DNA from: a virus | DNA: 42,810 nucleotides | Virus genome (UHGV): UHGV-0330108 | Direction: 5' to 3' (one strand) | Part shown: piece by piece, positions 1-42,810 of the stretch | Layout of the letters: the number at the start of each line of letters is the position of its first letter | Numbering within the stretch: position 1 is the first letter of the stretch | The notes under the pieces: model-generated | Told to the model about the DNA's origin: nothing | What the model saw: the letters and a program-made list of their open reading frames with translations, nothing else | Databases searched by the model: none | Position numbers and translations under genes: made by a program

Positions 1-45
1 AAGAACAAGTATCTCAATCGCATGTGGGGAGAGCGTAAAGTATGA
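1..45 (+). CDS. 3' end of a CDS truncated by the window start (hypothetical protein)
   Basis: Frame-1 reading from position 1 is open until TGA at 43-45, overlapping the next ATG (ATGA). It is in frame with the 3'-truncated CDS at 42697-42810 if the molecule is circular. Confidence 0.3.
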   Translation, partial: KNKYLNRMWGERKV

Positions 46-227
46 CTGACCGTGAATACGAAAAGATGATGGTAGAGGCGGTTAGCAGCGGCGTAGACGT
101 AAGCCACGTGATGCACGTCCTGAATACTAAAATCGCAGTAGCGGAGCAAATGGTTGAGTCGCTTTACGAGACGCGCCGTGAACTGATTAACCGCTTCAAC
201 CTGAACAAAGGTGACACCAATGCCTAA
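42..227 (+). CDS. hypothetical protein (61 aa)
   Basis: ORF track; ATG start overlapping upstream stop; part of a same-strand array of short coupled genes. Confidence 0.5.
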   Translation: MTDREYEKMMVEAVSSGVDVSHVMHVLNTKIAVAEQMVESLYETRRELINRFNLNKGDTNA

Positions 228-510
228 AATCACAATCGCATCACTCGAGCGACGTATTCTGGTGCTTGAGTCGGAGAAACAGGTGCTAAACGGGCAGCTG
301 TCAATTAATGGTGAGTTTCAACTGGCAGCGTTTAAAGAGCTTTTGGCTATTAAGACACAAGAGCCGAACGTGTACGCCGGGTTGTTCGTCGGTGAAGACA
401 GTTCTTCTCTGGCTTATTACAACACGGCAACCGCAGCTTCAAAGGACGGGGCTGATGTGATAATCCCCCTGTACGACAATTTTGTCGGGCCAGAAGATGA
501 AAGCGCCTGA
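220..510 (+). CDS. hypothetical protein (~96 aa)
   Basis: ORF track frame 211-510; first ATG at 220 preceded by AAAGG; predicted coiled-coil-like N-terminus. Confidence 0.5.
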   Translation: MPKITIASLERRILVLESEKQVLNGQLSINGEFQLAAFKELLAIKTQEPNVYAGLFVGEDSSSLAYYNTATAASKDGADVIIPLYDNFVGPEDESA

Positions 511-679
511 ACCAGTAGTTATAGACGGCGTCCGGTGGAAGCCCTACTCGGTTAACCACATCGACGCCGATGGGAAGAAGTTCAGTTTCTACATTTTTGC
601 AATTAGCCGTGAGCACGCTGCGTGTGTGGTCGACGATATACGAGAAACGGCGTGGCTTGGCGATGAGATAGTGGGGTGA
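497..679 (+). CDS. hypothetical protein (~60 aa)
   Basis: ORF track frame 482-679; ATG at 497 preceded by GAAG; overlaps the previous gene's stop. Confidence 0.4.
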   Translation: MKAPEPVVIDGVRWKPYSVNHIDADGKKFSFYIFAISREHAACVVDDIRETAWLGDEIVG

Positions 680-683
680 GAGT

Positions 684-767
684 ATGAGTCTTGAGGTGGT
701 TATTGGTCTGGTCGGTCTTAGTTACTTCATTGGGTTATTGGTTGGATTTCTGTGGGGTAGATATTAA
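684..767 (+). CDS. small hydrophobic peptide (27 aa, MSLEVVIGLVGLSYFIGLLVGFLWGRY)
   Basis: Not in the ORF track (<60 aa). ATG at 684 preceded by GGGGTGAGAG; stop TAA overlaps ATG of the next gene at 767; single predicted TM helix. Confidence 0.3.
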   Translation: MSLEVVIGLVGLSYFIGLLVGFLWGRY

Positions 768-1048
768 TGGCGCGTACCGTTGCATCAAGATTCACTGATA
801 TTGAATCCGCGATAGAAGAAGCCGTTTATAGTAAATTCTGCAACCCATCTGCAACACATAACTATGGGGTTATTATTAAATACGGCAATTTTGAAATCAG
901 AAGGGTGCGTGCCGACCGTCCGCAAGAGTTTTTATGGACTACAGAAAGCCTCATTGAGCGATGCCACGTTTACACAAGCGGTGCACATACGATTTTTGTA
1001 GACCTGAACAAGAAAGATATTACCGTCGCTAAAGGAGAGATTAATTGA
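767..1048 (+). CDS. hypothetical protein (93 aa)
   Basis: ORF track; ATG start coupled to upstream stop. Confidence 0.5.
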   Translation: MARTVASRFTDIESAIEEAVYSKFCNPSATHNYGVIIKYGNFEIRRVRADRPQEFLWTTESLIERCHVYTSGAHTIFVDLNKKDITVAKGEIN

Positions 1049-1281
1049 TTACCAGCATTCCGAACCTGATTAAAGAATTTGGCACGATGGCCGAGACATG
1101 CCGTCAAACCGGCATCAACGAAATGACGATTGCTAAGTACAGCAAAGACGTTTATTGCGAGCGCCACGTAATTTATAACAACCGTCTGATGACTCACGTT
1201 AAGACAAGCCCAGTGTTATTCACGCGCCGTGGTATCACTAAAACTGAGCAACGTATTGCAAGAGGGGAGAGTGGAGAATGA
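1045..1281 (+). CDS. putative HTH DNA-binding protein (78 aa)
   Basis: TTG start at 1045 with AAGGAGAG 6 nt upstream; segment GTMAETCRQTGINEMTIAKY resembles a helix-turn-helix. Confidence 0.4.
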   Translation: MITSIPNLIKEFGTMAETCRQTGINEMTIAKYSKDVYCERHVIYNNRLMTHVKTSPVLFTRRGITKTEQRIARGESGE

Positions 1282-1466
1282 ACGAATTTTATGCCGTAGT
1301 CGATGCCTCTGGTGGTATCGTGTCCGTTACCAATAAAGATTATGATACACTCAAAGCTATATTCTTCTCTAAGGAAGAAGCAGAAAAAGCTATAACGAAG
1401 GCCAAACAGAAGACCCCTCAAATATACCTTAGGGTTAAAAGGGTAGGGATTCTGGGACTGGGTTAA
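1278..1466 (+). CDS. hypothetical protein (62 aa)
   Basis: ORF track; ATG preceded by GGGGAGAGTGGAGA; overlaps upstream stop. Confidence 0.5.
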   Translation: MNEFYAVVDASGGIVSVTNKDYDTLKAIFFSKEEAEKAITKAKQKTPQIYLRVKRVGILGLG

Positions 1467-1574
1467 ATGAAGCTACTAATCATCCCGAACGCCTGGGCTA
1501 TCGCTGTAGCTAACGACCCTTACGGCGGCGACGGTAAAAGAGCGCCCCGACACGGCCTATATCCTGACCAACAA

Positions 1575-1596
1575 GCCCTCTACGGAGGGCTTTTCT
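1575..1596 (+). terminator. putative rho-independent terminator (GCCCTC-TACG-GAGGGC + TTTT)
   Basis: 6-bp GC stem, tetraloop and T-run read directly; lies between the small-gene block and the terminase operon. Confidence 0.4.
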
Positions 1597-1690
1597 GTAC
1601 ATCCCGCCCAATCCCCCTATATAATCCCTTTAGACGCGTAGGGCGCGTCTGGTGCGCTCTGATGGTCAGACGCATATGTCAGGGGGTTAT

Positions 1691-2236
1691 ATGAAACTTA
1701 CACTTAAGCAACCATCACCTGAGGTGGTGCAAGCGGCACATGAAGAGGCTGTTAGCGCCAACCGTCGCCGTAAACGACCGCGCGGTAAACAGAGCCTTTA
1801 CCAGTCATCCCGTAATTCCGCCGCGTTGTGGGACCCGGACTATTGCGACGAATTGATTCGTTTCTTCGACCGCACGTCGTGGGAATTCGAGCTTACGCCG
1901 AAAGGTGAAAAACGCGCGCTTATGCAGGATAAACCGCCATCTCTGGTCCGATTCGCACTACACATAGGGGTGACTATCCCAATTATTAATCTGTGGCTGC
2001 GCGAGATTCCTGCATTTGCGGAAGCCTATGAAACCGCGAAAGCGCTTGAAGAGGCTTACTTCCTAGAAAACGGGGCTATCGGAATCTCGGCCAGATTCGC
2101 TGCCGCTAAGCTGGGCCTCGGCAAAGAGAAACCAGTTGAGTCCGCCGAAGAAACAGCACCGACTGAGATTATTTTCAGTGTTGCAGAGCCTGTAGGTAAA
2201 ATTGTAACAACTAACATGGGCGAGGTGGAGGAATGA
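1691..2236 (+). CDS. putative terminase small subunit
   Basis: ORF track frame 1652-2236; ATG at 1691 has AGGGGG upstream; basic stretch ANRRRKRPRGKQ; stop overlaps the large terminase start. Call is positional. Confidence 0.5.
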   Translation: MKLTLKQPSPEVVQAAHEEAVSANRRRKRPRGKQSLYQSSRNSAALWDPDYCDELIRFFDRTSWEFELTPKGEKRALMQDKPPSLVRFALHIGVTIPIINLWLREIPAFAEAYETAKALEEAYFLENGAIGISARFAAAKLGLGKEKPVESAEETAPTEIIFSVAEPVGKIVTTNMGEVEE

Positions 2237-3483
2237 GTATTCAGCTATCTGCACCACAGGCGTTGTTCCTGAACTGCGATAATAAATACAAGGCCTATGT
2301 CGGCGGCTTCGGCAGCGGCAAGACGTTTGTCGGCTGCCTTGACCTGCTTACGTTCATGCTCAAGCACCCCGGTACGCGCCTCGGCTACTTCGGCCCGACA
2401 TACCCGGCTATCCGCGACATCTTCTACCCGACATTCGAGGAAGCGGCTAACCTGCTCGGCCTTGATGTGCTGGTTAAATCCGGCGACAAAGAAGTCGTGG
2501 TTACTCGCGGTAAGACGGTGCTCGGAACTGTTATCTGCCGTTCTATGGACAACCCAGGCTCGATAGTCGGCTTCAAAATCGCCGCTGCTGTCGTGGATGA
2601 GCTGGACGTATTGAGCCGCGAGAAAGCCGAGTTGGCGTGGAACAAAATCGTAGCGCGTATGCGTCTTGTTATTCCTGGTGTAACCAACCACATCTCCGTT
2701 ACCACGACGCCGGAAGGGTTCAAGTTCGTTTACGCCAAGTTCAAAGAGAATCCGACACCGAGTTATTCAATGGTGCAGGCTTCCACTCACGAGAACGCGC
2801 GGTTCCTGCCGCCTGACTACATTAGTTCGCTGACCGAGACTTACCCCGCGCAACTGATTAACGCGTACCTGAACGGGGAGTTCGTCAACCTGACATCCGG
2901 CAGCGTGTACTACGCCTATGACCGCCGTAAGCATCGCAGCAAAGAGACAATTCAACCGGGTGACACGTTGTACATCGGGCAGGACTTCAACGTTACGAAG
3001 AACGCCAGCGCCGTGTATGTACAGCGTAAAGATGGCTGGCACGCGGTGGCGGAACTGAAGGGTCTGTTCGATACGCCAGACACCGTGCGTGTAATTACTG
3101 AGAAGTGGAAGTCCCAAGGACACCGCATCGTCGTTTACCCCGACGCCAGCGGCAAGAACCGCAAGACAAACTCGGCATCAATCTCAGATATCGCATTACT
3201 CCAGCAGGCCGGTTTTGATGTTCGCGCTAAATCGGCCAACCCTCCGGTTAAAGACCGTGTTTTAGCAGTGAATACCGCGCTGGAAAAAGGTAAGCTGTGG
3301 GTTAATGACCACTTATGCCCGGAGATAGCCAAGACGCTGGAGCAGCAGGCATACGACGATAACGGAGAGCCCGCTAAAGACGGCGTTATCGACCATATGG
3401 CGGATGCTCTCGGCTATCCTGTAGTTTACGAGATGCCGGTGGTTAAACCAGTAATCAACATCCCGGTGACTTTCGCACTTTAA
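2233..3483 (+). CDS. terminase large subunit
   Basis: Walker A-like YVGGFGSGKTFVGCL near the N-terminus; 416 aa; sits immediately upstream of the portal gene. Confidence 0.9.
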   Translation: MSIQLSAPQALFLNCDNKYKAYVGGFGSGKTFVGCLDLLTFMLKHPGTRLGYFGPTYPAIRDIFYPTFEEAANLLGLDVLVKSGDKEVVVTRGKTVLGTVICRSMDNPGSIVGFKIAAAVVDELDVLSREKAELAWNKIVARMRLVIPGVTNHISVTTTPEGFKFVYAKFKENPTPSYSMVQASTHENARFLPPDYISSLTETYPAQLINAYLNGEFVNLTSGSVYYAYDRRKHRSKETIQPGDTLYIGQDFNVTKNASAVYVQRKDGWHAVAELKGLFDTPDTVRVITEKWKSQGHRIVVYPDASGKNRKTNSASISDIALLQQAGFDVRAKSANPPVKDRVLAVNTALEKGKLWVNDHLCPEIAKTLEQQAYDDNGEPAKDGVIDHMADALGYPVVYEMPVVKPVINIPVTFAL

Positions 3484-3495
3484 GAGGATTATTCA

Positions 3496-4977
3496 ATGTT
3501 AACTATGAACGGTCAGAATCAGGGTGTTAAGACAAAACACCGGGAATGGCTGCATCACTTCAATAAATGGCAGAAGGTACGCCACGCGCTGGAAGGCGAC
3601 CTTATTCGCTATCTGCGCAACGTCGGGAAGAATGAGCCAGACCAGAAATACGCAGCCCAGCGCCAGGAAGAATACGAGAATGGTGCTATCTGCTACAACT
3701 TCACTAAACGTACCCTGGCGGGGATGGTTGGCAGTGTCATGCGCAAAGACCCCGAGCAGATTATCCCGCCTGAACTGGAGTACCTGTTGCGCAACGCCGA
3801 CGGTTCCGGTGTCGGGCTGTGGCAGCACGCGCAGGATACGCTAATGGAGATTGACTCGGTTGGTCGTGGCGGGTTGCTGGTGGACGCCCCGGAGACAGCC
3901 GCAGCAACGGCGGCAGAGCAGAACGCAGGGTTGTTAAACCCGGTCATCGCATTCTACACCGCAGAGAACATCATCAACTGGCGGCTGACACGCATCGGTT
4001 CAGTTAACCGCGTGACAATGGTCGTGTTGCGTGAGGTGTGGGAATACTCAGAACCGGGTGCAGAGTTCGAAACCAAGTTCGGTGAGCAATACCGCGTTCT
4101 TGATTTGATTGACGGGCGCTACCGCCAGCGCATTTACCGATTCGACGCCGAAGGCGGTGCGCAGAATGAAGTAATCGAAATATTCCCGGAACTTGGCGAA
4201 CAGTTACGCGGCAAAATCCCGTTCACGTTCATTGGCGCAAGCAACAACGACGCCACTATCGACGATGCGCCTTTGCTGCCGTTGGCTGAGCTCAATATCG
4301 GGCATTTCCGTAACAGTGCGGACAACGAGGAATCCAGCTTCGTTGTAGGCCAGCCTACTTTGTTCATCGCCCCTGGTGAGAACATGAGCATGGAGCAGTG
4401 GAAAGAGGCTAACCCGCACGGTGTGCGCATGGGGTCGCGTTCAGGCCATAACATTGGCTACGGCGGCAATGCGTTTCTGGTTCAGGCTGGGGAGAACAAC
4501 CTGGCCAAACAGAACATGCTGGATAAAGAGAATCAGGCAATCCAGATTGGCGCACAGCTTATCACCCCGACGCAGCAAATCACCGCGGAGTCAGCCCGCC
4601 TGCAACGTGGTGCTGATACTTCAGTTATGGCAACAATCGCACGTAACGTAAGCATGGCGTACACTGATGCGCTGCGCTGGGTGGCTGCGATGCTGGGGCT
4701 ACGTGAAGGCACCGAGGTTGAGTTCAAGCTGAATATGGAGTTCTTCCTGCAACCGATGACCGCGCAAGACCGAGCGCAGTGGATGGCGGATATTAACGCT
4801 GGCCTGCTACCAGCTACCGCTTATTATGCTGCGTTGCGTAAAGCTGGCGTAACTGACTGGACAGACGAGGACATTCAGAACGCTATCGAGGATGCACCAT
4901 TGCCGTTGAGGGCCGTTACCCAAGTGGCAGGAGAGATTCCGCAGTCGGCGCAGCAACAGGAAGCCACCCAGCAGTAA
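3496..4977 (+). CDS. portal protein
   Basis: 493 aa ORF directly after the large terminase, AAGAGGA RBS; position and size typical of portal proteins. Confidence 0.8.
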   Translation: MLTMNGQNQGVKTKHREWLHHFNKWQKVRHALEGDLIRYLRNVGKNEPDQKYAAQRQEEYENGAICYNFTKRTLAGMVGSVMRKDPEQIIPPELEYLLRNADGSGVGLWQHAQDTLMEIDSVGRGGLLVDAPETAAATAAEQNAGLLNPVIAFYTAENIINWRLTRIGSVNRVTMVVLREVWEYSEPGAEFETKFGEQYRVLDLIDGRYRQRIYRFDAEGGAQNEVIEIFPELGEQLRGKIPFTFIGASNNDATIDDAPLLPLAELNIGHFRNSADNEESSFVVGQPTLFIAPGENMSMEQWKEANPHGVRMGSRSGHNIGYGGNAFLVQAGENNLAKQNMLDKENQAIQIGAQLITPTQQITAESARLQRGADTSVMATIARNVSMAYTDALRWVAAMLGLREGTEVEFKLNMEFFLQPMTAQDRAQWMADINAGLLPATAYYAALRKAGVTDWTDEDIQNAIEDAPLPLRAVTQVAGEIPQSAQQQEATQQ

Positions 4978-4987
4978 GTTCACCTAT

Positions 4988-5009
4988 AGCCCCGAAAGGG
5001 GCTTTCTTA
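4988..5009 (+). terminator. hairpin / weak terminator between portal and head morphogenesis genes
   Basis: AGCCCC-GAAA-GGGGCT followed by TTCTTA. Confidence 0.35.
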
Positions 5010-5013
5010 TAGT

Positions 5014-6090
5014 ATGCTATTAACTTTAGCGCCACAGGGTTTATCTATGAGCTTACTTACATCACTAATCAGCCACCAGATATGGCTACAACGCACCGCT
5101 TCCGGCGAAGTGAAAGACCTCGCACCGTTTATTCAGGAGATGCGGGACGAAATCAAACGGCAGGTGTTGCTATTCGGTGACGACGACCGCAGCACCGCGC
5201 GACTGAATAAACTGTTACGTGACCTTGAAGAAGCACTGGCAGGACTTACAGGTGACTGGCAAACAAAGCTGACAGAAGACCTTAAGGAACTGGCGGCGTA
5301 TGAGGCTGAGTGGAACGTAAAGACGCTGACGGCTAACGTTAACGCTGAATTTGTTACGCCTACCGCTGAGCAGGTGTGGTCCGCTGCCGAGTTTCAACCC
5401 TTATCATTAAGCGACAAGCCTGTTGATTTCACGAAGCTGATGTCAGGTTGGGGTGAAACGGAAGTAGCACGTCTTGTAACAGGCGTTAAGATGGGCTTTG
5501 TTCAGGGCAAGACTACGCGGCAGATTGTTGCGGAAGTAGTCGGTAAAGGCGGGCTGGCTGACGTATCAGAGAAATACTCGGCTACGGTAATTCGCACCGC
5601 GCTATCACATGTGTCCAATGAAGCCCGTAACGAGACGTATCACCAGAACGACGACATCATCGAGAAGTACGAGTGGGTGTCAACGCTCGATAGCCGTACC
5701 AGTACGATTTGCAGAGCCAGGGACGGGATGACGTGGGAAATAGGTAAAGGCCCAATGCCGCCCGCCCATCCGAATTGCCGAAGCACCACTGCGCCTGTAA
5801 TCAGTTCCGAGTTCGACTTCCTCGATAAAGGTGCAAAACGGGCGGCTAAGGGTGCAGAAGGCGGTACTCAGGTAAGCGCGGACACCACCTATTACGAGTT
5901 CCTTAAACAACAACCGGCATGGTTTCAGGATGAAGCACTCGGGCCAACCCGCGGTAAGATTTTCCGTAACAGCGGTATATCACCGGAAGAGTTTCGCGTA
6001 ATATCTGTAGATGGTTTCGGGAACCCGCTCTCGCTTAAGCAGATGGCGGAACTCGATAAACGTGTTGCTGATTATCTGAAAGGGGATTAA
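5014..6090 (+). CDS. head morphogenesis protein (Mu F / SPP1 gp7-like minor head protein)
   Basis: Motif WVSTLDSRTSTICRARDGMTW...PPAHPNCRST matches the Mu F-family signature; follows the portal gene. Confidence 0.8.
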   Translation: MLLTLAPQGLSMSLLTSLISHQIWLQRTASGEVKDLAPFIQEMRDEIKRQVLLFGDDDRSTARLNKLLRDLEEALAGLTGDWQTKLTEDLKELAAYEAEWNVKTLTANVNAEFVTPTAEQVWSAAEFQPLSLSDKPVDFTKLMSGWGETEVARLVTGVKMGFVQGKTTRQIVAEVVGKGGLADVSEKYSATVIRTALSHVSNEARNETYHQNDDIIEKYEWVSTLDSRTSTICRARDGMTWEIGKGPMPPAHPNCRSTTAPVISSEFDFLDKGAKRAAKGAEGGTQVSADTTYYEFLKQQPAWFQDEALGPTRGKIFRNSGISPEEFRVISVDGFGNPLSLKQMAELDKRVADYLKGD

Positions 6091-6551
6091 TGATGGGCTT
6101 TTTCAAAGTAACTGACGTACCTTCGCGTCGCGTAGTCCAGTACGCCCGCGTGTCTGGCTCTGGCGAGAACGTGGTGTTTATCGAAGACGAAAGTGTACTC
6201 GGCTCACCGGTAGACGATATGCCGTTTGCGGATAAAACCGGTATTGCGTTGCCAGCGGCTGGTATGCTTTACGAGATTCCGTATCTGGCTGACGCTGGCG
6301 ATGTGTATTTCTCGGCGCAACCGCAGGACGCTGAACTGGCAGACGGCGGCGCAACTATCACCGTCGAAGTTAATGCAGGTAAAGCACCGTACGCGCTGAC
6401 CTGGTATAAAGACGGTAAGGAAGTGGTAAACGCCCCGGAAGAGGCTTTATCTCTGACGGTTAATTCAGTCGGCGAATACTTCGTCAAGGTTACCGATGCC
6501 GATGGTGTAGAGGCCGTAAGTAAAGCGGCGAAGGTTACGAAGCCAGAATGA
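6090..6551 (+). CDS. Ig-like domain protein (possible capsid decoration protein)
   Basis: C-terminal segment TVEVNAGKAPYALTWYKDGKEV...GEYFVKVTDADG is Ig-like; start ATGATG overlaps the previous stop. Confidence 0.5.
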   Translation: MMGFFKVTDVPSRRVVQYARVSGSGENVVFIEDESVLGSPVDDMPFADKTGIALPAAGMLYEIPYLADAGDVYFSAQPQDAELADGGATITVEVNAGKAPYALTWYKDGKEVVNAPEEALSLTVNSVGEYFVKVTDADGVEAVSKAAKVTKPE

Positions 6552-6554
6552 TAA

Positions 6555-6585
6555 AAGGCCCCTTACGGGGCCTTAGTTTTATTTG
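6555..6585. terminator. bidirectional rho-independent terminator
   Basis: AAGGCCCC-TTAC-GGGGCCTT flanked by an A-run upstream and AGTTTTATTT downstream, at a convergent gene junction. Confidence 0.55.
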
Positions 6586-6797
6586 AAGAATATCGCGAAT
6601 TTCTTGTAACCCGCTGGCTCGTTGCGCAGACCGTGTTCGTTAGCAAAACGTTGTATATTGTTAAAGTCATTTTCACCCATTCCGTCCGTATCGAACGTAA
6701 AGAAATTACGTTTGTTCCCGATAAGCACACGGCTTGTGATATCAATGCCGTAAAGTTCTTTGATGGCACGTACAACGTTTGCAGTAGCTTTGTTCAT
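6579..6797 (-). CDS. hypothetical protein (72 aa), isolated minus-strand gene
   Basis: ORF track frame 6579-6896; internal ATG at 6797 preceded by TAAGGAATTTGGAA; a TATAAT-containing 23-mer lies ~33 nt upstream. Confidence 0.5.
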   Translation of the reverse strand: MNKATANVVRAIKELYGIDITSRVLIGNKRNFFTFDTDGMGENDFNNIQRFANEHGLRNEPAGYKKFAIFFK

Positions 6798-6829
6798 TTC
6801 CAAATTCCTTATCTCTCGTTTCGATGTAA

Positions 6830-6852
6830 TGAATAGTACCCTATTATATTGG
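6830..6852 (-). promoter_or_regulatory. promoter/operator cassette TGAATAGTACCCTATTATATTGG (minus-strand TATAAT plus palindrome GAATAG-N4-CTATTA)
   Basis: Perfect TATAAT on the minus strand overlapping a 16-bp palindrome; the identical 23-mer recurs at 16043-16065. Confidence 0.45.
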
Positions 6853-6927
6853 TGTCTGCAAACTATTTGTTTACGTATTCCAGTTATTCCACTCAATTGT
6901 AAATGTTGGAATAAACTATTCGAATAG

Positions 6928-6956
6928 TTGACTTTTCACTAAAAATGTGCTAAGCT
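6928..6956 (+). promoter_or_regulatory. putative sigma70-like promoter (TTGACT-N17-TAAGCT, TG-extended) next to palindrome AACTATTCGAATAGTT
   Basis: -35 is a good match, -10 is weak; palindromic half-sites overlap the -35. Confidence 0.3.
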
Positions 6957-7180
6957 CCACCTGAGCTTGTGAAGTATGAACAAGCGACCGCGGCGCGGGC
7001 AGGTAACGGAGCGGGACGTAAGTCCTGAGTGTAGTTACGCTGACGCGTTCGGAAGGGCCATACTCTATTGCTTGTGTAAAAAGTAACTGGTTTACTGAGA
7101 TTACGCCGTTTCTATGTTTAAATGATAAGGACTAGCGCCCCGCTTTATGGCGGGGCTTTACTTATCGAGAAAGGAGAAAC

Positions 7181-7567
7181 ATGAATCTTAAAGCAACTGT
7201 CGTAGCTGGGGCGTGTTTCATCATCCTGGCTTACGCACACGGCATCTACCAGTATCGCACCGGCTGGAACGAAGGCCGGGCGAATCTCGTTTCGCGGCAA
7301 CAGCAGAAAGCACAGGCTGAGTTAGCGAAGAAAACACAACGGCAGCAGCAGGATGAATCAAAGGCCGCGGCCGCTGACAACGAAGGCAAGACGAAATCAG
7401 AGGTAATTACCCGTGAAGTCGTTAAGTACATTAGAACGCCTGGTCGCAGCGTGTGCACTTTCGATAATGCTCGCGTCCTGCTCAAGTCCCGCGCCGTCGC
7501 AAACGCCAATTCCATCCCCGGATACGACGATGATGCAGCCACCGTGCAAACTGGCAGCACCAAGTAG
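7181..7567 (+). CDS. putative i-spanin (Rz-like)
   Basis: N-terminal TM helix (ATVVAGACFIILAYAHGIY) then a charged, Q/A/K-rich periplasmic region; AAGGAG RBS; contains an embedded +1-frame lipoprotein ORF. Confidence 0.6.
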   Translation: MNLKATVVAGACFIILAYAHGIYQYRTGWNEGRANLVSRQQQKAQAELAKKTQRQQQDESKAAAADNEGKTKSEVITREVVKYIRTPGRSVCTFDNARVLLKSRAVANANSIPGYDDDAATVQTGSTK

Positions 7568-7676
7568 CGACGCTGACGAAGATTTAGCCATCGACGTTCA
7601 GAACGCCGAATGTGCACGGCAACTGAGGCTGAAAGTGTTCATGTTGCAGGATTACGTGAGGAATATTCTGGAATAG
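7413..7676 (+). CDS. putative o-spanin (Rz1-like lipoprotein), overlapping the i-spanin gene
   Basis: Signal peptide with lipobox LASC, then a proline-rich mature region (SPAPSQTPIPSPD...MMQPPC); starts inside 7181-7567 in another frame. Confidence 0.6.
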   Translation: MKSLSTLERLVAACALSIMLASCSSPAPSQTPIPSPDTTMMQPPCKLAAPSSDADEDLAIDVQNAECARQLRLKVFMLQDYVRNILE

Positions 7677-7758
7677 TTGCCTTGCATGTTGGAATAATTT
7701 ATTCTTGACATGTAAATCCGGGTGGCCCGGATTCCAACGTCCAGGGGACATACTGACT

Positions 7759-8463
7759 ATGAATCGTTTTTTACGTTATCCGTTCCAGGAAGAAGCTGGG
7801 GCAGAAGATAAATCTGGTGGCGGTGATGCGCCGAAAATGTTCACCGCTGAAGAAGTTCGGGCGCTGATTGAGAAAGAAGTTGCCGGGCTTAAGGCCAATC
7901 AGGAAGCATTACTGGCGGAGAAGAAAGAAGCCGCTCGTAAAGCAAAAGAGGCCGAAGAAGAACGGCAGCGCGCCCACCAGGAGGCGTTAAAAGCCGCTGG
8001 TAAAATGGACGAATTCGAAAAGACGATTCGTAGCCAGTATGACCCGGTGTTAGCCGAGAAAGATGGTCGCATCTCCAGAATGGCAGAGCGCATCCTCGGC
8101 AGCGAACGTAAAGCGGTGTTAGGCTCTTTCGCAGGTGACTTTATTACTCCGGAAGCAGTGGACATCCTCGCGCCGTTCGTTAAGACTGAGTTCGAAGGTG
8201 ATGACGTGGTTACTAAGTTTGTCGGCGCAGATGGCAATGTAATCACGACTGACCCGGAACAGTTCCGCAAATACTTGCGCGAACACAAAGCGTTTTCGCA
8301 TTTGATTAAAGCAAATGCAGCTTCCGGCGGCGGGGCTTCCGGTAGCAAAGGCGGCGGGGCCGCACCAGCGTTTAAAGACATGAGTGAAGCGGAGCGTATT
8401 GCTCTGTACGAATCGAACCCTGCCGAATTTGAACGGCAACTTAAAGCCCTGAGGAAAAAATAA
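7759..8463 (+). CDS. putative scaffolding protein
   Basis: ORF track frame 7705-8463, ATG at 7759; E/K/A-rich predicted coiled coil; immediately upstream of and coupled to the major capsid gene. Confidence 0.6.
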   Translation: MNRFLRYPFQEEAGAEDKSGGGDAPKMFTAEEVRALIEKEVAGLKANQEALLAEKKEAARKAKEAEEERQRAHQEALKAAGKMDEFEKTIRSQYDPVLAEKDGRISRMAERILGSERKAVLGSFAGDFITPEAVDILAPFVKTEFEGDDVVTKFVGADGNVITTDPEQFRKYLREHKAFSHLIKANAASGGGASGSKGGGAAPAFKDMSEAERIALYESNPAEFERQLKALRKK

Positions 8464-9512
8464 TGGCAATTACTACTATCGGTGATATCGTAACTGGTAA
8501 AGAATCGGTCATTCTGTCTTACATGACAGAGGACCCGGTAGAGAAAACCGCGTTCTTCCAGTCCGGTATCCTTACCCCGACTCCGTACGCCGCTGCTATC
8601 GCAAACGGCCCATCCAACAAAGCTGTTCTGCCGTACTGGAAAGCGATTGATACCTCTATCGAGCCGAACTACTCGAACGATGTATATCAGGACGTCGCTA
8701 CCCCGCGTAACGTGCAAACCGGTGAGATGAACGTTCGCGTAGCTTACCTGAACGAAGGTTTTGGTCAGGCGGACCTGACCGTTGAACTTACCCGCCAGGA
8801 CCCGCTGAAATCTGTAGCGGCCCGTCTGGATAACTTCTGGCAGCGTCAGGCACAACGCCGTCTGATTGCTACCGCTCTCGGCCTGTACAACGACAACGTA
8901 GCTGCTGACGATGATTACCACAAGCAGAATGACATGGTTGTTGACGTATCCTCTAGCATGGGCTTCGACGCAGGCGCATTCATCGACGCTACCCAGACTA
9001 TGGGCGATGCGCTGATGGGCGACGGCGGTGAGGTTCTCGGTGCTATCGCGATGCACAGCTTCGTTTATGCACAGGCCCGTAAACAGCAGCTTATTGACTT
9101 CATCAAAGACGCTGACAACGACACCCTGTTCGCCACCTACCAGGGCTACCGCGTGATTGTTGACGACAGCATGACCGTAGTTGGCACCGGCACGAGCCGC
9201 AAGTTCATCTCCATCATCTTCGGTAACGGCGCTATCGGTTACGGTGAAGGTAGCCCGACCAAGCCGCTGGCCTATGAGCGTGAAGAGTCTCGCGGCAACG
9301 GTGGTGGCGTAGAAACCCTGTGGACCCGTAAGACCTGGTTGCTGCATCCGTTTGGTTACAGCTTCACCAGCGCGGTAATCACCGGTAATGGTACTGAGAC
9401 TACCCCGCGCTCTGCTTCATGGCAGGACCTGGCGAACGCCTCCAACTGGAACCGTGTGGTTGAACGTAAGCATGTACCGATTGCCTTCCTGGTAACTGGT
9501 GTCGGTGCTTAA
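8463..9512 (+). CDS. major capsid protein
   Basis: 349 aa ORF after the scaffold gene, followed by a strong terminator; size and position typical of an HK97-fold capsid protein. Confidence 0.8.
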   Translation: MAITTIGDIVTGKESVILSYMTEDPVEKTAFFQSGILTPTPYAAAIANGPSNKAVLPYWKAIDTSIEPNYSNDVYQDVATPRNVQTGEMNVRVAYLNEGFGQADLTVELTRQDPLKSVAARLDNFWQRQAQRRLIATALGLYNDNVAADDDYHKQNDMVVDVSSSMGFDAGAFIDATQTMGDALMGDGGEVLGAIAMHSFVYAQARKQQLIDFIKDADNDTLFATYQGYRVIVDDSMTVVGTGTSRKFISIIFGNGAIGYGEGSPTKPLAYEREESRGNGGGVETLWTRKTWLLHPFGYSFTSAVITGNGTETTPRSASWQDLANASNWNRVVERKHVPIAFLVTGVGA

Positions 9513-9528
9513 GGTTAAGCTATAATCG

Positions 9529-9556
9529 AGAGGGACTTCGGTCCCTCTTTTCATTT
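9529..9556 (+). terminator. rho-independent terminator after the major capsid gene
   Basis: AGAGGGAC-TTCG-GTCCCTCT followed by TTTTCATTT. Confidence 0.6.
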
Positions 9557-9571
9557 ACTAAGAGGTAAATT

Positions 9572-9871
9572 ATGGCCAAGACCGGAAAAGGCTTGCCGCG
9601 CAGCCTTCTGAATGTCGATTTCGGCGACTTTGATATCCCAGTCACGCCTGCTACTATCAGCGTAGTTGGTGGGGTTAAAAAGTCAGCTACTGTGGCTGCA
9701 CCTGCGGCCATTACCGCCGCCGCCGGGGCGCAGTCCTCTGCGGATCCGACTAAAGCCGAGTTCGATGCGCTTGTAGCGGAGTACAACAAACTTCGAACCG
9801 ATGTTACCGCGCTGCGCACTACCGTAGCAAATCTGTTGACTGCGCTTAAAAACGCAGGAACTGTAAGCTAA
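9572..9871 (+). CDS. hypothetical structural protein (99 aa)
   Basis: ORF track; TAAGAGG RBS; Ala-rich. Confidence 0.5.
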   Translation: MAKTGKGLPRSLLNVDFGDFDIPVTPATISVVGGVKKSATVAAPAAITAAAGAQSSADPTKAEFDALVAEYNKLRTDVTALRTTVANLLTALKNAGTVS

Positions 9872-9883
9872 AGGAGCTTAAAA

Positions 9884-10234
9884 ATGGTTGATGTAATCAA
9901 ACGTCGCATTACCGGTGTTTCTGATGATTCTCCTGCCGATGGTCAGGTTGAAATCGACATGGCAAATATCTCGCCAGCATCTTTTTCTACCCCACTGAAC
10001 GCTACCACAGCAGTTACAGCCGGGCAGACTATGACACTGACCGTAGTTGTTACCGGTGGCCTAGCTCCGTACACCTACCAGTGGTACAAGGATAACAACG
10101 CTATCGCGGGGGCTACCGCAGCTAGCTACGCTAAAGCGTCAACCACTACCGCCGATTCAGGTACGTATAAAGTGGTTGTTCACGATGTGTATGGTAATAT
10201 TATCTCCAGCAGCACTGTAGCAACTGTGTCTTAA
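9884..10234 (+). CDS. Ig-like domain protein
   Basis: Motif GGLAPYTYQWYKDNNAI...SGTYKVVVHDVYG parallels the Ig-like segment of 6090-6551; AAAGGAG RBS. Confidence 0.5.
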   Translation: MVDVIKRRITGVSDDSPADGQVEIDMANISPASFSTPLNATTAVTAGQTMTLTVVVTGGLAPYTYQWYKDNNAIAGATAASYAKASTTTADSGTYKVVVHDVYGNIISSSTVATVS

Positions 10235-10270
10235 CACAACGGCCCTTCGGGGCCGTAATAAGGAAAGGTC

Positions 10271-10450
10271 ATGGCAGATAATTATGTAATCCGCGAAAAG
10301 TACACCCACGTCGATATTGTCGATGGTCAGGTGATGCCTGTTCGCGGTGTTGTAGAAGCGGATGAACTGGTTGCGACTCAACCGGACAACGAAGAAGCGC
10401 ACAACAACGGCGGTGGTGCTAAGCGTCGTCGCCGTAAATCAGAGGAATAA
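10271..10450 (+). CDS. hypothetical small protein (59 aa)
   Basis: Not in the ORF track; ATG at 10271 preceded by AAGGAAAGG; basic C-terminus AKRRRRKSEE. Confidence 0.4.
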   Translation: MADNYVIREKYTHVDIVDGQVMPVRGVVEADELVATQPDNEEAHNNGGGAKRRRRKSEE

Positions 10451-10453
10451 TTT

Positions 10454-10966
10454 ATGCCGCTAATCGTGGAAGATGGGTCGATAGTACCTGGCGCCGACAG
10501 TTACATTAGTCTGGCTGACGCCCGCGCGTTAGCGGCTAATTATGGTATTGAGCTACCAACGGACGATACCGCCGCAGAGGTGGCCTTGCGCAACGGGGCT
10601 ACTTATGTCGGGCTTGCAGAACCGCAGATGTGCGGTCGTCGCGTATCCGCTGAACAGTCTCTGGCATATCCTCGCACTGGTGTAACGTTGAACGGTTTCC
10701 CCGTAGCAAACAATGTCATCCCGAAGCAGGTAATTCTCGCGCAGGTAATCGCCGCTGCTACATATGGTGCGGGTACAGAAGTGCGGGCTAACTCTGACGG
10801 CCGCTCAGTACAGACCGAGCGTGTTGAGGCTGCGGCAACAGTGACCTACTTCAACAACGGCAACAGTGGCGCTACTACAGCTATTACTGCCGCCGACGAC
10901 GCCTTACGCCCGTTACTGTGTGGTGGTCTTAACAATGGCTTCTCATTTAACGTGTACCGGGGTTAA
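10454..10966 (+). CDS. putative head-tail adaptor/connector protein
   Basis: Position between capsid and tail genes; 170 aa. Positional call only. Confidence 0.4.
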   Translation: MPLIVEDGSIVPGADSYISLADARALAANYGIELPTDDTAAEVALRNGATYVGLAEPQMCGRRVSAEQSLAYPRTGVTLNGFPVANNVIPKQVILAQVIAAATYGAGTEVRANSDGRSVQTERVEAAATVTYFNNGNSGATTAITAADDALRPLLCGGLNNGFSFNVYRG

Positions 10967-10968
10967 AA

Positions 10969-11583
10969 ATGGCGAAGACTAAAACAGAGATGTTTACCCT
11001 TATCGGAGCGAATCTCCCCGATAACACCACCGGGCTTATCACACCCGAGAAGTTACGCGAGGTAATGACGCAGATGGCTGACTCGCCTATCTACGCCACT
11101 CCTGGTGTTAAAGAGGTTGAAGTTCTCCGCGCCGCGTCTACTGTAATACAAGCGCCAACAGCGACGGACACGGCGTTGCAGTTAACCTTCGGCTCCGCTC
11201 AGGGAAGTGCATCCGACCCGGTAACGATTAATGCCGCCGGGCTGGTTACGTTCAACACAGCAGGTAACTATGCCGTTCGCATCAAGTTACAGGCCGGGCG
11301 CACTGGGGCGAGCGGTACATCAATCTTGCTATCGCGCATTCTTCTGAACGGCGCTCAGTATGGTTCGCCAGCTGCCACGAAACTGGTAAGTGCTGATATT
11401 ACAATCCCGATTGAATCTCGCGTAGTTATTAACCCCGCCGCTGGCCAGACGTTTGCCGTTCAGATTATGCGAGATAGTGCCGGAAGCAACTTTGGTGGCG
11501 TATACCCACAAGCGGCTACCGTAACTGCATGGGGCACAGCTCCGTCTGCGCTACTGGTTATCTCGAGACTGGAGGCCGCGTAA
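10969..11583 (+). CDS. hypothetical structural protein (204 aa)
   Basis: ORF track; lies in the head-tail joining region. Confidence 0.5.
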   Translation: MAKTKTEMFTLIGANLPDNTTGLITPEKLREVMTQMADSPIYATPGVKEVEVLRAASTVIQAPTATDTALQLTFGSAQGSASDPVTINAAGLVTFNTAGNYAVRIKLQAGRTGASGTSILLSRILLNGAQYGSPAATKLVSADITIPIESRVVINPAAGQTFAVQIMRDSAGSNFGGVYPQAATVTAWGTAPSALLVISRLEAA

Positions 11584-11942
11584 TGAGCACCGCTTTCAGT
11601 AAACGTATGCAAGGCGTCGGTACACGCCTGCTAACCAAATTCGGTAGCACGGTATCTCTGATTCGTGCTGGCTCGAAAGTGTGGGATGAAGTTCTCGGCG
11701 AATATGTCTGGTCTGCGGATGAAGTGCTGCCGTTGAAGGCCGTTCCGGTTCCGGTTAATGCCGGGCTGGTGAACGGTACGACGATTCAGGCCGGCGACAT
11801 GATTGTTAAAGCGGATTGCAGTGTCGTCCCGAAAATGGAAGACAAGGTGCAATTCGGCGGCGAGCAATGGTCTGTTGTAGCCATCGAGAAGAAGATGGTT
11901 AACGATGATGTTGTGGCATACTTTATTCAGGTGAGAAAATGA
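11583..11942 (+). CDS. putative head-tail joining protein (~119 aa)
   Basis: ORF track frame 11529-11942; ATG at 11583 overlaps the upstream stop (TAATG), with GGAGG 7 nt upstream. Confidence 0.5.
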   Translation: MSTAFSKRMQGVGTRLLTKFGSTVSLIRAGSKVWDEVLGEYVWSADEVLPLKAVPVPVNAGLVNGTTIQAGDMIVKADCSVVPKMEDKVQFGGEQWSVVAIEKKMVNDDVVAYFIQVRK

Positions 11943-12334
11943 GTTTCGCGCTTGATGTCTCTAAGTTCGTGGAAAAGGCGAAGAAGAACCCTGAGAAGGT
12001 GATGCGTCAGGTGTCTATCAAGCTGTTTTCCGCTATCATAAAGGCAAGTCCGGTAGATACAGGCCGCTTTCGTATGAACTGGATGGCGTCTGGCGGTAAT
12101 CCTGCTTCAGGGGTTACGGATGCTACAGATAAATCAGGAAACATAGCAATCGGAAACGCTACAAGTTTCGTGCTGAAAGCCGCCGACTGGCGCGAGTTCA
12201 CGCTGACAAATAATCTGCCGTATGCTCAACGGCTGGAGTACGGTTGGTCACAACAGGCCCCCGCCGGGGTTGTCAGGACTAATGTGTCTCGCTTCCAGCA
12301 ACTCATTAACGAAGAAGCCAACAAGGTGAAATGA
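11939..12334 (+). CDS. putative neck/tail component (HK97 gp10-like)
   Basis: Motif PVDTGRFRMNW resembles the gp10-family signature; ATGA overlap with the upstream gene. Confidence 0.5.
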   Translation: MSFALDVSKFVEKAKKNPEKVMRQVSIKLFSAIIKASPVDTGRFRMNWMASGGNPASGVTDATDKSGNIAIGNATSFVLKAADWREFTLTNNLPYAQRLEYGWSQQAPAGVVRTNVSRFQQLINEEANKVK

Positions 12335-12747
12335 TGGGCTACTTTGAGGACTTAACAAAAGCGTTTGACGCGCCGCTGGTAGCCTTCGGTACCGCAAACG
12401 GCATCAAGATTGCGCTTGAAAATATCGACGCACCGACGTCAACCGATACGCCGTATCTGGCAAGTTACATGCTACTCGCCGATACGGAACAGGCGGATTT
12501 GTTCTTCACGGAACAACGCTCCGGTGTTTATCAGGTCGACATTAACTACGCATCGGTGAAAGGTAGCGCGCCAATCAATAAAATGGCAGACTTACTTAAC
12601 ACGGCGTTTAAAGCAGGCAAGTCATTTTCGCGTAACGACATCTGCGCCGAGGTTCAATCGGTTAGCCTGGGGCCGCTGATTGTAGAAAACGGATGGGCCA
12701 AACGGCCATTGTCAATTAACTTTATTGCATTCACCAAGAGGCTGTGA
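12331..12747 (+). CDS. putative tail terminator/completion protein
   Basis: 138 aa ORF immediately upstream of the major tail protein gene; positional call. Confidence 0.45.
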   Translation: MMGYFEDLTKAFDAPLVAFGTANGIKIALENIDAPTSTDTPYLASYMLLADTEQADLFFTEQRSGVYQVDINYASVKGSAPINKMADLLNTAFKAGKSFSRNDICAEVQSVSLGPLIVENGWAKRPLSINFIAFTKRL

Positions 12748-13916
12748 ATATGGCTACAACTCCTTTTAAGGGCGCGAATACCGCGCAATTCTATGTGGCG
12801 GAAGTGACCCCGGGCGTAACACCTGCTAACCCGGTCTGGTCGCCGTTGCGTAACACTGGCGGTGTTCCTGCCGTAACCCGCGATGCGCTGACTTCCAACG
12901 AACTGGACGGCAGCCGTGAAACCACATCCATCCGCACTGGTAACAAGCAGGTCAGCGGAGAGTACGCCATTGAGCTTAGCTCCCGTAGCCAGGATGATTT
13001 CCTTGCGGGTGCTATGACTTCTACGTGGCAGGATGGGGTAGAGATTACGGGTGCCGAAATTACGGTCGCCCCAGCAGGTAAAACATTCACCCGCGCTGCC
13101 GGTAGCTTCATTACTGACGGTGTAGAAGTTGGCGACCTGATCGCGTTCACCGACTTAACCGGCGACAACGCAAAACCGTTTATCGTGACCGCGGTCGAGG
13201 CGCTCGTAGTAACAGGCGCAGGTATTCAGCACACGCTGACAGCAGAGACTGTAACCACCGACGCTAAAACTGGCGATAAACTGGAAACTGGTAACGCATG
13301 TAAGACGTTCTCCATCCTGACATGGTTCAAAGGCCAGTGCGGGAACCCTGACGCGTACATGCTGACCAAAGGCGTGGAAATCTCCGGTTTTACTATCGAG
13401 CAGGCCGTAAACGCTATGGTAACCGGCAGCTTCCCGTTCATTGGTCTGAGCCAGGAGATTCTTACCGCTCCGCCGTCCGGCTCTGATTTCTCCCGGGTTA
13501 CGTTCACCGATGAGCCGTTCTCGTCTGTAGATGTGTCTGTGTTCGACGGCTCTGCGCCGTTGCGTTGCGACAGCCTGACCATCACCAACGACAACAGCGC
13601 ATCCGCGCAGTTCGAACTCGGCAACAGTAGCGTCGCGTTCGTGGAACGCGGTCGCGCAGCTAACACCTTCTCCATCTCCGGCAAGCTGTACGACATGGCG
13701 ATGATTCAGAAGTTTATCAACGAACAGCAGGTAGAGATTAACTCTATTCTGGCGGGGGTAAACGGGGCTATGTCTTTCAGCCTGAAACGAGCAGAACTTA
13801 CGGCGGTTACACCAGAGATTGGTGGCCCTGAGTCAATCACTCAGTCTATTGAAGGCCAGGCCACCGGCAACCAGTACCAGTCATCTATCGTAATTCAACG
13901 TATCACCTACGCATAA
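12744..13916 (+). CDS. putative major tail protein
   Basis: 390 aa ORF between connector genes and the chaperone/tape-measure pair; followed by a strong terminator. Confidence 0.65.
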   Translation: MNMATTPFKGANTAQFYVAEVTPGVTPANPVWSPLRNTGGVPAVTRDALTSNELDGSRETTSIRTGNKQVSGEYAIELSSRSQDDFLAGAMTSTWQDGVEITGAEITVAPAGKTFTRAAGSFITDGVEVGDLIAFTDLTGDNAKPFIVTAVEALVVTGAGIQHTLTAETVTTDAKTGDKLETGNACKTFSILTWFKGQCGNPDAYMLTKGVEISGFTIEQAVNAMVTGSFPFIGLSQEILTAPPSGSDFSRVTFTDEPFSSVDVSVFDGSAPLRCDSLTITNDNSASAQFELGNSSVAFVERGRAANTFSISGKLYDMAMIQKFINEQQVEINSILAGVNGAMSFSLKRAELTAVTPEIGGPESITQSIEGQATGNQYQSSIVIQRITYA

Positions 13917-13950
13917 AACTAAGGCCCCAAACGGGGCCTTTTTCTTACTC
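13917..13950. terminator. bidirectional rho-independent terminator cassette
   Basis: AAAACT-AAGGCCCC-AAAC-GGGGCCTT-TTTTCTTACTC; the minus-strand gene's stop codon lies in the T-tract. Near-identical copy at 25239-25277. Confidence 0.65.
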
Positions 13951-14175
13951 ATCAATGTTACTTCTGTACTCCCGTAACTTCTCCAGGCTTTCAATTGCTT
14001 CCGCTAAGTCTGTTCCGGTGTCCTTGTGCCCGCGAAGGCCCATACACAATAATTTCTTCAATGCGTGCTGTAACGCCGGGTCGCGGATGTCGAAAGCGCG
14101 GAGCACATCATAAACGTCTACAGTCATAGTGCTGCCGTGGATGTTTGTCATTGTGCGGTTGTATTTTGAAGTCAT
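13945..14175 (-). CDS. hypothetical protein (76 aa)
   Basis: ORF track; last gene of the minus-strand island. Confidence 0.5.
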   Translation of the reverse strand: MTSKYNRTMTNIHGSTMTVDVYDVLRAFDIRDPALQHALKKLLCMGLRGHKDTGTDLAEAIESLEKLREYRSNIDE

Positions 14176-14188
14176 AAATCACTTTCCC

Positions 14189-14659
14189 CTACTCATGGTT
14201 TTCATGGAAACCGTATTTACTCTCCGCGGCTTTACGCGCGGCAACCGCTAGACCAAAATCGTCGTAAAGCCCTAAATGTACTTGTTTGTAGTTAACTTTT
14301 ATAAACGCGCGCCACTTACCCGCGGCTTTGTGGAAACTTACACCTGTAGCCCCGGATTTATTTATCTTTCGCATAGTTTTATTTTTACTGTTCCCTGTAT
14401 TGTCGGTGGCGCGTAGATTTTCTATTCTATTGTCTAGCCTGTTATGGTTTATGTGGTCTATTTGAGTTTTCCTGTCTAAGTTGCATTTATTATAAAGACA
14501 CCATGCTATGCGGTGGACATACACCGTTTTACCACCCATACCGCAGCACAGATAGCCTCTTACACCAACCGTACCAACCTCAGCGCCAGTAGATATCCTG
14601 GTCACCTGCCCCGTCTCAGGGCAGTATTTAAATTGTTTTGAAACATCAATATATCTCAT
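14189..14659 (-). CDS. HNH homing endonuclease with AP2-like DNA-binding domain
   Basis: HNH core GYLCCGMGGKTVYVHRIAW...IDHINHNRLDNRIENL; C-terminal GVSFHKAAGKWRAFIKVNYKQVHLGLYDDFGLAVAARKAA resembles an AP2 domain. Confidence 0.8.
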   Translation of the reverse strand: MRYIDVSKQFKYCPETGQVTRISTGAEVGTVGVRGYLCCGMGGKTVYVHRIAWCLYNKCNLDRKTQIDHINHNRLDNRIENLRATDNTGNSKNKTMRKINKSGATGVSFHKAAGKWRAFIKVNYKQVHLGLYDDFGLAVAARKAAESKYGFHENHE

Positions 14660-15786
14660 CTTAGCATCTCCGGTGAGATTGAAAGCCTACCTACTTCCCC
14701 GAACTCTGAACTATAGGTTATGACGTTAGCGGACCTCTTAGACATCCACCCGCCGCGAGAAGCATATGCATCTTTCGCCGCGAGAGTGCGATGCTGCTCC
14801 ACTACCATATTCCTACTTTCTACAATCTTTTGGTGGTGGAGATGCCCGACATGCGCATAACTGTACTCGCTTTCGCCAAATGCTTTTCTGAACTTAGCGA
14901 TCATAATGGGTTCTACCACCTCAAACCGGCATTTATGTCCGTGTGTAAAGAACAGCGTCGTTTTGCCGTGTTGCACCATCTTATAAACATCCGGCGACGT
15001 ATCGACGAACACACGAGGCTCATTGTCGTATAGCGTACTGAACATCTCAGCCAACCAAATCATGCCCGATTCGTCGTGGTTCCCTTGCACGATAAGCAAG
15101 CGAACATTTTTATGCTTAACGAGGGCCATATCGACAACACGGCGGACCATACGAATCATGTAGCGCACAAGTTTCTGATAGCGCGTGTCCGCATCTAGAA
15201 CATGACCACTTGCAGGTGTAACGGCATCCAGACTATCGAAGTGTGCAAGGTCCCCCAGCAGATTAATAACTCCTGTTCCAGCGTCAGGCGCTTTCTGAAA
15301 CGCCGCGTCGAACCATCGAGAGAACAGGTCTTCCGCAATCTTCATATCCCAGTCGTCGCCGCTCTCGTCGGCCCAGGCCAGCATACCGAGATGAAAATCA
15401 GATACCGTGTAAAGATTGAGTAGCTTGTCGTCACGTTTGGCGCGAATGGCTTTAACAGGCGCAACAGGGGTAATCTCCGACTTCATACCTTCAATTACGG
15501 CTTTCATCAACTCGACCTGACGTTCGGCATCGGTGTCAGTCTTAACCCATTGCAGTTTAGTATTGCCGAACTCGTCAACAAGTGACGACGTCCCTTTAAT
15601 CTTGTAGCCGTCCGGTACAAGGTGACTAACGTCGCGCCCGTGGCCTACGCCTTTCTTAGCCAGCTTCGCTTTACGGATGCGAATTACGCGGTCTGAGATG
15701 CCGTATTTACGGGCGATGTCGATATTCTTCATACCGGCGTTCAATTCTTCCTGCAACTGCTCGTCGGTTATTTTCTTCCGGGCCAT
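14656..15786 (-). CDS. calcineurin-like metallophosphoesterase with N-terminal HTH domain
   Basis: Phosphoesterase motifs in order: SDFHLG, LLGDLAHFD, QGNHDE, FFTHGH, GHLHH; N-terminal NIDIARKYGISDRVIRIRKAK is HTH-like. Confidence 0.7.
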   Translation of the reverse strand: MARKKITDEQLQEELNAGMKNIDIARKYGISDRVIRIRKAKLAKKGVGHGRDVSHLVPDGYKIKGTSSLVDEFGNTKLQWVKTDTDAERQVELMKAVIEGMKSEITPVAPVKAIRAKRDDKLLNLYTVSDFHLGMLAWADESGDDWDMKIAEDLFSRWFDAAFQKAPDAGTGVINLLGDLAHFDSLDAVTPASGHVLDADTRYQKLVRYMIRMVRRVVDMALVKHKNVRLLIVQGNHDESGMIWLAEMFSTLYDNEPRVFVDTSPDVYKMVQHGKTTLFFTHGHKCRFEVVEPIMIAKFRKAFGESEYSYAHVGHLHHQKIVESRNMVVEQHRTLAAKDAYASRGGWMSKRSANVITYSSEFGEVGRLSISPEMLR

Positions 15787-15823
15787 GCTTATTCCTCGTG
15801 CTTAGGATTTGTCCTATACTAGC

Positions 15824-16015
15824 TTACTTCTCGTTAACATTCGAGTTGCAAGCCCAGATTAAAATAAATACCCACGGCAGCAGAATCCAACCAAGAAACA
15901 GATTGGCCATGAATATCGCCAACTTCGCTTTATGGTTGCGGAAATACGCAACCAGGAAAGGTGCGAAATAGGCGAGCAGTGCAAACAGAATTAAGGAAAC
16001 TGGTAAACTTGACAT
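15824..16015 (-). CDS. small membrane protein (63 aa from MSSLP...)
   Basis: ORF track frame 15824-16030; second ATG at 16015 has GGAGGG 8 nt upstream; two predicted TM helices. Confidence 0.5.
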   Translation of the reverse strand: MSSLPVSLILFALLAYFAPFLVAYFRNHKAKLAIFMANLFLGWILLPWVFILIWACNSNVNEK

Positions 16016-16042
16016 TTTAAATCCCTCCATTGTTGGTGTGGG

Positions 16043-16065
16043 TGAATAGTACCCTATTATATTGG
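16043..16065 (-). promoter_or_regulatory. promoter/operator cassette TGAATAGTACCCTATTATATTGG, identical to 6830-6852
   Basis: Exact 23-mer repeat with minus-strand TATAAT and the palindrome, directly upstream of the island's first gene. Confidence 0.45.
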
Positions 16066-16181
16066 GGCGCGCAAGTAGTGTGCTAGAATAGGTTTGCGCC
16101 TAGTGTCGCACACGAAAAGCGGGTGGTTCCCGTCTGGCGCATCAACCTTAACCCGTAACCTCTTAACCAAAGGATTAAAGA

Positions 16182-16598
16182 ATGAAACTTTCTGATTTTT
16201 ATTTCGAAGAGAAAGCACTGGTGGGCAAGAAGATGCCGATTCTGCTACCAAATGGTGAAGACTCAGGGGAGTGGCTTAACGTTGTAAGCCCTGATGCGGA
16301 TGCCGCCGTTAAAGCCGGGCGTGCTTTCATTATCGCGTACCGCCGCGGGCTGGCGCGTTTCGAAGAACTGGAAAAAGCCGCCAAAGAATCCGGCGACTAT
16401 ACTGAATATAACCTGGCGGTCAACGAACTGGCGGAAGACCTCAACCGGCAACTTGCCGCAGAAGTAGTAAACGGCTGGAGCTTTGATGAGCCTTTCTCTA
16501 AAGAAGCATTTAGCAAATTGCTGGACCAGTTCAAGGCATTAGGTACACAGGTGGCGGCGTTCCATAACGCCGAGCGCAAAGCATTACAGGAAAAGTAG
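16182..16598 (+). CDS. tail assembly chaperone
   Basis: 138 aa acidic protein immediately upstream of the tape measure gene; ends in GGAAAAG followed by TAG. Confidence 0.6.
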   Translation: MKLSDFYFEEKALVGKKMPILLPNGEDSGEWLNVVSPDADAAVKAGRAFIIAYRRGLARFEELEKAAKESGDYTEYNLAVNELAEDLNRQLAAEVVNGWSFDEPFSKEAFSKLLDQFKALGTQVAAFHNAERKALQEK

Positions 16599-16963
16599 AC
16601 GCGCTGTACAGGTTCGCCACCTATGAGTTCGTTGATAAGCATAAAATCAGAGAGTTTGATTCTATAGCTGACGGACACGAGCAGGCGCTTATCGCGATGG
16701 GTGTAATCGATAAGAAAAAACGTGCAGCGCGACGGGGTGGGCCAGAATGCCCGCCCCTTTTTATATCCACCTTTGAGACGTACTGTGACATTAAGTTTAC
16801 GCGACACGTGGGCGAGGACGCTGTAGTATTGTTCGCAAGAGAATCCGTTACGTGGCAAGACCTGAAAGCCTATCTCGATGTTACGCAAAAACAGCTTAGC
16901 CTGTTCGAGATAGACATTATCATGGGCTTAGAAGCAATCTTTGAAGGTAGAAATCATGGCTGA
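16568..16963 (+). CDS. putative -1 frameshift extension of the tail assembly chaperone
   Basis: The -1 frame is open from 16568 to 16963 and overlaps the end of the chaperone; candidate slippery site G GAA AAG at 16589-16595 next to the 0-frame stop. Confidence 0.4.
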   Translation, partial: RRAQSITGKVDALYRFATYEFVDKHKIREFDSIADGHEQALIAMGVIDKKKRAARRGGPECPPLFISTFETYCDIKFTRHVGEDAVVLFARESVTWQDLKAYLDVTQKQLSLFEIDIIMGLEAIFEGRNHG

Positions 16964-19235
16964 TACCGCTAGCTTGATAGTACGAGTATCATCGACCGGC
17001 GTCGATAAAACTACATCACAACTGAACGGCCTTACCAAGGCGGCGGGGGCCGCTGCCGCTGCCGTTGTCAGTCTGGAAACCGCTAAGCAGGTTTTCAGCG
17101 CGCTGGTGGACTCTCAGCGCAACTTCGATAAGCTAAATTCCGGCCTTATCACGATGACCGGAAGCGCAGAGAATGCGGCTAAGGCTTTCAGCGTCCTGCA
17201 ACAGTTCGCAAAAGAAACCCCGTATGGACTCAATCAGGCGGTAGAGGGTTTCACTAAACTTGTAGCCCTCGGCCTTAACCCCAGCAAAGAAGCGTTAATC
17301 TCCTACGGCAACACCGCCGCGGCTATGGGCAAAGACCTTAATCAGATGATTGAGGCCGTAGCGGACGCCAGTACCTTTGAGTTTGAGCGACTGAAAGAGT
17401 TTGGCATCAAGTCGTCACAGCAGGCAGATACAGTTTCGTTCACTTTCCGCGGTGTCACCACCACGGTTAAGAAGAACTCAGAAGAGATTCAGAAATACCT
17501 GCTAAATATCGGTAACACTGATTTCGCAGGAGCGATGGAAACGCGCTCGAAAACCTTAGATGGTCAGTTATCGAGCCTGGCGGACTCCTTCGACAGCCTT
17601 GTTCTTGCGGTAGCGCAGTCTGGTTTTGGCGATGCCGTAGGCGAGCAAGCTGCGACAGCGGAAGATGCTATCACGGCGCTTACCGACGCCATTGCGTCTA
17701 ACGAGATAGCGGCCACGCTCCAGGACTGGGTGACACTGTTCAATGAGTCGTTCAAGTTTATTTCTGATGCCCTGAATGACCTGGCATTCGATACAGAGGA
17801 CAAATCCGTTGATATGTCCGACTCGCTGGGGACTATCCCTGATGCCATCCGTGAGTGGTTGCCCGACATCCAGCAGACATTCCACGAGGTTATCGCATGG
17901 TTTCAGCGCATTGACGATTACGCCGTAGCGCTTGGCCAGACCCTTGCCGACGTGTTTGACCCGAGCAAAACGGCGGCGCTCACATTTAAAAAACTGACCG
18001 CAGAGGCTGACGCCGCATACGACGCCAGCATAAAACGCGCAGAGGCCGAATCACAGGCCATTACCAACAGGTCTAAGCAGCACAAGAAAGAAATTGAGGA
18101 ACAGCGCAAGCAGTACAACGAGCGCAAGAAGCAAGAAATTGACCTAGCCAGCCTTGTTAATGGGAAGGGGGGAACTGGTGGGGCTGGTGGAACAGGAAAC
18201 ACCAACGACAAAGACGCGAAAGCCGCCGCTAAGAAAGCGGAGCAATTGCGTAAACAGGCGCAAGATTATCTCGATACTCTGGCCCGTCAGAACAACGACG
18301 AGTTAAAGGCCATTGATGCGCAGGAACAGCAGAAACTGGCTAAGGCAAAAGAGTTCTACAGCCAGGGCGCGTTGTCTCTGAAAGAATACGAGCAAGCAAA
18401 AACGGCTATTGTCCTCGAAGCCGGACAAAACCGACAAGATGAACTGGATAAACGCCAGAAAGAAGCCCAGGAAAAGCAGCAGAAAGGTGAAGACTTCATG
18501 GCCCAGATTATGGGCCAGAACGCCGCCGAGCTTGAGCTTCTCGACATCCAGGAACAGCAGAAACTGGCGGTAGCGGATAAGTACCGTGAGCAGGGTCTGA
18601 TTAACGAGGAACAGTATCAAGCGGCGCTTAACGCTATCAATGAGCAGTATGCCACGAAACGTGCGGATGCTTTAGGTAGCTCTTTTGGTGATATGGCGGC
18701 TAATGCTAAAACAGCATTCGGCGAGGCGTCCACCGCGTATAAAGCGTTCGCTATTGCACAGGCAACTATCGCCACGTACACATCGGCTATTGAGGCATAT
18801 AAGTCAACGGCTGCTATCCCTGTTGTCGGCCCATTCCTGGCTCCTGTAGCTGCCGCCACTGCCGTCGCCGCGGGGCTGGCTAATATCGCCAAAATCCGCT
18901 CGGCGCGTGAACAGGGTGGTCAGTTATCAGCGGGCCAGATGTCTACAATAGCGGAGCGTGGCAAGCCAGAAGTTATCATGCCCGCGGGGGCGTCACGCGT
19001 GCGCACCGCGCAGCAGATGAAAGAGATTATGGGGCAAAACGGTGGCCAGTCCGGCGGTGATAACGTCACCATAGTCAACAACACCACCGGACGTGTGGAT
19101 TCTGCCGTAACAGAACGTGACGACGAAGGGCGTTTGCGTATTATAATCAGCGAAACAGTAGCGTCGCAGTTACAGGATAACAACTCACCGATTTCTAAAG
19201 CTCGCCGCGCTACCCGCGGTCAGCCGGGGTACTGA
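16956..19235 (+). CDS. tape measure protein
   Basis: ORF track frame 16941-19235; ~760 aa, Ala/Gln/Glu/Lys-rich predicted coiled coil; located after the chaperone. Confidence 0.85.
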   Translation: MADTASLIVRVSSTGVDKTTSQLNGLTKAAGAAAAAVVSLETAKQVFSALVDSQRNFDKLNSGLITMTGSAENAAKAFSVLQQFAKETPYGLNQAVEGFTKLVALGLNPSKEALISYGNTAAAMGKDLNQMIEAVADASTFEFERLKEFGIKSSQQADTVSFTFRGVTTTVKKNSEEIQKYLLNIGNTDFAGAMETRSKTLDGQLSSLADSFDSLVLAVAQSGFGDAVGEQAATAEDAITALTDAIASNEIAATLQDWVTLFNESFKFISDALNDLAFDTEDKSVDMSDSLGTIPDAIREWLPDIQQTFHEVIAWFQRIDDYAVALGQTLADVFDPSKTAALTFKKLTAEADAAYDASIKRAEAESQAITNRSKQHKKEIEEQRKQYNERKKQEIDLASLVNGKGGTGGAGGTGNTNDKDAKAAAKKAEQLRKQAQDYLDTLARQNNDELKAIDAQEQQKLAKAKEFYSQGALSLKEYEQAKTAIVLEAGQNRQDELDKRQKEAQEKQQKGEDFMAQIMGQNAAELELLDIQEQQKLAVADKYREQGLINEEQYQAALNAINEQYATKRADALGSSFGDMAANAKTAFGEASTAYKAFAIAQATIATYTSAIEAYKSTAAIPVVGPFLAPVAAATAVAAGLANIAKIRSAREQGGQLSAGQMSTIAERGKPEVIMPAGASRVRTAQQMKEIMGQNGGQSGGDNVTIVNNTTGRVDSAVTERDDEGRLRIIISETVASQLQDNNSPISKARRATRGQPGY

Positions 19236-19238
19236 TTA

Positions 19239-19733
19239 ATGAGCGATTTAAGATTCCCTATGTCCCTTCGTCCGATAGTTTCGAAGGGGTACTCCCAGAC
19301 CAGGGGGAGTAATATCTGGCGCACCGAGGTCCAGGGGGGCTTTCCCCGCCAGGGGCGAGACACGTACTTTGAACCAGTGCCGATTAGCGTTACGCTCGTC
19401 GTGTCTTCTCTCGGTCGTCAGGCGTTTTATAGCTTCCTGAACAACATCGACGGCGGGGCGTCCTCGTTTATCATGCCGCATGATACAGGTATGGGCATCG
19501 AGGACCACCAGGTACTCATCACCTCTACGATTAGCGACAGCACCGACGACGGAAAGAACTGGGTAATTACATTCACTGCCACGGCGGAGCGAACAGCGAT
19601 TCAGGAAGACACATGTCTTACTAAGAATCTGCCGGATTTGTTCGGTTGTTATGGCGATTGCTTAGGCGGTTTCCTTAAGGCATACGGAACCGCGCAGTCA
19701 ACGTTTCCACGAATTTGGGACCCAATGCAATGA
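19239..19733 (+). CDS. minor tail protein (lambda gpM-like)
   Basis: Follows the tape measure gene; segments GYSQTRG and SVTLVV resemble conserved gpM features. Confidence 0.55.
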   Translation: MSDLRFPMSLRPIVSKGYSQTRGSNIWRTEVQGGFPRQGRDTYFEPVPISVTLVVSSLGRQAFYSFLNNIDGGASSFIMPHDTGMGIEDHQVLITSTISDSTDDGKNWVITFTATAERTAIQEDTCLTKNLPDLFGCYGDCLGGFLKAYGTAQSTFPRIWDPMQ

Positions 19734-20245
19734 GTCAGGAATCAGTAGAAGCCGCTTATCGCCGTAAGCTGGCGTCAAACCCAGATGGCGAACTGGATTA
19801 CATTACTCTTGAAATAACGCACCCGCTTCTCTCGAAGCGGTGGTTGCTTGTGCGCGGGACGTCTGACCTTACCGCTACTCTTGAAACTGGCGAAACTGTT
19901 ACGTTTGAGGCTACGCCTATGGACGCTAAGAACGCCGCAAACAATAATGACCTGGACCAGACCGCCTCGTTCTCACTGCCGGATGTTCTTAACATTCTCG
20001 ATGAAGAGATGGACCGCATCCCTTACAGCAATACGGAGTTACCTAAATTCATATTCCGACGCTACGTAAGCACAGACCTGTCATACCCGTGCGACGGCCC
20101 TGTAGTGTACGAGTTGCAGACTTTGACGCAAGAAAAAGGCGTGTTCACCGCAGAGACCGGAACACCTATGCTCAACCAACAGCAGACAGGAATACTGATG
20201 ACACCGGAAGAAATACCGCTGTTACGTGGGGTGCTTTTGTCATGA
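19730..20245 (+). CDS. minor tail protein (gpL-like position)
   Basis: ORF track frame 19715-20245; ATG at 19730 overlaps the upstream stop (ATGA). Confidence 0.5.
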   Translation: MSQESVEAAYRRKLASNPDGELDYITLEITHPLLSKRWLLVRGTSDLTATLETGETVTFEATPMDAKNAANNNDLDQTASFSLPDVLNILDEEMDRIPYSNTELPKFIFRRYVSTDLSYPCDGPVVYELQTLTQEKGVFTAETGTPMLNQQQTGILMTPEEIPLLRGVLLS

Positions 20246-20607
20246 GTATCACTGACTATACGGGCCTCCCTTATGACTTCCGTCGTTACAATTGTTGGCA
20301 TCACGTACGCAGGGTGCGCGGTGATGTTGGCCTATCTACGCCAAATTTCGACGTAACCTCCCCAACGGCTATAGACGCGGCGTTTGATGCAGGGCACTCC
20401 GACCCGAAAGGTCTGGAACGCGCTGACAGTCCGCAGAATTACGATGCCGTGTTGCTGGGTACTTATCACAGAGGGCGTGTAGTGTGGCATGCAGGCGTGT
20501 ATTATGATGGAATGGTGAGCCACTGTGAGTTGGCGTCCAGACAAGTTCGCCTTGACCGCCTGGACGATTTACGCGACACATATCAGGAGATTGAATTTTG
20601 GCGATAG
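20242..20607 (+). CDS. tail assembly protein (gpK-like, possible NlpC/P60-type Cys-His fold)
   Basis: ORF track frame 20089-20607; ATG at 20242 overlaps the upstream stop; motif RRYNCWHHV carries a candidate catalytic Cys. Confidence 0.5.
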   Translation: MSITDYTGLPYDFRRYNCWHHVRRVRGDVGLSTPNFDVTSPTAIDAAFDAGHSDPKGLERADSPQNYDAVLLGTYHRGRVVWHAGVYYDGMVSHCELASRQVRLDRLDDLRDTYQEIEFWR

Positions 20608-23147
20608 TCATCCACTACACCCGCAACGAAGACGGGACGTTCTCGCAAAAACGGCATAACGACTCGCCGCTGAATTTCGTCGTAAACCACATCCCTGATG
20701 GTGTGCCGTTTCGCGTTTTCCTCGAAGAGATAGGAGAGGATAACGACGTAACAGAAGATTTTGACGCCTTAAAACAGGATGCCGTTTTTCACGTCCTGGA
20801 AGGTGCTGGCGGTGGGGTAGTCAAAGGCGTGATGAAAGTATTTAGCATCATCCTTAAACCGCTGGCTAAATTACTCGCACCCTCAACAAAGGGCGCGTCT
20901 AACAATCTCGCTAACCAGCAAGCAGACTCTCCGAACAACAGCCTGACAGACCGGAATAACAAGGCCCGCCCATACGAGCGAACTTATGACATCTGCGGTA
21001 GGGTGCAGACAATACCTAATAACCTTATGACCACTTATAAGGTTTTCGATAACGCGGGCCGCATCATTGAGTATGGCTACTATGATGCCGGGCGCGGGTA
21101 TCTTGACGTTAAAGCAGAAGACATCACCGACGGTGACACCAAAGTCCAGGAGATAACCGGAACTTCTGTAGCGGTGTACGCCCCGTACACATCACCCAAT
21201 AACACAAGCTCTCCGCAACTTCTTGTCGGCGAACCTATCGACCAAAAGTTGTATATCACCATCGCATCTAATGAAGTAGACGGTGCGGTACTGAAAGCTC
21301 AAAACGGCATAAGAGTAAACCCAAGCGACACCGGCGAGATATCGCTGCAAGGGACAACAGGTATTGTACGTGATGCAACCGGGGATTCCGCGTTTACAGA
21401 AATTCTGTCAGTTGGCGATGTGGCCGTTTTCAATCTCATTCTGGTAAAAGATGTTGCTAACGTAAGCGGTAATTATACAGTTACTTACGTTGACGATTTC
21501 GAGGTTAGAGTCGCGGTAGGTGGTATGCTCACCGAATGGCAGAAGTTGCCGTCTGGTTTTACCCGGCTGACGCAGGGCAATGAGGCGTGGATTTCACCCT
21601 CAAACACGTATGATAAGTCATTGACGGACTGGACGACACTCAACCGTCTGCCGGTAGAGCGCATCGTTGCCAATATCGCCGCCGCTAACGGCATGTATAA
21701 AGACAACGGCAGTAAACTAAGGGCGTCTGTCACAGTCGAGTTGCAGTACCAGTTACTCGATTCCACAGGAACTCCTTACGGGCCTGTATATAGTAAGCAA
21801 GGAACTATATCAGGGCGCTCCTCGGACTACACAGGTGTGACAATCTACGCTGACCTGCCATCATCGTCTAATGTTCGTGTACGGGCGCGCAGGGTGACAA
21901 ACCTTGACCTTGCTTTCGATGGTACAGTGGTTGATGAGGTTTCGTACATAAACCTGTACGGGCAAATACGCGACACCACACCTAACTACGGCAACAGAAC
22001 CACCGTGCATTCCGCACGTAAACAGACACCAAGGGCCGCAGAGGTTAAACAGCCACAATTGCGAATGGTAGTAACTGAGATGGTGTACAAATATCTCGGT
22101 AACGGTGTTTTTGACTCCGTAAGAACGCCAAACACGCAAGCGGTACAGTCGCTGATTCGTCTTGCCCGTGACCCGGATGTCGGCGCGTTGAATCTGACAA
22201 CGGCAAATATGGATAAACTTCTGGCGGTACAAAGCGAAATTGAGAGTTATTTCGGTAGCGCATCCGCAGGAGAGTTTTGCTATACGTTTGACGATTACAA
22301 AACTACGATGCAGGACATAGTAACTACGATAGCGGAAGCAATTTTCTGCACTCCATACCGGAGAGGAGCGGATATTCTTCTGGACTTTGAACGCCCGCGG
22401 ATTGGTCCTGAGATGGTATTCACCCACCGCAGCAAAACTACCGCTACGGAGAAGTGGACACGTACGTTTAACGACGCCCAGGTATACGATAGCCTTAAGT
22501 TTTCATACATCGACCCAGATACTAACGTCAAAGAGACTATTAGCATACCGGCAGAAGGCGGGGTTAATACTGAAACGTACGACTCTAAGGGTATCAGGAA
22601 TTATCGTCAGGCATACTGGGCGGCGTACCGCCGGTATCAGAAAAACCTGTTGAAGAAGGTGGCGGTGTCATTCACGGCGACAGAAGAAGGGATTTTTGCG
22701 ATGCCAGGACGTGCCGTAAGTGTGGTGAAAGGTTCTCGCATGGCCCCCCAGGATGGCTATATAATCGCCGTTAACGGCCTGACGCTTACGTTATCACAAC
22801 CTGTTACGTTTACCCCCGGAGATGACCATTCACTCATCCTTAAGAAGCGAGACGGCGGAGTTCAAAGTGTTGCCGTTGTGCCTGGAAGCCACGACCGTGA
22901 AGTGGTTATGCTCTCCGCGCCTCAGGAGGCGATATACACAGGGAATAGCGCACTAAAAACTGAGTTTTCATTCGGCAACGAAGCAAGGCATAATGCTCAG
23001 ATGATTCTTGTTTCTACAGTTGACCCCGGAGACGACAGAACGGTTAAGATTACCGGGGTTAACTACGAAGCGGATTTCTACAAATACGACGGCGTCGCGC
23101 CTTTTGGTCGCGGTTTCTCCGACGGATTCAGTAACGGTTTTAGTTAA
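20598..23147 (+). CDS. tail tip / central tail fibre protein (gpJ-like, possibly with a gpI-like N-terminal region)
   Basis: 849 aa ORF after the M/L/K-like genes; TTG start with AGGAG upstream; N-terminal GAGGGVVKGVMKVF segment. Confidence 0.65.
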   Translation: MAIVIHYTRNEDGTFSQKRHNDSPLNFVVNHIPDGVPFRVFLEEIGEDNDVTEDFDALKQDAVFHVLEGAGGGVVKGVMKVFSIILKPLAKLLAPSTKGASNNLANQQADSPNNSLTDRNNKARPYERTYDICGRVQTIPNNLMTTYKVFDNAGRIIEYGYYDAGRGYLDVKAEDITDGDTKVQEITGTSVAVYAPYTSPNNTSSPQLLVGEPIDQKLYITIASNEVDGAVLKAQNGIRVNPSDTGEISLQGTTGIVRDATGDSAFTEILSVGDVAVFNLILVKDVANVSGNYTVTYVDDFEVRVAVGGMLTEWQKLPSGFTRLTQGNEAWISPSNTYDKSLTDWTTLNRLPVERIVANIAAANGMYKDNGSKLRASVTVELQYQLLDSTGTPYGPVYSKQGTISGRSSDYTGVTIYADLPSSSNVRVRARRVTNLDLAFDGTVVDEVSYINLYGQIRDTTPNYGNRTTVHSARKQTPRAAEVKQPQLRMVVTEMVYKYLGNGVFDSVRTPNTQAVQSLIRLARDPDVGALNLTTANMDKLLAVQSEIESYFGSASAGEFCYTFDDYKTTMQDIVTTIAEAIFCTPYRRGADILLDFERPRIGPEMVFTHRSKTTATEKWTRTFNDAQVYDSLKFSYIDPDTNVKETISIPAEGGVNTETYDSKGIRNYRQAYWAAYRRYQKNLLKKVAVSFTATEEGIFAMPGRAVSVVKGSRMAPQDGYIIAVNGLTLTLSQPVTFTPGDDHSLILKKRDGGVQSVAVVPGSHDREVVMLSAPQEAIYTGNSALKTEFSFGNEARHNAQMILVSTVDPGDDRTVKITGVNYEADFYKYDGVAPFGRGFSDGFSNGFS

Positions 23148-23159
23148 AGAGGACTCTAT

Positions 23160-25238
23160 ATGTCAAGCGGATGCGGTGACGTTTTAAGCCTGGCGGATTT
23201 ACAAACAGCCAAGAAACACCAGATTTTCGAAGCTGAAGTTATCACCGGTAAGTCCGGCGGCGTTGCGGGCGGTGCTGATATCGATTACGCGACCAACGCG
23301 GTTACAGGGCAGACGCAGAAAACTCTACCTGCTGTTTTACGCGATGCAGGCTTTTCTCCTGTGTCATGGGACTTCTCAACCGGCGGAACTTTAACTGTTA
23401 ACGACCGTGACAAAGTGGTTTACGACCCTGTGAGCAAAACGTGGTATTCGTACGCAGGTGCACTTCCTGTTACAGTTCCTGCTGGTTTTAACCCTGTTGG
23501 TAATGCGGACTGGAAACCACAGACAGACCCGGATTTACGTGGTGACCTATCTGACCCTAACGGCGCTACAACGCACCCGGAGTTTCAGCTTGCACGTTGG
23601 CGAGAAATTGGGGACCCGCGAGGTTGGGGTGGGGTTGGTGATGGCGTAGCCGACGACACTACAGCAGTATCATCAGCATTACAAACAGGAAAACTTAACC
23701 TCGGCGGTAAGACATGGAAAATTACTAGCCAAATAACAAAGACAGGTAAAGTTAGCATAACCGGTCCTGGCACCATTATCTCACCAACTATTGCTATTAA
23801 GGTTACTGATGGCTCCGGTAGCGTAGTCGATAATGTGACGTTTATGCCAGATAAAGTACCATATACCATCCGCCGTGACCACGGAACCTGGGCTATGGTT
23901 GGCACTTGGGAGCAACGCTATGATGGGTATATACCTACTCCGCAAGATGTCGATATTTGGTCTTCTGTCCCTTCTGATGTGCGTACATATAACACCGGCA
24001 TAGGTACAGGGGTACTTTTCACCGTATCCTCTCCAGCTGGCGGCAGTAATGTTAAGGTGTCCCGAATAAGCGGGTCACAGGTTAATATCATCTTAGAGGG
24101 CTATACCGACTCTACGGTCGATGAATGCTCTTGCGGAGTTGGGCAGCTTACACTTGGTGGTATATTTTTCCATAATGGGGTTATGCGTGCTTATAATCAG
24201 GCGTTATTAGGGTTCAGGTTACCGAGAGGAGCCGGAAACAAAGTAACAAATTGCTCTATAAAATACTCTAGTTTGTGCGGTATTGTTTTTGGTGGGAACG
24301 ATTATTTTACGATATCCGGGAATACATCAACCGACCATGCGGAATCCGCGTATAAATTATTGCAGTATGATGCCGTCGAGGGTATTACTGACGACGAAGA
24401 GGTGATGTGCCGCCGCGGCAACATATACGGTAACTCTGCAGGTTTTTGCTACTATGATGGGTTTGATTTACAGTCGATTTACGGTGCTGGCTTTAAGTTT
24501 GTTTTCGGTGGACACACGATAACCGGGAATATTTCCGAAAGAAACAGATTAACAGGATTTCACACGAACTCAGCCTACAACAATGTAACAGCAAACATCG
24601 CAAATGTTTGTGGAGATACTGGAATAAATGTAATAGGCACAGGTAACACTGTACAAGGGAACAAAGCTATGGATTGTGCGCTGGCCCCATCTAACCCTCA
24701 GGCCTTTCAGATTGCCGTGCAAGGGGATGACTGTGTTAGCTTTGGGAATAGCATTAAGAAAACAACAGCATACTCTACGTATGATTACATCCATACGGGT
24801 TTACTTGGAGCAGAGCCAACAAGCTCACACGAGGGTATTGATTTTGGTAACTACTGTGAAGAAGGGTCCGCAAGAATTTATGTGTCCAGCAGCATAAAAT
24901 CCCAACGCAATACGTTTAATGCCGCGATTAAAGCAGTTACCTTATCTGCTAATGGTCCGACCACTGTCACGGGTAACTACACGGTCACAGAAACAGATTA
25001 TGCACTGTCATTCTTTACTACATCGGGCGCTGTAGTGACACTGCCGCCTGCGTCGGCTAACAAAGGCCGAGTTTTAGAAATGCGCAACACGTCTGCTTAC
25101 GGTGTGGTTTCGGCCTCAAATAACGTAGGACAGATTTCTGGCGGTAGCCCAACAAATGCGATTCTACCGGACACTGTAGGTTCGTGGTGTAAGCTACAAT
25201 CTAACGGTTCAGAATGGCTCATCATGGCAAAAGGGTAA
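23160..25238 (+). CDS. tailspike / receptor-binding protein with beta-helix-like repeats (candidate polysaccharide depolymerase)
   Basis: 692 aa; GAGGA RBS; central region has periodic G/N/T-rich repeats (e.g. GNTSTDH, GNISERN, GNTVQGN); last structural gene before a bidirectional terminator. Confidence 0.75.
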   Translation: MSSGCGDVLSLADLQTAKKHQIFEAEVITGKSGGVAGGADIDYATNAVTGQTQKTLPAVLRDAGFSPVSWDFSTGGTLTVNDRDKVVYDPVSKTWYSYAGALPVTVPAGFNPVGNADWKPQTDPDLRGDLSDPNGATTHPEFQLARWREIGDPRGWGGVGDGVADDTTAVSSALQTGKLNLGGKTWKITSQITKTGKVSITGPGTIISPTIAIKVTDGSGSVVDNVTFMPDKVPYTIRRDHGTWAMVGTWEQRYDGYIPTPQDVDIWSSVPSDVRTYNTGIGTGVLFTVSSPAGGSNVKVSRISGSQVNIILEGYTDSTVDECSCGVGQLTLGGIFFHNGVMRAYNQALLGFRLPRGAGNKVTNCSIKYSSLCGIVFGGNDYFTISGNTSTDHAESAYKLLQYDAVEGITDDEEVMCRRGNIYGNSAGFCYYDGFDLQSIYGAGFKFVFGGHTITGNISERNRLTGFHTNSAYNNVTANIANVCGDTGINVIGTGNTVQGNKAMDCALAPSNPQAFQIAVQGDDCVSFGNSIKKTTAYSTYDYIHTGLLGAEPTSSHEGIDFGNYCEEGSARIYVSSSIKSQRNTFNAAIKAVTLSANGPTTVTGNYTVTETDYALSFFTTSGAVVTLPPASANKGRVLEMRNTSAYGVVSASNNVGQISGGSPTNAILPDTVGSWCKLQSNGSEWLIMAKG

Positions 25239-25277
25239 AAAAAAACTAAGGCCCCAAACGGGGCCTTTTCTTTACTC
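25239..25277. terminator. bidirectional rho-independent terminator cassette
   Basis: A9-CT-AAGGCCCC-AAAC-GGGGCCTT-TTCTTTACTC; core identical to 13917-13950; contains the stop codon of a minus-strand small gene. Confidence 0.65.
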
Positions 25278-25409
25278 TTCTGATAACTTCTCAAGTACAA
25301 ACGCCAGTTGCGCATTAGCGGCGTCTCTTTGCTGGCGTAGTCGTAGAACCTCCTCCTCGAGTTCCTTGATACGTTTTTGCAATGCTGGAATCGGGGCTAT
25401 GATGTTCAT
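25272..25409 (-). CDS. small coiled-coil protein (45 aa, MNIIAPIPALQKRIKELEEEVLRLRQQ...)
   Basis: Not in the ORF track; ATG overlaps the helicase stop (ATGA); GAGGTAAG upstream. Confidence 0.4.
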   Translation of the reverse strand: MNIIAPIPALQKRIKELEEEVLRLRQQRDAANAQLAFVLEKLSEE

Positions 25410-26839
25410 TTCTTACCTCGTCTCTTCATGTAATTGAGTAATTCTTCCTGGACCGATTTCTTCTCGTCAGTGCGTGCGGCAACAACCTCGTCCAGCGTGT
25501 CTTTAGCAACGATGCGGTAGAGGAACACCGGGCGCTCGTGTCCCGCCTGTTTCTGGCGCACAGGACCTATGCGCTCCACGACCTGCAAATAGTGCTCAAG
25601 GTTCCAGCCTTGCGAAATAAACGCCAGATGATGGCCGCCGTCCTGTAAATTCAAACCATGGCCGGCTGACGCAGGGTGCACACATAAGATTTCGATTTCT
25701 CCTCGGTTCCACGCTTCCATCTGCTTATTGCCTTTAGCACCTTTGGCGAACGCCTGTGCCTGCGGGAAACGTTTCAGGATGCGTTCCAGTTCGTGCTTGA
25801 ACTGATAGGCGACCAGTAGCGGTGCGCCCTGTAACTCCTCCACAATTGACTCCAGCGCATCCAGTTTCGTATCGTGCACTTTCTCCCAGTCTTTGGTTGC
25901 TTCTCCGTCAGGCCCCGATACATATACGGCACCAGATGCAATCTGCAGACACTTTGACGTCTTCGCCGCAGCGTTAGCCGCTTCAACTTCCCCGCTCTCG
26001 AGTTCCGCAAATAACTTCTCTTCCATATCTACGTACGCCTGACGCGCTTTCTTCGGCAGGTCGATTTCAACCGGTACAATAATCGGCGCTTCGCATCCGA
26101 ACCACTCAGCGGCGTCAATCGTGAGACTAATGTCCTTCATCTTCTGGTGGATTTCATTATCAGCACCAGGGCGGGCATGATACTCACGCGCCATAGCAGA
26201 TTTGCCTTTCTGCACCGAGTTAAACCAGCGGTCGGTGAATGCCGTGTACGACGACCCCAGGCGCTCGCCCGCGTCGATAAACCAGTTCTGGCCCCACAAG
26301 TCCTTGAGGCCGTTTGGTGACGGTGTGCCTGTCAGGTTAATGAAACGTTTAACCTTTCCGAACGCCACTTTACTAAGCGCCTTTGCCCTCTTGCTACCGC
26401 CCGAACGGCTACGGAATGATTTCAGCTTCGTGCTTTCATCGGCGACTATAACCGTAAAAGGCCAGTCGTCTTTGCCGTAGTAGTCAATAAGCCACTCGAT
26501 AACTTCGTAGTTCGTGCATACCACGTTAGCGTCCGACTCCAGCGCCGCGATGCGGCGCTTCTCGGAATCGGTCGCATCTACGACGCGCAGACACGGGAAA
26601 CCCCACTTAGTTTGTTCTGATGGCCATGTACCAGACGCAACTCGCAGCGGGGCGAGGATTAACACGCGGTCATCATCATCATTAAGTTGGCCGTTGCGGA
26701 ACAGTCGGTTAAGCACCCACATAGTTGCGGAACTTTTGCCCGCGCCCATCGAAGCCCAAATATTACAGCGCGGATGTTGCAGCATGAACGAAGTCATGAG
26801 CTTTTGGTACTCTCGACGGATAAATTTAGACATAATCAA
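25406..26839 (-). CDS. SNF2/DEAD-box-like ATP-dependent helicase
   Basis: Walker A SMGAGKSS, DExx box VADEST, NLTGTPSPN, and late motif HPASAGHGLNLQ. Confidence 0.8.
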   Translation of the reverse strand: MIMSKFIRREYQKLMTSFMLQHPRCNIWASMGAGKSSATMWVLNRLFRNGQLNDDDDRVLILAPLRVASGTWPSEQTKWGFPCLRVVDATDSEKRRIAALESDANVVCTNYEVIEWLIDYYGKDDWPFTVIVADESTKLKSFRSRSGGSKRAKALSKVAFGKVKRFINLTGTPSPNGLKDLWGQNWFIDAGERLGSSYTAFTDRWFNSVQKGKSAMAREYHARPGADNEIHQKMKDISLTIDAAEWFGCEAPIIVPVEIDLPKKARQAYVDMEEKLFAELESGEVEAANAAAKTSKCLQIASGAVYVSGPDGEATKDWEKVHDTKLDALESIVEELQGAPLLVAYQFKHELERILKRFPQAQAFAKGAKGNKQMEAWNRGEIEILCVHPASAGHGLNLQDGGHHLAFISQGWNLEHYLQVVERIGPVRQKQAGHERPVFLYRIVAKDTLDEVVAARTDEKKSVQEELLNYMKRRGKK

Positions 26840-27030
26840 CCCTTAATGTAGAGTACCAGCTCTTTACGCCCGAACGCCGTAACGTTACCGGTTACGTCTT
26901 CAATAACCAGTTTACCGTTCGACTCGACGTACACCGTATCAACGGCAACAGGCTGTCGAGTCTTAACGTTGAAAATCATGTCGCCAGGTACGATGTCACG
27001 CGCTGGTTTGCGGTCATATTCGTGTTTCAT
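26836..27030 (-). CDS. hypothetical protein (64 aa)
   Basis: ORF track; initiation region TAAGGAATTGAGAAATG is identical to that of 27045-27338. Confidence 0.5.
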   Translation of the reverse strand: MKHEYDRKPARDIVPGDMIFNVKTRQPVAVDTVYVESNGKLVIEDVTGNVTAFGRKELVLYIKG

Positions 27031-27044
27031 TTCTCAATTCCTTA

Positions 27045-27338
27045 TCAGTACATTAATTCGTTTATTTTCTTATCCAAAGATTCTTTTGAGTAAAAGAAAC
27101 CCATGTGTCTCCCCTTAAATACGAGCCTGTACACATTCTCATCATCTTCAGTAGTAGAAAGGAAAACCCTACAACTAGTTCGGAACTCTCTTACTTTGTC
27201 ACCAAACGCCAATTGCTCCCATTTTACTAAAGGAAATTCTTTTAACATATTGGCGTACAAGTCATTCGCAGTAGCCACTAAGCCCGCATCTAATAGTATG
27301 GCTATTCTCTGCGCGTAATCTAAAAGGACCTTATTCAT
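27045..27338 (-). CDS. hypothetical protein (97 aa), AT-rich cassette
   Basis: ORF track; flanked by 18-bp direct repeats CATTTCTCAATTCCTTAT; visibly more AT-rich than neighbours. Confidence 0.5.
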   Translation of the reverse strand: MNKVLLDYAQRIAILLDAGLVATANDLYANMLKEFPLVKWEQLAFGDKVREFRTSCRVFLSTTEDDENVYRLVFKGRHMGFFYSKESLDKKINELMY

Positions 27339-27341
27339 TTC

Positions 27342-27653
27342 TCAATTCCTTATATTGTTGGTGCAGGGATAACTATAATAGTTCGCTATTAGGTCGTCAA
27401 CCTCTTCTTTTGTTCCTACTACAAAAACATTTGCGTCACGTTTACGAAGCCGTTTGTGTTCCCGCAACTGATGGGCCTCCGGTTCCGTGTTTTCGTCTTT
27501 CTTCACCTCGACGAACCATATAACCCCTCCAGGAAGGGCTACCAGCAGGTCAGGCGCTCCGTTTCTACCCTCATAAGACAGCTTACGAACGAGGCCACCA
27601 ATGGCCTCGAATTGCTCTTTTGCGTATTTCTGTATTTTTCCTTCCGGGGTCAT
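27342..27653 (-). CDS. VRR-NUC domain nuclease
   Basis: ORF track frame 27342-27668; ATG at 27653; motif GAPDLLVALPGGVIWFVEVKKDE fits the VRR-NUC/PD-(D/E)XK signature. Confidence 0.7.
   Translation of the reverse strand: MTPEGKIQKYAKEQFEAIGGLVRKLSYEGRNGAPDLLVALPGGVIWFVEVKKDENTEPEAHQLREHKRLRKRDANVFVVGTKEEVDDLIANYYSYPCTNNIRN
27372..27400 (-). promoter_or_regulatory. sigma70-like promoter (minus: TTGACG-N17-TATAGT) with palindrome TAATAGTTCGCTATTA in the spacer
   Basis: Read on the reverse complement; lies inside the 3' end of the VRR-NUC gene, upstream of 27045-27338. Confidence 0.55.
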
Positions 27654-27802
27654 GAGCGCAGAACCCAAGTAAGGAAAGACCCTCCGAGAACGGCAACGCC
27701 CGCAAACTTAAAGAACAGGCCATAGCAGAACATCGCGGCTATTCCCGCACCGAGTAACAGTGCGATCATGGTTACTATCGTCCAAAATACAAACATTGTC
27801 AT
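27650..27802 (-). CDS. small membrane protein (50 aa)
   Basis: Not in the ORF track; ATG at 27802 with GGGAGGG 9 nt upstream; stop overlaps the VRR-NUC ATG (ATGA); hydrophobic. Confidence 0.35.
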   Translation of the reverse strand: MTMFVFWTIVTMIALLLGAGIAAMFCYGLFFKFAGVAVLGGSFLTWVLRS

Positions 27803-27884
27803 AATACACATCCCTCCCGTTTGGTATGCTCAATACCACATCGCGGACAGATTCGGCAGTCTTCTCCATAAAACCAGTAAATTT

Positions 27885-28016
27885 TCATTCCAGCACCCAT
27901 AGATAAATTGCGATGAACATGCCCAATATAGCAACCATCATGCCGTATTGGCCCTCGTGACAGTAGACACCGGCAGCGAATCCCGCCAGTACCGCGATAA
28001 TCAGTTTACTTGGCAT
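27885..28016 (-). CDS. small membrane protein (43 aa)
   Basis: Not in the ORF track; ATG at 28016 just after the DNA polymerase stop, GGAG upstream; hydrophobic. Confidence 0.35.
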   Translation of the reverse strand: MPSKLIIAVLAGFAAGVYCHEGQYGMMVAILGMFIAIYLWVLE

Positions 28017-30207
28017 AACGCTTCATCTCCGCACCTTCCGCGACCAAAGGGAACCCATCTGCCCACTCGGGCAACGCACACATTAATTTTTCCAGTTCAG
28101 CCACCGTGTATTCAGGTGTGTCTGGAGTTTCACACACCAGTTCATCGTGTACCGAAAGTACGATAGGATACCCACCGCCCTCAACATTAATCATCGCATA
28201 TGCGAGTAAATCACGGCACAGCGCCTGAACAATGTTTTCGCAGGCTTTGCCGCCGTGGGTGTACAGGGTAGTCCATTGGCGGGTTAACTGGTTTTCACCC
28301 TGATACTTGATTCGCACATTCGTGTTTACCCGGCCGTCTTCATCTGTCTCCTTTGTCACACTAACGCCGATTCCCGGATAAGAGAGGATGCGGCCCGACG
28401 GCAACTCCATGCATAACCACCAACCAGGAACCTTCCTTCCGGATGAATCAAATTCTACAGTACGCCATATGCGGATAGCCCTTTCGCCATTCCTGCGCAA
28501 GTGCGCTCCCGCCCAAAATTCACGACCTGGGTTACGGACAGCGGCTAAAATTCCGTCTTTAAGGTCACGCCAGAACGCTACTGTTTCCGGGTGTGACTCG
28601 CGCCACATACGCTTGATTGCGTCGCAGGTACGCCACACTTTTTTGTCCAGAATATACGATGGTCTGTCGTCCTTTTCACCTGGATGCGGTGGGCGCTTGG
28701 CTTCCTGGATGCGCGCCCATTCATATCCTCTCGCGGTGGCTGACCAGATGTGGTCGGGGAATGTACCGTCCATTGTTTTTGCCATCTCGATAAGGTCAAG
28801 ACCTAAGTTTTTGGCGAACGTAACGAACGCTCCGACGCCGCCCTCATAGCCGAGGCCAAGCTCGCAAGCCTTGCCTATCTGTCTGATTTCCTTGAAGTTT
28901 TTCTTAATATCGTCGGGGTCCATGCCGAACATCTTACCTGCGGTTACGCAGTAAATATCCAGTCCAGCGCGGAAAGTATCGAGCGCGGTTTCTTCACCAG
29001 CCAGCCACGCAAGCCCCCGGCCTTCAACGTTCGAGTAATCGGCGACGACAAACTTATGCCCTGCTTCCGGAATGATGCAACTACGCACCGTAGATGCTGT
29101 TAGCTTGGCTACATCGAAACGGCGATGAGCACGGCCTTTAAGTAACGCAGAAATGCCTTTATCCAGTTCATCATCGTGATAGTACCCACGCGCCAGGTTC
29201 TGCGGCTGGAAGCCTTTACCGGCCCATCGCAGAGTACGTTTTGCCCCGCCGTACTGCAAGCAACCACGACGGCGGTCGTCCGACGAGCGGCCCAACAGCA
29301 GCGGGTTATATTTCGTTGATGCGGTGGACGCCGCCCCGAGGCGCATTTCGATAATCGTACGCGCGTCGTCAGGTAAATCATCATCTGCCAGCAGGTCGTT
29401 AAGCGTAGACTTCTGCGCATTGTGGATGCGGTGCGCGGGCGCAAGTTCACGCAGAATAGGAAGGAAGTCTTTACCGGTAAGAGAGCCGCCGTATTTGCGT
29501 TGGGCTTCTTCCTGTAGCTGCGCTTTGTGCTTCTCCACGGCTTCAATTGCGGCTTCCGCCAGTGCAACGTCAACCTTAAACCCGCGGTCATTGATTACCT
29601 GGTCCAGTTCCAGCACACGGTCTTCGAACTCAGAGTTACCCCAACGCGGCAGTTTATGGAAGACTTCACGCATCGCAGTGATGTCGCTCACGGCGTACTT
29701 GATGAACAGCGCCCACTCGTCTGGGTGCGTTTCTGCTGTGTAACGGCGGATTTTGTAGTTCTTCGGCGTAGGTTTAGAAAAACGCTGAATCAGCGCCTTG
29801 CCGCGTTTATCTTTCGCGTTGTCTGCAGATACGCCCAGCACTTCGCACAACGCATCGAGAGAACCCGGAAGCGCGTGACGAAACGCCCAAATCATCGTAT
29901 CAATGGTGTTGCTTACCGGAATATCAAAGCCCCAGCAATGCTTCATGATGAGCCTGTCGAAAAGTCCACCGTTGTGCCATACCATCTTAATACGGCTGTT
30001 CGGCTTCACCAGACGGCGTAACGCGCGATGCAGGTCCCCTGGCATGTCGCTGCCGTCGGTGCAATCCCATACCTGTACAGGCTCGTCGTCAAAAGCATAG
30101 GTGCAGATAAGCACTTCTGTAGTCTGGTGTTCGGCGTAAGCGTAGGAACCGACTTTCTTTAAATCGGCTTCGGAGAATGTTTCAAAGTCTAAGAACAGGT
30201 AACTCAT
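28006..30207 (-). CDS. DNA polymerase, family A, with 3'-5' exonuclease domain
   Basis: Exo I motif LFLDFETFS; motif A VADYSNVEGRGLAWLAGE; motif B RQIGKACELGLGYEGG; motif C LSVHDELVCE. Confidence 0.9.
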   Translation of the reverse strand: MSYLFLDFETFSEADLKKVGSYAYAEHQTTEVLICTYAFDDEPVQVWDCTDGSDMPGDLHRALRRLVKPNSRIKMVWHNGGLFDRLIMKHCWGFDIPVSNTIDTMIWAFRHALPGSLDALCEVLGVSADNAKDKRGKALIQRFSKPTPKNYKIRRYTAETHPDEWALFIKYAVSDITAMREVFHKLPRWGNSEFEDRVLELDQVINDRGFKVDVALAEAAIEAVEKHKAQLQEEAQRKYGGSLTGKDFLPILRELAPAHRIHNAQKSTLNDLLADDDLPDDARTIIEMRLGAASTASTKYNPLLLGRSSDDRRRGCLQYGGAKRTLRWAGKGFQPQNLARGYYHDDELDKGISALLKGRAHRRFDVAKLTASTVRSCIIPEAGHKFVVADYSNVEGRGLAWLAGEETALDTFRAGLDIYCVTAGKMFGMDPDDIKKNFKEIRQIGKACELGLGYEGGVGAFVTFAKNLGLDLIEMAKTMDGTFPDHIWSATARGYEWARIQEAKRPPHPGEKDDRPSYILDKKVWRTCDAIKRMWRESHPETVAFWRDLKDGILAAVRNPGREFWAGAHLRRNGERAIRIWRTVEFDSSGRKVPGWWLCMELPSGRILSYPGIGVSVTKETDEDGRVNTNVRIKYQGENQLTRQWTTLYTHGGKACENIVQALCRDLLAYAMINVEGGGYPIVLSVHDELVCETPDTPEYTVAELEKLMCALPEWADGFPLVAEGAEMKRYAK

Positions 30208-30227
30208 TATTTTCGACCCTTAGTAAA

Positions 30228-30247
30228 AAGGCCCAATGAAGGGCCTT
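30228..30247 (-). terminator. intra-operon hairpin / weak terminator between the SSB-like gene and the DNA polymerase gene
   Basis: Minus-strand AAGGCCC-TTCATT-GGGCCTT followed by TTTACTA. Confidence 0.35.
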
Positions 30248-30266
30248 AGTTAAATTAATTCAGATA

Positions 30267-30896
30267 TTAACGACGGCGGCGTTCGCGGCGCGGTGCTCCA
30301 TCTTCTTCGTCGTCTTCCAGGTCGTCAGTGCTCGCTACTACACTGGAGCCGCCGAAGCGTTTACCTTCGCCCATATACTTGATGCCGAGGATGGTAGCGC
30401 ACAGGTTTTTCCAATCTTTGTGCCACCATAATTCTACAGATACGTTTGCGACACATCCGCTATACACCTGCTCGCCTTCTATTTCCTTTCCATCGATGTT
30501 GAAATCAGGCTCGGTTTGTTTTTCACCTTTAGCTGATGTCATAATTACCGGCTGGCGGTTGTTAGTAGCACGGAAATACAGACCTTCTTCAAAATCCTCA
30601 ATCGGATTGTCACGCATTGCCAGGTCGCGTACGCAGCATTTATCCGCATGGTGGTCTACGCCGTAGTTAGCCTTCATCCATTTCTCGGCGGCAGCTGCCC
30701 CGATTGCCTCTGTTACAACTTCCATAGCGGTGTCGTAAAGTGCATCGATTTGAGGATGATCTGGCTGCATAAGAACAGTAACCTGGTATTTACCCTTAAT
30801 CAGTTTACCGGTTTTCTTATCCTCAGAGTCCGCAGCACGTTCGAATACGTTAACCCAGGCAGTGTTTACTTTACGCAGATTCAGTTTAATACCCAT
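30267..30896 (-). CDS. putative ssDNA-binding protein (T7 gp2.5-like architecture)
   Basis: 209 aa with an acidic tail DDLEDDEEDG and replication-module context; assignment is tentative. Confidence 0.4.
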   Translation of the reverse strand: MGIKLNLRKVNTAWVNVFERAADSEDKKTGKLIKGKYQVTVLMQPDHPQIDALYDTAMEVVTEAIGAAAAEKWMKANYGVDHHADKCCVRDLAMRDNPIEDFEEGLYFRATNNRQPVIMTSAKGEKQTEPDFNIDGKEIEGEQVYSGCVANVSVELWWHKDWKNLCATILGIKYMGEGKRFGGSSVVASTDDLEDDEEDGAPRRERRRR

Positions 30897-30949
30897 CGTG
30901 ATTTCTCGCTTTTCAGTTTACTCCGGGAACTGCCCGGCCAGTTATTAGA

Positions 30950-30978
30950 ACTATAATAGTTAACTATTCAGGTGTCAA
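30950..30978 (-). promoter_or_regulatory. sigma70-like promoter (minus: TTGACA-N17-TATAGT) with perfect palindrome GAATAGTTAACTATTA in the spacer
   Basis: Consensus -35, near-consensus -10, 17-bp spacer; ~45 nt upstream of the ATG at 30896. Confidence 0.6.
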
Positions 30979-31211
30979 CCCTTCCAGCCAGTTATTTTCT
31001 CGACTAGCCAGATATACTTGTTTGGCCAGTTCAAATTGCGTACCCACTCAACTTCTTTGGTGTACACCAACTCCTCTAGTTCTATTTTCCTGCACTTAAA
31101 GGCGGTATACACGAAAAACGGAAGAAGCATTATAACTAGCGGCAGTATCAGAGCGTGATAAGTTAAAAACGCCACAAAACCGCCAATTACTCTGAACATT
31201 TTACGAATCAT
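30975..31211 (-). CDS. small membrane protein (78 aa from MIRKMF...)
   Basis: ORF track frame 30975-31241; ATG at 31211 overlaps the exonuclease stop, with GAGGAGGA upstream; hydrophobic core. Confidence 0.45.
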   Translation of the reverse strand: MIRKMFRVIGGFVAFLTYHALILPLVIMLLPFFVYTAFKCRKIELEELVYTKEVEWVRNLNWPNKYIWLVEKITGWKG

Positions 31212-32473
31212 TCCAAATCCTCCTCTGTTACCTGATTCCACTCAGGCCGTTTGTCGTCTGCCGTTGCAACACATGGCGCGCCTGGTTTACGGGTAATAAA
31301 CGGCTCAAGCGCTGCCATCTCATCCGCCGAAAGAACTTTTGCTGCCTCCGTAGGGGACATCAATACCTCTTTTTTTAGAATGTCGCCGTGTGACACTTCA
31401 ATCGCATCGGCATCTTTCCACGCACGATTACCGGGACGGCCTTCAACCAGTTTGTACCCCGGCACTTTCTTGCCGGAATGCAAAGCAGCAGCCATCGCTT
31501 TCTCAACCTTGCCGATGTGCTGGCGCAACAACGGCAACTTCTCATACTCAGCTACGAGTTGCTCTGGCGTAAGTTCCAGCACAAAGTCGTCTTCCGGTTC
31601 TTCTGCCAGTACCGCGTTAACGGTTTTTGTACGCGCAGCGCATTGTTCTGAGAAACGACACCACTGACAACCATCGACCGAAGGCTTAAAGTCTGACGCT
31701 TTAAGGTTCTTCTTGCCGCGGGAATAGGCGTCAAGAGCCAACAGTGCACGTTTCTGTGCAAACTTAGCAAACAGTTCAAGGCCTTTAACCGAGATGTCCC
31801 ACTCCGACGCGCCACCGGCGCACGGCTGGAAGATGACCAGACGAACGGTTGTTATGTTATAACGTCTCTTGAGTCTGCGATAAACACCGAGAGCGTAAAG
31901 CATAAGCTGCTTGTTTTCTTTCGCTTCGACACGATGCCGTCCTGTTTTAAGGTCACCGATAATGAGCATGTGCTCGTCTGTGTTAGCCAGTTCCTGTACG
32001 GCAACAAGGTCGGCGGTTCCGAATGTCTCAACGCCTTCGTACCCTGGATGTAATACCTCAGTAAGATTGACACGCATTTCCAGCTTGACGTAAGTAGCAA
32101 CGTCGATAATCGGTTTGCAGTAGTCGGTGTACTTTCGCACCTGCTCAATCATGTCAGCCGTAATTAGTACAGCGCCTTTCATATGGCTGATTAGCGCCTT
32201 AATCTGGCCTTTACCCTCATCCAGCACGTAAGCGCCGACTTCACGCTCTAACGGCAACGCGGTTCCGCGAATATAGGCGTTTAGATGTACCTCGGCTATG
32301 GTGTGCATGGCCGTGCCTAATACGGCGGCTTTACCGGACGTGTTAGGGATGTCTTTTTCACAGGCCAGCGATGCACTGCACGCCAGCCACTTTTTAGCGC
32401 CTGACGGCGACAGTAAGGCGTGTACGTCGTTATTGCCGCCGCGTTCCTTTAAAATCATACCCTGTTCTCCCAC
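31208..32473 (-). CDS. PD-(D/E)XK exonuclease (RecB/Cas4-like, with Cys cluster)
   Basis: Motifs GTADLV...IGDLKTG...KQLMLYALG; N-terminal LSPSGAKKWLACSASLAC and C-terminal CQWCRFSEQC cysteines. Confidence 0.75.
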   Translation of the reverse strand: MGEQGMILKERGGNNDVHALLSPSGAKKWLACSASLACEKDIPNTSGKAAVLGTAMHTIAEVHLNAYIRGTALPLEREVGAYVLDEGKGQIKALISHMKGAVLITADMIEQVRKYTDYCKPIIDVATYVKLEMRVNLTEVLHPGYEGVETFGTADLVAVQELANTDEHMLIIGDLKTGRHRVEAKENKQLMLYALGVYRRLKRRYNITTVRLVIFQPCAGGASEWDISVKGLELFAKFAQKRALLALDAYSRGKKNLKASDFKPSVDGCQWCRFSEQCAARTKTVNAVLAEEPEDDFVLELTPEQLVAEYEKLPLLRQHIGKVEKAMAAALHSGKKVPGYKLVEGRPGNRAWKDADAIEVSHGDILKKEVLMSPTEAAKVLSADEMAALEPFITRKPGAPCVATADDKRPEWNQVTEEDLE

Positions 32474-32727
32474 TGGTCAATTAAATGTCGCGTCTTGTGG
32501 TCACAATGCATAGCCCATCCATACATCGACTCGAAGACATAAAAATCAGGTTTAGCGAAAGTCGTGCGCTTAATCTGTGACACGTGACGGCCTATATCTT
32601 TAGGCCGCGGTACTTTGCCTAAGTACGCCATCTCTTCCATCTGGTGCGCACCGGACGGCGCACGTAACAGCCATAGTGCCTCTGTGTTATCCCGCCTGTC
32701 TACGGCGCGGTAGAGTTGGTAAATCAT
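32455..32727 (-). CDS. hypothetical protein (90 aa)
   Basis: ORF track; overlaps neighbours in operon fashion. Confidence 0.5.
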   Translation of the reverse strand: MIYQLYRAVDRRDNTEALWLLRAPSGAHQMEEMAYLGKVPRPKDIGRHVSQIKRTTFAKPDFYVFESMYGWAMHCDHKTRHLIDQWENRV

Positions 32728-32954
32728 TCGGCGTCCCTCGCTTCCAGCATTGCATCAGCCATGATGTACGCCATCTGAGCTACTTGCGCGGTGTTCCCCG
32801 CGGCTACAGGGTGAACTGCATCCGCTGGGTAACTAGCAAGCCACCCTTGAAGAGCTTTAGCCGCGAAGTAATCGCGCAATGACATGCCTTCTTCGGCATA
32901 ATTATGGTCTGACCCTGCAACAGGAAAAGCCTGTCCGCCTGTATTTTTACGCAT
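32724..32954 (-). CDS. hypothetical protein (76 aa)
   Basis: ORF track; ATGA-type coupling to the downstream gene. Confidence 0.5.
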   Translation of the reverse strand: MRKNTGGQAFPVAGSDHNYAEEGMSLRDYFAAKALQGWLASYPADAVHPVAAGNTAQVAQMAYIMADAMLEARDAE

Positions 32955-32997
32955 AATTCCGACCCTCGGTTAAAGCGGCCCGAAGGCCGCGAGATAG

Positions 32998-33453
32998 TTA
33001 TTCTTCTTCGAAATACTTGTTCTTGATTGCCGTCAGGCGTTCCAGATATTCAACCAGGTCTTCGTCTTTAATCGCGGCAATCTTCATCTTCTTACCGGTG
33101 AACTCTTCCAGCAGTTCATCGGAATCATCGCACGCGGCATCGCTTGGGCCTTCGTTAATCGCATCGTCGATAGCCTGAATCTGGTCACGCAGAGACTGAT
33201 AATCGACCTCTTCTTCCGGCTCTGGCGTTGGCTCCTCTACTTTAGCTTTACGCGGCTTGCGTTTTGGCTTCTCTTCTTCTTCTGCCGGTTTAGTGTCAAC
33301 GAGGTCTTCACCTTCGACCGGGATTTCTTTTGTTGCAACATTAGGCGTGATTGTTGCAGTTTCAGCAACGACAACCTGTTTTGCGCTGTTCGCGGCAATC
33401 AGTTCGTGCGCAACTACGAAACGTTCCAGTAATACTAAGAATTTCTCTAACAT
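32998..33453 (-). CDS. hypothetical acidic protein (151 aa)
   Basis: ORF track; GAGGAGAG RBS; first gene downstream of the promoter at 33486-33515. Confidence 0.5.
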   Translation of the reverse strand: MLEKFLVLLERFVVAHELIAANSAKQVVVAETATITPNVATKEIPVEGEDLVDTKPAEEEEKPKRKPRKAKVEEPTPEPEEEVDYQSLRDQIQAIDDAINEGPSDAACDDSDELLEEFTGKKMKIAAIKDEDLVEYLERLTAIKNKYFEEE

Positions 33454-33485
33454 TTTGTTTCTCTCCTCTCGTTTGGTATGGGCTA

Positions 33486-33515
33486 ACTATAATAGCGAAC
33501 TATTCATGTTGTCAA
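33486..33515 (-). promoter_or_regulatory. sigma70-like promoter (minus: TTGACA-N18-TATAGT) with palindrome GAATAGTTCGCTATTA
   Basis: Same architecture as 27372-27400 and 30950-30978; divergent from the XRE regulator gene. Confidence 0.55.
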
Positions 33516-33520
33516 TGGGC

Positions 33521-33549
33521 TTTTCTAAAATAATTAATATGGTACTATT
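33521..33549 (+). promoter_or_regulatory. putative promoter of the XRE regulator gene (-10 TACTAT within AATATGGTACTATTCA, weak -35)
   Basis: -10-like hexamer inside an operator-like half-palindrome, ~30 nt upstream of TAAGGAG. Confidence 0.35.
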
Positions 33550-33579
33550 CACATACCAACTGACTAAGGAGTAATTGAC

Positions 33580-33795
33580 ATGCAACCATCTGAACTAGGC
33601 ATCCGTGTAGAACAACGCCGCAAAGAACTTGGCATCTCCCAGCGCCGTCTGGCTGTCATGGCTGGCGTTTCCCAGGGCGCAATTAACCAGCTGGCACTTG
33701 GAGTAACTCAGGACGTCCGCCCGGCAACGCTGTTTAAACTGGCGGAAGTGCTTGAAGTAGACGCCAAGTGGCTGGCGTTCGGTGAAGGGGCTTAA
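33580..33795 (+). CDS. XRE-family HTH transcriptional regulator (Cro/CI-like, 71 aa)
   Basis: HTH segment ISQRRLAVMAGVSQGAINQLALG; TAAGGAG RBS; lone plus-strand gene with its own promoter and terminator. Confidence 0.75.
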   Translation: MQPSELGIRVEQRRKELGISQRRLAVMAGVSQGAINQLALGVTQDVRPATLFKLAEVLEVDAKWLAFGEGA

Positions 33796-33810
33796 CGCCC
33801 CTTTATTTTT
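33786..33810 (+). terminator. rho-independent terminator after the XRE regulator gene
   Basis: AGGGGC-TTAAC-GCCCCT followed by TTTATTTTT; the stop codon sits in the loop. Confidence 0.6.
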
Positions 33811-33812
33811 AC

Positions 33813-36083
33813 CTATTCCAAATCCTCCTCCGTCACCACCAGCATTTCATTCGGTTCGTATATTGTCTTCGGAATCTTGTTATCGTTTATACCCCACGGC
33901 AACCGGTATTGCTTAGGGATCGGCCTGTTGTTGTTATCCAGCCCAGAGACTATAACCCCAGCCTCGTGCATCTCTTCCAGTTTCTTTCGAAGGTCGTTAT
34001 TAGCGTTAATCGGTACGCCGTAACTATCTTCTTTCGCCGCTTTGACGATAGCAGACATAGAAAATCCTCGCTTGTCGTCGCCCTGCTCCTGCAATTTACC
34101 CAATGCGTAGATAACCGTAGCCTCTTTGGTATCCAGTTTCTCGAACTGACCTACCTTTTCTTTAACAGCCGCTTTACCTTCTTTAGTTAACCCTTCTTCC
34201 CGCTCTTTCTCCTCGTCAGTCTTAAACGGCTCAAAGCCCCACGGCATCAACACAAGCGCCTTATGCGGCTCAGGCAGGTCGAGGTTTACGATTATGCCGT
34301 ATTCCTCTGTACTACCCAGGAACTCAACCGCGCGGTATTCTTTCGGCGGCGGGGCTTCACGGAACTGTACCGACTCCAGCACCATGCCAACCGTCTTCTG
34401 CTGCGGCCCGTGCTTAAATTTTGAGTGGTATACGTTTATCTGTCGGTCGGTAGCGCGTTCGATTGTCAGTTCCACATCGACACCCGCATACAGAGCGCCG
34501 CTGCCACGGGCTTTCTTTCCGCCTTTCGGTGTGTGGTGAACGACGCCCACCGCGGCTTTAGTCGCGTCACGCACTTCTTTCAGGATGGCGATAACTTTAC
34601 CCATGCCGATTGCCGTTGATGAGCTGTTCTCGTCGAACTTATCAATAGTCAGTGCCAGGGTCTGGTTGAGGGTGTCAAACGCGACCATGCCGATTGGCTC
34701 GTCGCCAGCAGTTTCGCGCATTAACTTAATCAGGCTCTTCAGTTTGCCGACTTCACCCATGTCTATGACATGTATATAATCTTTACCTTCCGCGCCGTAT
34801 TTAGCCGCGAGCGCATCAATACGTGTACGTGTGGCTGCACCACCTTCACCGTCGATATAGAAATGGTGGCAACGCTGGGTGTCCGCCCCTGCGAAGCGAT
34901 AGCCTGCGGCGCTGAGGTACATCATCCCCAGCGTATAGAATGATTTGTACGTGCCTGATTCCCCGACGATATCCCAGATACAATCTGACGGCATGTACCC
35001 TTCTACGACGAAATCAGCCTTTACAGGTTCCGGTAGCTCGTCCTCCTCGGAGTCTTCGTCATCTTCCAGGTCGTCCAGGCTACACGAAACAGATTCACGC
35101 GCGCCCCATCCGATTGCCTCAGCAACTTCACTGAACGGCAGACCAGTCGCATCGCACGCATACTTCCACACCTCTTTCGGTGACATGCCCTCGGTTGCCG
35201 TAATGTCGGTGTCGTGGATCATGGTTACGTTAGGCGCTTCGTACCCTTCGCGCGGGAAGCACAGCAGGAAGTCATCCGGGCGCGGCGTAGGGTCGCTGTA
35301 GTTCTCTGCGTGCTCCGGTGTAGCGGGCATCTTAAGGCCGCGCGGCGTCATGACGCCACCATACTCAAACGCCAGTGCTTCGAACGCGTCCGTAAACGCG
35401 GTGCGCAGTTCTTCCGGTATCTGGTAATCCGATGCGCTGCTCACCTCGTAATCCGGTACGCCTTCCAGTAACTCTTCCGGGTCAATCAGGTCGTTGCGAC
35501 GCGACCAGATAACAGTAGCACCGACCGGCGGCAGATACATCGGCTGCGACAGAGTGAACCCGCTGCGGTCCGCACCCATGCCTTTGAAGAAGTGCTCAAG
35601 CAACCCATGACGAACGCGAATGATGTCACCACCTTCAACCGGGCGGGCCAGCGGCATGACGACACGAAAGCGAGGGGACTCGTCGGTATGCGATGCCGTG
35701 GTGTAGATGCACATCGCCCGGCGGCTGCGCTTAACCAGGCGCACAGCTTCCTGATACTCTTCCGGCGTTGCACTGTCGAAGTCCAGATACGCCAGCGACG
35801 ATTTGCTTACAGACGCATCGCAGCGATAGAAGAAACCTTTACGCGCTTCCTTAAAGTCACCGGTTTCCGGGTCTTTTACGGTGCTGTGTGTGGAGTCACA
35901 CGCGCCGGTGATGTAGCCCGGCGCGGTCTTCGGGTTAATCCCGTCACGAACGGCATCAAGCGGCTGGATTAACTCTTTCAGGTCGTCCAGTGTTGCCGTG
36001 TGTGTGGTTCTGACGTTTATATCCTTTTTCTCTGCCCGCGCGTTGCGACGAGACCACGAGTAGGATAAAATCACATCGGACAT
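33813..36083 (-). CDS. primase-helicase-like replication protein (RecA-fold ATPase with N-terminal primase-like region)
   Basis: Walker A-like VGESGTYKS, HFYIDGEGG and VVHHTPKGGKKARGSGALYAGVDVE; 756 aa. Confidence 0.7.
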   Translation of the reverse strand: MSDVILSYSWSRRNARAEKKDINVRTTHTATLDDLKELIQPLDAVRDGINPKTAPGYITGACDSTHSTVKDPETGDFKEARKGFFYRCDASVSKSSLAYLDFDSATPEEYQEAVRLVKRSRRAMCIYTTASHTDESPRFRVVMPLARPVEGGDIIRVRHGLLEHFFKGMGADRSGFTLSQPMYLPPVGATVIWSRRNDLIDPEELLEGVPDYEVSSASDYQIPEELRTAFTDAFEALAFEYGGVMTPRGLKMPATPEHAENYSDPTPRPDDFLLCFPREGYEAPNVTMIHDTDITATEGMSPKEVWKYACDATGLPFSEVAEAIGWGARESVSCSLDDLEDDEDSEEDELPEPVKADFVVEGYMPSDCIWDIVGESGTYKSFYTLGMMYLSAAGYRFAGADTQRCHHFYIDGEGGAATRTRIDALAAKYGAEGKDYIHVIDMGEVGKLKSLIKLMRETAGDEPIGMVAFDTLNQTLALTIDKFDENSSSTAIGMGKVIAILKEVRDATKAAVGVVHHTPKGGKKARGSGALYAGVDVELTIERATDRQINVYHSKFKHGPQQKTVGMVLESVQFREAPPPKEYRAVEFLGSTEEYGIIVNLDLPEPHKALVLMPWGFEPFKTDEEKEREEGLTKEGKAAVKEKVGQFEKLDTKEATVIYALGKLQEQGDDKRGFSMSAIVKAAKEDSYGVPINANNDLRKKLEEMHEAGVIVSGLDNNNRPIPKQYRLPWGINDNKIPKTIYEPNEMLVVTEEDLE

Positions 36084-36141
36084 GTTGTATTTCCTTCAGC
36101 AAGTAATTTAGCCTCGGCGTTCACCGCGTCGGGGCTTTCTT

Positions 36142-36375
36142 TTATTCCAGGTCTTCTAAAGTAGCGGTCATTCCGCGAACTTCAGCAACGGCGCTATATT
36201 TCCCGCCAACGTTTTTCACGACACCGGATTTAACCAGTACACGTAACGACGCTTCAATAATGGCTGAACTATAGTACTTAAAATAACTACGGCGCAAGTC
36301 GATAACGCTGCACGACCCTTTTTTACGTGTTAACGAAACGACCGCCGTAAATACGCGTGACTGGAACTCGGTCAT
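36142..36375 (-). CDS. hypothetical protein (77 aa) with C-terminal LEDLE
   Basis: ORF track; coupled to the upstream HTH gene. Confidence 0.45.
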   Translation of the reverse strand: MTEFQSRVFTAVVSLTRKKGSCSVIDLRRSYFKYYSSAIIEASLRVLVKSGVVKNVGGKYSAVAEVRGMTATLEDLE

Positions 36376-36542
36376 TTCACGTTCTCCTTAATCCACGCTT
36401 CCACTTTCTCCGGGTCGAACGTACCCGGCTGACGGCGACCCATAATACGAATACAGCAATCCGGGAACTTCCCACTCTTTAACCAGTTATTCAGCGTACG
36501 GCGGGTAACCCCGATACGCTCCGCTACCTCATTCTGTGTCAT
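36372..36542 (-). CDS. small HTH DNA-binding protein (56 aa from MTQNEV...)
   Basis: ORF track frame 36372-36575 starts at TTG; ATG at 36542 has GAGGGT upstream; HTH-like EVAERIGVTRRTLNNWLKSGKFP. Confidence 0.55.
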   Translation of the reverse strand: MTQNEVAERIGVTRRTLNNWLKSGKFPDCCIRIMGRRQPGTFDPEKVEAWIKENVK

Positions 36543-36574
36543 TCTCAAACCCTCATTATCAGTTAACGAAACCA

Positions 36575-36603
36575 AGTATACATTGCGAATAATGGGAAAT
36601 CAA
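36575..36603 (-). promoter_or_regulatory. putative promoter of the minus-strand replication operon (TTGATT-N17-TATACT)
   Basis: Read on the reverse complement ~35 nt upstream of the ATG at 36542; coordinates approximate. Confidence 0.35.
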
Positions 36604-36983
36604 ACATAATTGCACCTATTGACATTATGAAAATCTTCGTTTAAGGTGCTTCTATATCTTAGTTACTTTGATTCCTGTTCACCTTGTAAAACCGCTTAAA
36701 ACGCAGCTGCGCGCAGCGCAAGCAAAGTGTTAAGCGCAAGTTTACTGAACATGAGAATTATCATAACTTTCCTCCCTAAGTATCTCCGGTTGCCCTGGGC
36801 AAGCTCTATTCCCATCGGCAGCATATCTCTTAAGTATCTGATTTTCTTAATGTGCCGTAGATTCACAACCGTAAAAATGTAACGATTATTGGGCAGGCTT
36901 AAGGCCTGCCCTTTAGTTACCAAGTAATAAGAATAAAGGCACAACCCTACCTGAAGAATCACAACGGCAACGTAACTATTCTC

Positions 36984-37012
36984 TTGCACATCCCAACATA
37001 ATAGGATACTAT
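36984..37012 (+). promoter_or_regulatory. putative promoter (TTGCAC-N17-TACTAT) with palindrome TAATAGGATACTATTC over the -10
   Basis: Same hexamers, spacing and operator placement as 38498-38526; ~35 nt upstream of the 37046 gene; coordinates approximate. Confidence 0.45.
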
Positions 37013-37045
37013 TCACTTATCGAAACAAGACAGAGGAGTGGGGGT

Positions 37046-37231
37046 ATGTTTAAGAAGGGTCAGTTGGTGAAAACGAAAGATTTCGGTTATTACGGTGTTA
37101 TAGAACAAATTTCAAGTAAGGTTAACGGGATGTGCTACATCCGTACACCTAACCAGCGTTTCGGTAAGTGGTGCTTCGGGGACGAGATAAAACTCATCGG
37201 CAACAATTTTAAATTCAAAGGGGCGAAGTGA
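37046..37231 (+). CDS. hypothetical protein (61 aa)
   Basis: ORF track; GAGGAGTGGGGG RBS. Confidence 0.5.
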   Translation: MFKKGQLVKTKDFGYYGVIEQISSKVNGMCYIRTPNQRFGKWCFGDEIKLIGNNFKFKGAK

Positions 37232-37434
37232 TGGAAGAATTATTTGAAGAACTGAAACACCATAGACTGGAGAAAGTGCACTTCCAGGTAAACAGATACG
37301 AGGTTGTTTTATTAGACGGCCCAACTATTTCTTCCGGGACATGTGAGATCTTGTTAAAAGTTTTACGTGCGCTACGAACGGCATCGAATCATGATGCTCG
37401 TGCCGATGACTCTGAGGGAGGTTGCCGTGAATAA
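37228..37434 (+). CDS. hypothetical protein (68 aa)
   Basis: ORF track; start overlaps the upstream stop. Confidence 0.5.
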   Translation: MMEELFEELKHHRLEKVHFQVNRYEVVLLDGPTISSGTCEILLKVLRALRTASNHDARADDSEGGCRE

Positions 37435-37455
37435 TATTTTAATTGTGGGGGTGAT

Positions 37456-37650
37456 ATGAGTCAGTATAACCAATTTCGCTTACGCCGTCTGGTTGACGGT
37501 CTGCGCGCCGCCGAGTTTGTAGTTAAATGCTGGGAAAAGGCCGAGTGCACCTATATGGGGTCGTGGCATTTGGCTCATGCTAAGGCGGTAGCGCAATATC
37601 GCGAGTACAAGTTGAACAGTTTCCTTAAGCACCATGGGGTAGAGTTATGA
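37456..37650 (+). CDS. hypothetical protein (64 aa)
   Basis: ORF track; GTGGGGGTGA upstream of the ATG. Confidence 0.5.
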   Translation: MSQYNQFRLRRLVDGLRAAEFVVKCWEKAECTYMGSWHLAHAKAVAQYREYKLNSFLKHHGVEL

Positions 37651-37838
37651 GAATTCGTATAACTGATGTTGATTATGTTCCGCCGCCGGATTATGGCGAC
37701 CCTTCGTTACGTGACTTCGGTATCTCAGTCGGAGATGAGTTCGAGGTCACATTCAGTAATGTTTATGGTCACCTAGTTGAACACCGTGGCGAGGAACTGT
37801 TAATACGCGACCGTGAATGTGAAGTTCTGGAGGACTAA
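37647..37838 (+). CDS. hypothetical protein (63 aa)
   Basis: ORF track; ATGA overlap with the upstream gene. Confidence 0.5.
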   Translation: MRIRITDVDYVPPPDYGDPSLRDFGISVGDEFEVTFSNVYGHLVEHRGEELLIRDRECEVLED

Positions 37839-37841
37839 GTT

Positions 37842-37985
37842 ATGCGAGAAGCATTCGAACGGTGGGCCGTCGTCGAGGGTCTGCCGGTTAACAAGGGTTC
37901 TAAGAAAGAGTACCTGAACGTTAAGACGCGTCTCGCGTGGCGGGCATGGAAAGCTGGTGTGTTGTTTATCACGAATCAGAGGTGA
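37842..37985 (+). CDS. hypothetical small protein (47 aa)
   Basis: Not in the ORF track; ATG at 37842 with GGAGGA upstream; fills the gap between flanking genes. Confidence 0.4.
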   Translation: MREAFERWAVVEGLPVNKGSKKEYLNVKTRLAWRAWKAGVLFITNQR

Positions 37986-37988
37986 TTT

Positions 37989-38192
37989 ATGGGTGAGTGG
38001 GTTAAGTGTAGTGAGCGGATGCCGGAGCCGGGTCAACCAGTTTTGGTCGTCAGTAGTATGGGCGGGGTGGTCAAGAAACATGTGTACGATTGGGATGGGA
38101 TGACTTGGTGCGATTTCTACGGGGAACACGCGGAATGCGGGCGGGAAGTGTTTTCTCACTGGATGCCATTACCGGAGCCGCCAGAAGCGTGA
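37989..38192 (+). CDS. DUF551-like protein, paralog 1
   Basis: Shares WVKCSERMPE...SHWMPLPEPPEA framework with 38676-38873; pattern resembles DUF551. Confidence 0.55.
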   Translation: MGEWVKCSERMPEPGQPVLVVSSMGGVVKKHVYDWDGMTWCDFYGEHAECGREVFSHWMPLPEPPEA

Positions 38193-38226
38193 TGTTCAAT
38201 AGTTTAAGATTTTACTGAGTGACTTA

Positions 38227-38256
38227 CGCTGCTACACAGCAGCGTATCATTTTTCT
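38227..38256 (+). terminator. putative rho-independent terminator
   Basis: CGCTGC-TACACA-GCAGCG followed by a T-rich tract. Confidence 0.4.
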
Positions 38257-38316
38257 CATTTTTGTTCTATTTCACCAAACGCAACAATCGAAGCGACTAT
38301 TGCAGGAGATGCAACA

Positions 38317-38490
38317 ATGATTACTAAAGAACAGGCTGAGCGACTAATCACGTTAATCGACACGATGATTGATGTAAAAATCGATTTAGCAACGGCAACA
38401 GAGGAATCCGCTACCTGGTCGCTTGAAGAAAGAGAAGCAGAAGCGGAACGGGAGTTACTGGCATTCATCGACTCCATAACACACCAATAA
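38317..38490 (+). CDS. hypothetical small acidic protein (57 aa)
   Basis: Not in the ORF track; ATG at 38317 with AGGAG 8 nt upstream; the track's minus ORF 38256-38477 is its antisense shadow. Confidence 0.4.
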   Translation: MITKEQAERLITLIDTMIDVKIDLATATEESATWSLEEREAEAERELLAFIDSITHQ

Positions 38491-38497
38491 AATTTAC

Positions 38498-38526
38498 TTG
38501 CACACTGATATAGAATAGGCTACTAT
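38498..38526 (+). promoter_or_regulatory. putative promoter (TTGCAC-N17-TACTAT) with palindrome GAATAGGCTACTATTC over the -10
   Basis: Same architecture as 36984-37012; ~30 nt upstream of GGGAGGAGAG and the ATG at 38558. Confidence 0.5.
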
Positions 38527-38557
38527 TCATTTACACAAATGGGAGGAGAGACAGAAG

Positions 38558-38692
38558 ATGACTAACTACGGTAGTCAGACTTTAGGCGAACTTGACGATG
38601 CATACGAAACGTCTAGGTGCACGTCTGTATGCGACGGTGATACACGCGAAATAGTAATGGGGGTAGAGGGTGAATATGAGCAAGTGGATTAA
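38558..38692 (+). CDS. hypothetical small protein (44 aa)
   Basis: Not in the ORF track; strong RBS GGGAGGAGAG; 3' end overlaps the next gene. Confidence 0.35.
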   Translation: MTNYGSQTLGELDDAYETSRCTSVCDGDTREIVMGVEGEYEQVD

Positions 38693-38873
38693 GTGTAGTG
38701 AGAAGATGCCGGAAGGTTTTACGGATGTACTTGTTACCGACGGCTCCTATGTGGAAATTATGACGCTACTTGGTGACGGTATCTGGCTTGTGTTGCTGGA
38801 GGAGTGGTCTACCTGCGTTTCTGTTGACAACATAACTCACTGGATGCCATTACCAGAGCCACCGGAAGAGTGA
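38676..38873 (+). CDS. DUF551-like protein, paralog 2
   Basis: ORF track frame 38670-38873; ATG at 38676 with GAGGGTG upstream; same framework as paralog 1. Confidence 0.55.
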   Translation: MSKWIKCSEKMPEGFTDVLVTDGSYVEIMTLLGDGIWLVLLEEWSTCVSVDNITHWMPLPEPPEE

Positions 38874-38960
38874 TGTTATGGTGCGGGTAATTATTGCGGG
38901 TGAGAAGATATACCGCACGCAAACGGTAAGTTCGAGTTAATAGATGTAGGAGAGCAGATT

Positions 38961-39458
38961 ATGAGTAACAAAAACGAAGTATTCGAGTACCTGATTGACC
39001 AACTACGGCAGCAGGTAAACAGCAACCAGTGCGAAGACCTGACGCATGAGGTGCAGTCACTTAAGAATCAGTTACGTGACGCTTCGGCGCTGGTGGCTGA
39101 GTTGCAAGAAACAATAAAACTAATGAACGAGGACTTCAACCGCGTAACCAGACGCGGCGGCTCACTGCCTAAAGGGCAGAGCTACGTAGTAGGTGAACAC
39201 GGATCCGAGCAATCAGGTTGCCGTAAGGAAGATACTCAGGAATGTGAGCACTCTTGGATTATTATGCCCGGGTTGTTTCTCAGTGAAGGCAATCCGAACA
39301 ACGTTCCTGGTAGCGAGCTTTGTTCTAAATGTGGTAAACGTGAGTGGGATGACGAGGAATATAAACCGAAAAACGATACACAGGAATGCGAGCACGATTG
39401 GGTTCTTGATGCCGACGAGGATTATTTTGTGTGCCGCGCATGTGGAGAGACAACATGA
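38961..39458 (+). CDS. cysteine-rich protein with internal repeat (putative zinc-binding)
   Basis: Internal repeat DTQECEHSW / DTQECEHDW plus CSKCGK and CRACGE pairs. Confidence 0.5.
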   Translation: MSNKNEVFEYLIDQLRQQVNSNQCEDLTHEVQSLKNQLRDASALVAELQETIKLMNEDFNRVTRRGGSLPKGQSYVVGEHGSEQSGCRKEDTQECEHSWIIMPGLFLSEGNPNNVPGSELCSKCGKREWDDEEYKPKNDTQECEHDWVLDADEDYFVCRACGETT

Positions 39459-39658
39459 CCAGCATCCTTTTTATCTGGGTATTGTCAGCGGGCCAGATGC
39501 AACTGGCGGCAACAGAAACGTTTTACTCGATGGAGGCGTGCCAGTCAGCGGCACGCGCCGCAGAGAACGCGCACTTCCTGTTTCAGGGCGACAAGCCAAG
39601 CGATTCAGAGGTACGCGCTATCTGCTCACCTAAGCGACTCGGTAAACAGGAGAAGTGA
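39455..39658 (+). CDS. small protein with signal-peptide-like N-terminus (67 aa)
   Basis: ORF track frame 39431-39658; ATG at 39455 overlaps the upstream stop; hydrophobic N-terminus MTSILFIWVLSAGQMQLAA. Confidence 0.5.
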   Translation: MTSILFIWVLSAGQMQLAATETFYSMEACQSAARAAENAHFLFQGDKPSDSEVRAICSPKRLGKQEK

Positions 39659-39663
39659 TTATG
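39620..39663 (+). repeat. 44-bp gene-junction repeat, copy 1 (ATCTGCTCACCTAAGCGACTCGGTAAACAGGAGAAGTGATTATG)
   Basis: 41/44 identical to 40039-40082; spans C-terminal codons, stop, RBS and start. Confidence 0.7.
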
Positions 39664-39963
39664 AGCACCGAAGCGATGAAGAAAAAGGTTTTGAACGCTT
39701 TGCAAGAAGCTGTGAACTATGGTGCTATCAAAACGTTCACAGAAAGGCACGTCGGTGAAGTGACAATTCACGGATTTAATAATAACAAAAACGGAATTGC
39801 AGCAATCATGCTTTTAAAGAATAGTGGTGATACATTTATCATTTACGTTGGCGGATATGAGCTTATCGTTGATGATGTGTTCATCACCTGCGCCGATGGA
39901 CTTAATCCCATGTTAGCGTTTGAGCGTCGCGGAATACGTGTTGCAACATTTGGAGGGAAGTGA
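39661..39963 (+). CDS. hypothetical protein (100 aa), AT-rich
   Basis: ORF track frame 39655-39963; ATG at 39661 preceded by AGGAG inside the junction repeat. Confidence 0.5.
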   Translation: MSTEAMKKKVLNALQEAVNYGAIKTFTERHVGEVTIHGFNNNKNGIAAIMLLKNSGDTFIIYVGGYELIVDDVFITCADGLNPMLAFERRGIRVATFGGK

Positions 39964-40038
39964 ATATTATGACATCCAACCTTAAGGCCCGTTTGTTACC
40001 CATAAAGCCTCACGTGCTGTATAAGATGGACCAGCTCT

Positions 40039-40082
40039 ATCTGCTCACCCAAGCGACTTGGTAAACAGGAGAAATGATTATG
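40039..40082 (+). repeat. 44-bp gene-junction repeat, copy 2
   Basis: Three mismatches to copy 1, all at third codon positions of the frame encoding ICSPKRLGKQEK. Confidence 0.7.
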
Positions 40083-40262
40083 GTACAGCGATATACCTAC
40101 GACCAGATATTTGGGTTCACTCCTGATGTTGAGGGCGTGTTAGTGCTTTACGAAGATTACGCGAAACTTGAAGCCGAGTTACAGAAATACAAAGACCAGT
40201 TCCCGGATTATGTCGAGTGCGCGAACTGTGGGTCAGTTACACATGTGGAAGGGGTGGAGTGA
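40080..40262 (+). CDS. hypothetical protein, MVQRY paralog A (60 aa)
   Basis: ORF track frame 40074-40262; shares MVQRY and YEDYA-LE-EL segments with 40262-40453. Confidence 0.5.
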   Translation: MVQRYTYDQIFGFTPDVEGVLVLYEDYAKLEAELQKYKDQFPDYVECANCGSVTHVEGVE

Positions 40263-40453
40263 TGGTACAGAGATACGAAGTGCGAGGAACTGAATTAGGT
40301 GGTGACGCATTCTACGAAGATTGGGTTGAGGTGGTTCGCCAAGAAGATTACGCGGAGCTGGAGCGAAAACTGCGTAACTTCGCCGACCAAGTATTGTACG
40401 CACCTTGCTCGAAAGTTACCGAAGAAATGGCGATGGAGATTCTCGGCCTATGA
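40262..40453 (+). CDS. hypothetical protein, MVQRY paralog B (63 aa)
   Basis: ORF track frame 40217-40453; ATG at 40262 overlaps the upstream stop (TGATG). Confidence 0.5.
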   Translation: MVQRYEVRGTELGGDAFYEDWVEVVRQEDYAELERKLRNFADQVLYAPCSKVTEEMAMEILGL

Positions 40454-40743
40454 GCCTCGCAACTGACATCCTGAAACGAAGCGGTCTTGCGCCGCTGTCA
40501 CCGAGAGCGAACACCCAGATATACAAGCGTCGCCGTAACGCGCTGTACCCAGAGATTCAGGCCAGATGCAAAGCGGTCCGCGCCTGTGGATTCCAGAACG
40601 GGAAGGCCGTGAATCTCGGAGAGTTCAAGACAAAGGAACGCGCCGCTATCGCTAATCGGTTATTTAATTACTGGAAATCGCTGGGCTACGATGATATCCC
40701 GACGAAACCACAGAGACGACAATATATCTGGCGTCATAAATAA
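40450..40743 (+). CDS. hypothetical basic protein (97 aa)
   Basis: ORF track frame 40405-40743; ATG at 40450 overlaps the upstream stop. Confidence 0.5.
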   Translation: MSLATDILKRSGLAPLSPRANTQIYKRRRNALYPEIQARCKAVRACGFQNGKAVNLGEFKTKERAAIANRLFNYWKSLGYDDIPTKPQRRQYIWRHK

Positions 40744-40773
40744 ACCGTTATTAGGATAATTCCTACCCGTGGT

Positions 40774-40813
40774 ATCCTCCAGTTACTGCATACTTAATAC
40801 GCACCTGGAGGAT
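40774..40813 (+). promoter_or_regulatory. inverted repeat ATCCTCCAG-N22-CTGGAGGAT predicted to sequester the holin RBS
   Basis: The downstream arm contains the GGAGG 7 nt upstream of the holin TTG start; the upstream arm contains the complementary CCTCC. Confidence 0.4.
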
Positions 40814-40818
40814 TCATC

Positions 40819-41127
40819 TTGGATAAATTTACTGAAACAGTTACGGGGTGGCTTCTCGCTGCCGCACTAGCCGGAGGGGTAATCGGACTACGACAACATA
40901 AGTCCGTTATTTCTGGCCCTATCGATGGCTTCTGCTTTATCGCAACCGGCTTCACTTGCGCCGTATTTGGCGCACCCCTCGCGGCTCAATGGTTCGGCAT
41001 TACCGGGGAACGCGAGATAGCTGGCCTCGGATTTATCATCGCTGTCCTCTGGATGCCCATCTATTCTCGCCTTTCTGGCATCGTCGCCGGAGAATACATC
41101 GCACGTCGAGGAGGACCGCATGACTGA
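40819..41127 (+). CDS. putative holin (three predicted TM segments)
   Basis: TTG start with GGAGGA 7 nt upstream; three hydrophobic helices; sits upstream of the endolysin. Confidence 0.55.
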   Translation: MDKFTETVTGWLLAAALAGGVIGLRQHKSVISGPIDGFCFIATGFTCAVFGAPLAAQWFGITGEREIAGLGFIIAVLWMPIYSRLSGIVAGEYIARRGGPHD

Positions 41128-41392
41128 GCTATTCTGGTTTGTCGTAATGCTGGCAATGGGCGCTTCGTCCCTGTTCAACGTGTATAATGAACGTGTGGGC
41201 GACGGATTATTTGGCCGTGTGCTCTATATCCTGACCGCTATTGTCTGCGCCGCAGGATGTATCCACCTGTTACAGGGCAGCATGTCACCTACGCTGCCTG
41301 AGACATTAATAACATTAGTTGCGCTGCGTCAGATTCGTCAGGCGTGGTTGTCGTACGGAGGACATAAGCGTGTCTCGAAACATTTCAGATAA
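41120..41392 (+). CDS. second lysis-cassette membrane protein (holin/antiholin-like, two TM segments)
   Basis: ATG overlaps the holin stop; hydrophobic helices LFWFVVMLAMGASSLF and VLYILTAIVCAAGCIHLL. Confidence 0.45.
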   Translation: MTELFWFVVMLAMGASSLFNVYNERVGDGLFGRVLYILTAIVCAAGCIHLLQGSMSPTLPETLITLVALRQIRQAWLSYGGHKRVSKHFR

Positions 41393-41855
41393 TGGATTGC
41401 ATTTTACCGCCGCGTTCGAGGGATTCCGCGGAACTGCGTACCGCGCGACGCCGAACGAGAAGTATCTGACCATCGGCTACGGAAGCTATGGTCCGCACGT
41501 TAAGACGGGCCAGACCATCACCCCGGGGCAGGGCCTCCTGTTACTGAATCGCGATATGGCTAAAGCCGTAGCTGCGGTTGACGCAGCAGCTCACCATTCA
41601 CTGACACAGGCACAGTTCGACGCCATGTGTGACCTTGTATACAACGCGGGGGCTGGTGTGATTGCCGCTACTACCGGTACGGGCAAGGCGCTGCGTTCTG
41701 GTGATATCGCGACGCTGCGGGCTAAGCTGACGCTGTTCATCAACCAGAACGGCAAACCGTTACTCGGCCTGCGTCGCCGCACGGCTGGACGGCTGGCGCT
41801 GTTCGATGGTAAACCGTGGCAGGAGGCAGAGGTTATTGGGAGGGCTGTTAAGTGA
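41370..41855 (+). CDS. endolysin (phage lysozyme, GH24-like)
   Basis: ORF track frame 41319-41855; GTG at 41370 with GGAGGA 7 nt upstream; motifs ISDNGLHFTAAFEGFRGTAY...TIGYG and C-terminal GLRRRTAGRLALF. Confidence 0.85.
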   Translation: MSRNISDNGLHFTAAFEGFRGTAYRATPNEKYLTIGYGSYGPHVKTGQTITPGQGLLLLNRDMAKAVAAVDAAAHHSLTQAQFDAMCDLVYNAGAGVIAATTGTGKALRSGDIATLRAKLTLFINQNGKPLLGLRRRTAGRLALFDGKPWQEAEVIGRAVK

Positions 41856-41944
41856 CAGAGTTTGACTTCATTCTGTTGTCTATAGGCGCTGGTGCGGTAG
41901 TTGGCGTGATTTGGGGTATGATTGGCGGGAGTAGTAAAGGTTGA
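41852..41944 (+). CDS. small membrane peptide (30 aa) coupled to the endolysin
   Basis: Not in the ORF track; GTG overlaps the endolysin stop; GGGAGGG 7 nt upstream; hydrophobic. Confidence 0.3.
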   Translation: MTEFDFILLSIGAGAVVGVIWGMIGGSSKG

Positions 41945-42010
41945 CACCTAAGACTAATCCGACGATACTTAAATCACCTCCTGCTCCATCCCTCTGCTCT
42001 CCAGTTTTAT

Positions 42011-42042
42011 CCCGGCCCTGACCCAGCCGGGATTTTTTTTTT
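42011..42042 (+). terminator. rho-independent terminator after the lysis cassette
   Basis: CCCGGC-CCTGACCCA-GCCGGG followed by a T10 run. Confidence 0.7.
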
Positions 42043-42064
42043 ATCTATTTTCTGTAATGACTAG

Positions 42065-42093
42065 TTGACTATTACCTACGACCCTACTATATT
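42065..42093 (+). promoter_or_regulatory. putative sigma70-like promoter (TTGACT-N17-TATATT)
   Basis: Good hexamers and spacing ~35 nt upstream of the 42127 gene. Confidence 0.5.
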
Positions 42094-42126
42094 TACTCCA
42101 TCGACAACGAGAACGGAGTAGAGAAG

Positions 42127-42339
42127 ATGAAATTATATTTGGTAGAAGCAGACTGGTGTTACTATGACCAATACGATTCTTTTGTGGTATGGGCTAAGTC
42201 GCCGGATGAAGCCTTGAGCCTGGTTCGCGCTAAGGATGACCCAACAACCATGAATAACTTCAACGATAACGTAAAAGTTACCGAAATCAAGAAACCAAAA
42301 GAAAGTGGCATCGTACTTGGCTCATTCAACGCGGGATAA
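42127..42339 (+). CDS. hypothetical protein (70 aa)
   Basis: ORF track; GGAG upstream. Confidence 0.5.
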   Translation: MKLYLVEADWCYYDQYDSFVVWAKSPDEALSLVRAKDDPTTMNNFNDNVKVTEIKKPKESGIVLGSFNAG

Positions 42340-42344
42340 TAAAG

Positions 42345-42494
42345 ATGAAAATCACAGATATCGAAGCATTCGAAGACGCACAACTGATGGCACGCATCGC
42401 CGTCAATAACATGAGCAGCAATATCCCGGCTGACGCGTTCTGGTCCGCTGCGATGCAGGCGCTGAAAGCAGCTTACGCAGGAGAGAAGAAATGA
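42345..42494 (+). CDS. hypothetical small protein (49 aa)
   Basis: Not in the ORF track; weak RBS; stop overlaps the next ATG (ATGA); ends AGEKK like its neighbour. Confidence 0.35.
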   Translation: MKITDIEAFEDAQLMARIAVNNMSSNIPADAFWSAAMQALKAAYAGEKK

Positions 42495-42700
42495 GCGACG
42501 TTATCGTTGGCGGCATCTATAGGAGTAATTACTCGTGGGGCGATGCTGGTGAAGTTAGTTTCATTGTAACTGCGGTTGGGTTGGACCATATACTTATCGC
42601 CGACTACCCATTGATAAAATTCAATGAATCCTATTTGGAATATTGTGTTGGTAGAAAGGAGTTCGAGGCTAAATTTAAGTTTGCAGGAGAGAAGAAATGA
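42491..42700 (+). CDS. hypothetical protein (69 aa)
   Basis: ORF track; preceded by the junction 23-mer GCAGGAGAGAAGAAATGAGCGA. Confidence 0.5.
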   Translation: MSDVIVGGIYRSNYSWGDAGEVSFIVTAVGLDHILIADYPLIKFNESYLEYCVGRKEFEAKFKFAGEKK

Positions 42701-42810
42701 GCGAACAAGGTCCAGTAAGCCAACCGTTACGAGTAGGCCGTAAAGTCAGTCACACCCCGTTCCCGTCACGCGAGGAACTGATGAAACGTAACAGTTTCCC
42801 GGGGCCGGAC
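42697..42810 (+). CDS. 5' part of a CDS truncated by the window end (hypothetical protein)
   Basis: ATG at 42697 inside the second copy of the junction 23-mer; frame is open to the last base of the window. Confidence 0.4.
   Translation, partial: MSEQGPVSQPLRVGRKVSHTPFPSREELMKRNSFPGPD

What the first reader, a model, noticed from the sequence alone, without database searches (positions are those of the whole stretch)
6830..6852. Identical 23-mer TGAATAGTACCCTATTATATTGG upstream of two isolated minus-strand units inside the late region
The 23-mer occurs exactly twice (6830-6852 and 16043-16065), each ~30 nt upstream of a minus-strand gene embedded among plus-strand structural genes. On the minus strand it provides a perfect TATAAT fused to the operator palindrome, with no conserved -35. 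This suggests activator- or repressor-dependent expression of moron-like genes independently of the late operon.
Basis: seen in the sequence. Interest (0 to 1): 0.65.

Follow-up and report, generated by a model that had tools for sequence, protein, structure and literature searches.

The report
Portable early promoter of a Kagunavirus phage
The repeated 23-mer is the core of a promoter family, most likely read by the host RNA polymerase, that this E. coli phage places in front of many of its genes, including two small backward-facing gene cassettes in the structural region; the motif is already listed in the literature as a predicted promoter, so it is a tidy but fairly ordinary finding.

Summary
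The 23-mer is exact at 6830-6852 and 16043-16065, with none expected by chance. A third copy with 2 mismatches lies on the other strand at 36993-37015.

The window is a virulent Kagunavirus (K1G-like) siphophage. Read on the transcribed strand, every copy is TTGC(A/G)N-17 nt-TACTAT-TCA, followed by about 25-30 nt, a Shine-Dalgarno sequence and ATG.

The 23-mer contains a 14-bp palindrome, AATAG-N4-CTATT. It occurs 7 times in the window (0.02 expected), always inside a sigma-70-like promoter, in two different registers. Its arms are invariant and its centre is variable, which is the signature of an operator.

Both minus-strand units end at the same bidirectional terminator, AAGGCCCC-N4-GGGGCCTT. 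In relatives, homology breaks exactly at the 23-mer and at the terminator. The same promoter precedes at least 17 unrelated genes, so "moron-like" fits unit 1, which carries a T-even Ip9 homologue. Unit 2 (Imm and phosphoesterase) is conserved.

The motif is already published as a PHIRE-predicted promoter (PMC9825357, PMC7203180). The regulator is unidentified; the candidates are a 434-Cro-like HTH and an HTH_17 protein. No transcript ends were mapped.

The parts
6830..6852 (-). 23-mer copy 1. It forms the spacer, -10 and discriminator of promoter P1, at about -26 to -4 relative to the predicted start site near 6826.
6856..6861 (-). P1 -35 hexamer, TTGCAG
   Evidence: It lies 17 nt from TACTAT. 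The position is conserved in all family members.
6833..6838 (-). P1 -10 hexamer, TACTAT
6832..6845 (.). 14-bp palindrome AATAG-N4-CTATT, the putative operator, overlapping the P1 -10
6579..6797 (-). P1 cargo: a 72-aa homologue of the T-even internal head protein Ip9 that lacks the N-terminal 18 residues
   Evidence: phrog_7673 at 4e-27; tblastn 52-60% identity to T-even ip9; alignment
6555..6574 (.). Bidirectional intrinsic terminator AAGGCCCC-N4-GGGGCCTT closing unit 1
   Evidence: (dG -16.3 and -17.5 kcal/mol, z -4.5 and -3.8)
16043..16065 (-). 23-mer copy 2, the core of promoter P2. The -10 TACTAT is at 16046-16051 and the palindrome at 16045-16058.
16069..16074 (-). P2 -35 hexamer, TTGCGC
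15824..16015 (-). First gene of unit 2: superinfection immunity (Imm) membrane protein, 63 aa from the Shine-Dalgarno-preceded ATG
   Evidence: Pfam Imm_superinfect 1.6e-12; phrog_1039
13945..15786 (-). Rest of unit 2: metallophosphoesterase / DNA-repair exonuclease (14656-15786), HNH endonuclease (14189-14659) and a 76-aa protein (13945-14175)
13921..13940 (.). Bidirectional terminator closing unit 2, with the same stem as at 6555-6574
36984..37015 (+). Promoter P3: TTGCAC-17-TACTAT. It contains the third copy (2 mismatches) of the 23-mer and drives the rightward genes from 37046.
38498..38527 (+). Promoter P4, same family: TTGCAC-17-TACTAT with palindrome AATAGGCTACTATT
33536..33549 (+). Promoter P5 of the Cro-like gene. 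It is an extended -10 (TGgTACTAT) with a one-mismatch palindrome AATATGGTACTATT and no -35.
33580..33795 (+). 71-aa HTH_3 (434-Cro-like) protein, candidate operator-binding regulator
   Evidence: Pfam 1.1e-12; best PDB match 434 Cro, 3.7e-7 over the full length
36372..36542 (-). 56-aa HTH_17 (MerR/excisionase-like) protein, the alternative candidate regulator. Its own promoter TTGATT-17-TATACT (36603-36575) has no palindrome.
27372..27400 (-). Class B promoter TTGACG-17-TATAGT, with the palindrome (27377-27390) in the spacer
30950..30978 (-). Class B promoter TTGACA-17-TATAGT, with the perfect palindrome AATAGTTAACTATT
33486..33515 (-). Class B promoter TTGACA-18-TATAGT with the palindrome at 33491-33504, divergent from P5
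25248..25267 (.). Third copy of the bidirectional terminator, at the convergent junction between the tailspike gene and the replication module

Best explanation
The 23-mer is the core (about -26 to -4) of a phage-specific family of promoters most likely read by the host sigma-70 RNA polymerase.

Inferred from sequence and conservation:
- The polymerase uses TTGC(A/G)N as the -35 and TACTAT, 17 nt downstream, as the -10. It would start about 7 nt later, near 6826 and 16039 on the minus strand. That gives a leader of about 25-30 nt carrying a Shine-Dalgarno sequence.
- Transcription of each leftward unit ends at a GC-rich bidirectional terminator. This terminator also separates the unit from the converging structural-gene transcripts.

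Inferred, with the binding protein untested:
- A 14-bp palindrome, AATAG-N4-CTATT, is embedded in the promoter. It overlaps the -10 here and lies in the spacer of the sister class TTGACA-17/18-TATAGT. It is probably the operator of a small dimeric phage HTH protein that occludes the polymerase. That would tie the two structural-region units to the same regulon as the early and replication genes.

Shown by comparative genomics:
- Promoter and terminator form the two ends of a plug-in cassette. Relatives differ by deletion or replacement of the cargo, with breakpoints exactly at these two elements.
- This explains why the two copies are identical and why unit 1 looks like a moron.
For: Copies and orientation:
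- There are two exact copies and one 2-mismatch copy, against none expected. All three have the same orientation relative to a downstream Shine-Dalgarno sequence and ATG.

Promoter elements:
- TTGC(A/G)N-17-TACTAT is invariant in 39 unique promoter sequences from 12 Kagunavirus and Jerseyvirus genomes, and in 55 of 55 instances of the exact 23-mer, including 38 IMG/VR stretches.
- The sister class B promoters are the top sigma-70 consensus hits in the window, at 10-11 of 12 positions.

Palindrome:
- It occurs 7 times against 0.02 expected, and every occurrence is in a promoter.
- The arms are invariant and the central 4 bp take more than 10 forms. It sits in two registers relative to the -10.
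- It is not a stable hairpin (dG -2.3 kcal/mol, z about 0).
- In Cornellvirus-type relatives (VSiA, TS6) it is absent. Orthologous promoters there carry a different palindrome, TATTA-N6-TAATA, although the host is Salmonella as for Jerseyvirus. So the palindrome tracks phage lineage, not host.

Candidate regulators:
- A 71-aa HTH_3 protein has 434 Cro as its best PDB match (3.7e-7).
- An HTH_17 protein is 82-84% conserved across the two genera that share the palindrome (70-86% within Kagunavirus) and is absent where the palindrome is absent.

Terminators:
- The same stem occurs at 6555-6574, 13921-13940 and 25248-25267.

Mosaic breakpoints:
- Homology with relatives resumes at window 6830-6832 (L001, L003, L005) and at 16041 (L005, L009).
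- Homology stops at 6579-6584, just past the terminator.
- The whole stretch 6550-6875 is missing in L006, L008 and L009.
- At least 17 unrelated first genes follow the exact 23-mer.

Other support:
- There is no phage RNA polymerase gene.
- In a Kagunavirus RNA-seq time course, the Imm gene falls in a different temporal class from the flanking structural genes and groups with the polymerase and methylase genes (PMC12645636).
Against: - No transcript 5' ends, in vitro transcription or protein-DNA binding data exist for this phage group. Every functional step is inferred from sequence.
- By strict consensus the class A hexamers are only moderate (TTGCAN 3/6, TACTAT 4/6), and the built-in promoter scanner did not call them.
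- Much of the conservation among paralogous copies could reflect recent recombination or gene conversion rather than selection on each base.
- The recognition helix of the Cro-like protein differs between Kagunavirus (SQGAINQ) and Jerseyvirus (SQSLITH), although both share the palindrome. Jerseyvirus and Cornellvirus helices are similar although their palindromes differ. HTH_17 proteins this small are not typical dimeric palindrome binders.
- The only RNA-seq study places Imm and the DNA polymerase gene in a 'late' class. That does not fit a simple model of early expression followed by repression, though the time course is coarse.
Confidence: 0.72

Rival explanations
1. TATAAT is the -10 of a promoter with no -35, so it needs a phage activator or is gated by a repressor. 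It would be dedicated to moron-like genes in the late region.
For: TATAAT is present in both exact copies. No conserved hexamer lies 16-18 nt upstream of it. A palindrome abuts it.
Against: TATAAT lies only 7 nt from the conserved TTGC. It degenerates to CATAAT (P3) and TAGAAT (P4) in sister promoters, whereas TACTAT and TTGC at 17 nt are invariant. The family also drives early and replication genes, not only the two units.
Confidence: 0.08
2. The conserved sequence is kept mainly as a recombination joint. It would be a PeSL-like mobile regulatory cassette whose identity between copies reflects cassette exchange or gene conversion. The palindrome would be a by-product and not bound by any regulator.
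For: Mosaic breakpoints coincide with the 23-mer edge and with the terminator. At least 17 unrelated cargo genes follow the identical 23-mer. In T4-type PeSLs, inverted repeats sit between -35 and -10 or over the -10 (PMC2839356).
Against: In class B promoters the flanks and centre vary while both 5-bp arms stay invariant. The palindrome type switches as a symmetric unit in Cornellvirus-type genomes at orthologous promoters that keep a homologous leader. That pattern is expected for a protein site, not for plain homology tracts. This rival is compatible with the best explanation for the promoter and recombination parts.
Confidence: 0.15
3. The motif is a promoter for a phage-encoded RNA polymerase, as labelled for the identical motif in the fBC-Eco01 genome paper.
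For: PHIRE recovers it as a phage-specific repeated 20-mer. PMC9825357 lists it under 'Phage RNAP promoter'.
Against: No RNA polymerase gene was found. None of the 81 annotated genes of Bas74 is one, and none of the 10 largest ORFs in the window has an RNA polymerase domain. The motif also has sigma-70 geometry.
Confidence: 0.02
4. The palindrome reflects a symmetric, bidirectional promoter. Each arm plus its flank would serve as a -10 for one direction, so that one site starts both the leftward unit and the rightward structural genes.
For: The opposite strand of class A sites reads TATTAT or TATATT, with weak TTG-type hexamers 16-17 nt upstream. Examples are TTGGTG-16-TATTAT at P2 and TCGATA-17-TATGTT at P3. 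In Jerseyvirus Ent1 the Imm promoter overlaps a good opposite-strand promoter, TTGACG-17-TATTAA.
Against: In class B promoters neither arm supplies a usable antisense -10, yet both arms are invariant. Separate rightward restart promoters exist next to both units: TTGACT-17-TAAGCT at 6927-6955 and TGcTAGAAT at 16081-16089.
Confidence: 0.08
5. A host repressor binds the palindrome. From memory, the perfect site AATAGTTAACTATT resembles the E. coli TrpR operator core ACTAGTTAACTAGT.
For: There is only the recalled resemblance to the trp operator, differing by one symmetric base. This is a lead, not a test.
Against: The palindrome type follows phage genus, not host. Jerseyvirus and Cornellvirus both infect Salmonella but carry different palindromes. 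The changed base falls in the CTAG core that, as recalled, TrpR needs.
Confidence: 0.03

Closest known systems
PHIRE-predicted 'phage promoters' of Kagunavirus genomes (fBC-Eco01, PMC9825357; VB_EcoS-Golestan, PMC7203180)
   Same: This is the same motif. fBC-Eco01 PP1 and PP2 (TGAATAGTACCCTATTATAT) are identical to the first 20 nt of the 23-mer, and the consensus is tgAATAGTa-ccTATTat-T. There are seven sites per genome, at the same kinds of positions.
   Different: Those papers list the 20-mers only. They give no -35/-10 assignment, operator, terminator pairing or comparative analysis. One attributes the sites to a phage RNA polymerase that these phages do not encode.
PeSLs (promoter-early stem-loops) of T4-type phages (Arbiol et al. 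2010, PMC2839356; Comeau et al. 2014, PMC4122927)
   Same: - Both are repeated sigma-70-like promoter cassettes with an inverted repeat between -35 and -10 or over the -10, followed by a Shine-Dalgarno sequence and start codon.
- Both sit in front of small variable genes and at indel or replacement breakpoints between close relatives.
- One cargo here is itself a homologue of a gene from the T-even internal-protein locus.
   Different: - PeSL stem-loops are stable, often G/C-rich, and act as terminators. Here the inverted repeat is AT-rich with 5-bp arms and is not stable.
- The terminator here is a separate GC-rich hairpin at the other end of the unit.
- The host phage is a siphovirus, and the units are transcribed against the structural genes.
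- No mini-circles or reporter data exist.
Cro/CI-type operators overlapping early promoters in lambdoid phages (the 434 OR/OL system)
   Same: The site is a 14-bp palindrome with conserved outer bases and a variable centre, overlapping the -10 or spacer of early promoters. The phage encodes a 71-aa protein whose best structural-database match is 434 Cro. That protein's own promoter carries a degenerate copy of the site.
   Different: - The phage is virulent, with no CI or integrase.
- Operators are single and dispersed over about 8 promoters, rather than tripartite at one switch.
- The half-site sequence is unrelated to ACAA.
- Binding is untested, and phyletic data fit the Cro-like protein no better than the HTH_17 protein.
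Morons of lambdoid phages (a gene with its own promoter and terminator inserted between conserved genes; concept recalled from Hendrix and colleagues)
   Same: Unit 1 is a promoter, one gene and a terminator. It sits between two genes that are adjacent in relatives lacking the cassette (L006, L008, L009). Other relatives carry different cargo.
   Different: The phage is not temperate, so there is no expression from a prophage. The promoter belongs to the phage's own general family rather than being brought in with the gene. Unit 2 is a conserved four-gene operon.

Membership tests
Sigma-70 (housekeeping) promoter | A -35-like and a -10-like hexamer separated by 16-18 nt, with the key bases TTG and TAnnnT | tested here: met
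   TTGC(A/G)N-17-TACTAT is present in all 39 unique family members and all 55 exact 23-mer instances. The class B sisters score 10-11 of 12.
Sigma-70 (housekeeping) promoter | Transcription starts about 7 nt downstream of the -10 with the host holoenzyme | not testable with these tools
   No 5'-end data exist. The only RNA-seq paper gives gene-level temporal classes.
Repressor operator of the Cro/CI (HTH_3) type | A short palindrome with conserved arms and a variable centre, overlapping core promoter elements | tested here: met
   AATAG-N4-CTATT occurs 7 times against 0.02 expected. The arms are invariant and the centre variable, and it lies over the -10 or in the spacer.
Repressor operator of the Cro/CI (HTH_3) type | A cognate HTH protein is encoded by the phage and binds the site | tested here: inconclusive
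   A 434-Cro-like protein is present. Its recognition helix does not co-vary with the palindrome type across three genera, whereas presence or absence of the HTH_17 protein does. Binding cannot be tested here.
Repressor operator of the Cro/CI (HTH_3) type | Clustered multiple operators forming a switch next to the regulator gene | tested here: not met
   There is one site per promoter. Only two sites, 45 bp apart, lie at the Cro-like gene (33491 and 33536).
Moron | A gene with its own promoter and its own terminator | tested here: met
   P1 is at 6830-6861 and the terminator at 6555-6574 (dG -16.3 kcal/mol).
Moron | Inserted between genes that are adjacent in related phages, and variably present | tested here: met
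   For unit 1, the stretch 6550-6875 is absent in L006, L008 and L009, and the cargo is replaced in L001, L003, L005, L010 and L011. For unit 2 this is not met: it is conserved in 305 records.
Moron | Expressed from a repressed prophage | tested here: not met
   The phage group is described as virulent. No integrase is annotated in relatives.
PeSL mobile regulatory cassette | A repeated sigma-70-like early promoter in front of variable small genes, at indel or replacement boundaries | tested here: met
   compared with the definition in PMC2839356
PeSL mobile regulatory cassette | A stable stem-loop inside the motif that acts as a terminator or attenuator | tested here: not met
   The hairpin formed by the palindrome has dG -2.3 kcal/mol and z -0.16. 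The strong terminator is a separate element.
PeSL mobile regulatory cassette | Formation of mini-circles, and promoter and terminator activity in reporters | not testable with these tools
   This needs experiments.
Phage-RNA-polymerase promoter | The phage encodes its own RNA polymerase | tested here: not met

The most novel reading that the evidence does not exclude
Guernseyvirinae siphophages may run a PeSL-like 'plug-and-play' system outside the T4-like phages. A portable promoter-operator at one end and a shared bidirectional terminator at the other would let unrelated accessory genes be swapped into fixed slots of the structural module by recombination. Examples of such cargo are Imm, a sliding clamp, and a T-even Ip9 homologue lacking its N-terminal 18 residues. 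Every insert would be automatically wired into one phage-wide regulon. That regulon would be governed by a small HTH protein whose operator specificity has switched between genera (AATAG-N4-CTATT versus TATTA-N6-TAATA).
Probability: 0.35. Interest if true: 0.5.

Novelty: new member of a known kind. Interest (0 to 1): 0.3.

Why it matters
If correct, this gives a usable transcription map for a phage genus that is widely isolated for therapy. About eight promoters most likely read by the host polymerase would share one operator, and three shared bidirectional terminators would divide the genome into units.

It corrects a published attribution of the motif to a phage RNA polymerase. It also identifies the exact joints at which these phages exchange accessory genes, which may include anti-defence genes.

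The promoter and terminator pair is a natural insertion site for engineering cargo into Kagunavirus and Jerseyvirus phages. None of this changes a general principle, because the parts are standard.

Tried and rejected
- Rfam scan of the whole window found no family.
- Folding the palindrome as RNA on either strand gave no stable hairpin, so neither an RNA element nor a terminator reading holds.
- Folding the conserved 6962-7165 leader gave z -1.7, which is not convincing as a structured RNA.
- Pfam found nothing for the P1 cargo. PHROGs and tblastn were needed to identify it. A PDB sequence search for it gave only chance EF-hand-like hits.
- I tried to pick the regulator by co-variation across genera (Kagunavirus, Jerseyvirus, Cornellvirus-type). 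With three lineages it is inconclusive and points weakly to HTH_17 rather than the Cro-like protein.
- I looked for gene-level expression values in the supplements of the K1B4 RNA-seq paper. None are held, only annotation tables.
- A literature search for Jerseyvirinae promoter descriptions found nothing beyond the two Kagunavirus genome papers.
- The phage-RNAP reading, the host-factor reading and the cruciform reading are rejected or down-weighted, as explained under rival explanations.

Full report
**Observation.** The 23-mer TGAATAGTACCCTATTATATTGG is exact at 6830-6852 and 16043-16065 (+ strand). None of 100 shuffles gave any match, even allowing up to 3 mismatches. The same search found a third copy with 2 mismatches on the opposite strand at 36993-37015.

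When all three are oriented alike, each is followed by a short leader, a Shine-Dalgarno sequence and an ATG:
- Copy 1: gene 6797->6579.
- Copy 2: gene 16015->15824. An earlier ATG at 16030 has no Shine-Dalgarno sequence.
- Copy 3: the + strand gene at 37046.

**Context.** The window is a complete-genome-sized relative of the K1G-like E. coli siphophages (Kagunavirus, Guernseyvirinae). It is about 91% identical to vB_EcoS-Ro145c2YLVW over 11 kb. Annotated relatives give the gene map:
- Rightward structural genes are interrupted by small leftward islands.
- A leftward replication module follows.
- A divergent control region lies near 37 kb.

No RNA polymerase gene is present.

**Anatomy of the element.** On the transcribed strand the copies read ...TTGC(A/G)N-17 nt-TACTAT-TCA....

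I scanned 12 genomes: the window, eight Kagunavirus genomes and three Jerseyvirus genomes. This recovered 39 unique sequences of the family, which I call class A. In these:
- TTGC, the 17-nt spacing and TACTAT are essentially invariant.
- The TATAAT position varies (CATAAT, TAGAAT).

The exact 23-mer occurs in 38 further stretches of IMG/VR viral contigs of 41-45 kb. In all 55 instances the TTGC is at the same distance. The window has five class A promoters:

| Promoter | Palindrome start | Strand | Note |
|---|---|---|---|
| P1 | 6832 | - | copy 1 |
| P2 | 16045 | - | copy 2 |
| P3 | 37000 | + | copy 3 |
| P4 | 38514 | + | |
| P5 | 33536 | + | extended -10 variant TGgTACTAT in front of a Cro-like gene |

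**The palindrome.** The 23-mer contains AATAGGGTACTATT, an instance of AATAG-N4-CTATT. That pattern occurs 7 times in the window against 0.02 expected. Every occurrence is in a promoter-like intergenic site.

Three of the sites belong to a second class, class B, at 27377, 30955 and 33491, all on the minus strand.
- These have near-consensus hexamers, TTGAC(A/G)-17/18-TATAGT, and are the best sigma-70 matches the scanner finds in the window.
- The whole palindrome lies in the spacer.
- Among 26 unique class B sequences the two 5-bp arms are invariant, while the central four bases take more than ten forms.

So the palindrome is conserved in two different registers relative to the polymerase contacts. 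It does not make a stable hairpin. This pattern is what a binding site for a dimeric protein looks like.

Two Cornellvirus-type relatives (VSiA, TS6) have no AATAG-N4-CTATT site at all, even allowing one mismatch. Their orthologous promoters instead carry TATTA-N6-TAATA, and one of them keeps a homologous leader. They infect Salmonella, as Jerseyvirus does. The palindrome therefore follows phage lineage, not host. This argues for a phage-encoded binder.

**Candidate regulators.** There are two.
- A 71-aa HTH_3 protein (33580-33795). Its best PDB match is 434 Cro over its full length. Its own promoter carries a one-mismatch copy of the palindrome, and that mismatch creates the TG of an extended -10.
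- A 56-aa HTH_17 (MerR/excisionase-like) protein (36372-36542). Its own promoter has no palindrome.

The phyletic evidence is split:
- The Cro-like protein is only about 51% identical between Kagunavirus and Jerseyvirus, with different recognition-helix residues, although both genera share the palindrome.
- The HTH_17 protein is 82-84% identical between those genera and is absent from the Cornellvirus-type genomes that lack the palindrome.

With three lineages this is suggestive only, and I leave the binder unresolved.

**The units.**

Unit 1:
- It consists of promoter P1, one 72-aa gene and a bidirectional terminator at 6555-6574.
- The gene belongs to a PHROG annotated as internal head protein. 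It is 52-60% identical to the Ip9 proteins of T-even phages.
- It starts exactly after the 18 N-terminal residues of Ip9, MKTFNELFNE.... From memory, that stretch resembles the T4 capsid-targeting sequence.

Unit 2:
- It consists of promoter P2 followed by four genes: Imm (superinfection immunity), a metallophosphoesterase/exonuclease, an HNH endonuclease and a 76-aa protein.
- It ends at a terminator at 13921-13940 with the same stem, AAGGCCCC-N4-GGGGCCTT.
- A third copy of this terminator separates the tailspike gene from the replication module at 25248-25267.

**Variability.** The unit 1 locus is a hot spot. Only 2 of 401 related records cover 80% or more of it. Among the fetched genomes:
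- The same promoter precedes at least six unrelated genes at this slot.
- The cassette 6550-6875 is missing altogether from three genomes.
- Homology with the others stops at 6579-6584, just past the terminator, and resumes at 6830-6832, the edge of the 23-mer.

At unit 2, two genomes replace Imm by a 108-aa secreted-looking protein, with the breakpoint at 16041. Otherwise the unit is conserved across the subfamily. Other genomes have a further slot between the portal and head-morphogenesis genes, carrying for example a sliding clamp behind the same promoter. Over all data the exact 23-mer precedes at least 17 unrelated first genes.

**What is known.** The motif is not new.
- The fBC-Eco01 genome paper lists seven PHIRE 'phage RNAP promoters' with consensus tgAATAGTa-ccTATTat-T. 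Two of them are identical to the first 20 nt of this 23-mer.
- The Golestan paper lists the same sites.
- Neither paper analyses them, and the RNA polymerase attribution is unsupported.

The closest described system in behaviour is the PeSL of T4-type phages. PeSLs are repeated sigma-70-like early promoters with an inverted repeat between -35 and -10 or over the -10. They sit in front of variable small genes and at recombination breakpoints. The difference is that PeSL stem-loops are stable terminators. Here the inverted repeat is weak and the terminator is a separate element.

The only transcriptome of a Kagunavirus (K1B4) is coarse. It places Imm in a different temporal class from the neighbouring structural genes, together with the leftward polymerase and methylase genes. 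This fits independent transcription. It does not establish early expression, because that class is the paper's 'late' one.

**Verdict.**
These are independent units, an operator-like palindrome is present, and unit 1 is moron-like. It is wrong on promoter anatomy and on the motif being specific to these units.
- The feature is a member of known kinds. It is most likely a host-polymerase promoter with an embedded operator, doubling as a cassette boundary. It was already listed, though not understood, in the literature.
- All functional steps remain inferred from sequence and comparison.

Noticed in passing
window 6579-6797 (-): The unit 1 cargo is a homologue (52-60% aa identity) of the T-even internal head protein Ip9. 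It begins exactly after Ip9's N-terminal 18 residues (MKTFNELFNE...), which from memory resemble the T4 capsid-targeting sequence. A siphophage therefore appears to express a version of a T-even injected protein from its own promoter without that N-terminal stretch.
   Followed up: partly
window 6555-6574, 13921-13940, 25248-25267: Three bidirectional intrinsic terminators share the same stem, AAGGCCCC-N4-GGGGCCTT. Each lies at a convergent junction between rightward structural genes and a leftward unit.
   Followed up: yes
window 6876-7300 (+): This block holds a rightward promoter (TTGACT-17-TAAGCT, 6927-6955), about 180 nt containing a 36-aa ORF, and a hairpin terminator (7137-7156) before the spanin gene. 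It is 95-97% identical in all relatives including a Jerseyvirus, which is higher than the flanking genes. Partial second copies occur in the early regions of L006 and L010. There is no Rfam hit and the fold z-score is only -1.7. It may be a leader or a small RNA.
   Followed up: partly
window 6914-6929: A perfect 16-bp palindrome, AACTATTCGAATAGTT, abuts the -35 of that rightward promoter. It is built from the same half-sites as the operator but in swapped order. A one-mismatch operator (AATAGTTGACTTTT) overlaps the -35. A similar arrangement (ACTAGTTGACTATT with TTGACT-17-TATATT) lies at 42060-42093, and both are conserved in all genomes examined.
   Followed up: partly
window 16062-16089 (+): An extended -10 promoter candidate, TTGGGG-16-(TG)cTAGAAT, lies back-to-back with P2 and points at the tail assembly chaperone gene (16182). 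The TGnTAGAAT is conserved in both sequence variants seen in relatives. It suggests the structural region is restarted after each leftward island rather than being one operon.
   Followed up: partly
window 14189-14659 (-): An HNH endonuclease gene inside unit 2 is present only in the window and in Ro145c2YLVW (L003) among the genomes compared. Homology in the others skips about 14175-14647. It is probably a homing-endonuclease insertion.
   Followed up: partly
window 5008-5021 (+): A one-mismatch palindrome, TATAGTATGCTATT, lies directly after the portal-gene terminator. This is the empty version of a slot that in other genomes holds a leftward cassette, for example a sliding clamp in Shashou or an amidase in Ent1. 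The long ORF call starting at 5014 begins inside this site and is probably too long.
   Followed up: partly
L051 (VSiA) 7554, 14749, 37322; L052 (TS6) 872, 22955, 29675: Cornellvirus-type relatives carry a different promoter-embedded palindrome, TATTA-N6-TAATA, at orthologous promoters. They lack the HTH_17 gene. Their primase-helicase gene is inverted so that it follows the Cro-like gene.
   Followed up: partly
window 36740-36764 (-) and 36891-36911: Two small features lie between P3 and the HTH_17 gene. One is a 22-aa hydrophobic ORF with a strong Shine-Dalgarno sequence on the minus strand. The other is a GC-rich hairpin whose T-run is on the + strand only. The leftward early promoter of this region was not pinned down.
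   Followed up: no

What the first reader, a model, noticed from the sequence alone, without database searches (positions are those of the whole stretch)
6957..7160. Candidate small RNA or structured leader between promoter-like and terminator-like elements
About 200 nt with no convincing ORF lie between a TTGACT-containing promoter-like site (6928-6956) and a GC-rich hairpin with a U-tract (GCCCCGC-TTTATG-GCGGGGC at ~7137-7160), just upstream of the spanin RBS. The stretch is GC-rich and potentially highly structured. It could be an sRNA, an attenuator-controlled leader or a protein-binding RNA.
Basis: inference. Interest (0 to 1): 0.5.

Follow-up and report, generated by a model that had tools for sequence, protein, structure and literature searches.

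The report
Conserved structured leader RNA, phage late operon
The stretch is a real, non-coding, folded RNA fused to a strong promoter at the head of the phage's lysis and structural genes; it is far better conserved than the neighbouring genes, matches no described RNA family, and probably controls how transcription proceeds into those genes.

Summary
The window is a Kagunavirus-like coliphage. An extended -10 sigma-70 promoter (TTGACT 6928-6933, TG 6948-6949, TAAGCT 6951-6956) starts a transcript at about 6963. Its first 110 nt (6963-7074) fold into a 5'-terminal hairpin, a long irregular hairpin and a conserved single-stranded tail. A GC hairpin (7137-7156) lies 24 nt before the spanin start codon.

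Covariation supports the fold: 95.6% of cells pair, against 29-41% in slid controls, and seven pairs change on both sides. The 36-aa ORF that some GenBank records annotate here is not conserved. The leader is 96-100% identical in relatives whose flanking genes are 73-96% identical.

Many Kagunaviruses carry a second copy at the head of the other rightward operon. Some Jerseyvirus-like contigs carry a diverged version with wholly swapped helices. There is no Rfam, tRNA or HK022 put match, and no copy in E. coli genomes.

Most likely it is a promoter-coupled, cis-acting leader RNA that modifies elongation or termination, in the manner of put or nut. That mechanism is inferred, at about 0.35-0.4. 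A released ~195-nt sRNA or a processing/stability leader remain live rivals. It is a new RNA family of a known general kind.

The parts
6876..6913 (.). Cluster of TATTCC/GGAATA hexamers upstream of the promoter. These are candidate regulator-binding sites and lie inside the ultraconserved block.
   Evidence: Hexamers at 6876 (+), 6885 (+) and 6908 (-). The only other cluster in the window is at 7660-7696. The block is 92-93% identical to SETP13.
6914..6929 (.). Perfect 16-bp palindrome AACTATTCGAATAGTT overlapping the first two bases of the -35 hexamer. Operator-like, and centred about 41-42 bp upstream of the predicted start.
   Evidence: Single exact match in the window; 12 of 100 shuffles gave any match at up to 3 mismatches. 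It is present in all copy-A promoters and absent from copy-B promoters.
6928..6956 (+). Sigma-70 extended -10 promoter: TTGACT (6928-6933), 17-bp spacer, TG (6948-6949), TAAGCT (6951-6956).
   Evidence: Read from the sequence. The same -35, spacing and TGnTA(A/C)GCT precede every copy of the RNA in classes A, B and C. The consensus scan did not call it. A host promoter was predicted here by PHIRE in the fBC-Eco01 record.
6963..6987 (+). Predicted 5' end of the RNA (G6963/A6964) and P1. P1 is a 6-bp 5'-terminal hairpin (6965-6970 with 6980-6985) with a 9-nt loop, GAAGUAUGA.
   Evidence: The covariance-model hit starts at 6963. P1 pairs in 100% of cells. The loop differs in other variants (GAGAUAUC, GAGUUAUC). 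The whole helix is replaced by UACGC/GCGUA in class C.
6988..7052 (+). Long irregular hairpin.
- P2: 6988-6997 with 7044-7052.
- P3: 7000-7007 with 7034-7042.
- P4: 7012-7017 with 7022-7027.
- Conserved unpaired GGAGC lies 5' of P4 and GAGUGUA lies 3' of P4.
   Evidence: Pair list. Covariation is seen at 7 pairs, e.g. 32-94 CG/UA/AU, 43-83 UA/AU/GC and 59-67 AU/GC/UG/CG. In an alignment-free check, 44 of 45 distinct sequences form a hairpin at P4, with at least 8 different stems. Conserved G-U pairs (30-96, 31-95, 54-72) fix the + strand as the folded one.
7053..7074 (+). Conserved single-stranded tail AAGGGCCAUACUCUAUUGCUUG. Its two motifs are (C)GGAAGGG(C/U)C and UCUAUUG.
   Evidence: Nearly invariant in classes A, B and C. 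The motifs CGGAAGGGYCGAG and AUAGUCUAUU recur in otherwise different leaders of more distant relatives.
7075..7136 (+). Spacer between the core and the hairpin. It contains a small hairpin (AGUAA-CUGGU-UUACU) and the block GAGAUUACGCCGU, which is partly shared with copy B and class C.
   Evidence: 96-100% identical to the window in class-A relatives. GAUU(N)GCCGU is seen in classes A, B and C.
7137..7165 (+). GC-rich hairpin (8 bp, 4-nt loop as scored) followed by UUUACUUAUC. A terminator-like element with a weak U-tract, 24 nt before the spanin start codon.
   Evidence: Terminator scan. Compensatory stem variants and a variable loop. Class C has a different stem (GCCCGGC/GCCGGGC or GCCCGAC/GUCGGGC) followed by UUAGCGUAU.
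7170..7183 (+). RBS (AAGGAG) and ATG (7181) of the i-spanin gene. This is the first gene of the operon that continues with o-spanin, scaffold, major capsid and tail genes.
   Evidence: ORF list; annotations of relatives.

Best explanation
Positions 6928-7165 form a promoter-coupled, non-coding leader cassette.

Shown by sequence analysis:
- A near-consensus extended -10 sigma-70 promoter is placed so that the transcript would start at about 6963.
- The first ~110 nt fold into a 5'-terminal hairpin (P1) and a long three-helix hairpin (P2-P4) with a sequence-conserved internal loop.
- A conserved purine-rich/UCUAUUG tail follows.
- About 60 nt further on lies a GC hairpin with a short U-tract, just before the spanin RBS.

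Proposed mechanism (inferred, not shown):
- The nascent RNA acts in cis on the RNA polymerase that made it. It does so either alone, like the HK022 put RNAs, or as the docking site for a phage or host factor, like nut sites.
- Complexes started at this promoter then read through the leader hairpin and the later internal terminators of the operon (9528, 13921).
- Transcription arriving from elsewhere is stopped.
- The upstream palindrome and TATTCC repeats would set when the promoter fires.
For: 1. Structure under selection. 95.6% of cells are paired, against 29-41% when partners are slid. Seven pairs change on both sides, and 0 of 500 shuffles reach the covariation score. The alignment-free P4 check agrees. 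Class C keeps the architecture with entirely different P1, P3 and P4 sequences.

2. Not coding. The ORF is cut to 9-22 aa, frameshifted, or lacks its ATG in relatives.

3. Exceptional conservation. Against SETP13 the stretch 6828-7187 is 92-100% identical, while the neighbouring genes are 55-93% in 60-nt windows. Across about 28 loci the leader is 96-100% identical (two loci drop to 86-90% in the promoter+core), against spanin 73-95%, scaffold 82-96% and MCP 81-92%.

4. Always fused to the same kind of promoter and co-oriented with a long operon. About a quarter of relatives have two copies, one heading the spanin-capsid-tail operon and one heading the small-genes, lysis, terminase and portal operon. 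This is the putL/putR or nutL/nutR layout (PMC9378689).

5. In the second copies the core is followed by unrelated spacers and different GC hairpins 65-130 nt away. That fits action at a distance rather than a local switch.

6. Further strong terminator-like hairpins on the + strand lie inside the operon, at 9528 and 13921.
Against: - No experiment or transcript data were available. The start site and 3' end are predictions.
- The hairpin at 7137 has a weak U-tract. In class C and in copy B the U-tract is weaker or absent, so a need for antitermination at this hairpin is not established.
- There is no similarity to put: model R1 finds nothing in HK022.
- A factor-independent antiterminator on a near-consensus promoter would not by itself give late timing.
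- No Q- or N-like protein was recognised among 29 window proteins scanned, or in a curated relative.
- The window itself, and the Jerseyviruses, use a different leader at the second site. The core is therefore replaceable.
- Part of the high identity may reflect recent exchange of a block that includes the upstream Ig-like gene. That gene is 86-90% identical in class-A Jerseyviruses, against 68-69% in class-C ones.
Confidence: 0.4

Rival explanations
1. A stand-alone small RNA. Transcription from the promoter ends at the 7137-7156 hairpin and releases a stable RNA of about 195 nt. This RNA acts in trans, by pairing with host or phage mRNAs or by sequestering a protein. Read-through would merely supply the operon mRNA.
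For: A promoter, a structured RNA, then a GC hairpin with some U residues is the classic sRNA gene layout. The hairpin stem is kept by compensatory changes. Two copies per genome would raise the dose. There is a precedent: the short transcript of a phage late promoter that terminates early acts as a regulatory sRNA (StxS, PMC7547250, abstract seen).
Against: The U-tract is short and interrupted, and it is worse or absent after the hairpins of copy B and class C. The parts 3' of the core differ completely between copies A and B, so the two 'sRNAs' would share only the 5' 110 nt. No obvious conserved single-stranded seed is complementary to anything identified. Every copy is co-oriented with, and directly abuts, an operon that has no other evident promoter.
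Confidence: 0.25
2. An mRNA processing and stability leader. The 5'-terminal hairpin P1 protects the transcript from 5'-end-dependent decay. The long irregular hairpin is an RNase III-type processing site. The GC hairpin before the RBS becomes a protective end after cleavage. Together these set the abundance of the late mRNA.
For: P1 begins 2 nt from the predicted 5' end in class A and within about 1-3 nt in class C, although its sequence is completely different. The ~25-bp hairpin interrupted by internal loops resembles phage RNase III sites (my own knowledge, not tested). A GC hairpin is kept at a fixed ~24-25 nt from the start codon even where it lacks a U-tract.
Against: Simple stabilisers do not usually need invariant unpaired nucleotides or a conserved linear tail. 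This reading does not explain conservation 15-25 points above the neighbouring genes, or the tight coupling to one promoter type.
Confidence: 0.15
3. A local attenuator or riboswitch. The core binds a metabolite or protein and thereby decides whether the 7137 hairpin forms.
For: Conserved unpaired nucleotides in an internal loop and tail, flanked by covarying helices, are typical of ligand- or protein-binding RNAs.
Against: No segment of the core is clearly complementary to the hairpin arms. The same core sits in front of different hairpins at different distances in copy B. There was no Rfam riboswitch match even at E up to 10.
Confidence: 0.07
4. The conservation is at the DNA level: a regulator-binding array, a replication or packaging site, or a recombination boundary. 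The RNA fold is incidental.
For: The untranscribed 6828-6928 is also 92-93% conserved and holds a palindrome and repeated hexamers. Relatives have either a near-identical cassette or a wholly different one, as expected for exchanged modules.
Against: Compensatory double changes, and conserved G-U pairs that would be A-C on the other strand, show selection on the + strand RNA. The GC-skew extremes lie at about 36,500 and 25,000, not near 7,000.
Confidence: 0.05
5. It encodes the 36-aa protein MNKRPRRGQVTERDVSPECSYADAFGRAILYCLCKK, as annotated in several GenBank records.
For: An ATG-initiated ORF at 6976-7086 exists and is annotated in fBC-Eco01, phiWAO78-1 and Sciku.
Against: The ORF is truncated to 9 aa in K1ind1-like and fBC-Eco01-like copies. 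It is frameshifted or 17-22 aa in others, and the ATG is absent in five variants. The ATG lies in the P1 loop. No Shine-Dalgarno-like sequence (GGAG/AGGA) is visible upstream of that ATG in the sequence.
Confidence: 0.01

Closest known systems
HK022 putL/putR antiterminator RNAs
   Same: Both are cis-encoded structured RNAs made immediately downstream of a strong sigma-70 promoter. Both are built from stem-loops separated by very few nucleotides. Both occur as two related copies at the heads of two operons, with terminators downstream (PMC9378689).
   Different: There is no detectable sequence or structure homology. This RNA is about 110 nt, against about 70 nt for put. It has one short and one long multi-helix hairpin plus a conserved linear tail. 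It heads lysis and structural operons of a virulent siphovirus rather than the early operons of a lambdoid phage. Its activity is untested.
Lambda PR'-qut-6S RNA-tR' late leader (Q-dependent antitermination) and StxS
   Same: A strong promoter is followed by a short leader of about 200 nt that ends in a hairpin immediately upstream of lysis and structural genes. The short transcript could also be an sRNA (PMC7547250).
   Different: No Q homologue was recognised. Here the RNA fold itself is under selection. The hairpin has a weak U-tract.
Lambda nut sites (boxA + boxB) with N and Nus factors
   Same: A hairpin plus a conserved linear element near the start of two operons. A protein-assisted version of the proposed mechanism would work like this.
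   Different: This RNA is much larger and more complex. The tail (UCUAUUG) only loosely resembles boxA, a resemblance recalled from memory and not tested. No N-like protein was identified.
Other RNA-based processive antitermination elements (EAR of Bacillus eps operons; RNA elements of Tn916 and conjugative plasmids)
   Same: Structured leader RNAs that let RNA polymerase bypass several terminators in long operons (PMC11658703 and PMC8191782, abstracts seen).
   Different: They come from different hosts and show no Rfam-level similarity. Some need a partner protein.

Membership tests
Any Rfam 15 family (including known phage sRNAs, riboswitches, leaders) | Covariance-model score at or above the family's gathering threshold | tested here: not met
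   No match in the whole window at gathering thresholds. At E up to 10 over 6500-7800, the only hits are chance-level ones, none covering 6963-7058.
tRNA / tmRNA | ARAGORN-detectable cloverleaf or tmRNA | tested here: not met
   No genes in the window.
HK022 put RNA | Sequence/structure homology to putL/putR | tested here: not met
   Model R1 of this RNA finds no match in the complete HK022 genome at E up to 1. The reverse test with a put model was not possible.
HK022 put RNA | Located just downstream of a sigma-70 promoter at the head of an operon, in two related copies per genome | tested here: met
   The promoter abuts the RNA in all copies. Two copies occur in about a quarter of phage records with a hit (224 places in 181 records). 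The window itself has only one copy.
HK022 put RNA | Protein-independent antitermination through the beta' zinc-binding domain | not testable with these tools
   Needs in vitro transcription and rpoC mutants.
Q-type late antitermination (lambda PR') | A Q-family protein encoded by the phage | tested here: inconclusive
   29 window proteins were scanned with Pfam or PHROGs and none had an antiterminator hit. None is annotated in the curated Sciku record. Not every ORF was scanned, and a novel factor cannot be excluded.
Intrinsic (Rho-independent) terminator | GC-rich stem-loop | tested here: met
   8 pairs, 7 of them G-C, at 7137-7156. The stem is kept by compensatory changes.
Intrinsic (Rho-independent) terminator | Uninterrupted U-tract directly after the stem | tested here: inconclusive
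   UUUACUUAUC passes the lax scan (5 T in 8) but has only three consecutive U. Class C has UUAGCGUAU, and the copy-B hairpins have no clear U-tract.
Sigma-70 promoter | -35 and -10 hexamers at 16-18 bp | tested here: inconclusive
   TTGACT (5 of 6), 17 bp, TAAGCT (3 of 6) with the TGn extension. The scanner's threshold was not met, but the element is conserved in all classes. The start site was not measured.
Small protein gene | ORF and reading frame conserved among relatives | tested here: not met
   Truncations, frameshifts and loss of the ATG.

The most novel reading that the evidence does not exclude
The RNA is a second, non-homologous family of self-sufficient antiterminator RNAs. Like HK022 put, the nascent transcript binds the E. 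coli or Salmonella RNA polymerase that made it and renders it terminator-resistant without any protein. Here this happens in virulent Guernseyvirinae. The RNA would exist as interchangeable promoter+RNA cassettes (classes A, B and C, and perhaps the other leaders seen in relatives) that recombination swaps between operons and genera.
Probability: 0.15. Interest if true: 0.75.

Novelty: new variant of a known kind. Interest (0 to 1): 0.55.

Why it matters
Kagunaviruses and Jerseyviruses are among the most frequently isolated E. coli and Salmonella phages and are used in therapy and biocontrol work. How they switch on lysis and structural genes with the host polymerase is not described.

This cassette is the best-conserved sequence in its neighbourhood. 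It sits exactly where late transcription must start, yet it is either unannotated or mislabelled as a 36-aa protein.

If it modifies RNA polymerase, it would add a new RNA family to a mechanism known in detail from essentially one phage system. It would also give a compact, portable promoter-leader part. If it is an sRNA, it is an abundant phage regulator with unknown targets. Either way it is directly testable with simple reporter and in vitro transcription assays.

Tried and rejected
- **tRNA/tmRNA and Rfam.** Nothing found.
- **Thermodynamic stability alone.** Not significant on either strand.
- **Second copy in the window.** None found by a pattern search with 3 mismatches or by the covariance model.
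- **Homology to HK022 put.** None.
- **Prophage, satellite or host copies.** None in 5,426 E. coli genomes. One 44-kb 'plasmid', by its size probably a phage genome (not inspected). One MAG contig of 6 kb. Locus L004, which at first looked like a satellite context (primase + AlpA-like gene), is simply the early region of a Kagunavirus.
- **A loose 3'-anchored pattern scan of viral contigs.** Mostly chance hits.
- **MAFFT + RNAalifold without structural guidance.** This misaligned the inner helices and found only one covarying pair. The model-guided alignment and an alignment-free check were used instead.
- **Pseudoknot between the P1 loop (AGUAUG) and the tail (CAUACU).** It appears in the single-sequence MFE but does not covary (tail variants CAUAGU and CAAAGU; different loops). 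Rejected.
- **Sigma-dependent pause element in the P1 loop.** Not conserved, since other variants have GAGAUAUC. A -10-like hexamer at the very start (GAGCTT; TACGCT in class C) remains only a lead.
- **uORF read from the SD-like GGAAGGG plus UUG/AUU.** Neither candidate start codon is universal. Not supported.
- **CRISPR-repeat mimicry by the CCCCGC/GCGGGG stem.** The stem sequence varies, so this is rejected.
- **Origin of replication.** No GC-skew feature at 7 kb.
- **Literature.** No paper found on RNAs or transcription start sites of these phages. One Kagunavirus time-course RNA-seq paper reports only gene-level classes.

Full report
**Identity of the window**

The region matches 184 phage records at 80-100% identity. 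Nearly all are Kagunavirus (E. coli) or Jerseyvirus (Salmonella) phages of the Guernseyvirinae. The finding lies between a short leftward gene (6579-6797) and the i-spanin gene (7181). After the spanin genes come o-spanin, scaffold, major capsid and tail genes.

**Checking the observation**

- TTGACT is at 6928-6933. A 17-bp spacer follows, then TG at 6948-6949 and TAAGCT at 6951-6956.
- The consensus scanner does not call this promoter, because the -10 matches only 3 of 6. However, the same -35, spacing and TGn-TA(A/C)GCT precede every copy of the element found.
- The hairpin 7137-7156 is called terminator-like. Its U-tract is short (UUUACUUAUC).
- A 36-aa ORF (6976-7086) does exist and is annotated as a hypothetical protein in several records.
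- Folding energy of the 209 nt is unremarkable on both strands, with z = -1.5 and -1.7.
- There is no tRNA or tmRNA and no Rfam family, even at E up to 10.

**Conservation**

Against Salmonella phage SETP13, the surrounding structural genes align at about 73-77% identity. Positions 6828-7187 are 92-100% identical in 60-nt windows, and identity falls to 60-83% within 60 nt of the spanin start.

I fetched about 50 full-length loci through the capsid gene. In every locus that carries this version of the leader, the leader is 96-100% identical to the window; two loci drop to 86-90% in the promoter+core. The flanking genes are lower: spanin 73-95%, scaffold 82-96%, capsid 81-92% and the upstream Ig-like gene 83-90%.

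One caveat applies. Jerseyviruses with this leader also have a more similar Ig-like gene than those without it (86-90% against 68-69%). Some of the identity may therefore come from recent exchange of a block. Even so, the leader is still the best-conserved part of that block.

**It is an RNA, not a protein**

Pattern scans of viral and metagenome contigs, plus a covariance model (R1), gave 102 instances and 47 distinct sequences.

On the model-guided alignment:
- 95.6% of cells form standard pairs, against 29-41% when partners are slid by 1-3 columns.
- Seven pairs change on both sides.
- None of 500 shuffles reaches the observed covariation score.

That alignment is fitted to the model, so I also made an alignment-free check. 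The segment between the conserved GAGC and GAGUG anchors folds into a hairpin in 44 of 45 distinct sequences. At least eight different stems occur: GGGAC/GUCCU, GGUGC/GCACU, GGGGC/GCCCU, CACGU/ACGUG, GUGCC/GGCAC and others. Conserved G-U pairs fix the + strand as the folded one.

The ORF fails in relatives:
- It is 9 aa long in K1ind1-like and fBC-Eco01-like copies.
- It is 17-22 aa or frameshifted in others.
- The ATG, which sits in the P1 loop, is missing in five variants.

**Anatomy in the window**

| Element | Coordinates | Notes |
|---|---|---|
| Predicted start | about 6963 | 7 nt after the -10 |
| P1 | 6965-6970 with 6980-6985 | 9-nt loop |
| P2 | 6988-6997 with 7044-7052 | |
| P3 | 7000-7007 with 7034-7042 | |
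| P4 | 7012-7017 with 7022-7027 | conserved unpaired GGAGC and GAGUGUA flank it |
| Tail | 7053-7074 | AAGGGCCAUACUCUAUUGCUUG |
| Spacer | 7075-7136 | |
| Hairpin | 7137-7156 | |
| Spanin start | 7181 | |

The hairpin stem is kept by compensatory changes: C-G to U-A in five loci and to A-U in two. Its loop varies.

**A cassette that occurs twice, and diverged classes**

Many Kagunaviruses carry a second copy ('B'); 224 places were found in 181 records. It has the same type of promoter and lies at the divergent early region. There it heads the other rightward operon, which runs from small genes through holins and endolysin to terminase, portal and head morphogenesis.

- Copy B shares the 110-nt core. 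Its upstream DNA is different, its spacer is mostly different, and it is followed by different GC hairpins 65-130 nt downstream with little or no U-tract.
- The window has only copy A. At the B site (36615-36920) it carries another long leader that folds significantly (z = -3.76). That leader is the common type in Jerseyviruses.
- A weaker model hit (36-42 bits) marks 'class C' in Jerseyvirus-like contigs, at the same place before spanin. P1, P3 and P4 are entirely different sequences. P2, the internal-loop nucleotides (GAAGC ... UAGCGUA) and the tail (CGGAAGGGCCGAGCUAUAUUGCUU) are kept. Single-sequence folding returns the same architecture.
- More distant relatives have yet other long GC-rich leaders before spanin. 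These share only CGGAAGGGYCGAG or AUAGUCUAUU with the tail. Whether they are homologous is not established.
- The family was not found outside this phage group. There was no hit in E. coli genomes. One 44-kb 'plasmid' record had a hit and is probably a phage genome by its size. One 6-kb MAG contig also had a hit.

**How it most likely works**

Shown: a structured, non-coding RNA, selected at the RNA level, always fused to an extended -10 promoter and always co-oriented with a long operon.

Inferred: it acts in cis on transcription. The arguments are as follows.
- The two-copy, head-of-operon layout is the layout of putL/putR and nutL/nutR (PMC9378689).
- The same core works in front of unrelated spacers and hairpins, which disfavours a local alternative-pairing switch.
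- Several terminator-like hairpins lie inside the operon, at 7137, 9528 and 13921.
- Invariant unpaired nucleotides framed by covarying helices suggest a specific binding surface, for RNA polymerase or for a factor.

Against this reading:
- The leader hairpin is at best a weak terminator.
- No put homology exists.
- No Q- or N-like protein was recognised.
- A self-acting antiterminator would not by itself give late timing. The palindrome AACTATTCGAATAGTT over the -35 and the TATTCC repeats suggest a separate DNA-binding regulator for timing.

I put the cis elongation/termination mechanism at about 0.35-0.4. The alternatives are a released ~195-nt sRNA (precedent StxS, PMC7547250) at about 0.25, a stability or processing leader at about 0.15, a local riboswitch or attenuator at about 0.07, a DNA-level element at about 0.05 and a protein at about 0.01. 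That it is a functional structured RNA I hold at about 0.9.

**Comparison with what is known, and novelty**

It works most like put/nut-type leader elements or the lambda PR' short transcript. It is not a member of any of these families by the tests available. It matches no Rfam model, and I found no paper describing it. I therefore class it as a new RNA family of a known general kind.

**Verdict**

The finding is real and worth following up. Interest is moderate to high. The mechanism is open but directly testable.

Noticed in passing
window 36615-36920 (+): At the site where other Kagunaviruses carry the second copy of the RNA, this phage has a different ~270-nt leader. It has a promoter-like TTGACA-17-TAAGGT at 36620-36648 and a hairpin/terminator at 36891-36911. 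It folds well beyond shuffles (z = -3.76) and occurs in 363 phage records, mostly Salmonella Jerseyviruses, at only about 75% identity between genera. From 'CTATT' onward it is homologous to the copy-B spacer.
   Followed up: partly
window 6876-6929 and 7660-7696: TATTCC/GGAATA hexamers cluster only at these two places: upstream of the RNA promoter and upstream of the scaffold gene. A perfect palindrome AACTATTCGAATAGTT overlaps the -35. Similar TATTCCA repeats precede the unrelated leader promoter in L224-type relatives. These are probably binding sites of an unidentified phage regulator.
   Followed up: partly
window 6830-6861 and 16043-16074: A 32-nt repeat (88% identical). Read on the minus strand it is a promoter-like TTGC(A/G)..-17-TACTAT, in each case facing a leftward gene block. 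It lies inside the ultraconserved region.
   Followed up: no
window 27371-27402, 30949-30980, 33485-33509: Three copies of AACTATAATAGTT(N)AACTATT coincide with the three best minus-strand sigma-70 promoter matches (TTGACA/G, 17-18 bp, TATAGT). These are early leftward promoters with a shared palindromic, operator-like motif. The half-site AACTAT/ATAGTT resembles the palindrome at 6914-6929.
   Followed up: no
window 6555-6574, 13921-13940, 25248-25267: Near-identical bidirectional hairpins AAGGCCCC-N4-GGGGCCTT, with T-runs on both sides, mark the ends of transcription blocks.
   Followed up: no
L224 2100-2380; L252 1840-2170; also L229, L236, L237, L250, L256: Relatives with capsid proteins 80-88% identical have other long GC-rich leaders before the spanin gene. 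These share only CGGAAGGGYCGAG or AUAGUCUAUU with the tail of the RNA studied here, plus a common downstream module ending in a GUGGGG...CCCCAC hairpin without a U-tract. They may be further classes of the same system.
   Followed up: partly
GenBank records of relatives (L001 1655-1771, L002 1675-1785, L152 5621-5731 and 37531-37638): The RNA is annotated as a 36-38-aa hypothetical protein in several records. In phage Sciku the second copy is overlapped by a minus-strand 'hypothetical protein'. Both are probably annotation artefacts.
   Followed up: yes
window 6579-6797 (-): The small leftward gene next to the cassette matches PHROG 7673 ('internal head protein', E = 4e-27). This slot is not conserved between the window and SETP13, where a different, larger gene sits. 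It is a variable cargo position between a terminator and the conserved promoter block.
   Followed up: partly
window 37989-38192 and 38676-38873; 39615-39663 and 40034-40082: Two paralogous small genes (both PHROG 924) and a duplicated 49-nt RBS-containing segment lie in the rightward early operon. These are signs of local duplications.
   Followed up: no

What the first reader, a model, noticed from the sequence alone, without database searches (positions are those of the whole stretch)
7181..7676. Overlapping Rz/Rz1-like spanin pair located far from the holin-endolysin cassette
The i-spanin candidate has an N-terminal TM helix and charged periplasmic domain; a +1-frame ORF starting inside it has a LASC lipobox and proline-rich mature region. 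The pair lies between head genes, whereas holin, second membrane protein and endolysin are at 40819-41944. It is preceded by a ~220-nt leader with its own promoter-like and terminator-like elements, implying separate regulation from the rest of the lysis genes.
Basis: partly seen in the sequence, partly recalled or inferred. Interest (0 to 1): 0.55.

Follow-up and report, generated by a model that had tools for sequence, protein, structure and literature searches.

The report
Known spanin pair with structured leader
The region encodes the two overlapping proteins that break the bacterial outer membrane at the end of infection; the pair and its position apart from the other lysis genes are already documented for this phage group, but the conserved folded RNA leader in front of it matches no described RNA family.

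Summary
7181-7567 encodes a 128-aa i-spanin (N-terminal membrane helix, long helical charged stalk). 7413-7676 encodes, in the +1 frame from a GTG, an 87-aa o-spanin (signal peptide, lipobox LASC, proline-rich mature part).

Both match spanin PHROG families. Both frames are kept in about 100 related phage and metagenome loci, and the variation sits at the third codon position of the expected frame on either side of the overlap.

It is already known. The window is a Kagunavirus (Guernseyvirinae). The pair belongs to the 'Jersey' overlapped spanin family catalogued in 2018 and is annotated as such in K1ind3 and Shelanagig. A genome announcement for phage Schulenberg, described there as similar to Guernseyvirinae phages, already says the spanins are genetically separate from holin and endolysin. 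On the circular map the separation is about 8 kb, not 33 kb.

The leader (6958-7180) is less ordinary. It is better conserved than the coding DNA, carries many compensatory base-pair changes, and matches no Rfam family. The 'terminator' hairpin is the tip of a longer helix and lacks a U-tract in sister lineages, so it is probably not a terminator. The leader's function is unknown.

The parts
6876..6913 (+). Cluster of three TATTCC/GGAATA hexamers just upstream of the -35 element. It looks like an operator and lies between the leftward and rightward promoters.
   Evidence: In the whole window these hexamers cluster only here and at 7660-7696. The exact 11-mer TGTTGGAATAA occurs only at 6904 and 7687. 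The motif is conserved in the K, J and C1 lineages.
6928..6956 (+). Candidate sigma-70 promoter of the spanin unit: -35 TTGACT, 17-nt spacer, extended -10 TGcTAAGCT.
   Evidence: Read from the sequence. The pattern -35 / TGnTAnnCT is kept in the K, J and C1 lineages. It falls below the threshold of the consensus scan because the -10 matches only 3 of 6.
6958..7180 (+). Conserved structured 5' leader RNA of the spanin mRNA. It has a hairpin P1 (6965-6985), a three-tier hairpin P2 with a GUAA loop (6988-7052), a conserved unpaired stretch (7053-7073), and a 3' helix domain (7108-7180).
   Evidence: Diversity is 0.035, against 0.09 in the adjoining coding DNA. Of 61 proposed pairs, 99% are canonical in 55 distinct sequences and 19 show compensatory double changes. 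In the covariance-model alignment 95.6% of cells are paired, against 81.5% when shuffled and 27-41% when slid. There is no Rfam match. The 36-aa ORF inside it is broken or absent in many relatives.
7137..7156 (+). It is the tip of the 3' helix domain of the leader.
   Evidence: The terminator scan flags it, with tail TTTACTTATC. The tail CUUAUC pairs with GAUAAG at 7122-7127. Sister lineages keep the hairpin through compensatory changes but have no U-tract.
7181..7567 (+). i-spanin gene (Rz type), 128 aa: N-terminal membrane helix at residues 5-23, helical charged periplasmic stalk, conserved Cys92.
   Evidence: phrog_2536 E 2.7e-54. ORF kept at 118-129 aa in the first 54 loci tabulated. Third-position diversity is 0.170 against 0.058 and 0.045. 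Model helix over residues 3-84. Cys92 is invariant.
7413..7676 (+). o-spanin gene (Rz1 type), 87 aa, +1 frame, GTG start: signal peptide, lipobox LAS|C (Cys23), proline-rich linker, conserved C-terminal helix-like segment with Cys45 and Cys67.
   Evidence: phrog_1267 E 2.9e-18 over residues 10-86. GTG with GAGGT 8 nt upstream, and the lipobox Cys, are conserved. In 7568-7676 diversity peaks at the third position of this frame (0.190 against 0.050 and 0.023). The same coordinates are annotated in K1ind3 and Shelanagig.
7660..7705 (+). Second GGAATA cluster and candidate promoter in front of the scaffold gene. It overlaps the last codons of the o-spanin (RNILE stop = AGGAATATTCTGGAATAG).
   Evidence: Conserved in the K, J and C1 lineages.
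40819..41855 (+). Holin / second holin-family protein / endolysin cassette, with no spanin candidate next to it.
   Evidence: phrog_2359, phrog_2508 and endolysin PHROGs. Sequence. The only signal-plus-lipobox ORF of useful length in the window is at 7413.

Best explanation
The region encodes a two-component spanin of the 'Jersey' family, in a Kagunavirus-type siphophage.

Shown here:
- Two overlapping genes, both under coding constraint.
- One product has an N-terminal membrane helix and a long helical, charged stalk.
- The other has a lipoprotein signal with a conserved lipobox Cys, no Asp at +2, a proline-rich linker and two further conserved Cys.
- Both belong to spanin protein families.

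Inferred from established spanin biology (lambda Rz/Rz1, P2 LysB/LysC):
- The i-spanin is anchored in the inner membrane.
- The o-spanin is lipidated and sorted to the outer membrane.
- Their C-terminal parts bind across the periplasm, and disulfide-linked complexes are held in check by the murein mesh.
- Once holin and endolysin (encoded about 8 kb upstream on the same strand) remove the cell wall, the complex fuses or disrupts the outer membrane.

Expression (inferred): the pair is transcribed with the head genes from its own conserved promoter, inside a divergent promoter region. Its mRNA starts with a conserved, folded leader of about 200 nt. In this lineage the 3' helix of that leader encloses the ribosome-binding region of the i-spanin.
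For: ORFs and coordinates. PHROG hits phrog_2536 at 2.7e-54, phrog_1267 at 2.9e-18 and phrog_5672 at 6.7e-30. Weak Pfam DUF2514 hit.

Both frames are kept in the phage and metagenome loci examined, with the lipobox Cys retained under four or five different local sequences. Codon-position diversity matches the expected frame on each side of the overlap. Membrane-helix, lipobox and proline counts. Helical stalk in the model.

Identical gene models are annotated as spanins in K1ind3 GU196281 and, by the Center for Phage Technology, in Shelanagig MK931446. The Jersey family, including K1G, K1H and K1ind1-3, is listed as overlapped i-/o-spanins in PMC6139136. PMC6763661 states the spanins are genetically separate from holin/antiholin and endolysin.

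Leader: low diversity, compensatory pairs, fold z-scores of -3.1 and -3.5. The ribosome-binding region is 27% unpaired, against 62% in shuffled leaders, 0 of 100 shuffles as low.
Against: No experiment: lipidation, membrane topology, complex formation and lysis function are all inferred.

The structure model was made from a single sequence and is unreliable beyond residue 60-85.

In the overlap itself the codon-position signal is dominated by the i-spanin frame, so support for translation of the o-spanin N-terminus rests on conservation of the ORF, start codon, Shine-Dalgarno and lipobox.

Occlusion of the ribosome-binding region is significant only in the K-type leader, not in the J, C or Klebsiella-phage types, so it is not a family-wide property.

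The promoter's -10 matches only 3 of 6, and the consensus scan does not call it.
Confidence: 0.9

Rival explanations
1. The second gene is only the 48-aa ORF from the internal ATG (MMQPPCK...), as many GenBank records annotate it. It would then not be a lipoprotein.
For: Records such as PQ571288, MW331437 and PQ850619 annotate a 144-147-nt 'Rz-like spanin / o-spanin'. phrog_5672 is built on that short form.
Against: The reading frame stays open back to a conserved GTG/ATG that has GAGGT 8 nt upstream. A signal peptide plus lipobox Cys is kept in every lineage despite sequence turnover. phrog_1267 aligns to residues 10-86. Expert annotations use the long form. A 48-aa product without a signal could not reach the periplasm.
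Confidence: 0.03
2. The 223 nt upstream are a separate small RNA gene. Transcription from the promoter ends at the hairpin 7137-7156, and the spanins depend on read-through or on another promoter.
For: A promoter plus a GC hairpin followed by TTTACTTATC is flagged as terminator-like. Conservation is stronger than in coding DNA. The layout resembles the short leader RNA between lambda pR' and tR' ahead of the lysis genes (own knowledge).
Against: In the J, C and Klebsiella-phage lineages the hairpin is kept by compensatory changes, but the tails are UUAGCGUAUAAAG or CUGUUACGAGG, with no U-tract. In this lineage the tail is paired with GAUAAG upstream, and the helix continues down to the start codon. 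No other promoter lies between the hairpin and the ATG 24 nt away.
Confidence: 0.15
3. The 5' domain of the leader (P1 + P2) is a cis-acting processive antitermination RNA, in the manner of HK022 put. It would make polymerase that started at this promoter read through terminators in the long structural operon, for example the one after the capsid gene at 9528-9549.
For: Two stem-loops lie directly after the predicted start site, at the head of a rightward gene block of about 18 kb that contains terminator-like sites at 9528, 13921 and 16734. put RNAs are about 70 nt, have two stem-loops, lie just downstream of promoters and act over 10 kb (PMC9378689).
Against: This is analogy only. No sequence or model similarity was tested or is known. 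The element is larger (about 95 nt). Other promoter-like regions lie downstream (7677-7705, about 16080). Dhillonvirus relatives express the homologous spanins without any leader.
Confidence: 0.1
4. The leader has no RNA function. Its conservation would reflect DNA-level signals of the divergent promoter region, or recent horizontal spread of one module.
For: The same K-type leader, at least 95% identical in 179 of 183 records, sits next to spanin genes that are only 72-86% identical. That pattern fits module exchange. Operator-like repeats lie nearby.
Against: Compensatory double changes occur in several independent lineages, within K and between K and J. Conserved G-U pairs work only on the + strand. 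A marginal covariance-model hit with the same architecture falls exactly in the leader of a distant lineage. Conservation runs about 200 nt beyond the promoter.
Confidence: 0.12
5. The leader encodes the 36-aa protein annotated in some records (6976-7086).
For: An ATG ORF of 36 aa is annotated as hypothetical in MW331437 and PQ850619. It is intact in most K-type sequences.
Against: In at least 8 of 46 distinct K-type leaders the ORF is cut to 9-17 aa, changed in length, or lacks its ATG. No equivalent ORF exists in the 9 J-type leaders. It has no PHROG match. Its changes follow base-pairing, not codons.
Confidence: 0.03

Closest known systems
'Jersey' two-component spanin family (Kongari et al. 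2018, PMC6139136), e.g. K1ind3 ORF6/ORF7 and Shelanagig gp008/gp009
   Same: Same family and same gene model: a 387-nt i-spanin and a 264-nt o-spanin in the +1 frame with a 155-nt overlap, between the head morphogenesis and scaffold genes. Protein identity to Kagunavirus relatives is about 90-94%.
   Different: Nothing material. This is another member. Sister lineages of the same family place the o-spanin start only 8 nt before the i-spanin stop.
Phage P2 LysB/LysC (the overlapped spanin architecture)
   Same: The o-spanin starts inside the i-spanin gene in the +1 frame and runs past its stop (architecture described in PMC6139136).
   Different: It is a different sequence family. P2's genes sit in the lysis cassette (own knowledge).
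Phage lambda Rz/Rz1
   Same: Same parts and presumed mechanism: a type II inner-membrane protein plus an outer-membrane lipoprotein, with periplasmic Cys.
   Different: Lambda Rz1 is wholly embedded in Rz, and the pair follows S and R in one cassette. Only distant profile-level similarity was seen here.
Phage T4 PseT.3/PseT.2
   Same: Spanin genes not located near the holin and endolysin genes (PMC6139136).
   Different: T4's genes are separated, not overlapped, and belong to an unrelated sequence family.
HK022 put RNA and the lambda pR'-tR' leader (for the leader only)
   Same: A folded RNA directly downstream of a promoter, at the head of late or lysis genes (own knowledge).
   Different: There is no detected homology, the size and fold differ, and the function here is untested.

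Membership tests
Two-component spanin (Rz/Rz1 type) | i-spanin: a single N-terminal transmembrane helix, N-in/C-out | tested here: met
   Kyte-Doolittle 1.72 over residues 5-23, with K4 on the N side. Helix in the model. This is a rule-based test, not a dedicated predictor.
Two-component spanin (Rz/Rz1 type) | i-spanin: a mostly helical, charged periplasmic domain | tested here: met
   Model helix over residues 3-84, with 29% charged residues. The C-terminal 45 residues are low confidence.
Two-component spanin (Rz/Rz1 type) | o-spanin: a lipoprotein signal with a lipobox Cys and no inner-membrane retention residue (Asp) at +2 | tested here: met
   LAS|C at residues 20-23, with Ser at +2. The Cys is kept in all lineages under different lipobox sequences.
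Two-component spanin (Rz/Rz1 type) | o-spanin gene embedded in, overlapping or adjacent to the i-spanin gene, with both genes coding | tested here: met
   +1 frame, 155-nt overlap. Codon-position diversity.
Two-component spanin (Rz/Rz1 type) | Periplasmic Cys available for intermolecular disulfides | tested here: met
   i-spanin Cys92 is invariant. o-spanin Cys45 and Cys67 are conserved. Disulfide formation itself is not testable here.
Two-component spanin (Rz/Rz1 type) | Required for outer-membrane disruption; complements lambda Rz/Rz1 | not testable with these tools
   Needs genetics.
'Jersey' spanin family (Kongari 2018) | Sequence homology to the Jersey/K1ind i- and o-spanins | tested here: met
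   phrog_2536 and phrog_1267. 91-95% nucleotide or protein identity to the K1ind1-3 and K1H spanins. Family list.
Intrinsic (Rho-independent) terminator, for the hairpin 7137-7156 | A GC-rich hairpin followed directly by a free U-tract, conserved as such | tested here: inconclusive
   The hairpin qualifies and the scan flags it. However, the tail has only UUU before ACUUAUC, is predicted to be paired, and is not U-rich in the J, C and Klebsiella-phage lineages.
Sigma-70 promoter, for 6928-6956 | -35 and -10 hexamers at 16-18 nt spacing | tested here: inconclusive
   TTGACT, 17 nt, TGcTAAGCT. The -10 matches 3 of 6, so the scan does not call it. The pattern is conserved across lineages. No start-site data.
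Any Rfam family, for the leader | Covariance-model score at or near the gathering threshold | tested here: not met
   No hit at gathering threshold in the window. Only chance-level hits at E up to 10 and, in five other leader types, E up to 5.
Riboswitch or other cis-regulatory leader | Covarying helices plus conserved unpaired nucleotides, coupled to an expression platform that occludes the ribosome-binding site or forms a terminator | tested here: inconclusive
   Covarying helices are present. Conserved unpaired blocks are present. Occlusion of the ribosome-binding region occurs only in the K type. No ligand or binding factor is known.

The most novel reading that the evidence does not exclude
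The ~200-nt leader would be an undescribed class of cis-acting regulatory RNA specific to Guernseyvirinae phages. It would set the amount or timing of spanin synthesis, or of the late transcript that starts there. Possible means are a switch between folds, a bound factor, or action on the transcribing polymerase. That would be a layer of lysis control not reported for spanins in the sources I read.
Probability: 0.3. Interest if true: 0.55.

Novelty: already known. Interest (0 to 1): 0.25.

Why it matters
The spanin pair itself adds nothing new. Its practical value is for annotation: many public records of these therapy-candidate phages truncate the o-spanin to a 48-aa ORF without its lipobox, or swap the i-/o- labels.

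The leader may matter more. Spanins are usually described as simply accumulating until the cell wall is gone. Here, a strongly conserved folded leader with its own promoter, wrapped around the i-spanin start site in this lineage, suggests that spanin dosage or the late transcript is controlled at the RNA level. That is directly testable with reporter fusions.

Tried and rejected
- Programmed frameshift fusing the i-spanin to the C-terminal part of the +1 ORF. Rejected: the i-spanin stop is conserved, and sister lineages have a fully separate o-spanin with its own signal peptide.
- Small protein in the leader. Rejected.
- General sequestration of the ribosome-binding region as the leader's conserved role. 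Rejected as a family-wide feature, because it is significant only in the K type.
- Rfam at gathering and permissive thresholds, on the window and on five other leader types: nothing.
- Structure-aware MAFFT (Q-INS-i) was not usable on the machine, so the K and J leaders were aligned by hand and cross-checked with a covariance model seeded from K-type sequences only.
- That model does not detect the C1 or Klebsiella-phage leaders, and gives only a marginal hit in C3. Homology of all leader types therefore rests on shared short motifs and position.
- Literature searches for transcriptome data or an RNA motif tied to these phages or to spanins found nothing relevant.
- The bacterial-genome collection was not scanned. 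The large protein-database searches were not run, since family assignment was already clear.

Full report
**What the window is.** The 2 kb around the finding is 93-97% identical to many Escherichia phages of the genus Kagunavirus (subfamily Guernseyvirinae). It is 70-86% identical to Salmonella Jerseyviruses. The window is collinear with the circular map of phage Bas70. Its first bases map just downstream of where its last bases would fall, so it is about one whole, circularly permuted genome.

**Check of the observation.** ORFs 7181-7567 (ATG, 128 aa) and 7413-7676 (GTG, 87 aa, +1 frame) are exactly as described.
- The first ORF has its most hydrophobic 19-residue window at residues 5-23, after Lys4. 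Its remainder is 29% charged. A single-sequence AlphaFold model makes residues 3-84 one long helix, confident for the first 60 residues.
- The second ORF has a basic n-region, a 12-residue hydrophobic core, the lipobox LAS|C (Cys23), Ser at +2, and eight prolines between residues 26 and 50.
- Only four of 1133 candidate ORFs in the window pass a simple signal-plus-lipobox rule. The other three are 40-49-aa out-of-frame fragments.
- PHROG profiles call both ORFs spanins: phrog_2536 at E 2.7e-54, and phrog_1267 at E 2.9e-18 over residues 10-86. phrog_5672 covers only the last 47 residues.
- The neighbours are head genes. A Mu F-like morphogenesis protein (Pfam) and a Hoc-like decoration protein lie upstream; scaffold and major capsid lie downstream.
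- Two holin-family ORFs and the endolysin are at 40819-41855, with no lipoprotein candidate beside them.

**Comparative evidence that both genes are real.**
- The i-spanin ORF is 118-129 aa in the first 54 loci tabulated; about 50 further related loci were fetched afterwards.
- The +1 ORF keeps its start, with GAGGT 8 nt upstream.
- Its lipobox Cys is always present although the local sequence varies: MLASC, LSAC, LLSGC and LLNGC.
- In sister lineages the o-spanin instead starts 8 nt before the i-spanin stop, with an unrelated signal peptide (MNKLFLL..ITGC). It joins the same conserved C-terminal half, PCK..DADEDL..DV.N.EC.R.LR..V..LQDY.RN.
- Across 54 distinct sequences, diversity peaks at the third position of the i-spanin frame in 7181-7412 (0.170 against 0.058 and 0.045). 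It peaks at the third position of the +1 frame in 7568-7676 (0.190 against 0.050 and 0.023). The overlap is intermediate.
- Cys92 of the i-spanin is invariant, and Cys45 and Cys67 of the o-spanin are conserved.

**It is already known.**
- K1ind3 (GU196281) annotates the same two gene models as 'putative spanin ... overlapping gene'.
- The Center for Phage Technology annotates them as i-spanin and o-spanin in Shelanagig.
- Kongari et al. 2018 list a 27-member 'Jersey' family, including K1G, K1H and K1ind1-3, as the largest overlapped family for both subunits. They place the FSL_SP-031 group of the same family under 'separated'.
- Dhillonvirus phages carry homologous spanins in the same place, directly after the Mu F-like gene. 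The position between head genes is therefore old.
- On the circular map the endolysin stop and the i-spanin start are about 8 kb apart on the same strand. Small genes, terminase, portal and head genes lie between them.

**The leader.** The minus-strand gene upstream makes 6804-7180 a divergent promoter region.
- Rightward, a -35 TTGACT (6928-6933), a 17-nt spacer and an extended -10 TGcTAAGCT (6948-6956) are conserved as a pattern in three lineages. The consensus scan does not call it.
- The 223 nt from there to the ATG are less variable (diversity 0.035) than the first and second codon positions of the i-spanin.
- They are at least 95% identical in 179 of 183 phage records, including Salmonella phages whose spanins are only 72-86% identical.
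- A second leader type in Jerseyviruses (J) is alignable block by block. Further types exist in GRNsp27-like and Klebsiella phages.
- A hand alignment of 46 K-type and 9 J-type distinct sequences supports 61 base pairs. Of these, 99% are canonical and 19 show double compensatory changes. Several changes arose independently within the K type, in all three tiers of hairpin P2 and in the GC hairpin.
- A covariance model of the 5' domain, seeded only from K-type sequences, finds every J-type leader (E 1e-8 to 1e-10) and exactly one copy per genome.
- On the resulting alignment 95.6% of cells are paired, against 81.5% when shuffled and 27-41% with slid partners. Fourteen pairs change on both sides, against 0-3 with slid partners. 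That alignment is fitted to the model, so it leans towards the structure.
- Conserved G-U pairs place the structure on the + strand.
- With filters off, the model gives a marginal hit (12.5 bits) exactly in the leader of a distant lineage, with the same P1, three-tier P2 and GUAA loop.
- No Rfam family matches any leader type.
- The 36-aa ORF annotated inside the leader is truncated, altered or absent in many relatives.

**The 'terminator'.** The hairpin 7137-7156 is flagged by the scan. However, its tail CUUAUC pairs with GAUAAG at 7122-7127, and the helix continues through UUU/GAA to GUUUCU/AGAAAC next to the start codon. The J type has UAUACG/CGUAUA and GUAU/AUAC at the same places. The sister lineages keep a hairpin there but have no U-tract. 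I therefore read it as the tip of a 5'-UTR helix, not as a terminator, though partial termination in this lineage is not excluded.

**What the leader does.** This is not established. In the K type the ribosome-binding region is only 27% unpaired, against 62% with shuffled leaders (0 of 100 shuffles as low). The other types show no such effect. The rivals, all untested, are: control of translation or stability, an antitermination element of the put kind, and a separate small RNA.

**Verdict.** The finding is correct, ordinary and already documented. The structured leader is the only part not described in the sources I could search.

Noticed in passing
window 6958-7180: The spanin leader is a conserved folded RNA. 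It is less variable than the coding DNA, shows many compensatory pairs, and has no Rfam family. The 36-aa ORF annotated in it is not conserved.
   Followed up: yes
window 6876-6913 and 7660-7696: Clusters of three TATTCC/GGAATA hexamers occur only at these two sites, flanking the spanin cassette. The second cluster is partly made of the last o-spanin codons (RNILE stop). They probably bind a phage regulator.
   Followed up: partly
window 6831-6852, 16044-16065, 36993-37014 (minus strand): A 22-nt element, GAATAGTACCCTATTATATTGG, occurs three times where none is expected by chance. Its reverse complement carries a perfect TATAAT. Each copy heads a transcription unit running away from it, so these are probably the phage's strong early promoters.
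   Followed up: partly
window 6579-6803 (minus strand): A small leftward gene (phrog_7673, labelled 'internal head protein') sits in a slot that differs between relatives. Some have other small ORFs, one has an HNH endonuclease, one has an 855-nt gene, and some have no gene, only a terminator.
   Followed up: partly
window 40776-40819: The holin gene starts with TTG. Its Shine-Dalgarno GGAGGA is predicted to pair with UCCUCCAG 30 nt upstream (9-bp hairpin, z -2.9), which suggests translational damping of the holin.
   Followed up: partly
window 41853-41944: A 30-aa ORF (MTEFDFILLSIGAGAVVGVIWGMIGGSSKG), essentially one membrane helix, overlaps the endolysin stop codon. Its function is unknown.
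   Followed up: no
L001, L002, L003, L053 (public records PQ571288, MW331437, PQ850619, MW790495): Many public annotations start the o-spanin at an internal ATG, giving about 48 aa with no signal peptide or lipobox. One record swaps the i- and o-spanin labels.
   Followed up: yes
L178 1801-2389; L039 1501-2090: Sister lineages of the same spanin family have a 118-aa i-spanin. Their o-spanin starts 8 nt before its stop and has an unrelated signal peptide. L039 combines a K-type leader with this arrangement, so the module boundary lies inside the i-spanin gene.
   Followed up: partly
window 6555-6574, 13921-13940, 25248-25267: The same two-way terminator stem, AAGGCCCC-N4-GGGGCCTT, recurs at three places where rightward and leftward gene blocks meet.
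   Followed up: no

What the first reader, a model, noticed from the sequence alone, without database searches (positions are those of the whole stretch)
13945..16065. Minus-strand accessory island interrupting the tail module
Four genes on the opposite strand sit between the major tail protein gene and the chaperone/tape-measure pair: a two-TM membrane protein, an HTH-metallophosphoesterase fusion, an HNH-AP2 homing endonuclease and a 76-aa protein. The island is bounded by the 23-mer promoter on one side and a bidirectional terminator on the other. The layout fits a mobile or moron cassette; an anti-defence or host-takeover role is possible but speculative.
Basis: partly seen in the sequence, partly recalled or inferred. 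Interest (0 to 1): 0.7.

Follow-up and report, generated by a model that had tools for sequence, protein, structure and literature searches.

The report
Antisense accessory operon with homing endonuclease
Four opposite-strand genes in the tail region of this E. coli phage form a small operon with its own start and stop signals; the operon is old and shared by two phage genera, only one gene in it (a homing endonuclease) is demonstrably mobile, and the whole is a well-populated but functionally untested kind of phage accessory locus.

Summary
The window is a Kagunavirus (Guernseyvirinae) genome, about 93% identical to phage Ro145clw. Between the tail-tube gene and the tail chaperone genes lie four minus-strand genes: a 63/68-aa two-TM Imm_superinfect protein, a 376-aa HTH-metallophosphoesterase (MPE), a 156-aa HNH(-AP2) endonuclease and a 76-aa protein (p76). 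A hairpin terminator that works in both directions bounds one end. A repeated 23-mer with a perfect TATAAT bounds the other.

The island is not one mobile cassette.
- Imm-MPE-p76 sits at this position in all 38 Kagunavirus comparison loci and 3 Jerseyvirus loci examined.
- It is absent from other Guernseyvirinae such as Klebsiella phage VLCpiS11a, so it is accessory at subfamily level.
- Around a constant MPE there are three swap slots. In one, p76 alternates with a dNMP-kinase-like plus HAD-phosphatase pair.
- The HNH gene is the truly mobile part. It is inserted precisely at the MPE/p76 junction and occurs in only 39 phage records. It is 96% identical across genera whose flanking genes are saturated at synonymous sites, and it drags a roughly 320-nt co-conversion tract.

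The MPE is catalytically intact and Mre11/DP1-like. I infer a DNA nuclease resembling T5 A1 in architecture; this is unproven. Ordinary in kind, moderately interesting in detail.

The parts
13921..13940 (.). Bidirectional intrinsic terminator (AAGGCCCC-AAAC-GGGGCCTT) shared by the tail-tube gene (+) and the antisense operon (-)
   Evidence: Called on both strands. Folds at -15.5 and -19.0 kcal/mol, z = -5.3 and -4.2. Three copies in the window: 6549, 13915 and 25242.
13945..14175 (-). p76: 76-aa conserved small phage protein of unknown function (beta-hairpin plus three helices)
   Evidence: Best PHROG match is phrog_2452. Found in 774 phage records. No Pfam or NCBIfam hit. dN/dS 0.03-0.04. AF2 pLDDT 88 with no PDB fold match. 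Not similar to the K1G ATP-binding protein.
14189..14659 (-). Free-standing HNH(-AP2) homing endonuclease gene, inserted precisely between the MPE stop codon and the p76 start codon
   Evidence: HNH_3 is above its cutoff; AP2 is sub-threshold. Best PHROG match is phrog_99. Clean indel against Bas74 and PVP-SE2. At least 95% aa identity in only 39 records spanning two genera, always next to the MPE gene; the next best hit is 69%. G+C 0.433 against 0.507 for the genome.
14660..14980 (-). Co-conversion tract: the 3' end of the MPE gene that travels with the HNH gene. The likely target-site region is around 14680-14740.
   Evidence: Jerseyvirus S100 (HNH+) and PVP-SE2 (HNH-) are 100% identical on both sides of this interval (window coordinates about 15520-14981 and 14200-14021) but only 58-87% identical within it. 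Here S100 is 92-97% identical to the window. Over the last 107 codons, pN is 0 between the window and S100, but pS is 0.82-0.90 against HNH- alleles.
14656..15786 (-). HTH-metallophosphoesterase (376 aa): N-terminal three-helix HTH, a beta-hairpin/helix linker, and a C-terminal MPE catalytic core
   Evidence: phrog_704, E = 2e-165. Invariant D130xH132, G178D179, N236H237, H282, G314/H317, with H315 nearly invariant. AF2 pLDDT 92.6. Foldseek top hits are Mre11, Rv0805 and PolD DP1. Homologues in 2060 phage records. Present in all Kagunavirus and Jerseyvirus loci examined.
15824..16015 (-). Two-TM Imm_superinfect-family membrane protein (63 aa from the second ATG; 68 aa if started at 16030)
   Evidence: PF14373 at 47.6 bits. 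Best PHROG match is phrog_1039. Two hydrophobic spans. In some Kagunavirus loci this slot instead holds a 108-aa secreted protein or a 145-aa protein.
16043..16074 (-). Promoter-like element: the 23-mer plus its TTGC extension. On the minus strand it reads TTGCGCGCCCCAATATAATAGGGTACTATTCA, with the -10 TATAAT at 16061-16056.
   Evidence: Two exact copies and one near copy in the window, 0 expected. All three point at the first gene of a transcription unit 26-31 nt downstream. Conserved at this site in 21 of the fetched Kagunavirus loci and upstream at a second site in 14, 8 of which hold both (29 loci in all). No -35 and not called by the consensus scan.

Best explanation
This is a long-resident antisense accessory operon, moron-like in layout, at the tail-tube/tail-chaperone junction of Kagunavirus and Jerseyvirus phages.

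Its order is: a repeated -10-type promoter element, then a two-TM superinfection-immunity-family protein, then an HTH-metallophosphoesterase, then an invasive HNH(-AP2) homing endonuclease gene, then a small conserved protein (p76), and finally a hairpin terminator shared with the tail-tube gene.

Shown:
- the gene order and the domains;
- the terminator;
- the repeat;
- presence or absence of the cassette across relatives;
- the slot structure around a constant MPE;
- recent horizontal spread of the HNH gene together with about 320 nt of the MPE 3' end.

Inferred:
1. The 23-mer is a promoter of one class that also heads a run of small genes at 37046, so the operon is probably expressed on its own schedule, likely early.
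2. The MPE is a Mn/Mg-dependent DNA nuclease guided by its HTH. It would act in host-DNA degradation or DNA-end processing, in the manner of T5 A1, which also pairs an N-terminal DNA-binding domain with a C-terminal MPE.
3. The first gene excludes superinfecting phages.
4. The HNH enzyme cuts HNH-less alleles near the MPE 3' end and is copied in by repair.
For: Anatomy.

Synteny:
- All 38 comparison loci with a tube protein at least 89% identical carry the MPE between the tube and chaperone genes.
- Downstream of the MPE, 21 loci carry p76 and 17 carry a dNMP-kinase-like protein plus a HAD phosphatase. The two cargo types are mutually exclusive genome-wide.
- Jerseyvirus has the same cassette.
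- The cassette is absent from VLCpiS11a and from more distant relatives.

HNH mobility:
- precise junction insertion;
- 39 records at 95% identity or more across two genera, then a gap down to 69%;
- an identity gradient and co-conversion tract;
- dS of 0.13 for the HNH gene against saturated flanks.

MPE:
- intact motifs;
- a confident model;
- Mre11 and DP1 as the nearest solved folds;
- the HTH.

T5 A1 comparison:
- A1 is described as an N-terminal DNA-binding domain plus a C-terminal nuclease (10.1101/2022.08.27.505566).
- It is described as a putative metallophosphatase that resembles double-strand-break-repair and proofreading nucleases and is necessary and sufficient for host DNA degradation (10.64898/2026.04.02.716235).
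- Core-to-core hhalign aligns motifs III-V and a C-terminal ITY strand.

Promoter class: three copies, all oriented toward a first gene.
Against: - There is no -35 hexamer, and the scan tool did not call the site as a promoter.
- In PVP-SE2 the annotated promoter in the corresponding spacer points the other way, toward the chaperone gene.
- Profile-profile comparison with the T5 A1 family is not significant: probability 26% for full length and 44% for the cores. The A1 link is therefore architectural only.
- Foldseek also ranks a cyclic-nucleotide phosphodiesterase (Rv0805) near the top.
- In the one published Kagunavirus time course, the Imm homologue peaks in the authors' 'late' class, together with the DNA polymerase and methylases (PMC12645636). 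That scheme is coarse.
- No experiment on any of the four proteins was found.
Confidence: 0.7

Rival explanations
1. The whole four-gene island is a single, recently acquired mobile or moron cassette that moves as a unit.
For: It has its own promoter-like element and terminator. Island G+C is 0.475 against 0.521 for the upstream structural block. It is absent from some Guernseyvirinae.
Against: The MPE is fixed at this site in every Kagunavirus and Jerseyvirus locus examined. MPE G+C equals that of the genome. Synonymous sites in the MPE and p76 are saturated between genera, whereas the HNH gene is nearly identical, so the parts have different histories. Cargo swaps slot by slot.
Confidence: 0.08
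2. The MPE is an anti-defence phosphodiesterase that destroys cyclic-nucleotide immune signals (CBASS, Pycsar, Thoeris or type III CRISPR), and the operon is a counter-defence locus.
For: Rv0805, a cyclic-nucleotide phosphodiesterase, is among the top fold matches (E = 6e-8). The operon layout suggests early, independent expression.
Against: An N-terminal HTH points to a DNA substrate. The best fold matches are the nucleases Mre11 and DP1. PADLOC gave no hit. BASEL Kagunavirus isolates that carry this gene show no unusual robustness to the tested defences (PMC11990801). In many loci the MPE is co-transcribed with nucleotide- or nucleic-acid-processing enzymes.
Confidence: 0.1
3. The MPE is an end-healing enzyme of a nucleic-acid repair pathway. 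In K1G-type phages it would work with a split PNKP-like kinase and HAD 3'-phosphatase, and it would counter host nucleases that cut tRNA or phage DNA.
For: Seventeen of the 38 Kagunavirus comparison loci place a P-loop kinase-like protein (phrog_139) and a PNKP-type HAD phosphatase (PF25109, E = 6.7e-20) directly downstream of the MPE. From general knowledge, bacterial Pnkp uses an MPE-fold phosphatase.
Against: The window and 20 other loci lack both partners anywhere examined, yet they keep the MPE. No ligase was seen in the cassette. The P-loop protein matches a dNMP-kinase family rather than a polynucleotide-kinase family.
Confidence: 0.17
4. The operon is not accessory: the MPE is a core replication or recombination factor that merely happens to be encoded in the tail region.
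For: 100% conservation in two genera. Homologues occur in 2060 phage records across many siphovirus lineages, usually full length. Purifying selection is strong.
Against: VLCpiS11a, a Guernseyvirinae phage with the same replication module, has no homologue. The replication genes (polymerase, helicases, a separate exonuclease) lie elsewhere, on the other arm of the genome.
Confidence: 0.15

Closest known systems
Phage 'morons' (independent transcription units inserted between conserved late genes, as defined for lambdoid phages)
   Same: It lies between two genes that are adjacent, or nearly so, in relatives. It has its own promoter-like element and terminator, is oriented against the surrounding operon, has lower G+C in parts, and is present in some relatives and absent in others.
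   Different: The phage is virulent, so no lysogenic-conversion logic applies. The unit has four genes and is composite. Its central gene is fixed in two genera and matches the genome in composition, so the locus is an old, slot-structured accessory operon rather than a recent single-gene insertion.
Free-standing HNH homing endonucleases of phages (for example the T4 and T5 HNH/mob types and the HNH-AP2 architecture)
   Same: An HNH_3 domain with a C-terminal AP2-like region, insertion in an intergenic junction, sporadic distribution, much higher identity than the flanking genes, and a one-sided co-conversion tract in the neighbouring gene.
   Different: Cleavage activity and target site are untested. 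The AP2 match is below the Pfam threshold. The element crosses between the Escherichia and Salmonella phage genera at the same site.
Bacteriophage T5 A1 (pre-early host-DNA-degradation protein) and its A2-005-A1 operon
   Same: An N-terminal DNA-binding domain plus a C-terminal metallophosphatase-fold nuclease, with Mre11 and PolD-DP1 as the structural neighbours. A small two-TM protein is encoded just upstream. Motifs III-V and a C-terminal ITY strand align in the core-to-core comparison.
   Different: The protein is 376 aa against 556 aa. Profile-profile probability is only 26-44%, and the PHROG families differ (704 against 1745). No activity data exist. The two-TM proteins belong to different families (phrog_1039 against phrog_4820). 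The gene is not located in a first-step-transfer region.
Mre11/SbcD nucleases
   Same: The best solved-structure match (4nzv, E = 5e-9) and the same five metal-binding motifs.
   Different: TM-score is only 0.41-0.45. No Rad50/SbcC-like partner is annotated in the collinear K1G genome. An HTH N-terminus is present, and no equivalent of the Mre11 capping domain was identified.
T4 Imm (Imm_superinfect, PF14373)
   Same: The Pfam match is above the gathering threshold, and it is a small two-TM inner-membrane-type protein encoded by a virulent phage.
   Different: It is 63 aa against 83 aa in T4. Exclusion activity is untested, and the slot is interchangeable with unrelated secreted or membrane proteins in sister phages.

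Membership tests
Moron / accessory transcription unit | Own terminator | tested here: met
   The hairpin at 13921-13940 is called on both strands and is stable relative to shuffles.
Moron / accessory transcription unit | Own promoter | tested here: inconclusive
   The repeated element has a perfect TATAAT, and all three copies are oriented toward a first gene. There is no -35 and the scan did not call it. No transcript data exist.
Moron / accessory transcription unit | Present or absent between genes that are adjacent in related phages | tested here: met
   The gap is 94-482 bp in L034-37, L045, L051-53 and L063. VLCpiS11a lacks the genes genome-wide.
Moron / accessory transcription unit | Composition distinct from the surrounding genome | tested here: inconclusive
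   The HNH gene (0.433) and Imm (0.427) deviate, but the MPE (0.502) matches the genome (0.507).
Free-standing HNH homing endonuclease | HNH nuclease domain | tested here: met
   PF13392 at 38.7 bits against a cutoff of 24.8. phrog_99, E = 7e-55.
Free-standing HNH homing endonuclease | Sporadic distribution and precise insertion relative to HNH-less alleles | tested here: met
   39 records at 95% identity or more, against about 290-330 Guernseyvirinae records that carry the MPE or p76. Clean indel at the stop/start junction.
Free-standing HNH homing endonuclease | Evidence of horizontal spread with co-conversion of flanking DNA | tested here: met
   Identity gradient and a 320-nt tract. HNH dS is 0.13 against saturated flanks.
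Free-standing HNH homing endonuclease | Site-specific cleavage of the endonuclease-less allele | not testable with these tools
   Needs an in vitro cleavage assay or mixed-infection crosses.
AP2 DNA-binding domain | Match to PF00847 above the gathering score | tested here: not met
   18.4 bits against a cutoff of 33.3, E = 0.0027, residues 105-146. Plausible, but below threshold.
Calcineurin-like metallophosphoesterase superfamily | Five metal-binding motifs (DxH, GD, GNH[D/E], H, GHxH) and the MPE fold | tested here: met
   The motifs are invariant or nearly invariant in 60 diverse homologues. The AF2 model matches MPE structures at probability 1.00. The Pfam domain scores themselves are just below their cutoffs.
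Mre11/SbcD | Rad50/SbcC ATPase partner | tested here: not met
   No such gene is annotated in the collinear K1G genome or in the cassette.
Mre11/SbcD | Sequence-level family membership | tested here: not met
   The profile search against PDB sequences gives only E of about 1 for Mre11/SbcD. TM-score is 0.41-0.45.
T5 A1 family | N-terminal DNA-binding domain plus C-terminal MPE nuclease | tested here: met
   The model shows an HTH at residues 8-44 and an MPE core at about residues 119-370. The A1 architecture is as described in 10.1101/2022.08.27.505566.
T5 A1 family | Detectable sequence or profile homology to A1 | tested here: inconclusive
   hhalign probability is 26% for full length and 44% for the cores, with 217 columns aligned. 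The PHROG families differ.
T5 A1 family | Degrades host DNA | not testable with these tools
   Needs ectopic expression with a DNA-content readout, or a nuclease assay.
Imm_superinfect (PF14373) | Pfam match above the gathering score; small two-TM protein | tested here: met
   47.6 bits against a cutoff of 27.9. Two hydrophobic spans.
Imm_superinfect (PF14373) | Blocks superinfection | not testable with these tools
   Needs plating of related phages on cells that express the protein.

The most novel reading that the evidence does not exclude
The HTH-metallophosphoesterase would be a compact functional counterpart, and possibly a distant homologue, of T5 A1. It would be a host-chromosome-degrading nuclease expressed from an early -10-type promoter class, conserved in more than 2000 small siphoviruses (Guernseyvirinae, Drexlerviridae and others). 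Together with the upstream two-TM protein it would form a minimal host-takeover and exclusion module. The alternative downstream cargo (a dNMP-kinase-like protein plus a HAD phosphatase, or p76) would tune what happens to the released nucleotides or DNA ends.
Probability: 0.2. Interest if true: 0.6.

Novelty: new member of a known kind. Interest (0 to 1): 0.35.

Why it matters
Three things follow from this locus.

First, it gives a clean natural example of a homing endonuclease moving between phage genera that infect different hosts. The co-conversion tract is sharply delimited, which predicts where the enzyme cuts. This is useful for understanding mosaicism, and as a caution when Kagunavirus or Jerseyvirus phages are mixed in therapeutic cocktails.

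Second, it shows that the tube/chaperone junction of Guernseyvirinae is a structured accessory site. A constant nuclease-like gene is surrounded by three exchangeable slots. That makes the site a natural place to look for exclusion and host-interaction genes, and a safe landing site for engineering these small phages.

Third, the constant gene belongs to a very large, uncharacterised phage family. If it proves to act like T5 A1, host-DNA degradation by a metallophosphatase nuclease would be far more widespread than the Demerecviridae.

Tried and rejected
1. p76 as a truncated remnant of a longer ATPase. The idea came from p76 matching only the C-terminal part of long PHROG profiles. I rejected it for four reasons:
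- BLASTP finds no similarity to the K1G ATP-binding protein.
- Homologues are stand-alone proteins of 61-127 aa.
- dN/dS is 0.03-0.04.
- K1G lacks p76 entirely.

2. Sequence searches of the MPE against PDB sequences, both phmmer and a profile, gave nothing significant.

4. p76 fold search: no match with E below 1.

5. T5 A1 homology by hhalign was weak or inconclusive:
- single sequence;
- family profile;
- cores only.

6. PADLOC gave no defence-family hit apart from a generic homing-endonuclease model.

7. NCBIfam was uninformative.

8. Literature:
- The BASEL and Jerseyvirus papers mention imm and homing endonucleases only in passing.
- The K1B4 transcriptome uses too coarse a time scheme to date the operon.
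- Searches for a T1 host-DNA-degradation gene found nothing usable.

9. The 37-aa ORF annotated in Bas74 inside the divergent spacer (window 16060-16170) is conserved only as far as the spacer itself is. I treat it as probably not a gene.
Full report
**What the window is.**
Megablast of 12700-17000 finds 215 phage records. The best is about 93% identical over the full length: Escherichia phages vB_EcoS-Ro145clw and Ro145c2YLVW. These are Kagunavirus, subfamily Guernseyvirinae. The ORF map shows three blocks: a plus-strand structural block from 1 to about 25.2 kb, a minus-strand replication block from 25.4 to 38.2 kb, and a plus-strand block to the end. The finding lies inside the structural block.

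**Checking the observation.**
Four minus-strand ORFs occupy 13945-16030. In order of transcription they are as follows.
- **Imm, 15824-16015/16030.**
  - It matches Imm_superinfect PF14373 at 47.6 bits against a cutoff of 27.9, and phrog_1039.
  - It has two hydrophobic spans.
  - The second ATG, behind GGAGGG, gives the 63-aa product annotated in K1G.
- **HTH-MPE, 14656-15786, 376 aa.**
  - It matches phrog_704 'DNA repair exonuclease' at E = 2e-165. The Metallophos Pfam hits fall just under their cutoffs.
- **HNH endonuclease, 14189-14659, 156 aa.**
  - HNH_3 is above its cutoff; the AP2-like match is sub-threshold.
  - Its ATG overlaps the MPE stop codon (ATGA).
- **p76, 13945-14175, 76 aa.**
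  - It has no Pfam or NCBIfam family.

The flanks are the tail tube gene (Phage_tube_2) on one side, and the chaperone pair and tape measure gene on the other. The hairpin at 13921-13940 is scored as a terminator on both strands and folds far better than shuffled sequence.

The '23-mer' is real. There are exact copies at 6830 and 16043 and a third copy with two mismatches at 36993 on the other strand, with none expected by chance.

Read on the strand of the downstream gene, all three copies have the form TTGCnnnnnCCAAyATAATAGGrTACTATTCA. An RBS and the ATG of the first gene of a transcription unit follow 26-31 nt later. The -10 is consensus in two copies. There is no -35, and the scan tool does not call the site. 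'Promoter' is therefore an inference from repetition, orientation and position.

**Is the island accessory?**
I anchored on the tail-tube protein, to avoid selecting for the island, and fetched 60 IMG/VR loci. I then located all reference proteins in them by tblastn.
- **Kagunavirus.** Every locus with a tube protein at least 89% identical and an intact chaperone gene carries the MPE between tube and chaperone. That is 34 IMG/VR loci plus four GenBank phages.
- **Jerseyvirus.** Three Salmonella phages (PVP-SE2, S100, SeF1) have the same Imm-MPE-p76 order at the same place, plus a Rha/Ant-type gene.
- **More distant relatives.** Here the gap is small and holds none of these genes.
  - It is 344-482 bp in the Klebsiella VLCpiS11a-like group (tube protein 78-80% identical).
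  - It is 474 bp in Serratia phage Eta (L045).
  - It is 94-95 bp in L051 and L052.
- **VLCpiS11a.** The complete genome is classified in Guernseyvirinae. It has no MPE, p76 or Imm homologue anywhere. It has a single 84-aa one-TM gene antisense between the tube and chaperone genes.

The locus is therefore accessory at subfamily level but fixed in two genera.

**Internal structure.**
The MPE is the constant element. Around it are three variable slots.
- **Promoter-proximal slot.**
  - It usually holds the Imm_superinfect gene.
  - In nine loci it instead holds a 108-aa protein with a signal peptide, and in one locus a 145-aa protein.
- **Slot downstream of the MPE.**
  - It holds either p76 (21 loci) or a two-gene set (17 loci, K1G type).
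  - The two-gene set is a P-loop protein matching phrog_139 'dNMP kinase' and a PNKP-type HAD phosphatase, PF25109, E = 6.7e-20.
  - The two cargo types are mutually exclusive genome-wide: K1G has no p76, and the window has neither K1G gene.
- **Terminal slot next to the terminator.**
  - It may hold a 52-58-aa ORF, a second HNH gene (162 aa, as in Ro145clw), a Rha/Ant gene or other genes.
- **MPE/p76 junction.**
  - Three distinct HNH lineages occupy it in different phages: the window type, a 166-aa type in L006, and a second 156-aa type in L016, L024 and L064.

**The HNH gene is the mobile part.**
- **Precise insertion.**
  - Aligned with the HNH-less phages Bas74 and PVP-SE2, the gene is a clean insertion.
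  - It runs from the MPE stop codon to 13 nt before the p76 ATG, and it recreates the ATGA stop/start overlap.
- **Sporadic, cross-genus distribution.**
  - At 95% aa identity or more it occurs in 39 records of both Escherichia Kagunavirus and Salmonella Jerseyvirus, always next to the MPE gene.
  - The next best hit is 69%, and everything else is below 60%.
- **Identity gradient.** Per-segment nucleotide identity of the window to Jerseyvirus S100 (HNH+) runs as follows.

| Segment | Identity to S100 |
|---|---|
| Imm | 66% |
| MPE 5' third | 69% |
| MPE middle third | 83% |
| MPE 3' third | 91% |
| MPE last 60 nt | 100% |
| HNH gene | 96% |
| p76 | 79% |

- **Delimited tract.**
  - S100 and the HNH-less Jerseyvirus PVP-SE2 are 100% identical on both sides of one interval, over window coordinates about 15520-14981 upstream and 14200-14021 downstream.
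  - They drop to 82-93% further upstream, at 15760-15521.
  - Within window coordinates about 14980-14660 they are only 58-87% identical. There S100 matches the window at 92-97%.
- **Substitution rates**.
  - HNH dS between the window and S100 is 0.13, whereas dS for p76 and the MPE between genera is saturated (2 or more).
  - In the last 107 MPE codons, pN is 0 against S100, but pS is 0.82-0.90 against HNH-less alleles.

This is the expected footprint of homing with one-sided co-conversion. The mobile unit is about 14176-14980, and the likely target lies where the alleles differ most (14680-14740). HNH dN/dS is 0.12, so the gene still appears to be functional. Cleavage itself is untested.

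**The MPE.**
- **Breadth.**
  - A library search finds 4672 representatives at E of 1e-3 or better.
  - Homologues occur in 2060 phage records, mostly full length. They include Drexlerviridae, Klebsiella, Vibrio and Campylobacter phages.
- **Catalytic motifs.**
  - In 60 homologues that are 32-50% identical to the window protein, D130xH132, G178D179, N236H237, H282 and G314/H317 are invariant. H315 is conserved in at least 90%.
- **Model (pLDDT 92.6).**
  - It shows a three-helix N-terminal bundle (residues 8-44), a beta-hairpin and helix (61-104), and the MPE sandwich.
- **Fold matches.**
  - Foldseek against the PDB ranks Thermotoga Mre11 first (E = 5e-9).
  - Next come the phosphodiesterase Rv0805 and the PolD DP1 proofreading exonuclease. 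TM-scores are only about 0.4.
  - BFVD returns many uncharacterised phage MPEs.
- **N-terminus.**
  - It gives weak GerE/LuxR/FixJ-type HTH matches.

From the combination of an HTH with a nuclease-like MPE, I infer a DNA nuclease.

The closest functional analogue I could document is T5 A1. [quoted passage not shown] It is described as a putative metallophosphatase resembling double-strand-break-repair and polymerase-proofreading nucleases. It is necessary and sufficient for host DNA degradation (10.64898/2026.04.02.716235).

In T5, A1 is preceded by a two-TM protein and by the DNA-binding protein A2. That parallels the order here, Imm followed by HTH-MPE.

Homology is not established.
- hhalign gives 26% probability for the full-length profiles.
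- For the catalytic cores it gives 44%, E = 2.4e-4. Motifs III-V and a C-terminal ITY strand align, but motifs I-II are out of register.
- The PHROG families differ.

I therefore claim 'may work like A1', not 'is an A1'.

**p76.**
- It is a real gene.
  - dN/dS is 0.03-0.04.
  - Homologues occur in 774 phage records, and they are stand-alone proteins of 61-127 aa.
- The conserved core is KY.R...VDVYDVL.AF....PA.QHALKKLLC.GLRGHKD..DL.EA.
- The model (pLDDT 88) is a beta-hairpin plus three helices and has no PDB neighbour.
- In Aeromonas phage AVP3 a p76-like domain is fused to a zinc-ribbon-like region and a BRCT domain. This hints at DNA metabolism.
- Because K1G-type phages keep the MPE without p76, p76 is not an obligatory partner or antidote of the MPE.
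- Its function remains unknown.

**Composition.**
G+C values fit an old resident core with younger or exchanged neighbours.

| Segment | G+C |
|---|---|
| HNH | 0.433 |
| Imm | 0.427 |
| p76 | 0.481 |
| MPE | 0.502 |
| Whole genome | 0.507 |
| Tube gene | 0.549 |

**Timing.**
The only Kagunavirus time course groups the Imm homologue with the DNA polymerase and methylases rather than with the neighbouring tail genes (PMC12645636). That is compatible with separate regulation. The sampling runs over 120 minutes of a culture and cannot date the operon. The same 23-mer element also heads the run of small plus-strand ORFs starting at 37046. This suggests one promoter class, possibly early.

**Verdict.**
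All the parts belong to known kinds, and the arrangement is already present, though little discussed, in hundreds of GenBank genomes. The points worth keeping are the sharply defined cross-genus homing event, the slot architecture, and the testable idea that the conserved HTH-MPE is an A1-like nuclease.

Noticed in passing
window 6549-6861: A second antisense mini-cassette is built from the same parts. It has the 23-mer element (6830-6852), a 72-aa gene (6797..6579, phrog_7673 'internal head protein', E = 4e-27) and an inverted copy of the same terminator (6549-6587). It lies between the head-decoration gene and the spanin gene. K1G has only a 344-bp gap at this position.
   Followed up: partly
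window 36983-37231: A third copy of the promoter-like element (2 mismatches, CATAAT) lies on the plus strand. It sits 31 nt upstream of a 61-aa ORF (37046..37231) that opens a run of small plus-strand ORFs. Copies 1 and 3 also share the leader sequence ATCGAAAC(G/A)AGA.
   Followed up: partly
window 25242-25280: A third copy of the AAGGCCCC-AAAC-GGGGCCTT terminator (92% identical over 39 nt) lies at the convergent junction between the structural block and the replication block.
   Followed up: no
window 27366-27402, 30944-30980, 33480-33504: A family of 25-32-nt repeats centred on the palindrome AACTATAATAGTT lies in the minus-strand replication block. They are possible promoters or operators of another class.
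   Followed up: no
window 16060-16170 (-): A 37-aa ORF inside the divergent spacer is annotated as a gene in Bas74 (Bas74_0024). It is conserved only as far as the spacer itself is, so it is probably not a gene.
   Followed up: partly
window 16182-16963: The tail chaperone genes occur as two ORFs (16182-16598 and 16697-16963). K1G annotates the equivalents as a joined, frameshifted product. The frameshift site was not examined.
   Followed up: no
window 37988-38877 and 39615-40082: Pairs of direct repeats 85-92% identical lie about 685 and 419 bp apart. They suggest tandemly duplicated small genes in the right arm.
   Followed up: no
L067 2977-4194 (Aeromonas phage AVP3): A 405-aa protein carries a p76-like N-terminal domain followed by weak, sub-threshold zinc-ribbon-like matches and a C-terminal BRCT domain. 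It is annotated as a 'DNA ligase domain protein'.
   Followed up: partly
L010, L011, L016, L020, L027-L031 (for example L010 6853-7179): In nine Kagunavirus loci the Imm slot instead holds a 108-aa protein with an N-terminal signal peptide (MRKLVLALGFMSFATFG...). L024 has a 145-aa protein in that slot.
   Followed up: no
L072 28912-29166 (Klebsiella phage VLCpiS11a): This Guernseyvirinae phage lacks the island but still has one antisense 84-aa single-TM gene at the tube/chaperone junction. The site appears to be a conserved docking point for small membrane-protein genes.
   Followed up: partly

What the first reader, a model, noticed from the sequence alone, without database searches (positions are those of the whole stretch)
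14656..15786. Unusual fusion of an N-terminal HTH domain to a calcineurin-like metallophosphoesterase
All five canonical phosphoesterase motifs are present in order, preceded by ~120 residues with a clear HTH. Phage phosphatases of the lambda NinI type and SbcD/Mre11 nucleases normally lack such a domain. Candidate functions are a DNA-targeted nuclease/phosphatase or a phosphodiesterase acting on signalling nucleotides.
Basis: partly seen in the sequence, partly recalled or inferred. Interest (0 to 1): 0.55.

Follow-up and report, generated by a model that had tools for sequence, protein, structure and literature searches.

The report
Common phage HTH-tethered Mre11-like phosphoesterase
The gene is real and does fuse a DNA-binding helix-turn-helix to an intact metallophosphoesterase, but this layout is the normal form of a very large, catalogued, functionally untested phage family (PHROG 704, labelled "DNA repair exonuclease"), so it is ordinary rather than unusual.

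Summary
ORF 14656-15786 (-) encodes 376 aa with all five metallophosphoesterase motifs and an N-terminal LuxR/sigma-70-region-4-type HTH. The HTH covers only residues ~1-45. Residues 61-104 form a conserved beta-hairpin plus helix.

"Unusual fusion" is not supported.
- The protein matches PHROG 704 end to end (E=2e-165).
- It is 99% identical to an annotated gene of Escherichia phage EC3-1.
- It has full-length homologues in about 1,950 of 50,697 phage records.
- A published survey finds the gene in 508 of 522 Drexlerviridae.
- In 137 divergent relatives the metal-ligand residues are invariant, and many carry an HTH that Pfam recognises.

The catalytic domain is closest by fold and by weak sequence signal to the nucleases PolD-DP1, Mre11 and SbcD. 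It is far from lambda-type protein phosphatases. It has no Rad50/SbcC partner and no capping domain.

The gene sits in a four-gene minus-strand operon inside the tail module. That operon is driven by a promoter/operator element shared with the early and replication operons.

Best reading: an early-expressed, HTH-tethered, metal-dependent DNA nuclease acting in host-DNA breakdown or DNA-end processing. I found no experimental work on this family. Interest is modest.

The parts
16043..16074 (-). Promoter/operator-like element upstream of the operon: TTGCGC-N17-TACTAT, with an overlapping TATAAT and the palindrome AATAG-N4-CTATT
   Evidence: The 32-nt pattern TTGC-N11-TAATAGGnTACTATTCA occurs 4 times in the window against 0 expected. 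The core palindrome occurs 7 times against 0.02 expected. Of the other copies, I checked against the ORF list that 30955, 33491 and 37000 lie between ORFs next to replication or early small genes. The hexamers match the sigma-70 consensus only moderately, and the generic scan did not call the site.
15824..16030 (-). First gene of the operon: small membrane protein of the superinfection-immunity family (the true start is probably the second ATG at 16015, which follows GGAGG)
   Evidence: Pfam Imm_superinfect E=1.6e-12; PHROG 1039 E=2.3e-23. Sequence. The EC3-1 homologue is annotated with the shorter start.
15652..15786 (-). Residues 1-45: three-helix LuxR/GerE/sigma-70-region-4-type HTH. It is basic: 13 K/R against 6 D/E in the first 50 residues.
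   Evidence: GerE/FixJ hits; HTH hits across the family; family profile against PDB: top hits GerE, RhlR, DesR; helices 8-16, 21-28, 32-44.
15475..15606 (-). Residues 61-104: conserved beta-hairpin (family consensus VPxGFxVKGxSTLY..G....QWVK) plus a helix. This connector is specific to the family.
   Evidence: G74 and W80 are at least 93% conserved, and S67 and K82 are highly conserved. pLDDT is about 92-94 for the hairpin.
14659..15432 (-). Residues 119-376: binuclear metallophosphoesterase domain with all five motifs and a GDxxH motif II
14656..15786 (-). Whole HTH-metallophosphoesterase gene (PHROG 704)
14189..14659 (-). HNH-AP2 homing-type endonuclease gene. Its start overlaps the phosphoesterase stop by 4 nt (14656-14659), which suggests co-transcription.
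   Evidence: Pfam HNH_3 E=7.9e-10 and a weak AP2 hit; PHROG 99 E=7.4e-55; coordinates.
13945..14175 (-). Last gene of the operon: 76-aa protein of unknown function that matches only the C-terminal part of longer PHROG families
   Evidence: PHROG 2452 E=2.5e-36, profile positions 150-220 of 235.
13921..13940 (.). Bidirectional GC-rich hairpin terminator. It ends both the tail-tube gene (+) and this operon (-).
   Evidence: Called on both strands. It is one of four near-identical hairpins in the window (repeat family D1).

Best explanation
The gene encodes an ordinary member of a very large phage protein family (PHROG 704). The family has three parts: a LuxR/sigma-4-type HTH, a flexible linker followed by a conserved beta-hairpin/helix connector, and an Mre11/SbcD/PolD-DP1-like binuclear metallophosphoesterase with a complete metal-binding site. 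Shown here: the architecture, its conservation, the fold, the intact catalytic residues, the operon structure, and the absence of a Rad50/SbcC partner. Inferred: the protein is a Mn2+/Mg2+-dependent DNA exo/endonuclease. Its HTH supplies the DNA tethering that Rad50 and the capping domain supply in Mre11 and SbcD. It is made early, from a promoter/operator element shared with the early and replication operons. It acts on DNA, most likely in breakdown of the host chromosome (nucleotide salvage and host shut-off). Less likely, it trims blocked or damaged DNA ends for recombination-dependent replication or repair.
Confidence: 0.5

Rival explanations
1. End-healing or repair phosphoesterase. The domain removes 3'-phosphate or 2',3'-cyclic phosphate groups or damaged termini from nicked DNA or cleaved RNA. 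It works with a phage polynucleotide kinase to undo damage by host defence nucleases.
For: Polynucleotide kinase genes directly flank the homologue in Klebsiella phage VLCpiM12a. They appear under or next to it in several other hits (H71, H74, H99). They are among the commonest downstream neighbours in Drexlerviridae (PMC13164509). A T5-A1-like gene also neighbours a PNK in Vibrio phage D232.
Confidence: 0.15
2. Transcriptional regulator or shut-off factor. The HTH binds specific operators in phage or host DNA, and the phosphoesterase domain is auxiliary, for example by cutting at bound sites or sensing a ligand.
For: The HTH is of the LuxR/GerE/sigma-70-region-4 class that normally reads specific sites. 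Some depositors call homologues 'transcriptional regulator' or 'sigma-70 region 4 domain-containing protein'. In T1-like phages the gene sits immediately upstream of the lysis cassette (PMC13164509). The window carries 7 copies of an AATAG-N4-CTATT palindrome at promoter-like sites, one of them in front of this operon. T5 A1 is annotated as needed for shut-off of host and pre-early genes.
Against: The catalytic residues are invariant across the family while the HTH is the least conserved segment, so selection acts mainly on the enzyme. A Cro/CI-type HTH_3 gene (33580-33795) lies beside two palindrome copies and is the likelier operator binder. The palindrome was not found in the 8.4-kb T1-like locus fetched.
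Confidence: 0.1
3. Counter-defence phosphodiesterase that destroys cyclic (oligo)nucleotide immune signals such as those of CBASS, Pycsar or type III CRISPR.
For: The cyclic-nucleotide phosphodiesterase Rv0805 and GpdQ are among the good structural matches. The operon appears to be early and also carries a superinfection-immunity gene.
Against: A universally retained DNA-binding HTH has no role in degrading a small molecule. The gene is a persistent core gene at a fixed position (508 of 522 Drexlerviridae, PMC13164509) rather than a variable accessory gene. The best fold and sequence neighbours are nucleases. There are no PADLOC hits, which is uninformative either way.
Confidence: 0.07
4. Lambda NinI-type Ser/Thr/Tyr protein phosphatase.
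For: Same superfamily. Some depositors annotate homologues as 'phosphatase'.
Confidence: 0.03

Closest known systems
PHROG 704 ('DNA repair exonuclease'), also deposited as 'calcineurin-like phosphoesterase superfamily domain protein': e.g. Escherichia phage EC3-1 gp31 (XPO96114.1) and Shigella phage pSf-2 gp6
   Same: Full-length match (residues 4-375 to profile positions 2-389 of 390). 99.2% identity to EC3-1 gp31. Same operon neighbours (imm, HNH, orf76) in EC3-1.
   Different: Nothing substantive. The family itself has no experimentally established function, and no dedicated Pfam or NCBIfam model hit the protein.
Mre11 / SbcD / PolD-DP1 nuclease branch of the metallophosphoesterase superfamily
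   Different: No significant sequence similarity (E at least 0.09). No C-terminal capping or dimerisation domain. No Rad50/SbcC ATPase anywhere in the genome. Instead there is an N-terminal HTH plus a hairpin/helix connector, and a family-specific conserved insert VTPxSGHxLDADxR after motif II.
Phage T5 A1 (with its DNA-binding partner A2)
   Same: Predicted metallophosphatase of a virulent siphophage, associated with a DNA-binding function, made at the start of infection, genetically required for host DNA degradation and shut-off. Some A1 homologues also neighbour a PNK.
   Different: 556 aa with a different N-terminal region. DNA binding is on a separate protein. Different PHROG (1745). The profile-profile comparison finds only the motif III segment (probability 17-22%). 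This is an analogy, not demonstrated close homology.
Mycobacteriophage A10ZJ24 gp48 (cluster A metallophosphoesterase; PMC12287305)
   Same: Solo phage metallophosphoesterase with five motifs. Expressed early, degrades DNA in vitro and host DNA in vivo, acts as counter-defence.
   Different: Motif I begins at residue 10, so there is no HTH or connector. Relatedness to PHROG 704 beyond the superfamily level was not tested here.
Lambda NinI (lambda protein phosphatase)
   Same: Phage-encoded member of the same superfamily.

Membership tests
PHROG 704 (phage 'DNA repair exonuclease') | Significant full-length match to the family HMM | tested here: met
   E=2e-165, 551.6 bits, residues 4-375 against profile positions 2-389 of 390.
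Calcineurin-like metallophosphoesterase superfamily | Five ordered motifs: DxH, GD, GNH(D/E), H, GxH | tested here: met
   D130/H132, G178/D179, G235/N236/H237/D238, H282, G314/H315/H317. Nine of these are invariant in 137 sequences.
Calcineurin-like metallophosphoesterase superfamily | Pfam PF00149 or PF12850 score above the gathering threshold | tested here: not met
   25.2 bits against 27, and 19.5 against 21.5. The E-values (1.8e-5, 1.5e-3) are nonetheless supportive.
Calcineurin-like metallophosphoesterase superfamily | Metallophosphoesterase fold | tested here: met
Calcineurin-like metallophosphoesterase superfamily | Metal-dependent phosphoester hydrolysis | not testable with these tools
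   Needs biochemistry.
Mre11/SbcD nucleases | Significant sequence similarity to Mre11/SbcD | tested here: not met
   Best E=0.087 for the catalytic-domain profile against T. maritima Mre11/SbcD. No NCBIfam or Pfam SbcD/Mre11 model hit.
Mre11/SbcD nucleases | Motif II GDxxH (nuclease-type histidine) | tested here: met
   H182 is conserved in 132 of 137 sequences and aligns to the H of T. maritima GDLLH. The functional role of this His in Mre11 is recalled from the literature, not tested here.
Mre11/SbcD nucleases | Capping domain C-terminal to the nuclease core | tested here: not met
Mre11/SbcD nucleases | Partner Rad50/SbcC ABC-ATPase encoded in the genome | tested here: not met
   None in the annotated near-identical genome EC3-1 or among the large ORFs of the window.
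Lambda NinI / PPP protein phosphatases | GDxVDRG and GNHE signatures; PPP-like fold | tested here: not met
T5 A1 family (PHROG 1745) | Profile-level homology across the catalytic domain | tested here: not met
   hhalign probability 16.9% (single sequence) and 21.6% (8-sequence profile), 20-26 columns around motif III only. The window protein does not hit PHROG 1745.
LuxR/GerE/sigma-70 region 4 HTH class | Sequence match to HTH models and a helical HTH fold at the N-terminus | tested here: inconclusive
   For the window protein alone the hits are below threshold (GerE E=0.012; FixJ E=2.6e-4 against NCBIfam). Family level: Sigma70_r4_2 in 14 members (best 1.5e-9) and GerE in 7 (best 2.4e-8), but also HTH_1, HTH_8 and HTH_50, so the HTH is certain and the subclass is approximate. 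The profile's top PDB hits are GerE, RhlR and DesR (E 0.04-0.3). The AF2 model shows three helices.
LuxR/GerE/sigma-70 region 4 HTH class | DNA binding | not testable with these tools
   Needs EMSA or ChIP.

The most novel reading that the evidence does not exclude
The family is a one-polypeptide equivalent of the T5 A1/A2 pair. In this reading it is a host-takeover nuclease whose sigma-4/LuxR-like HTH directs it to particular DNA, such as host promoters or unmodified DNA. It would couple transcriptional shut-off with selective destruction of the host chromosome while sparing phage DNA. That would make it the long-unidentified host-DNA-degradation function of T1-like and Jersey-like phages.
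Probability: 0.15. Interest if true: 0.6.

Novelty: already known. Interest (0 to 1): 0.3.

Why it matters
As a discovery it matters little. The gene, its family and its two-domain make-up are already in public databases and are routinely annotated.

As an open question it has some value. This is a persistent core gene of Drexlerviridae (T1-like) and is common in Guernseyvirinae, Jedunavirus, many Vibrio phages and N4-like roseophages. It occurs in about 4% of deposited phage genomes. I found no published experiment on it.

The analysis gives a concrete, cheap-to-test hypothesis: an HTH-tethered, Rad50-independent, Mre11-like DNase made early. If it does drive host-DNA breakdown, that would explain a classical T1 phenotype. 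It would also identify a likely source of the nucleotide danger signals that some defence systems sense.

Tried and rejected
1. Nine literature searches found no functional study of this family. The leads on retron and Druantia papers were empty. The 'conserved folds' preprint concerns Mre11-Rad50 fusions, not this family.
2. A specific link to T5 A1 was tested with an 8-member A1 profile. Only motif III aligned, at low probability, so it is kept as an analogy only. T5 A2 against the N-terminus gave no similarity.
3. phmmer of the single sequence against PDB gave only spurious hits, such as the STIV B204 ATPase.
4. PADLOC gave no hits.
5. The search for related loci in bacterial genomes failed twice because no stretch was conserved enough to back-translate. 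The prophage and cellular distribution is therefore known only from the E. coli blastn negative and one Pseudovibrio genome copy.
6. The AFDB fold library was unavailable.
7. The generic sigma-70 scan found no promoter upstream of the operon. The promoter-like element was found through repeat analysis instead.
8. I considered whether the HTH-phosphoesterase binds the AATAG-N4-CTATT palindromes. I judged the adjacent Cro-like HTH_3 protein the likelier binder.

Full report
WHAT THE WINDOW IS. The 42.8-kb window is essentially a complete genome of a Kagunavirus-like (Guernseyvirinae) virulent siphophage of E. coli. The 2.2 kb around the finding is 93-96% identical to Escherichia phages Ro145clw, HSE2, EC3-1 and AV104. 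The gene order matches the annotated genome of EC3-1. Structural genes run on the + strand to about 25.2 kb. The replication module runs on the - strand from 25.4 to 36.6 kb, and small early genes run on the + strand from about 37 kb.

CHECK OF THE OBSERVATION. The ORF lies exactly at 14656-15786 (-) and encodes 376 aa. A GAGGA ribosome-binding site precedes the ATG. The five metallophosphoesterase motifs are present in order:
- I: D130-x-H132
- II: G178-D179
- III: G235-N236-H237-D238
- IV: H282
- V: G314-H315-x-H317

I aligned the protein with 136 representatives taken from clusters at 50% identity; these share 31-50% identity with it. D130, H132, G178, D179, N236, H237, H282, G314 and H317 are invariant. 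H182, D184, D238 and H315 are at least 90% conserved. Pfam Metallophos_2 and Metallophos hit just under their curated cut-offs.

The N-terminus gives weak GerE/FixJ-type HTH hits in the window protein. Across 120 relatives, many have significant hits to HTH models: HTH_1 in 26, HTH_8 in 17, HTH_50 in 16, Sigma70_r4_2 in 14 (best 1.5e-9), HTH_23 in 11 and GerE in 7. The family profile's best PDB matches are GerE, RhlR and DesR.

An AlphaFold2 model built on the 137-sequence alignment is confident (mean pLDDT 93.5, pTM 0.81). It shows:
- a three-helix HTH (helices 8-16, 21-28, 32-44)
- a less confident linker (pLDDT about 68 at 41-60)
- a beta-hairpin (61-85)
- a helix (87-104)
- the catalytic core (119-376)

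The HTH is about 45 residues. The remaining N-terminal part is a separate, well-conserved connector (family consensus VPxGFxVKGxSTLY..G....QWVK, with G74 and W80 nearly invariant).

IS IT UNUSUAL? No.
- The protein matches PHROG 704 ('DNA repair exonuclease') over its whole length at E=2e-165.
- It is 99.2% identical to EC3-1 gp31, annotated as a calcineurin-like phosphoesterase.
- tblastn finds it in 2,041 of 50,697 phage records, and 1,958 of those cover at least 80% of the query, N-terminus included. The hits include Escherichia, Klebsiella, Salmonella, Vibrio, Campylobacter, Rhodobacter and Ruegeria phages and N4-like roseophages.
- An exhaustive HMMER search of 1.84 billion representatives gives 4,672 clusters at E of 1e-3 or better and 1,152 at 1e-30 or better.
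- Of the best 150 clusters, 141 are at least 355 aa long, i.e. long enough to carry the N-terminal extension.
- Source names already include 'winged helix-turn-helix domain-containing protein', 'sigma-70 region 4 domain-containing protein' and 'metallophosphoesterase'.

The fusion is therefore the defining architecture of a catalogued family, not an oddity of this phage.

A profile of the catalytic domain alone approaches only T. maritima Mre11/SbcD (E 0.09-0.3) and the Pseudomonas 'Nuclease MPE' in PDB. The family consensus 'tDlHlG' aligns to SDWHLG and 'lGDflH' aligns to TGDLLH. Motif II is thus of the Mre11 GDxxH type (H182 in 132 of 137 sequences), not the GDxVDRG type of lambda phosphatase.

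The protein is not a member of the Mre11/SbcD family in the strict sense. Sequence similarity is not significant, there is no capping domain, and no Rad50/SbcC-like ATPase exists in the genome. It also has a family-specific conserved insert after motif II, VTPxSGHxLDADxR.

Fold alone does not exclude a small-molecule phosphodiesterase. The family-wide HTH is what tips the balance to a nucleic-acid substrate.

GENOMIC SETTING. The gene is the second of four minus-strand genes embedded between the tail-tube gene and the tail-assembly-chaperone gene, both on the + strand. In order they are:
- imm, a superinfection-immunity-family membrane protein (15824-16030)
- the HTH-phosphoesterase
- an HNH-AP2 homing-type endonuclease, whose start overlaps the phosphoesterase stop by 4 nt
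- a 76-aa ORF

A bidirectional hairpin terminator at 13921-13940 follows.

Repeat analysis revealed a conserved element immediately upstream of imm (16043-16074, -): TTGC-N11-TAATAGGnTACTATTCA. It occurs four times in the window against none expected. Its core palindrome AATAG-N4-CTATT occurs seven times against 0.02 expected. Of the other copies, I checked against the ORF list that three lie between ORFs: 30955 and 33491 in the replication module and 37000 upstream of the first early + strand ORF. The remaining copies are at 6832, 27377 and 38514.

I infer that the operon is co-regulated with early and replication genes, not with the late genes that surround it. This is an inference from sequence. 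The hexamers are only moderate sigma-70 matches, and the generic scan missed them.

In other phages the homologue lies in different places:
- just upstream of the lysis cassette in T1-like pSf-2
- after dCTP deaminase and thymidylate synthase in an N4-like roseophage
- between polynucleotide-kinase and dNMP-kinase genes in Jedunavirus
- next to an HNH endonuclease in Vibrio phages

blastn finds nothing in 5,426 complete E. coli genomes, consistent with restriction to virulent phages. One distant relative sits on a 349-kb Pseudovibrio contig.

MECHANISM PROPOSED.
- Shown: architecture, conservation, fold, intact active site, operon structure, absence of an ATPase partner.
- Inferred: a metal-dependent DNA exo/endonuclease whose HTH provides DNA tethering, made early, acting in host-chromosome breakdown and nucleotide salvage, or in processing DNA ends.

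There are precedents for solo or HTH-assisted phage metallophosphoesterases that destroy host DNA. Mycobacteriophage A10ZJ24 gp48 is early, is a DNase in vitro and counters host defence (PMC12287305). T5 A1 works with the DNA-binding protein A2. However, gp48 lacks the HTH, and I could not demonstrate specific homology to A1 (hhalign probability 17-22%, motif III only). Both are analogies.

My confidence that the protein is a DNA nuclease is about 0.5. My confidence in the host-DNA-degradation role specifically is lower.

RIVALS.
- An end-healing enzyme cooperating with PNK. Neighbourhood evidence supports it, but there is no PNK in this phage and the motif branch is wrong.
- A sequence-specific regulator or shut-off factor. 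The HTH class and the palindromes support it, but the enzyme part is the most conserved, and a Cro-like HTH_3 gene at 33580-33795 next to two palindromes is the likelier operator binder.
- A signalling-nucleotide phosphodiesterase. The fold permits it, but the HTH and the gene's core status argue against it.
- A lambda-type protein phosphatase. The motifs and the fold ranking argue against it.

NOVELTY AND VERDICT. The gene and its family are already known and routinely annotated, and this copy is 99% identical to a deposited one. What is not known is the function: nine literature searches found no experiment on the family. The finding is therefore ordinary as a genome feature (interest 0.3). 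It does point to a widespread, core, untested phage enzyme with a clear experimental path.

Noticed in passing
window 6832-6845, 16045-16058, 27377-27390, 30955-30968, 33491-33504, 37000-37013, 38514-38527: The palindrome AATAG-N4-CTATT occurs 7 times against 0.02 expected. It is embedded in a longer promoter-like element (TTGC-N11-TAATAGGnTACTATTCA). The copies at 16045, 30955, 33491 and 37000 were checked against the ORF list and lie between ORFs. Phage EC3-1 has 8 copies. It is probably the shared early/middle promoter-operator of this phage group. A Cro/CI-type HTH_3 gene (33580-33795, +) lies next to two copies and is a candidate binder.
   Followed up: partly
window 6553-6583, 13919-13949, 25246-25276, 30226-30256: Four copies of nearly the same GC-rich hairpin (AAGGCCCC-nnnn-GGGGCCTT flanked by A/T runs). 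The copy at 13921-13940 is called as a terminator on both strands, and the one at 25246 lies where the + strand structural genes meet the - strand replication genes. They may act as bidirectional terminators.
   Followed up: partly
window 14189-14659 (-): An HNH-AP2 homing-type endonuclease gene overlaps the phosphoesterase stop codon by 4 nt. HNH or other homing endonucleases also sit next to the homologue in Vibrio phage 92E46-1, phage mEp010 and Pectobacterium phage PP99. The conserved phosphoesterase gene may be a recurrent landing site for mobile endonucleases.
   Followed up: no
window 13945-14175 (-): A 76-aa ORF matches only the C-terminal third of longer PHROG families (PHROG 2452 positions 150-220 of 235; PHROG 17613 'ATPase' positions 172-237 of 246). 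It is either a stand-alone C-terminal domain or a remnant of a longer gene.
   Followed up: no
window 15824-16030 (-): A superinfection-immunity-family (PF14373) small membrane protein is the first gene of the same operon. It has two possible starts (16030, or 16015 after GGAGG). This is an unexpected partner for a nuclease gene inside a tail module.
   Followed up: no
window 37988-38026 / 38675-38713, 38155-38196 / 38836-38877, 39615-39663 / 40034-40082: Pairs of 39-49-nt direct repeats with 85-92% identity, spaced about 420-690 nt apart in the early small-gene region. They suggest tandemly duplicated paralogous early genes.
   Followed up: no
L010 (Vibrio phage D232) 1-2208; L005 (Klebsiella phage VLCpiM12a) 201-3019: Both a T5-A1-like gene and the PHROG 704 gene are found directly next to polynucleotide kinase genes in unrelated phages. 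The recurrent phosphoesterase-PNK pairing might reflect a shared end-processing pathway.
   Followed up: partly
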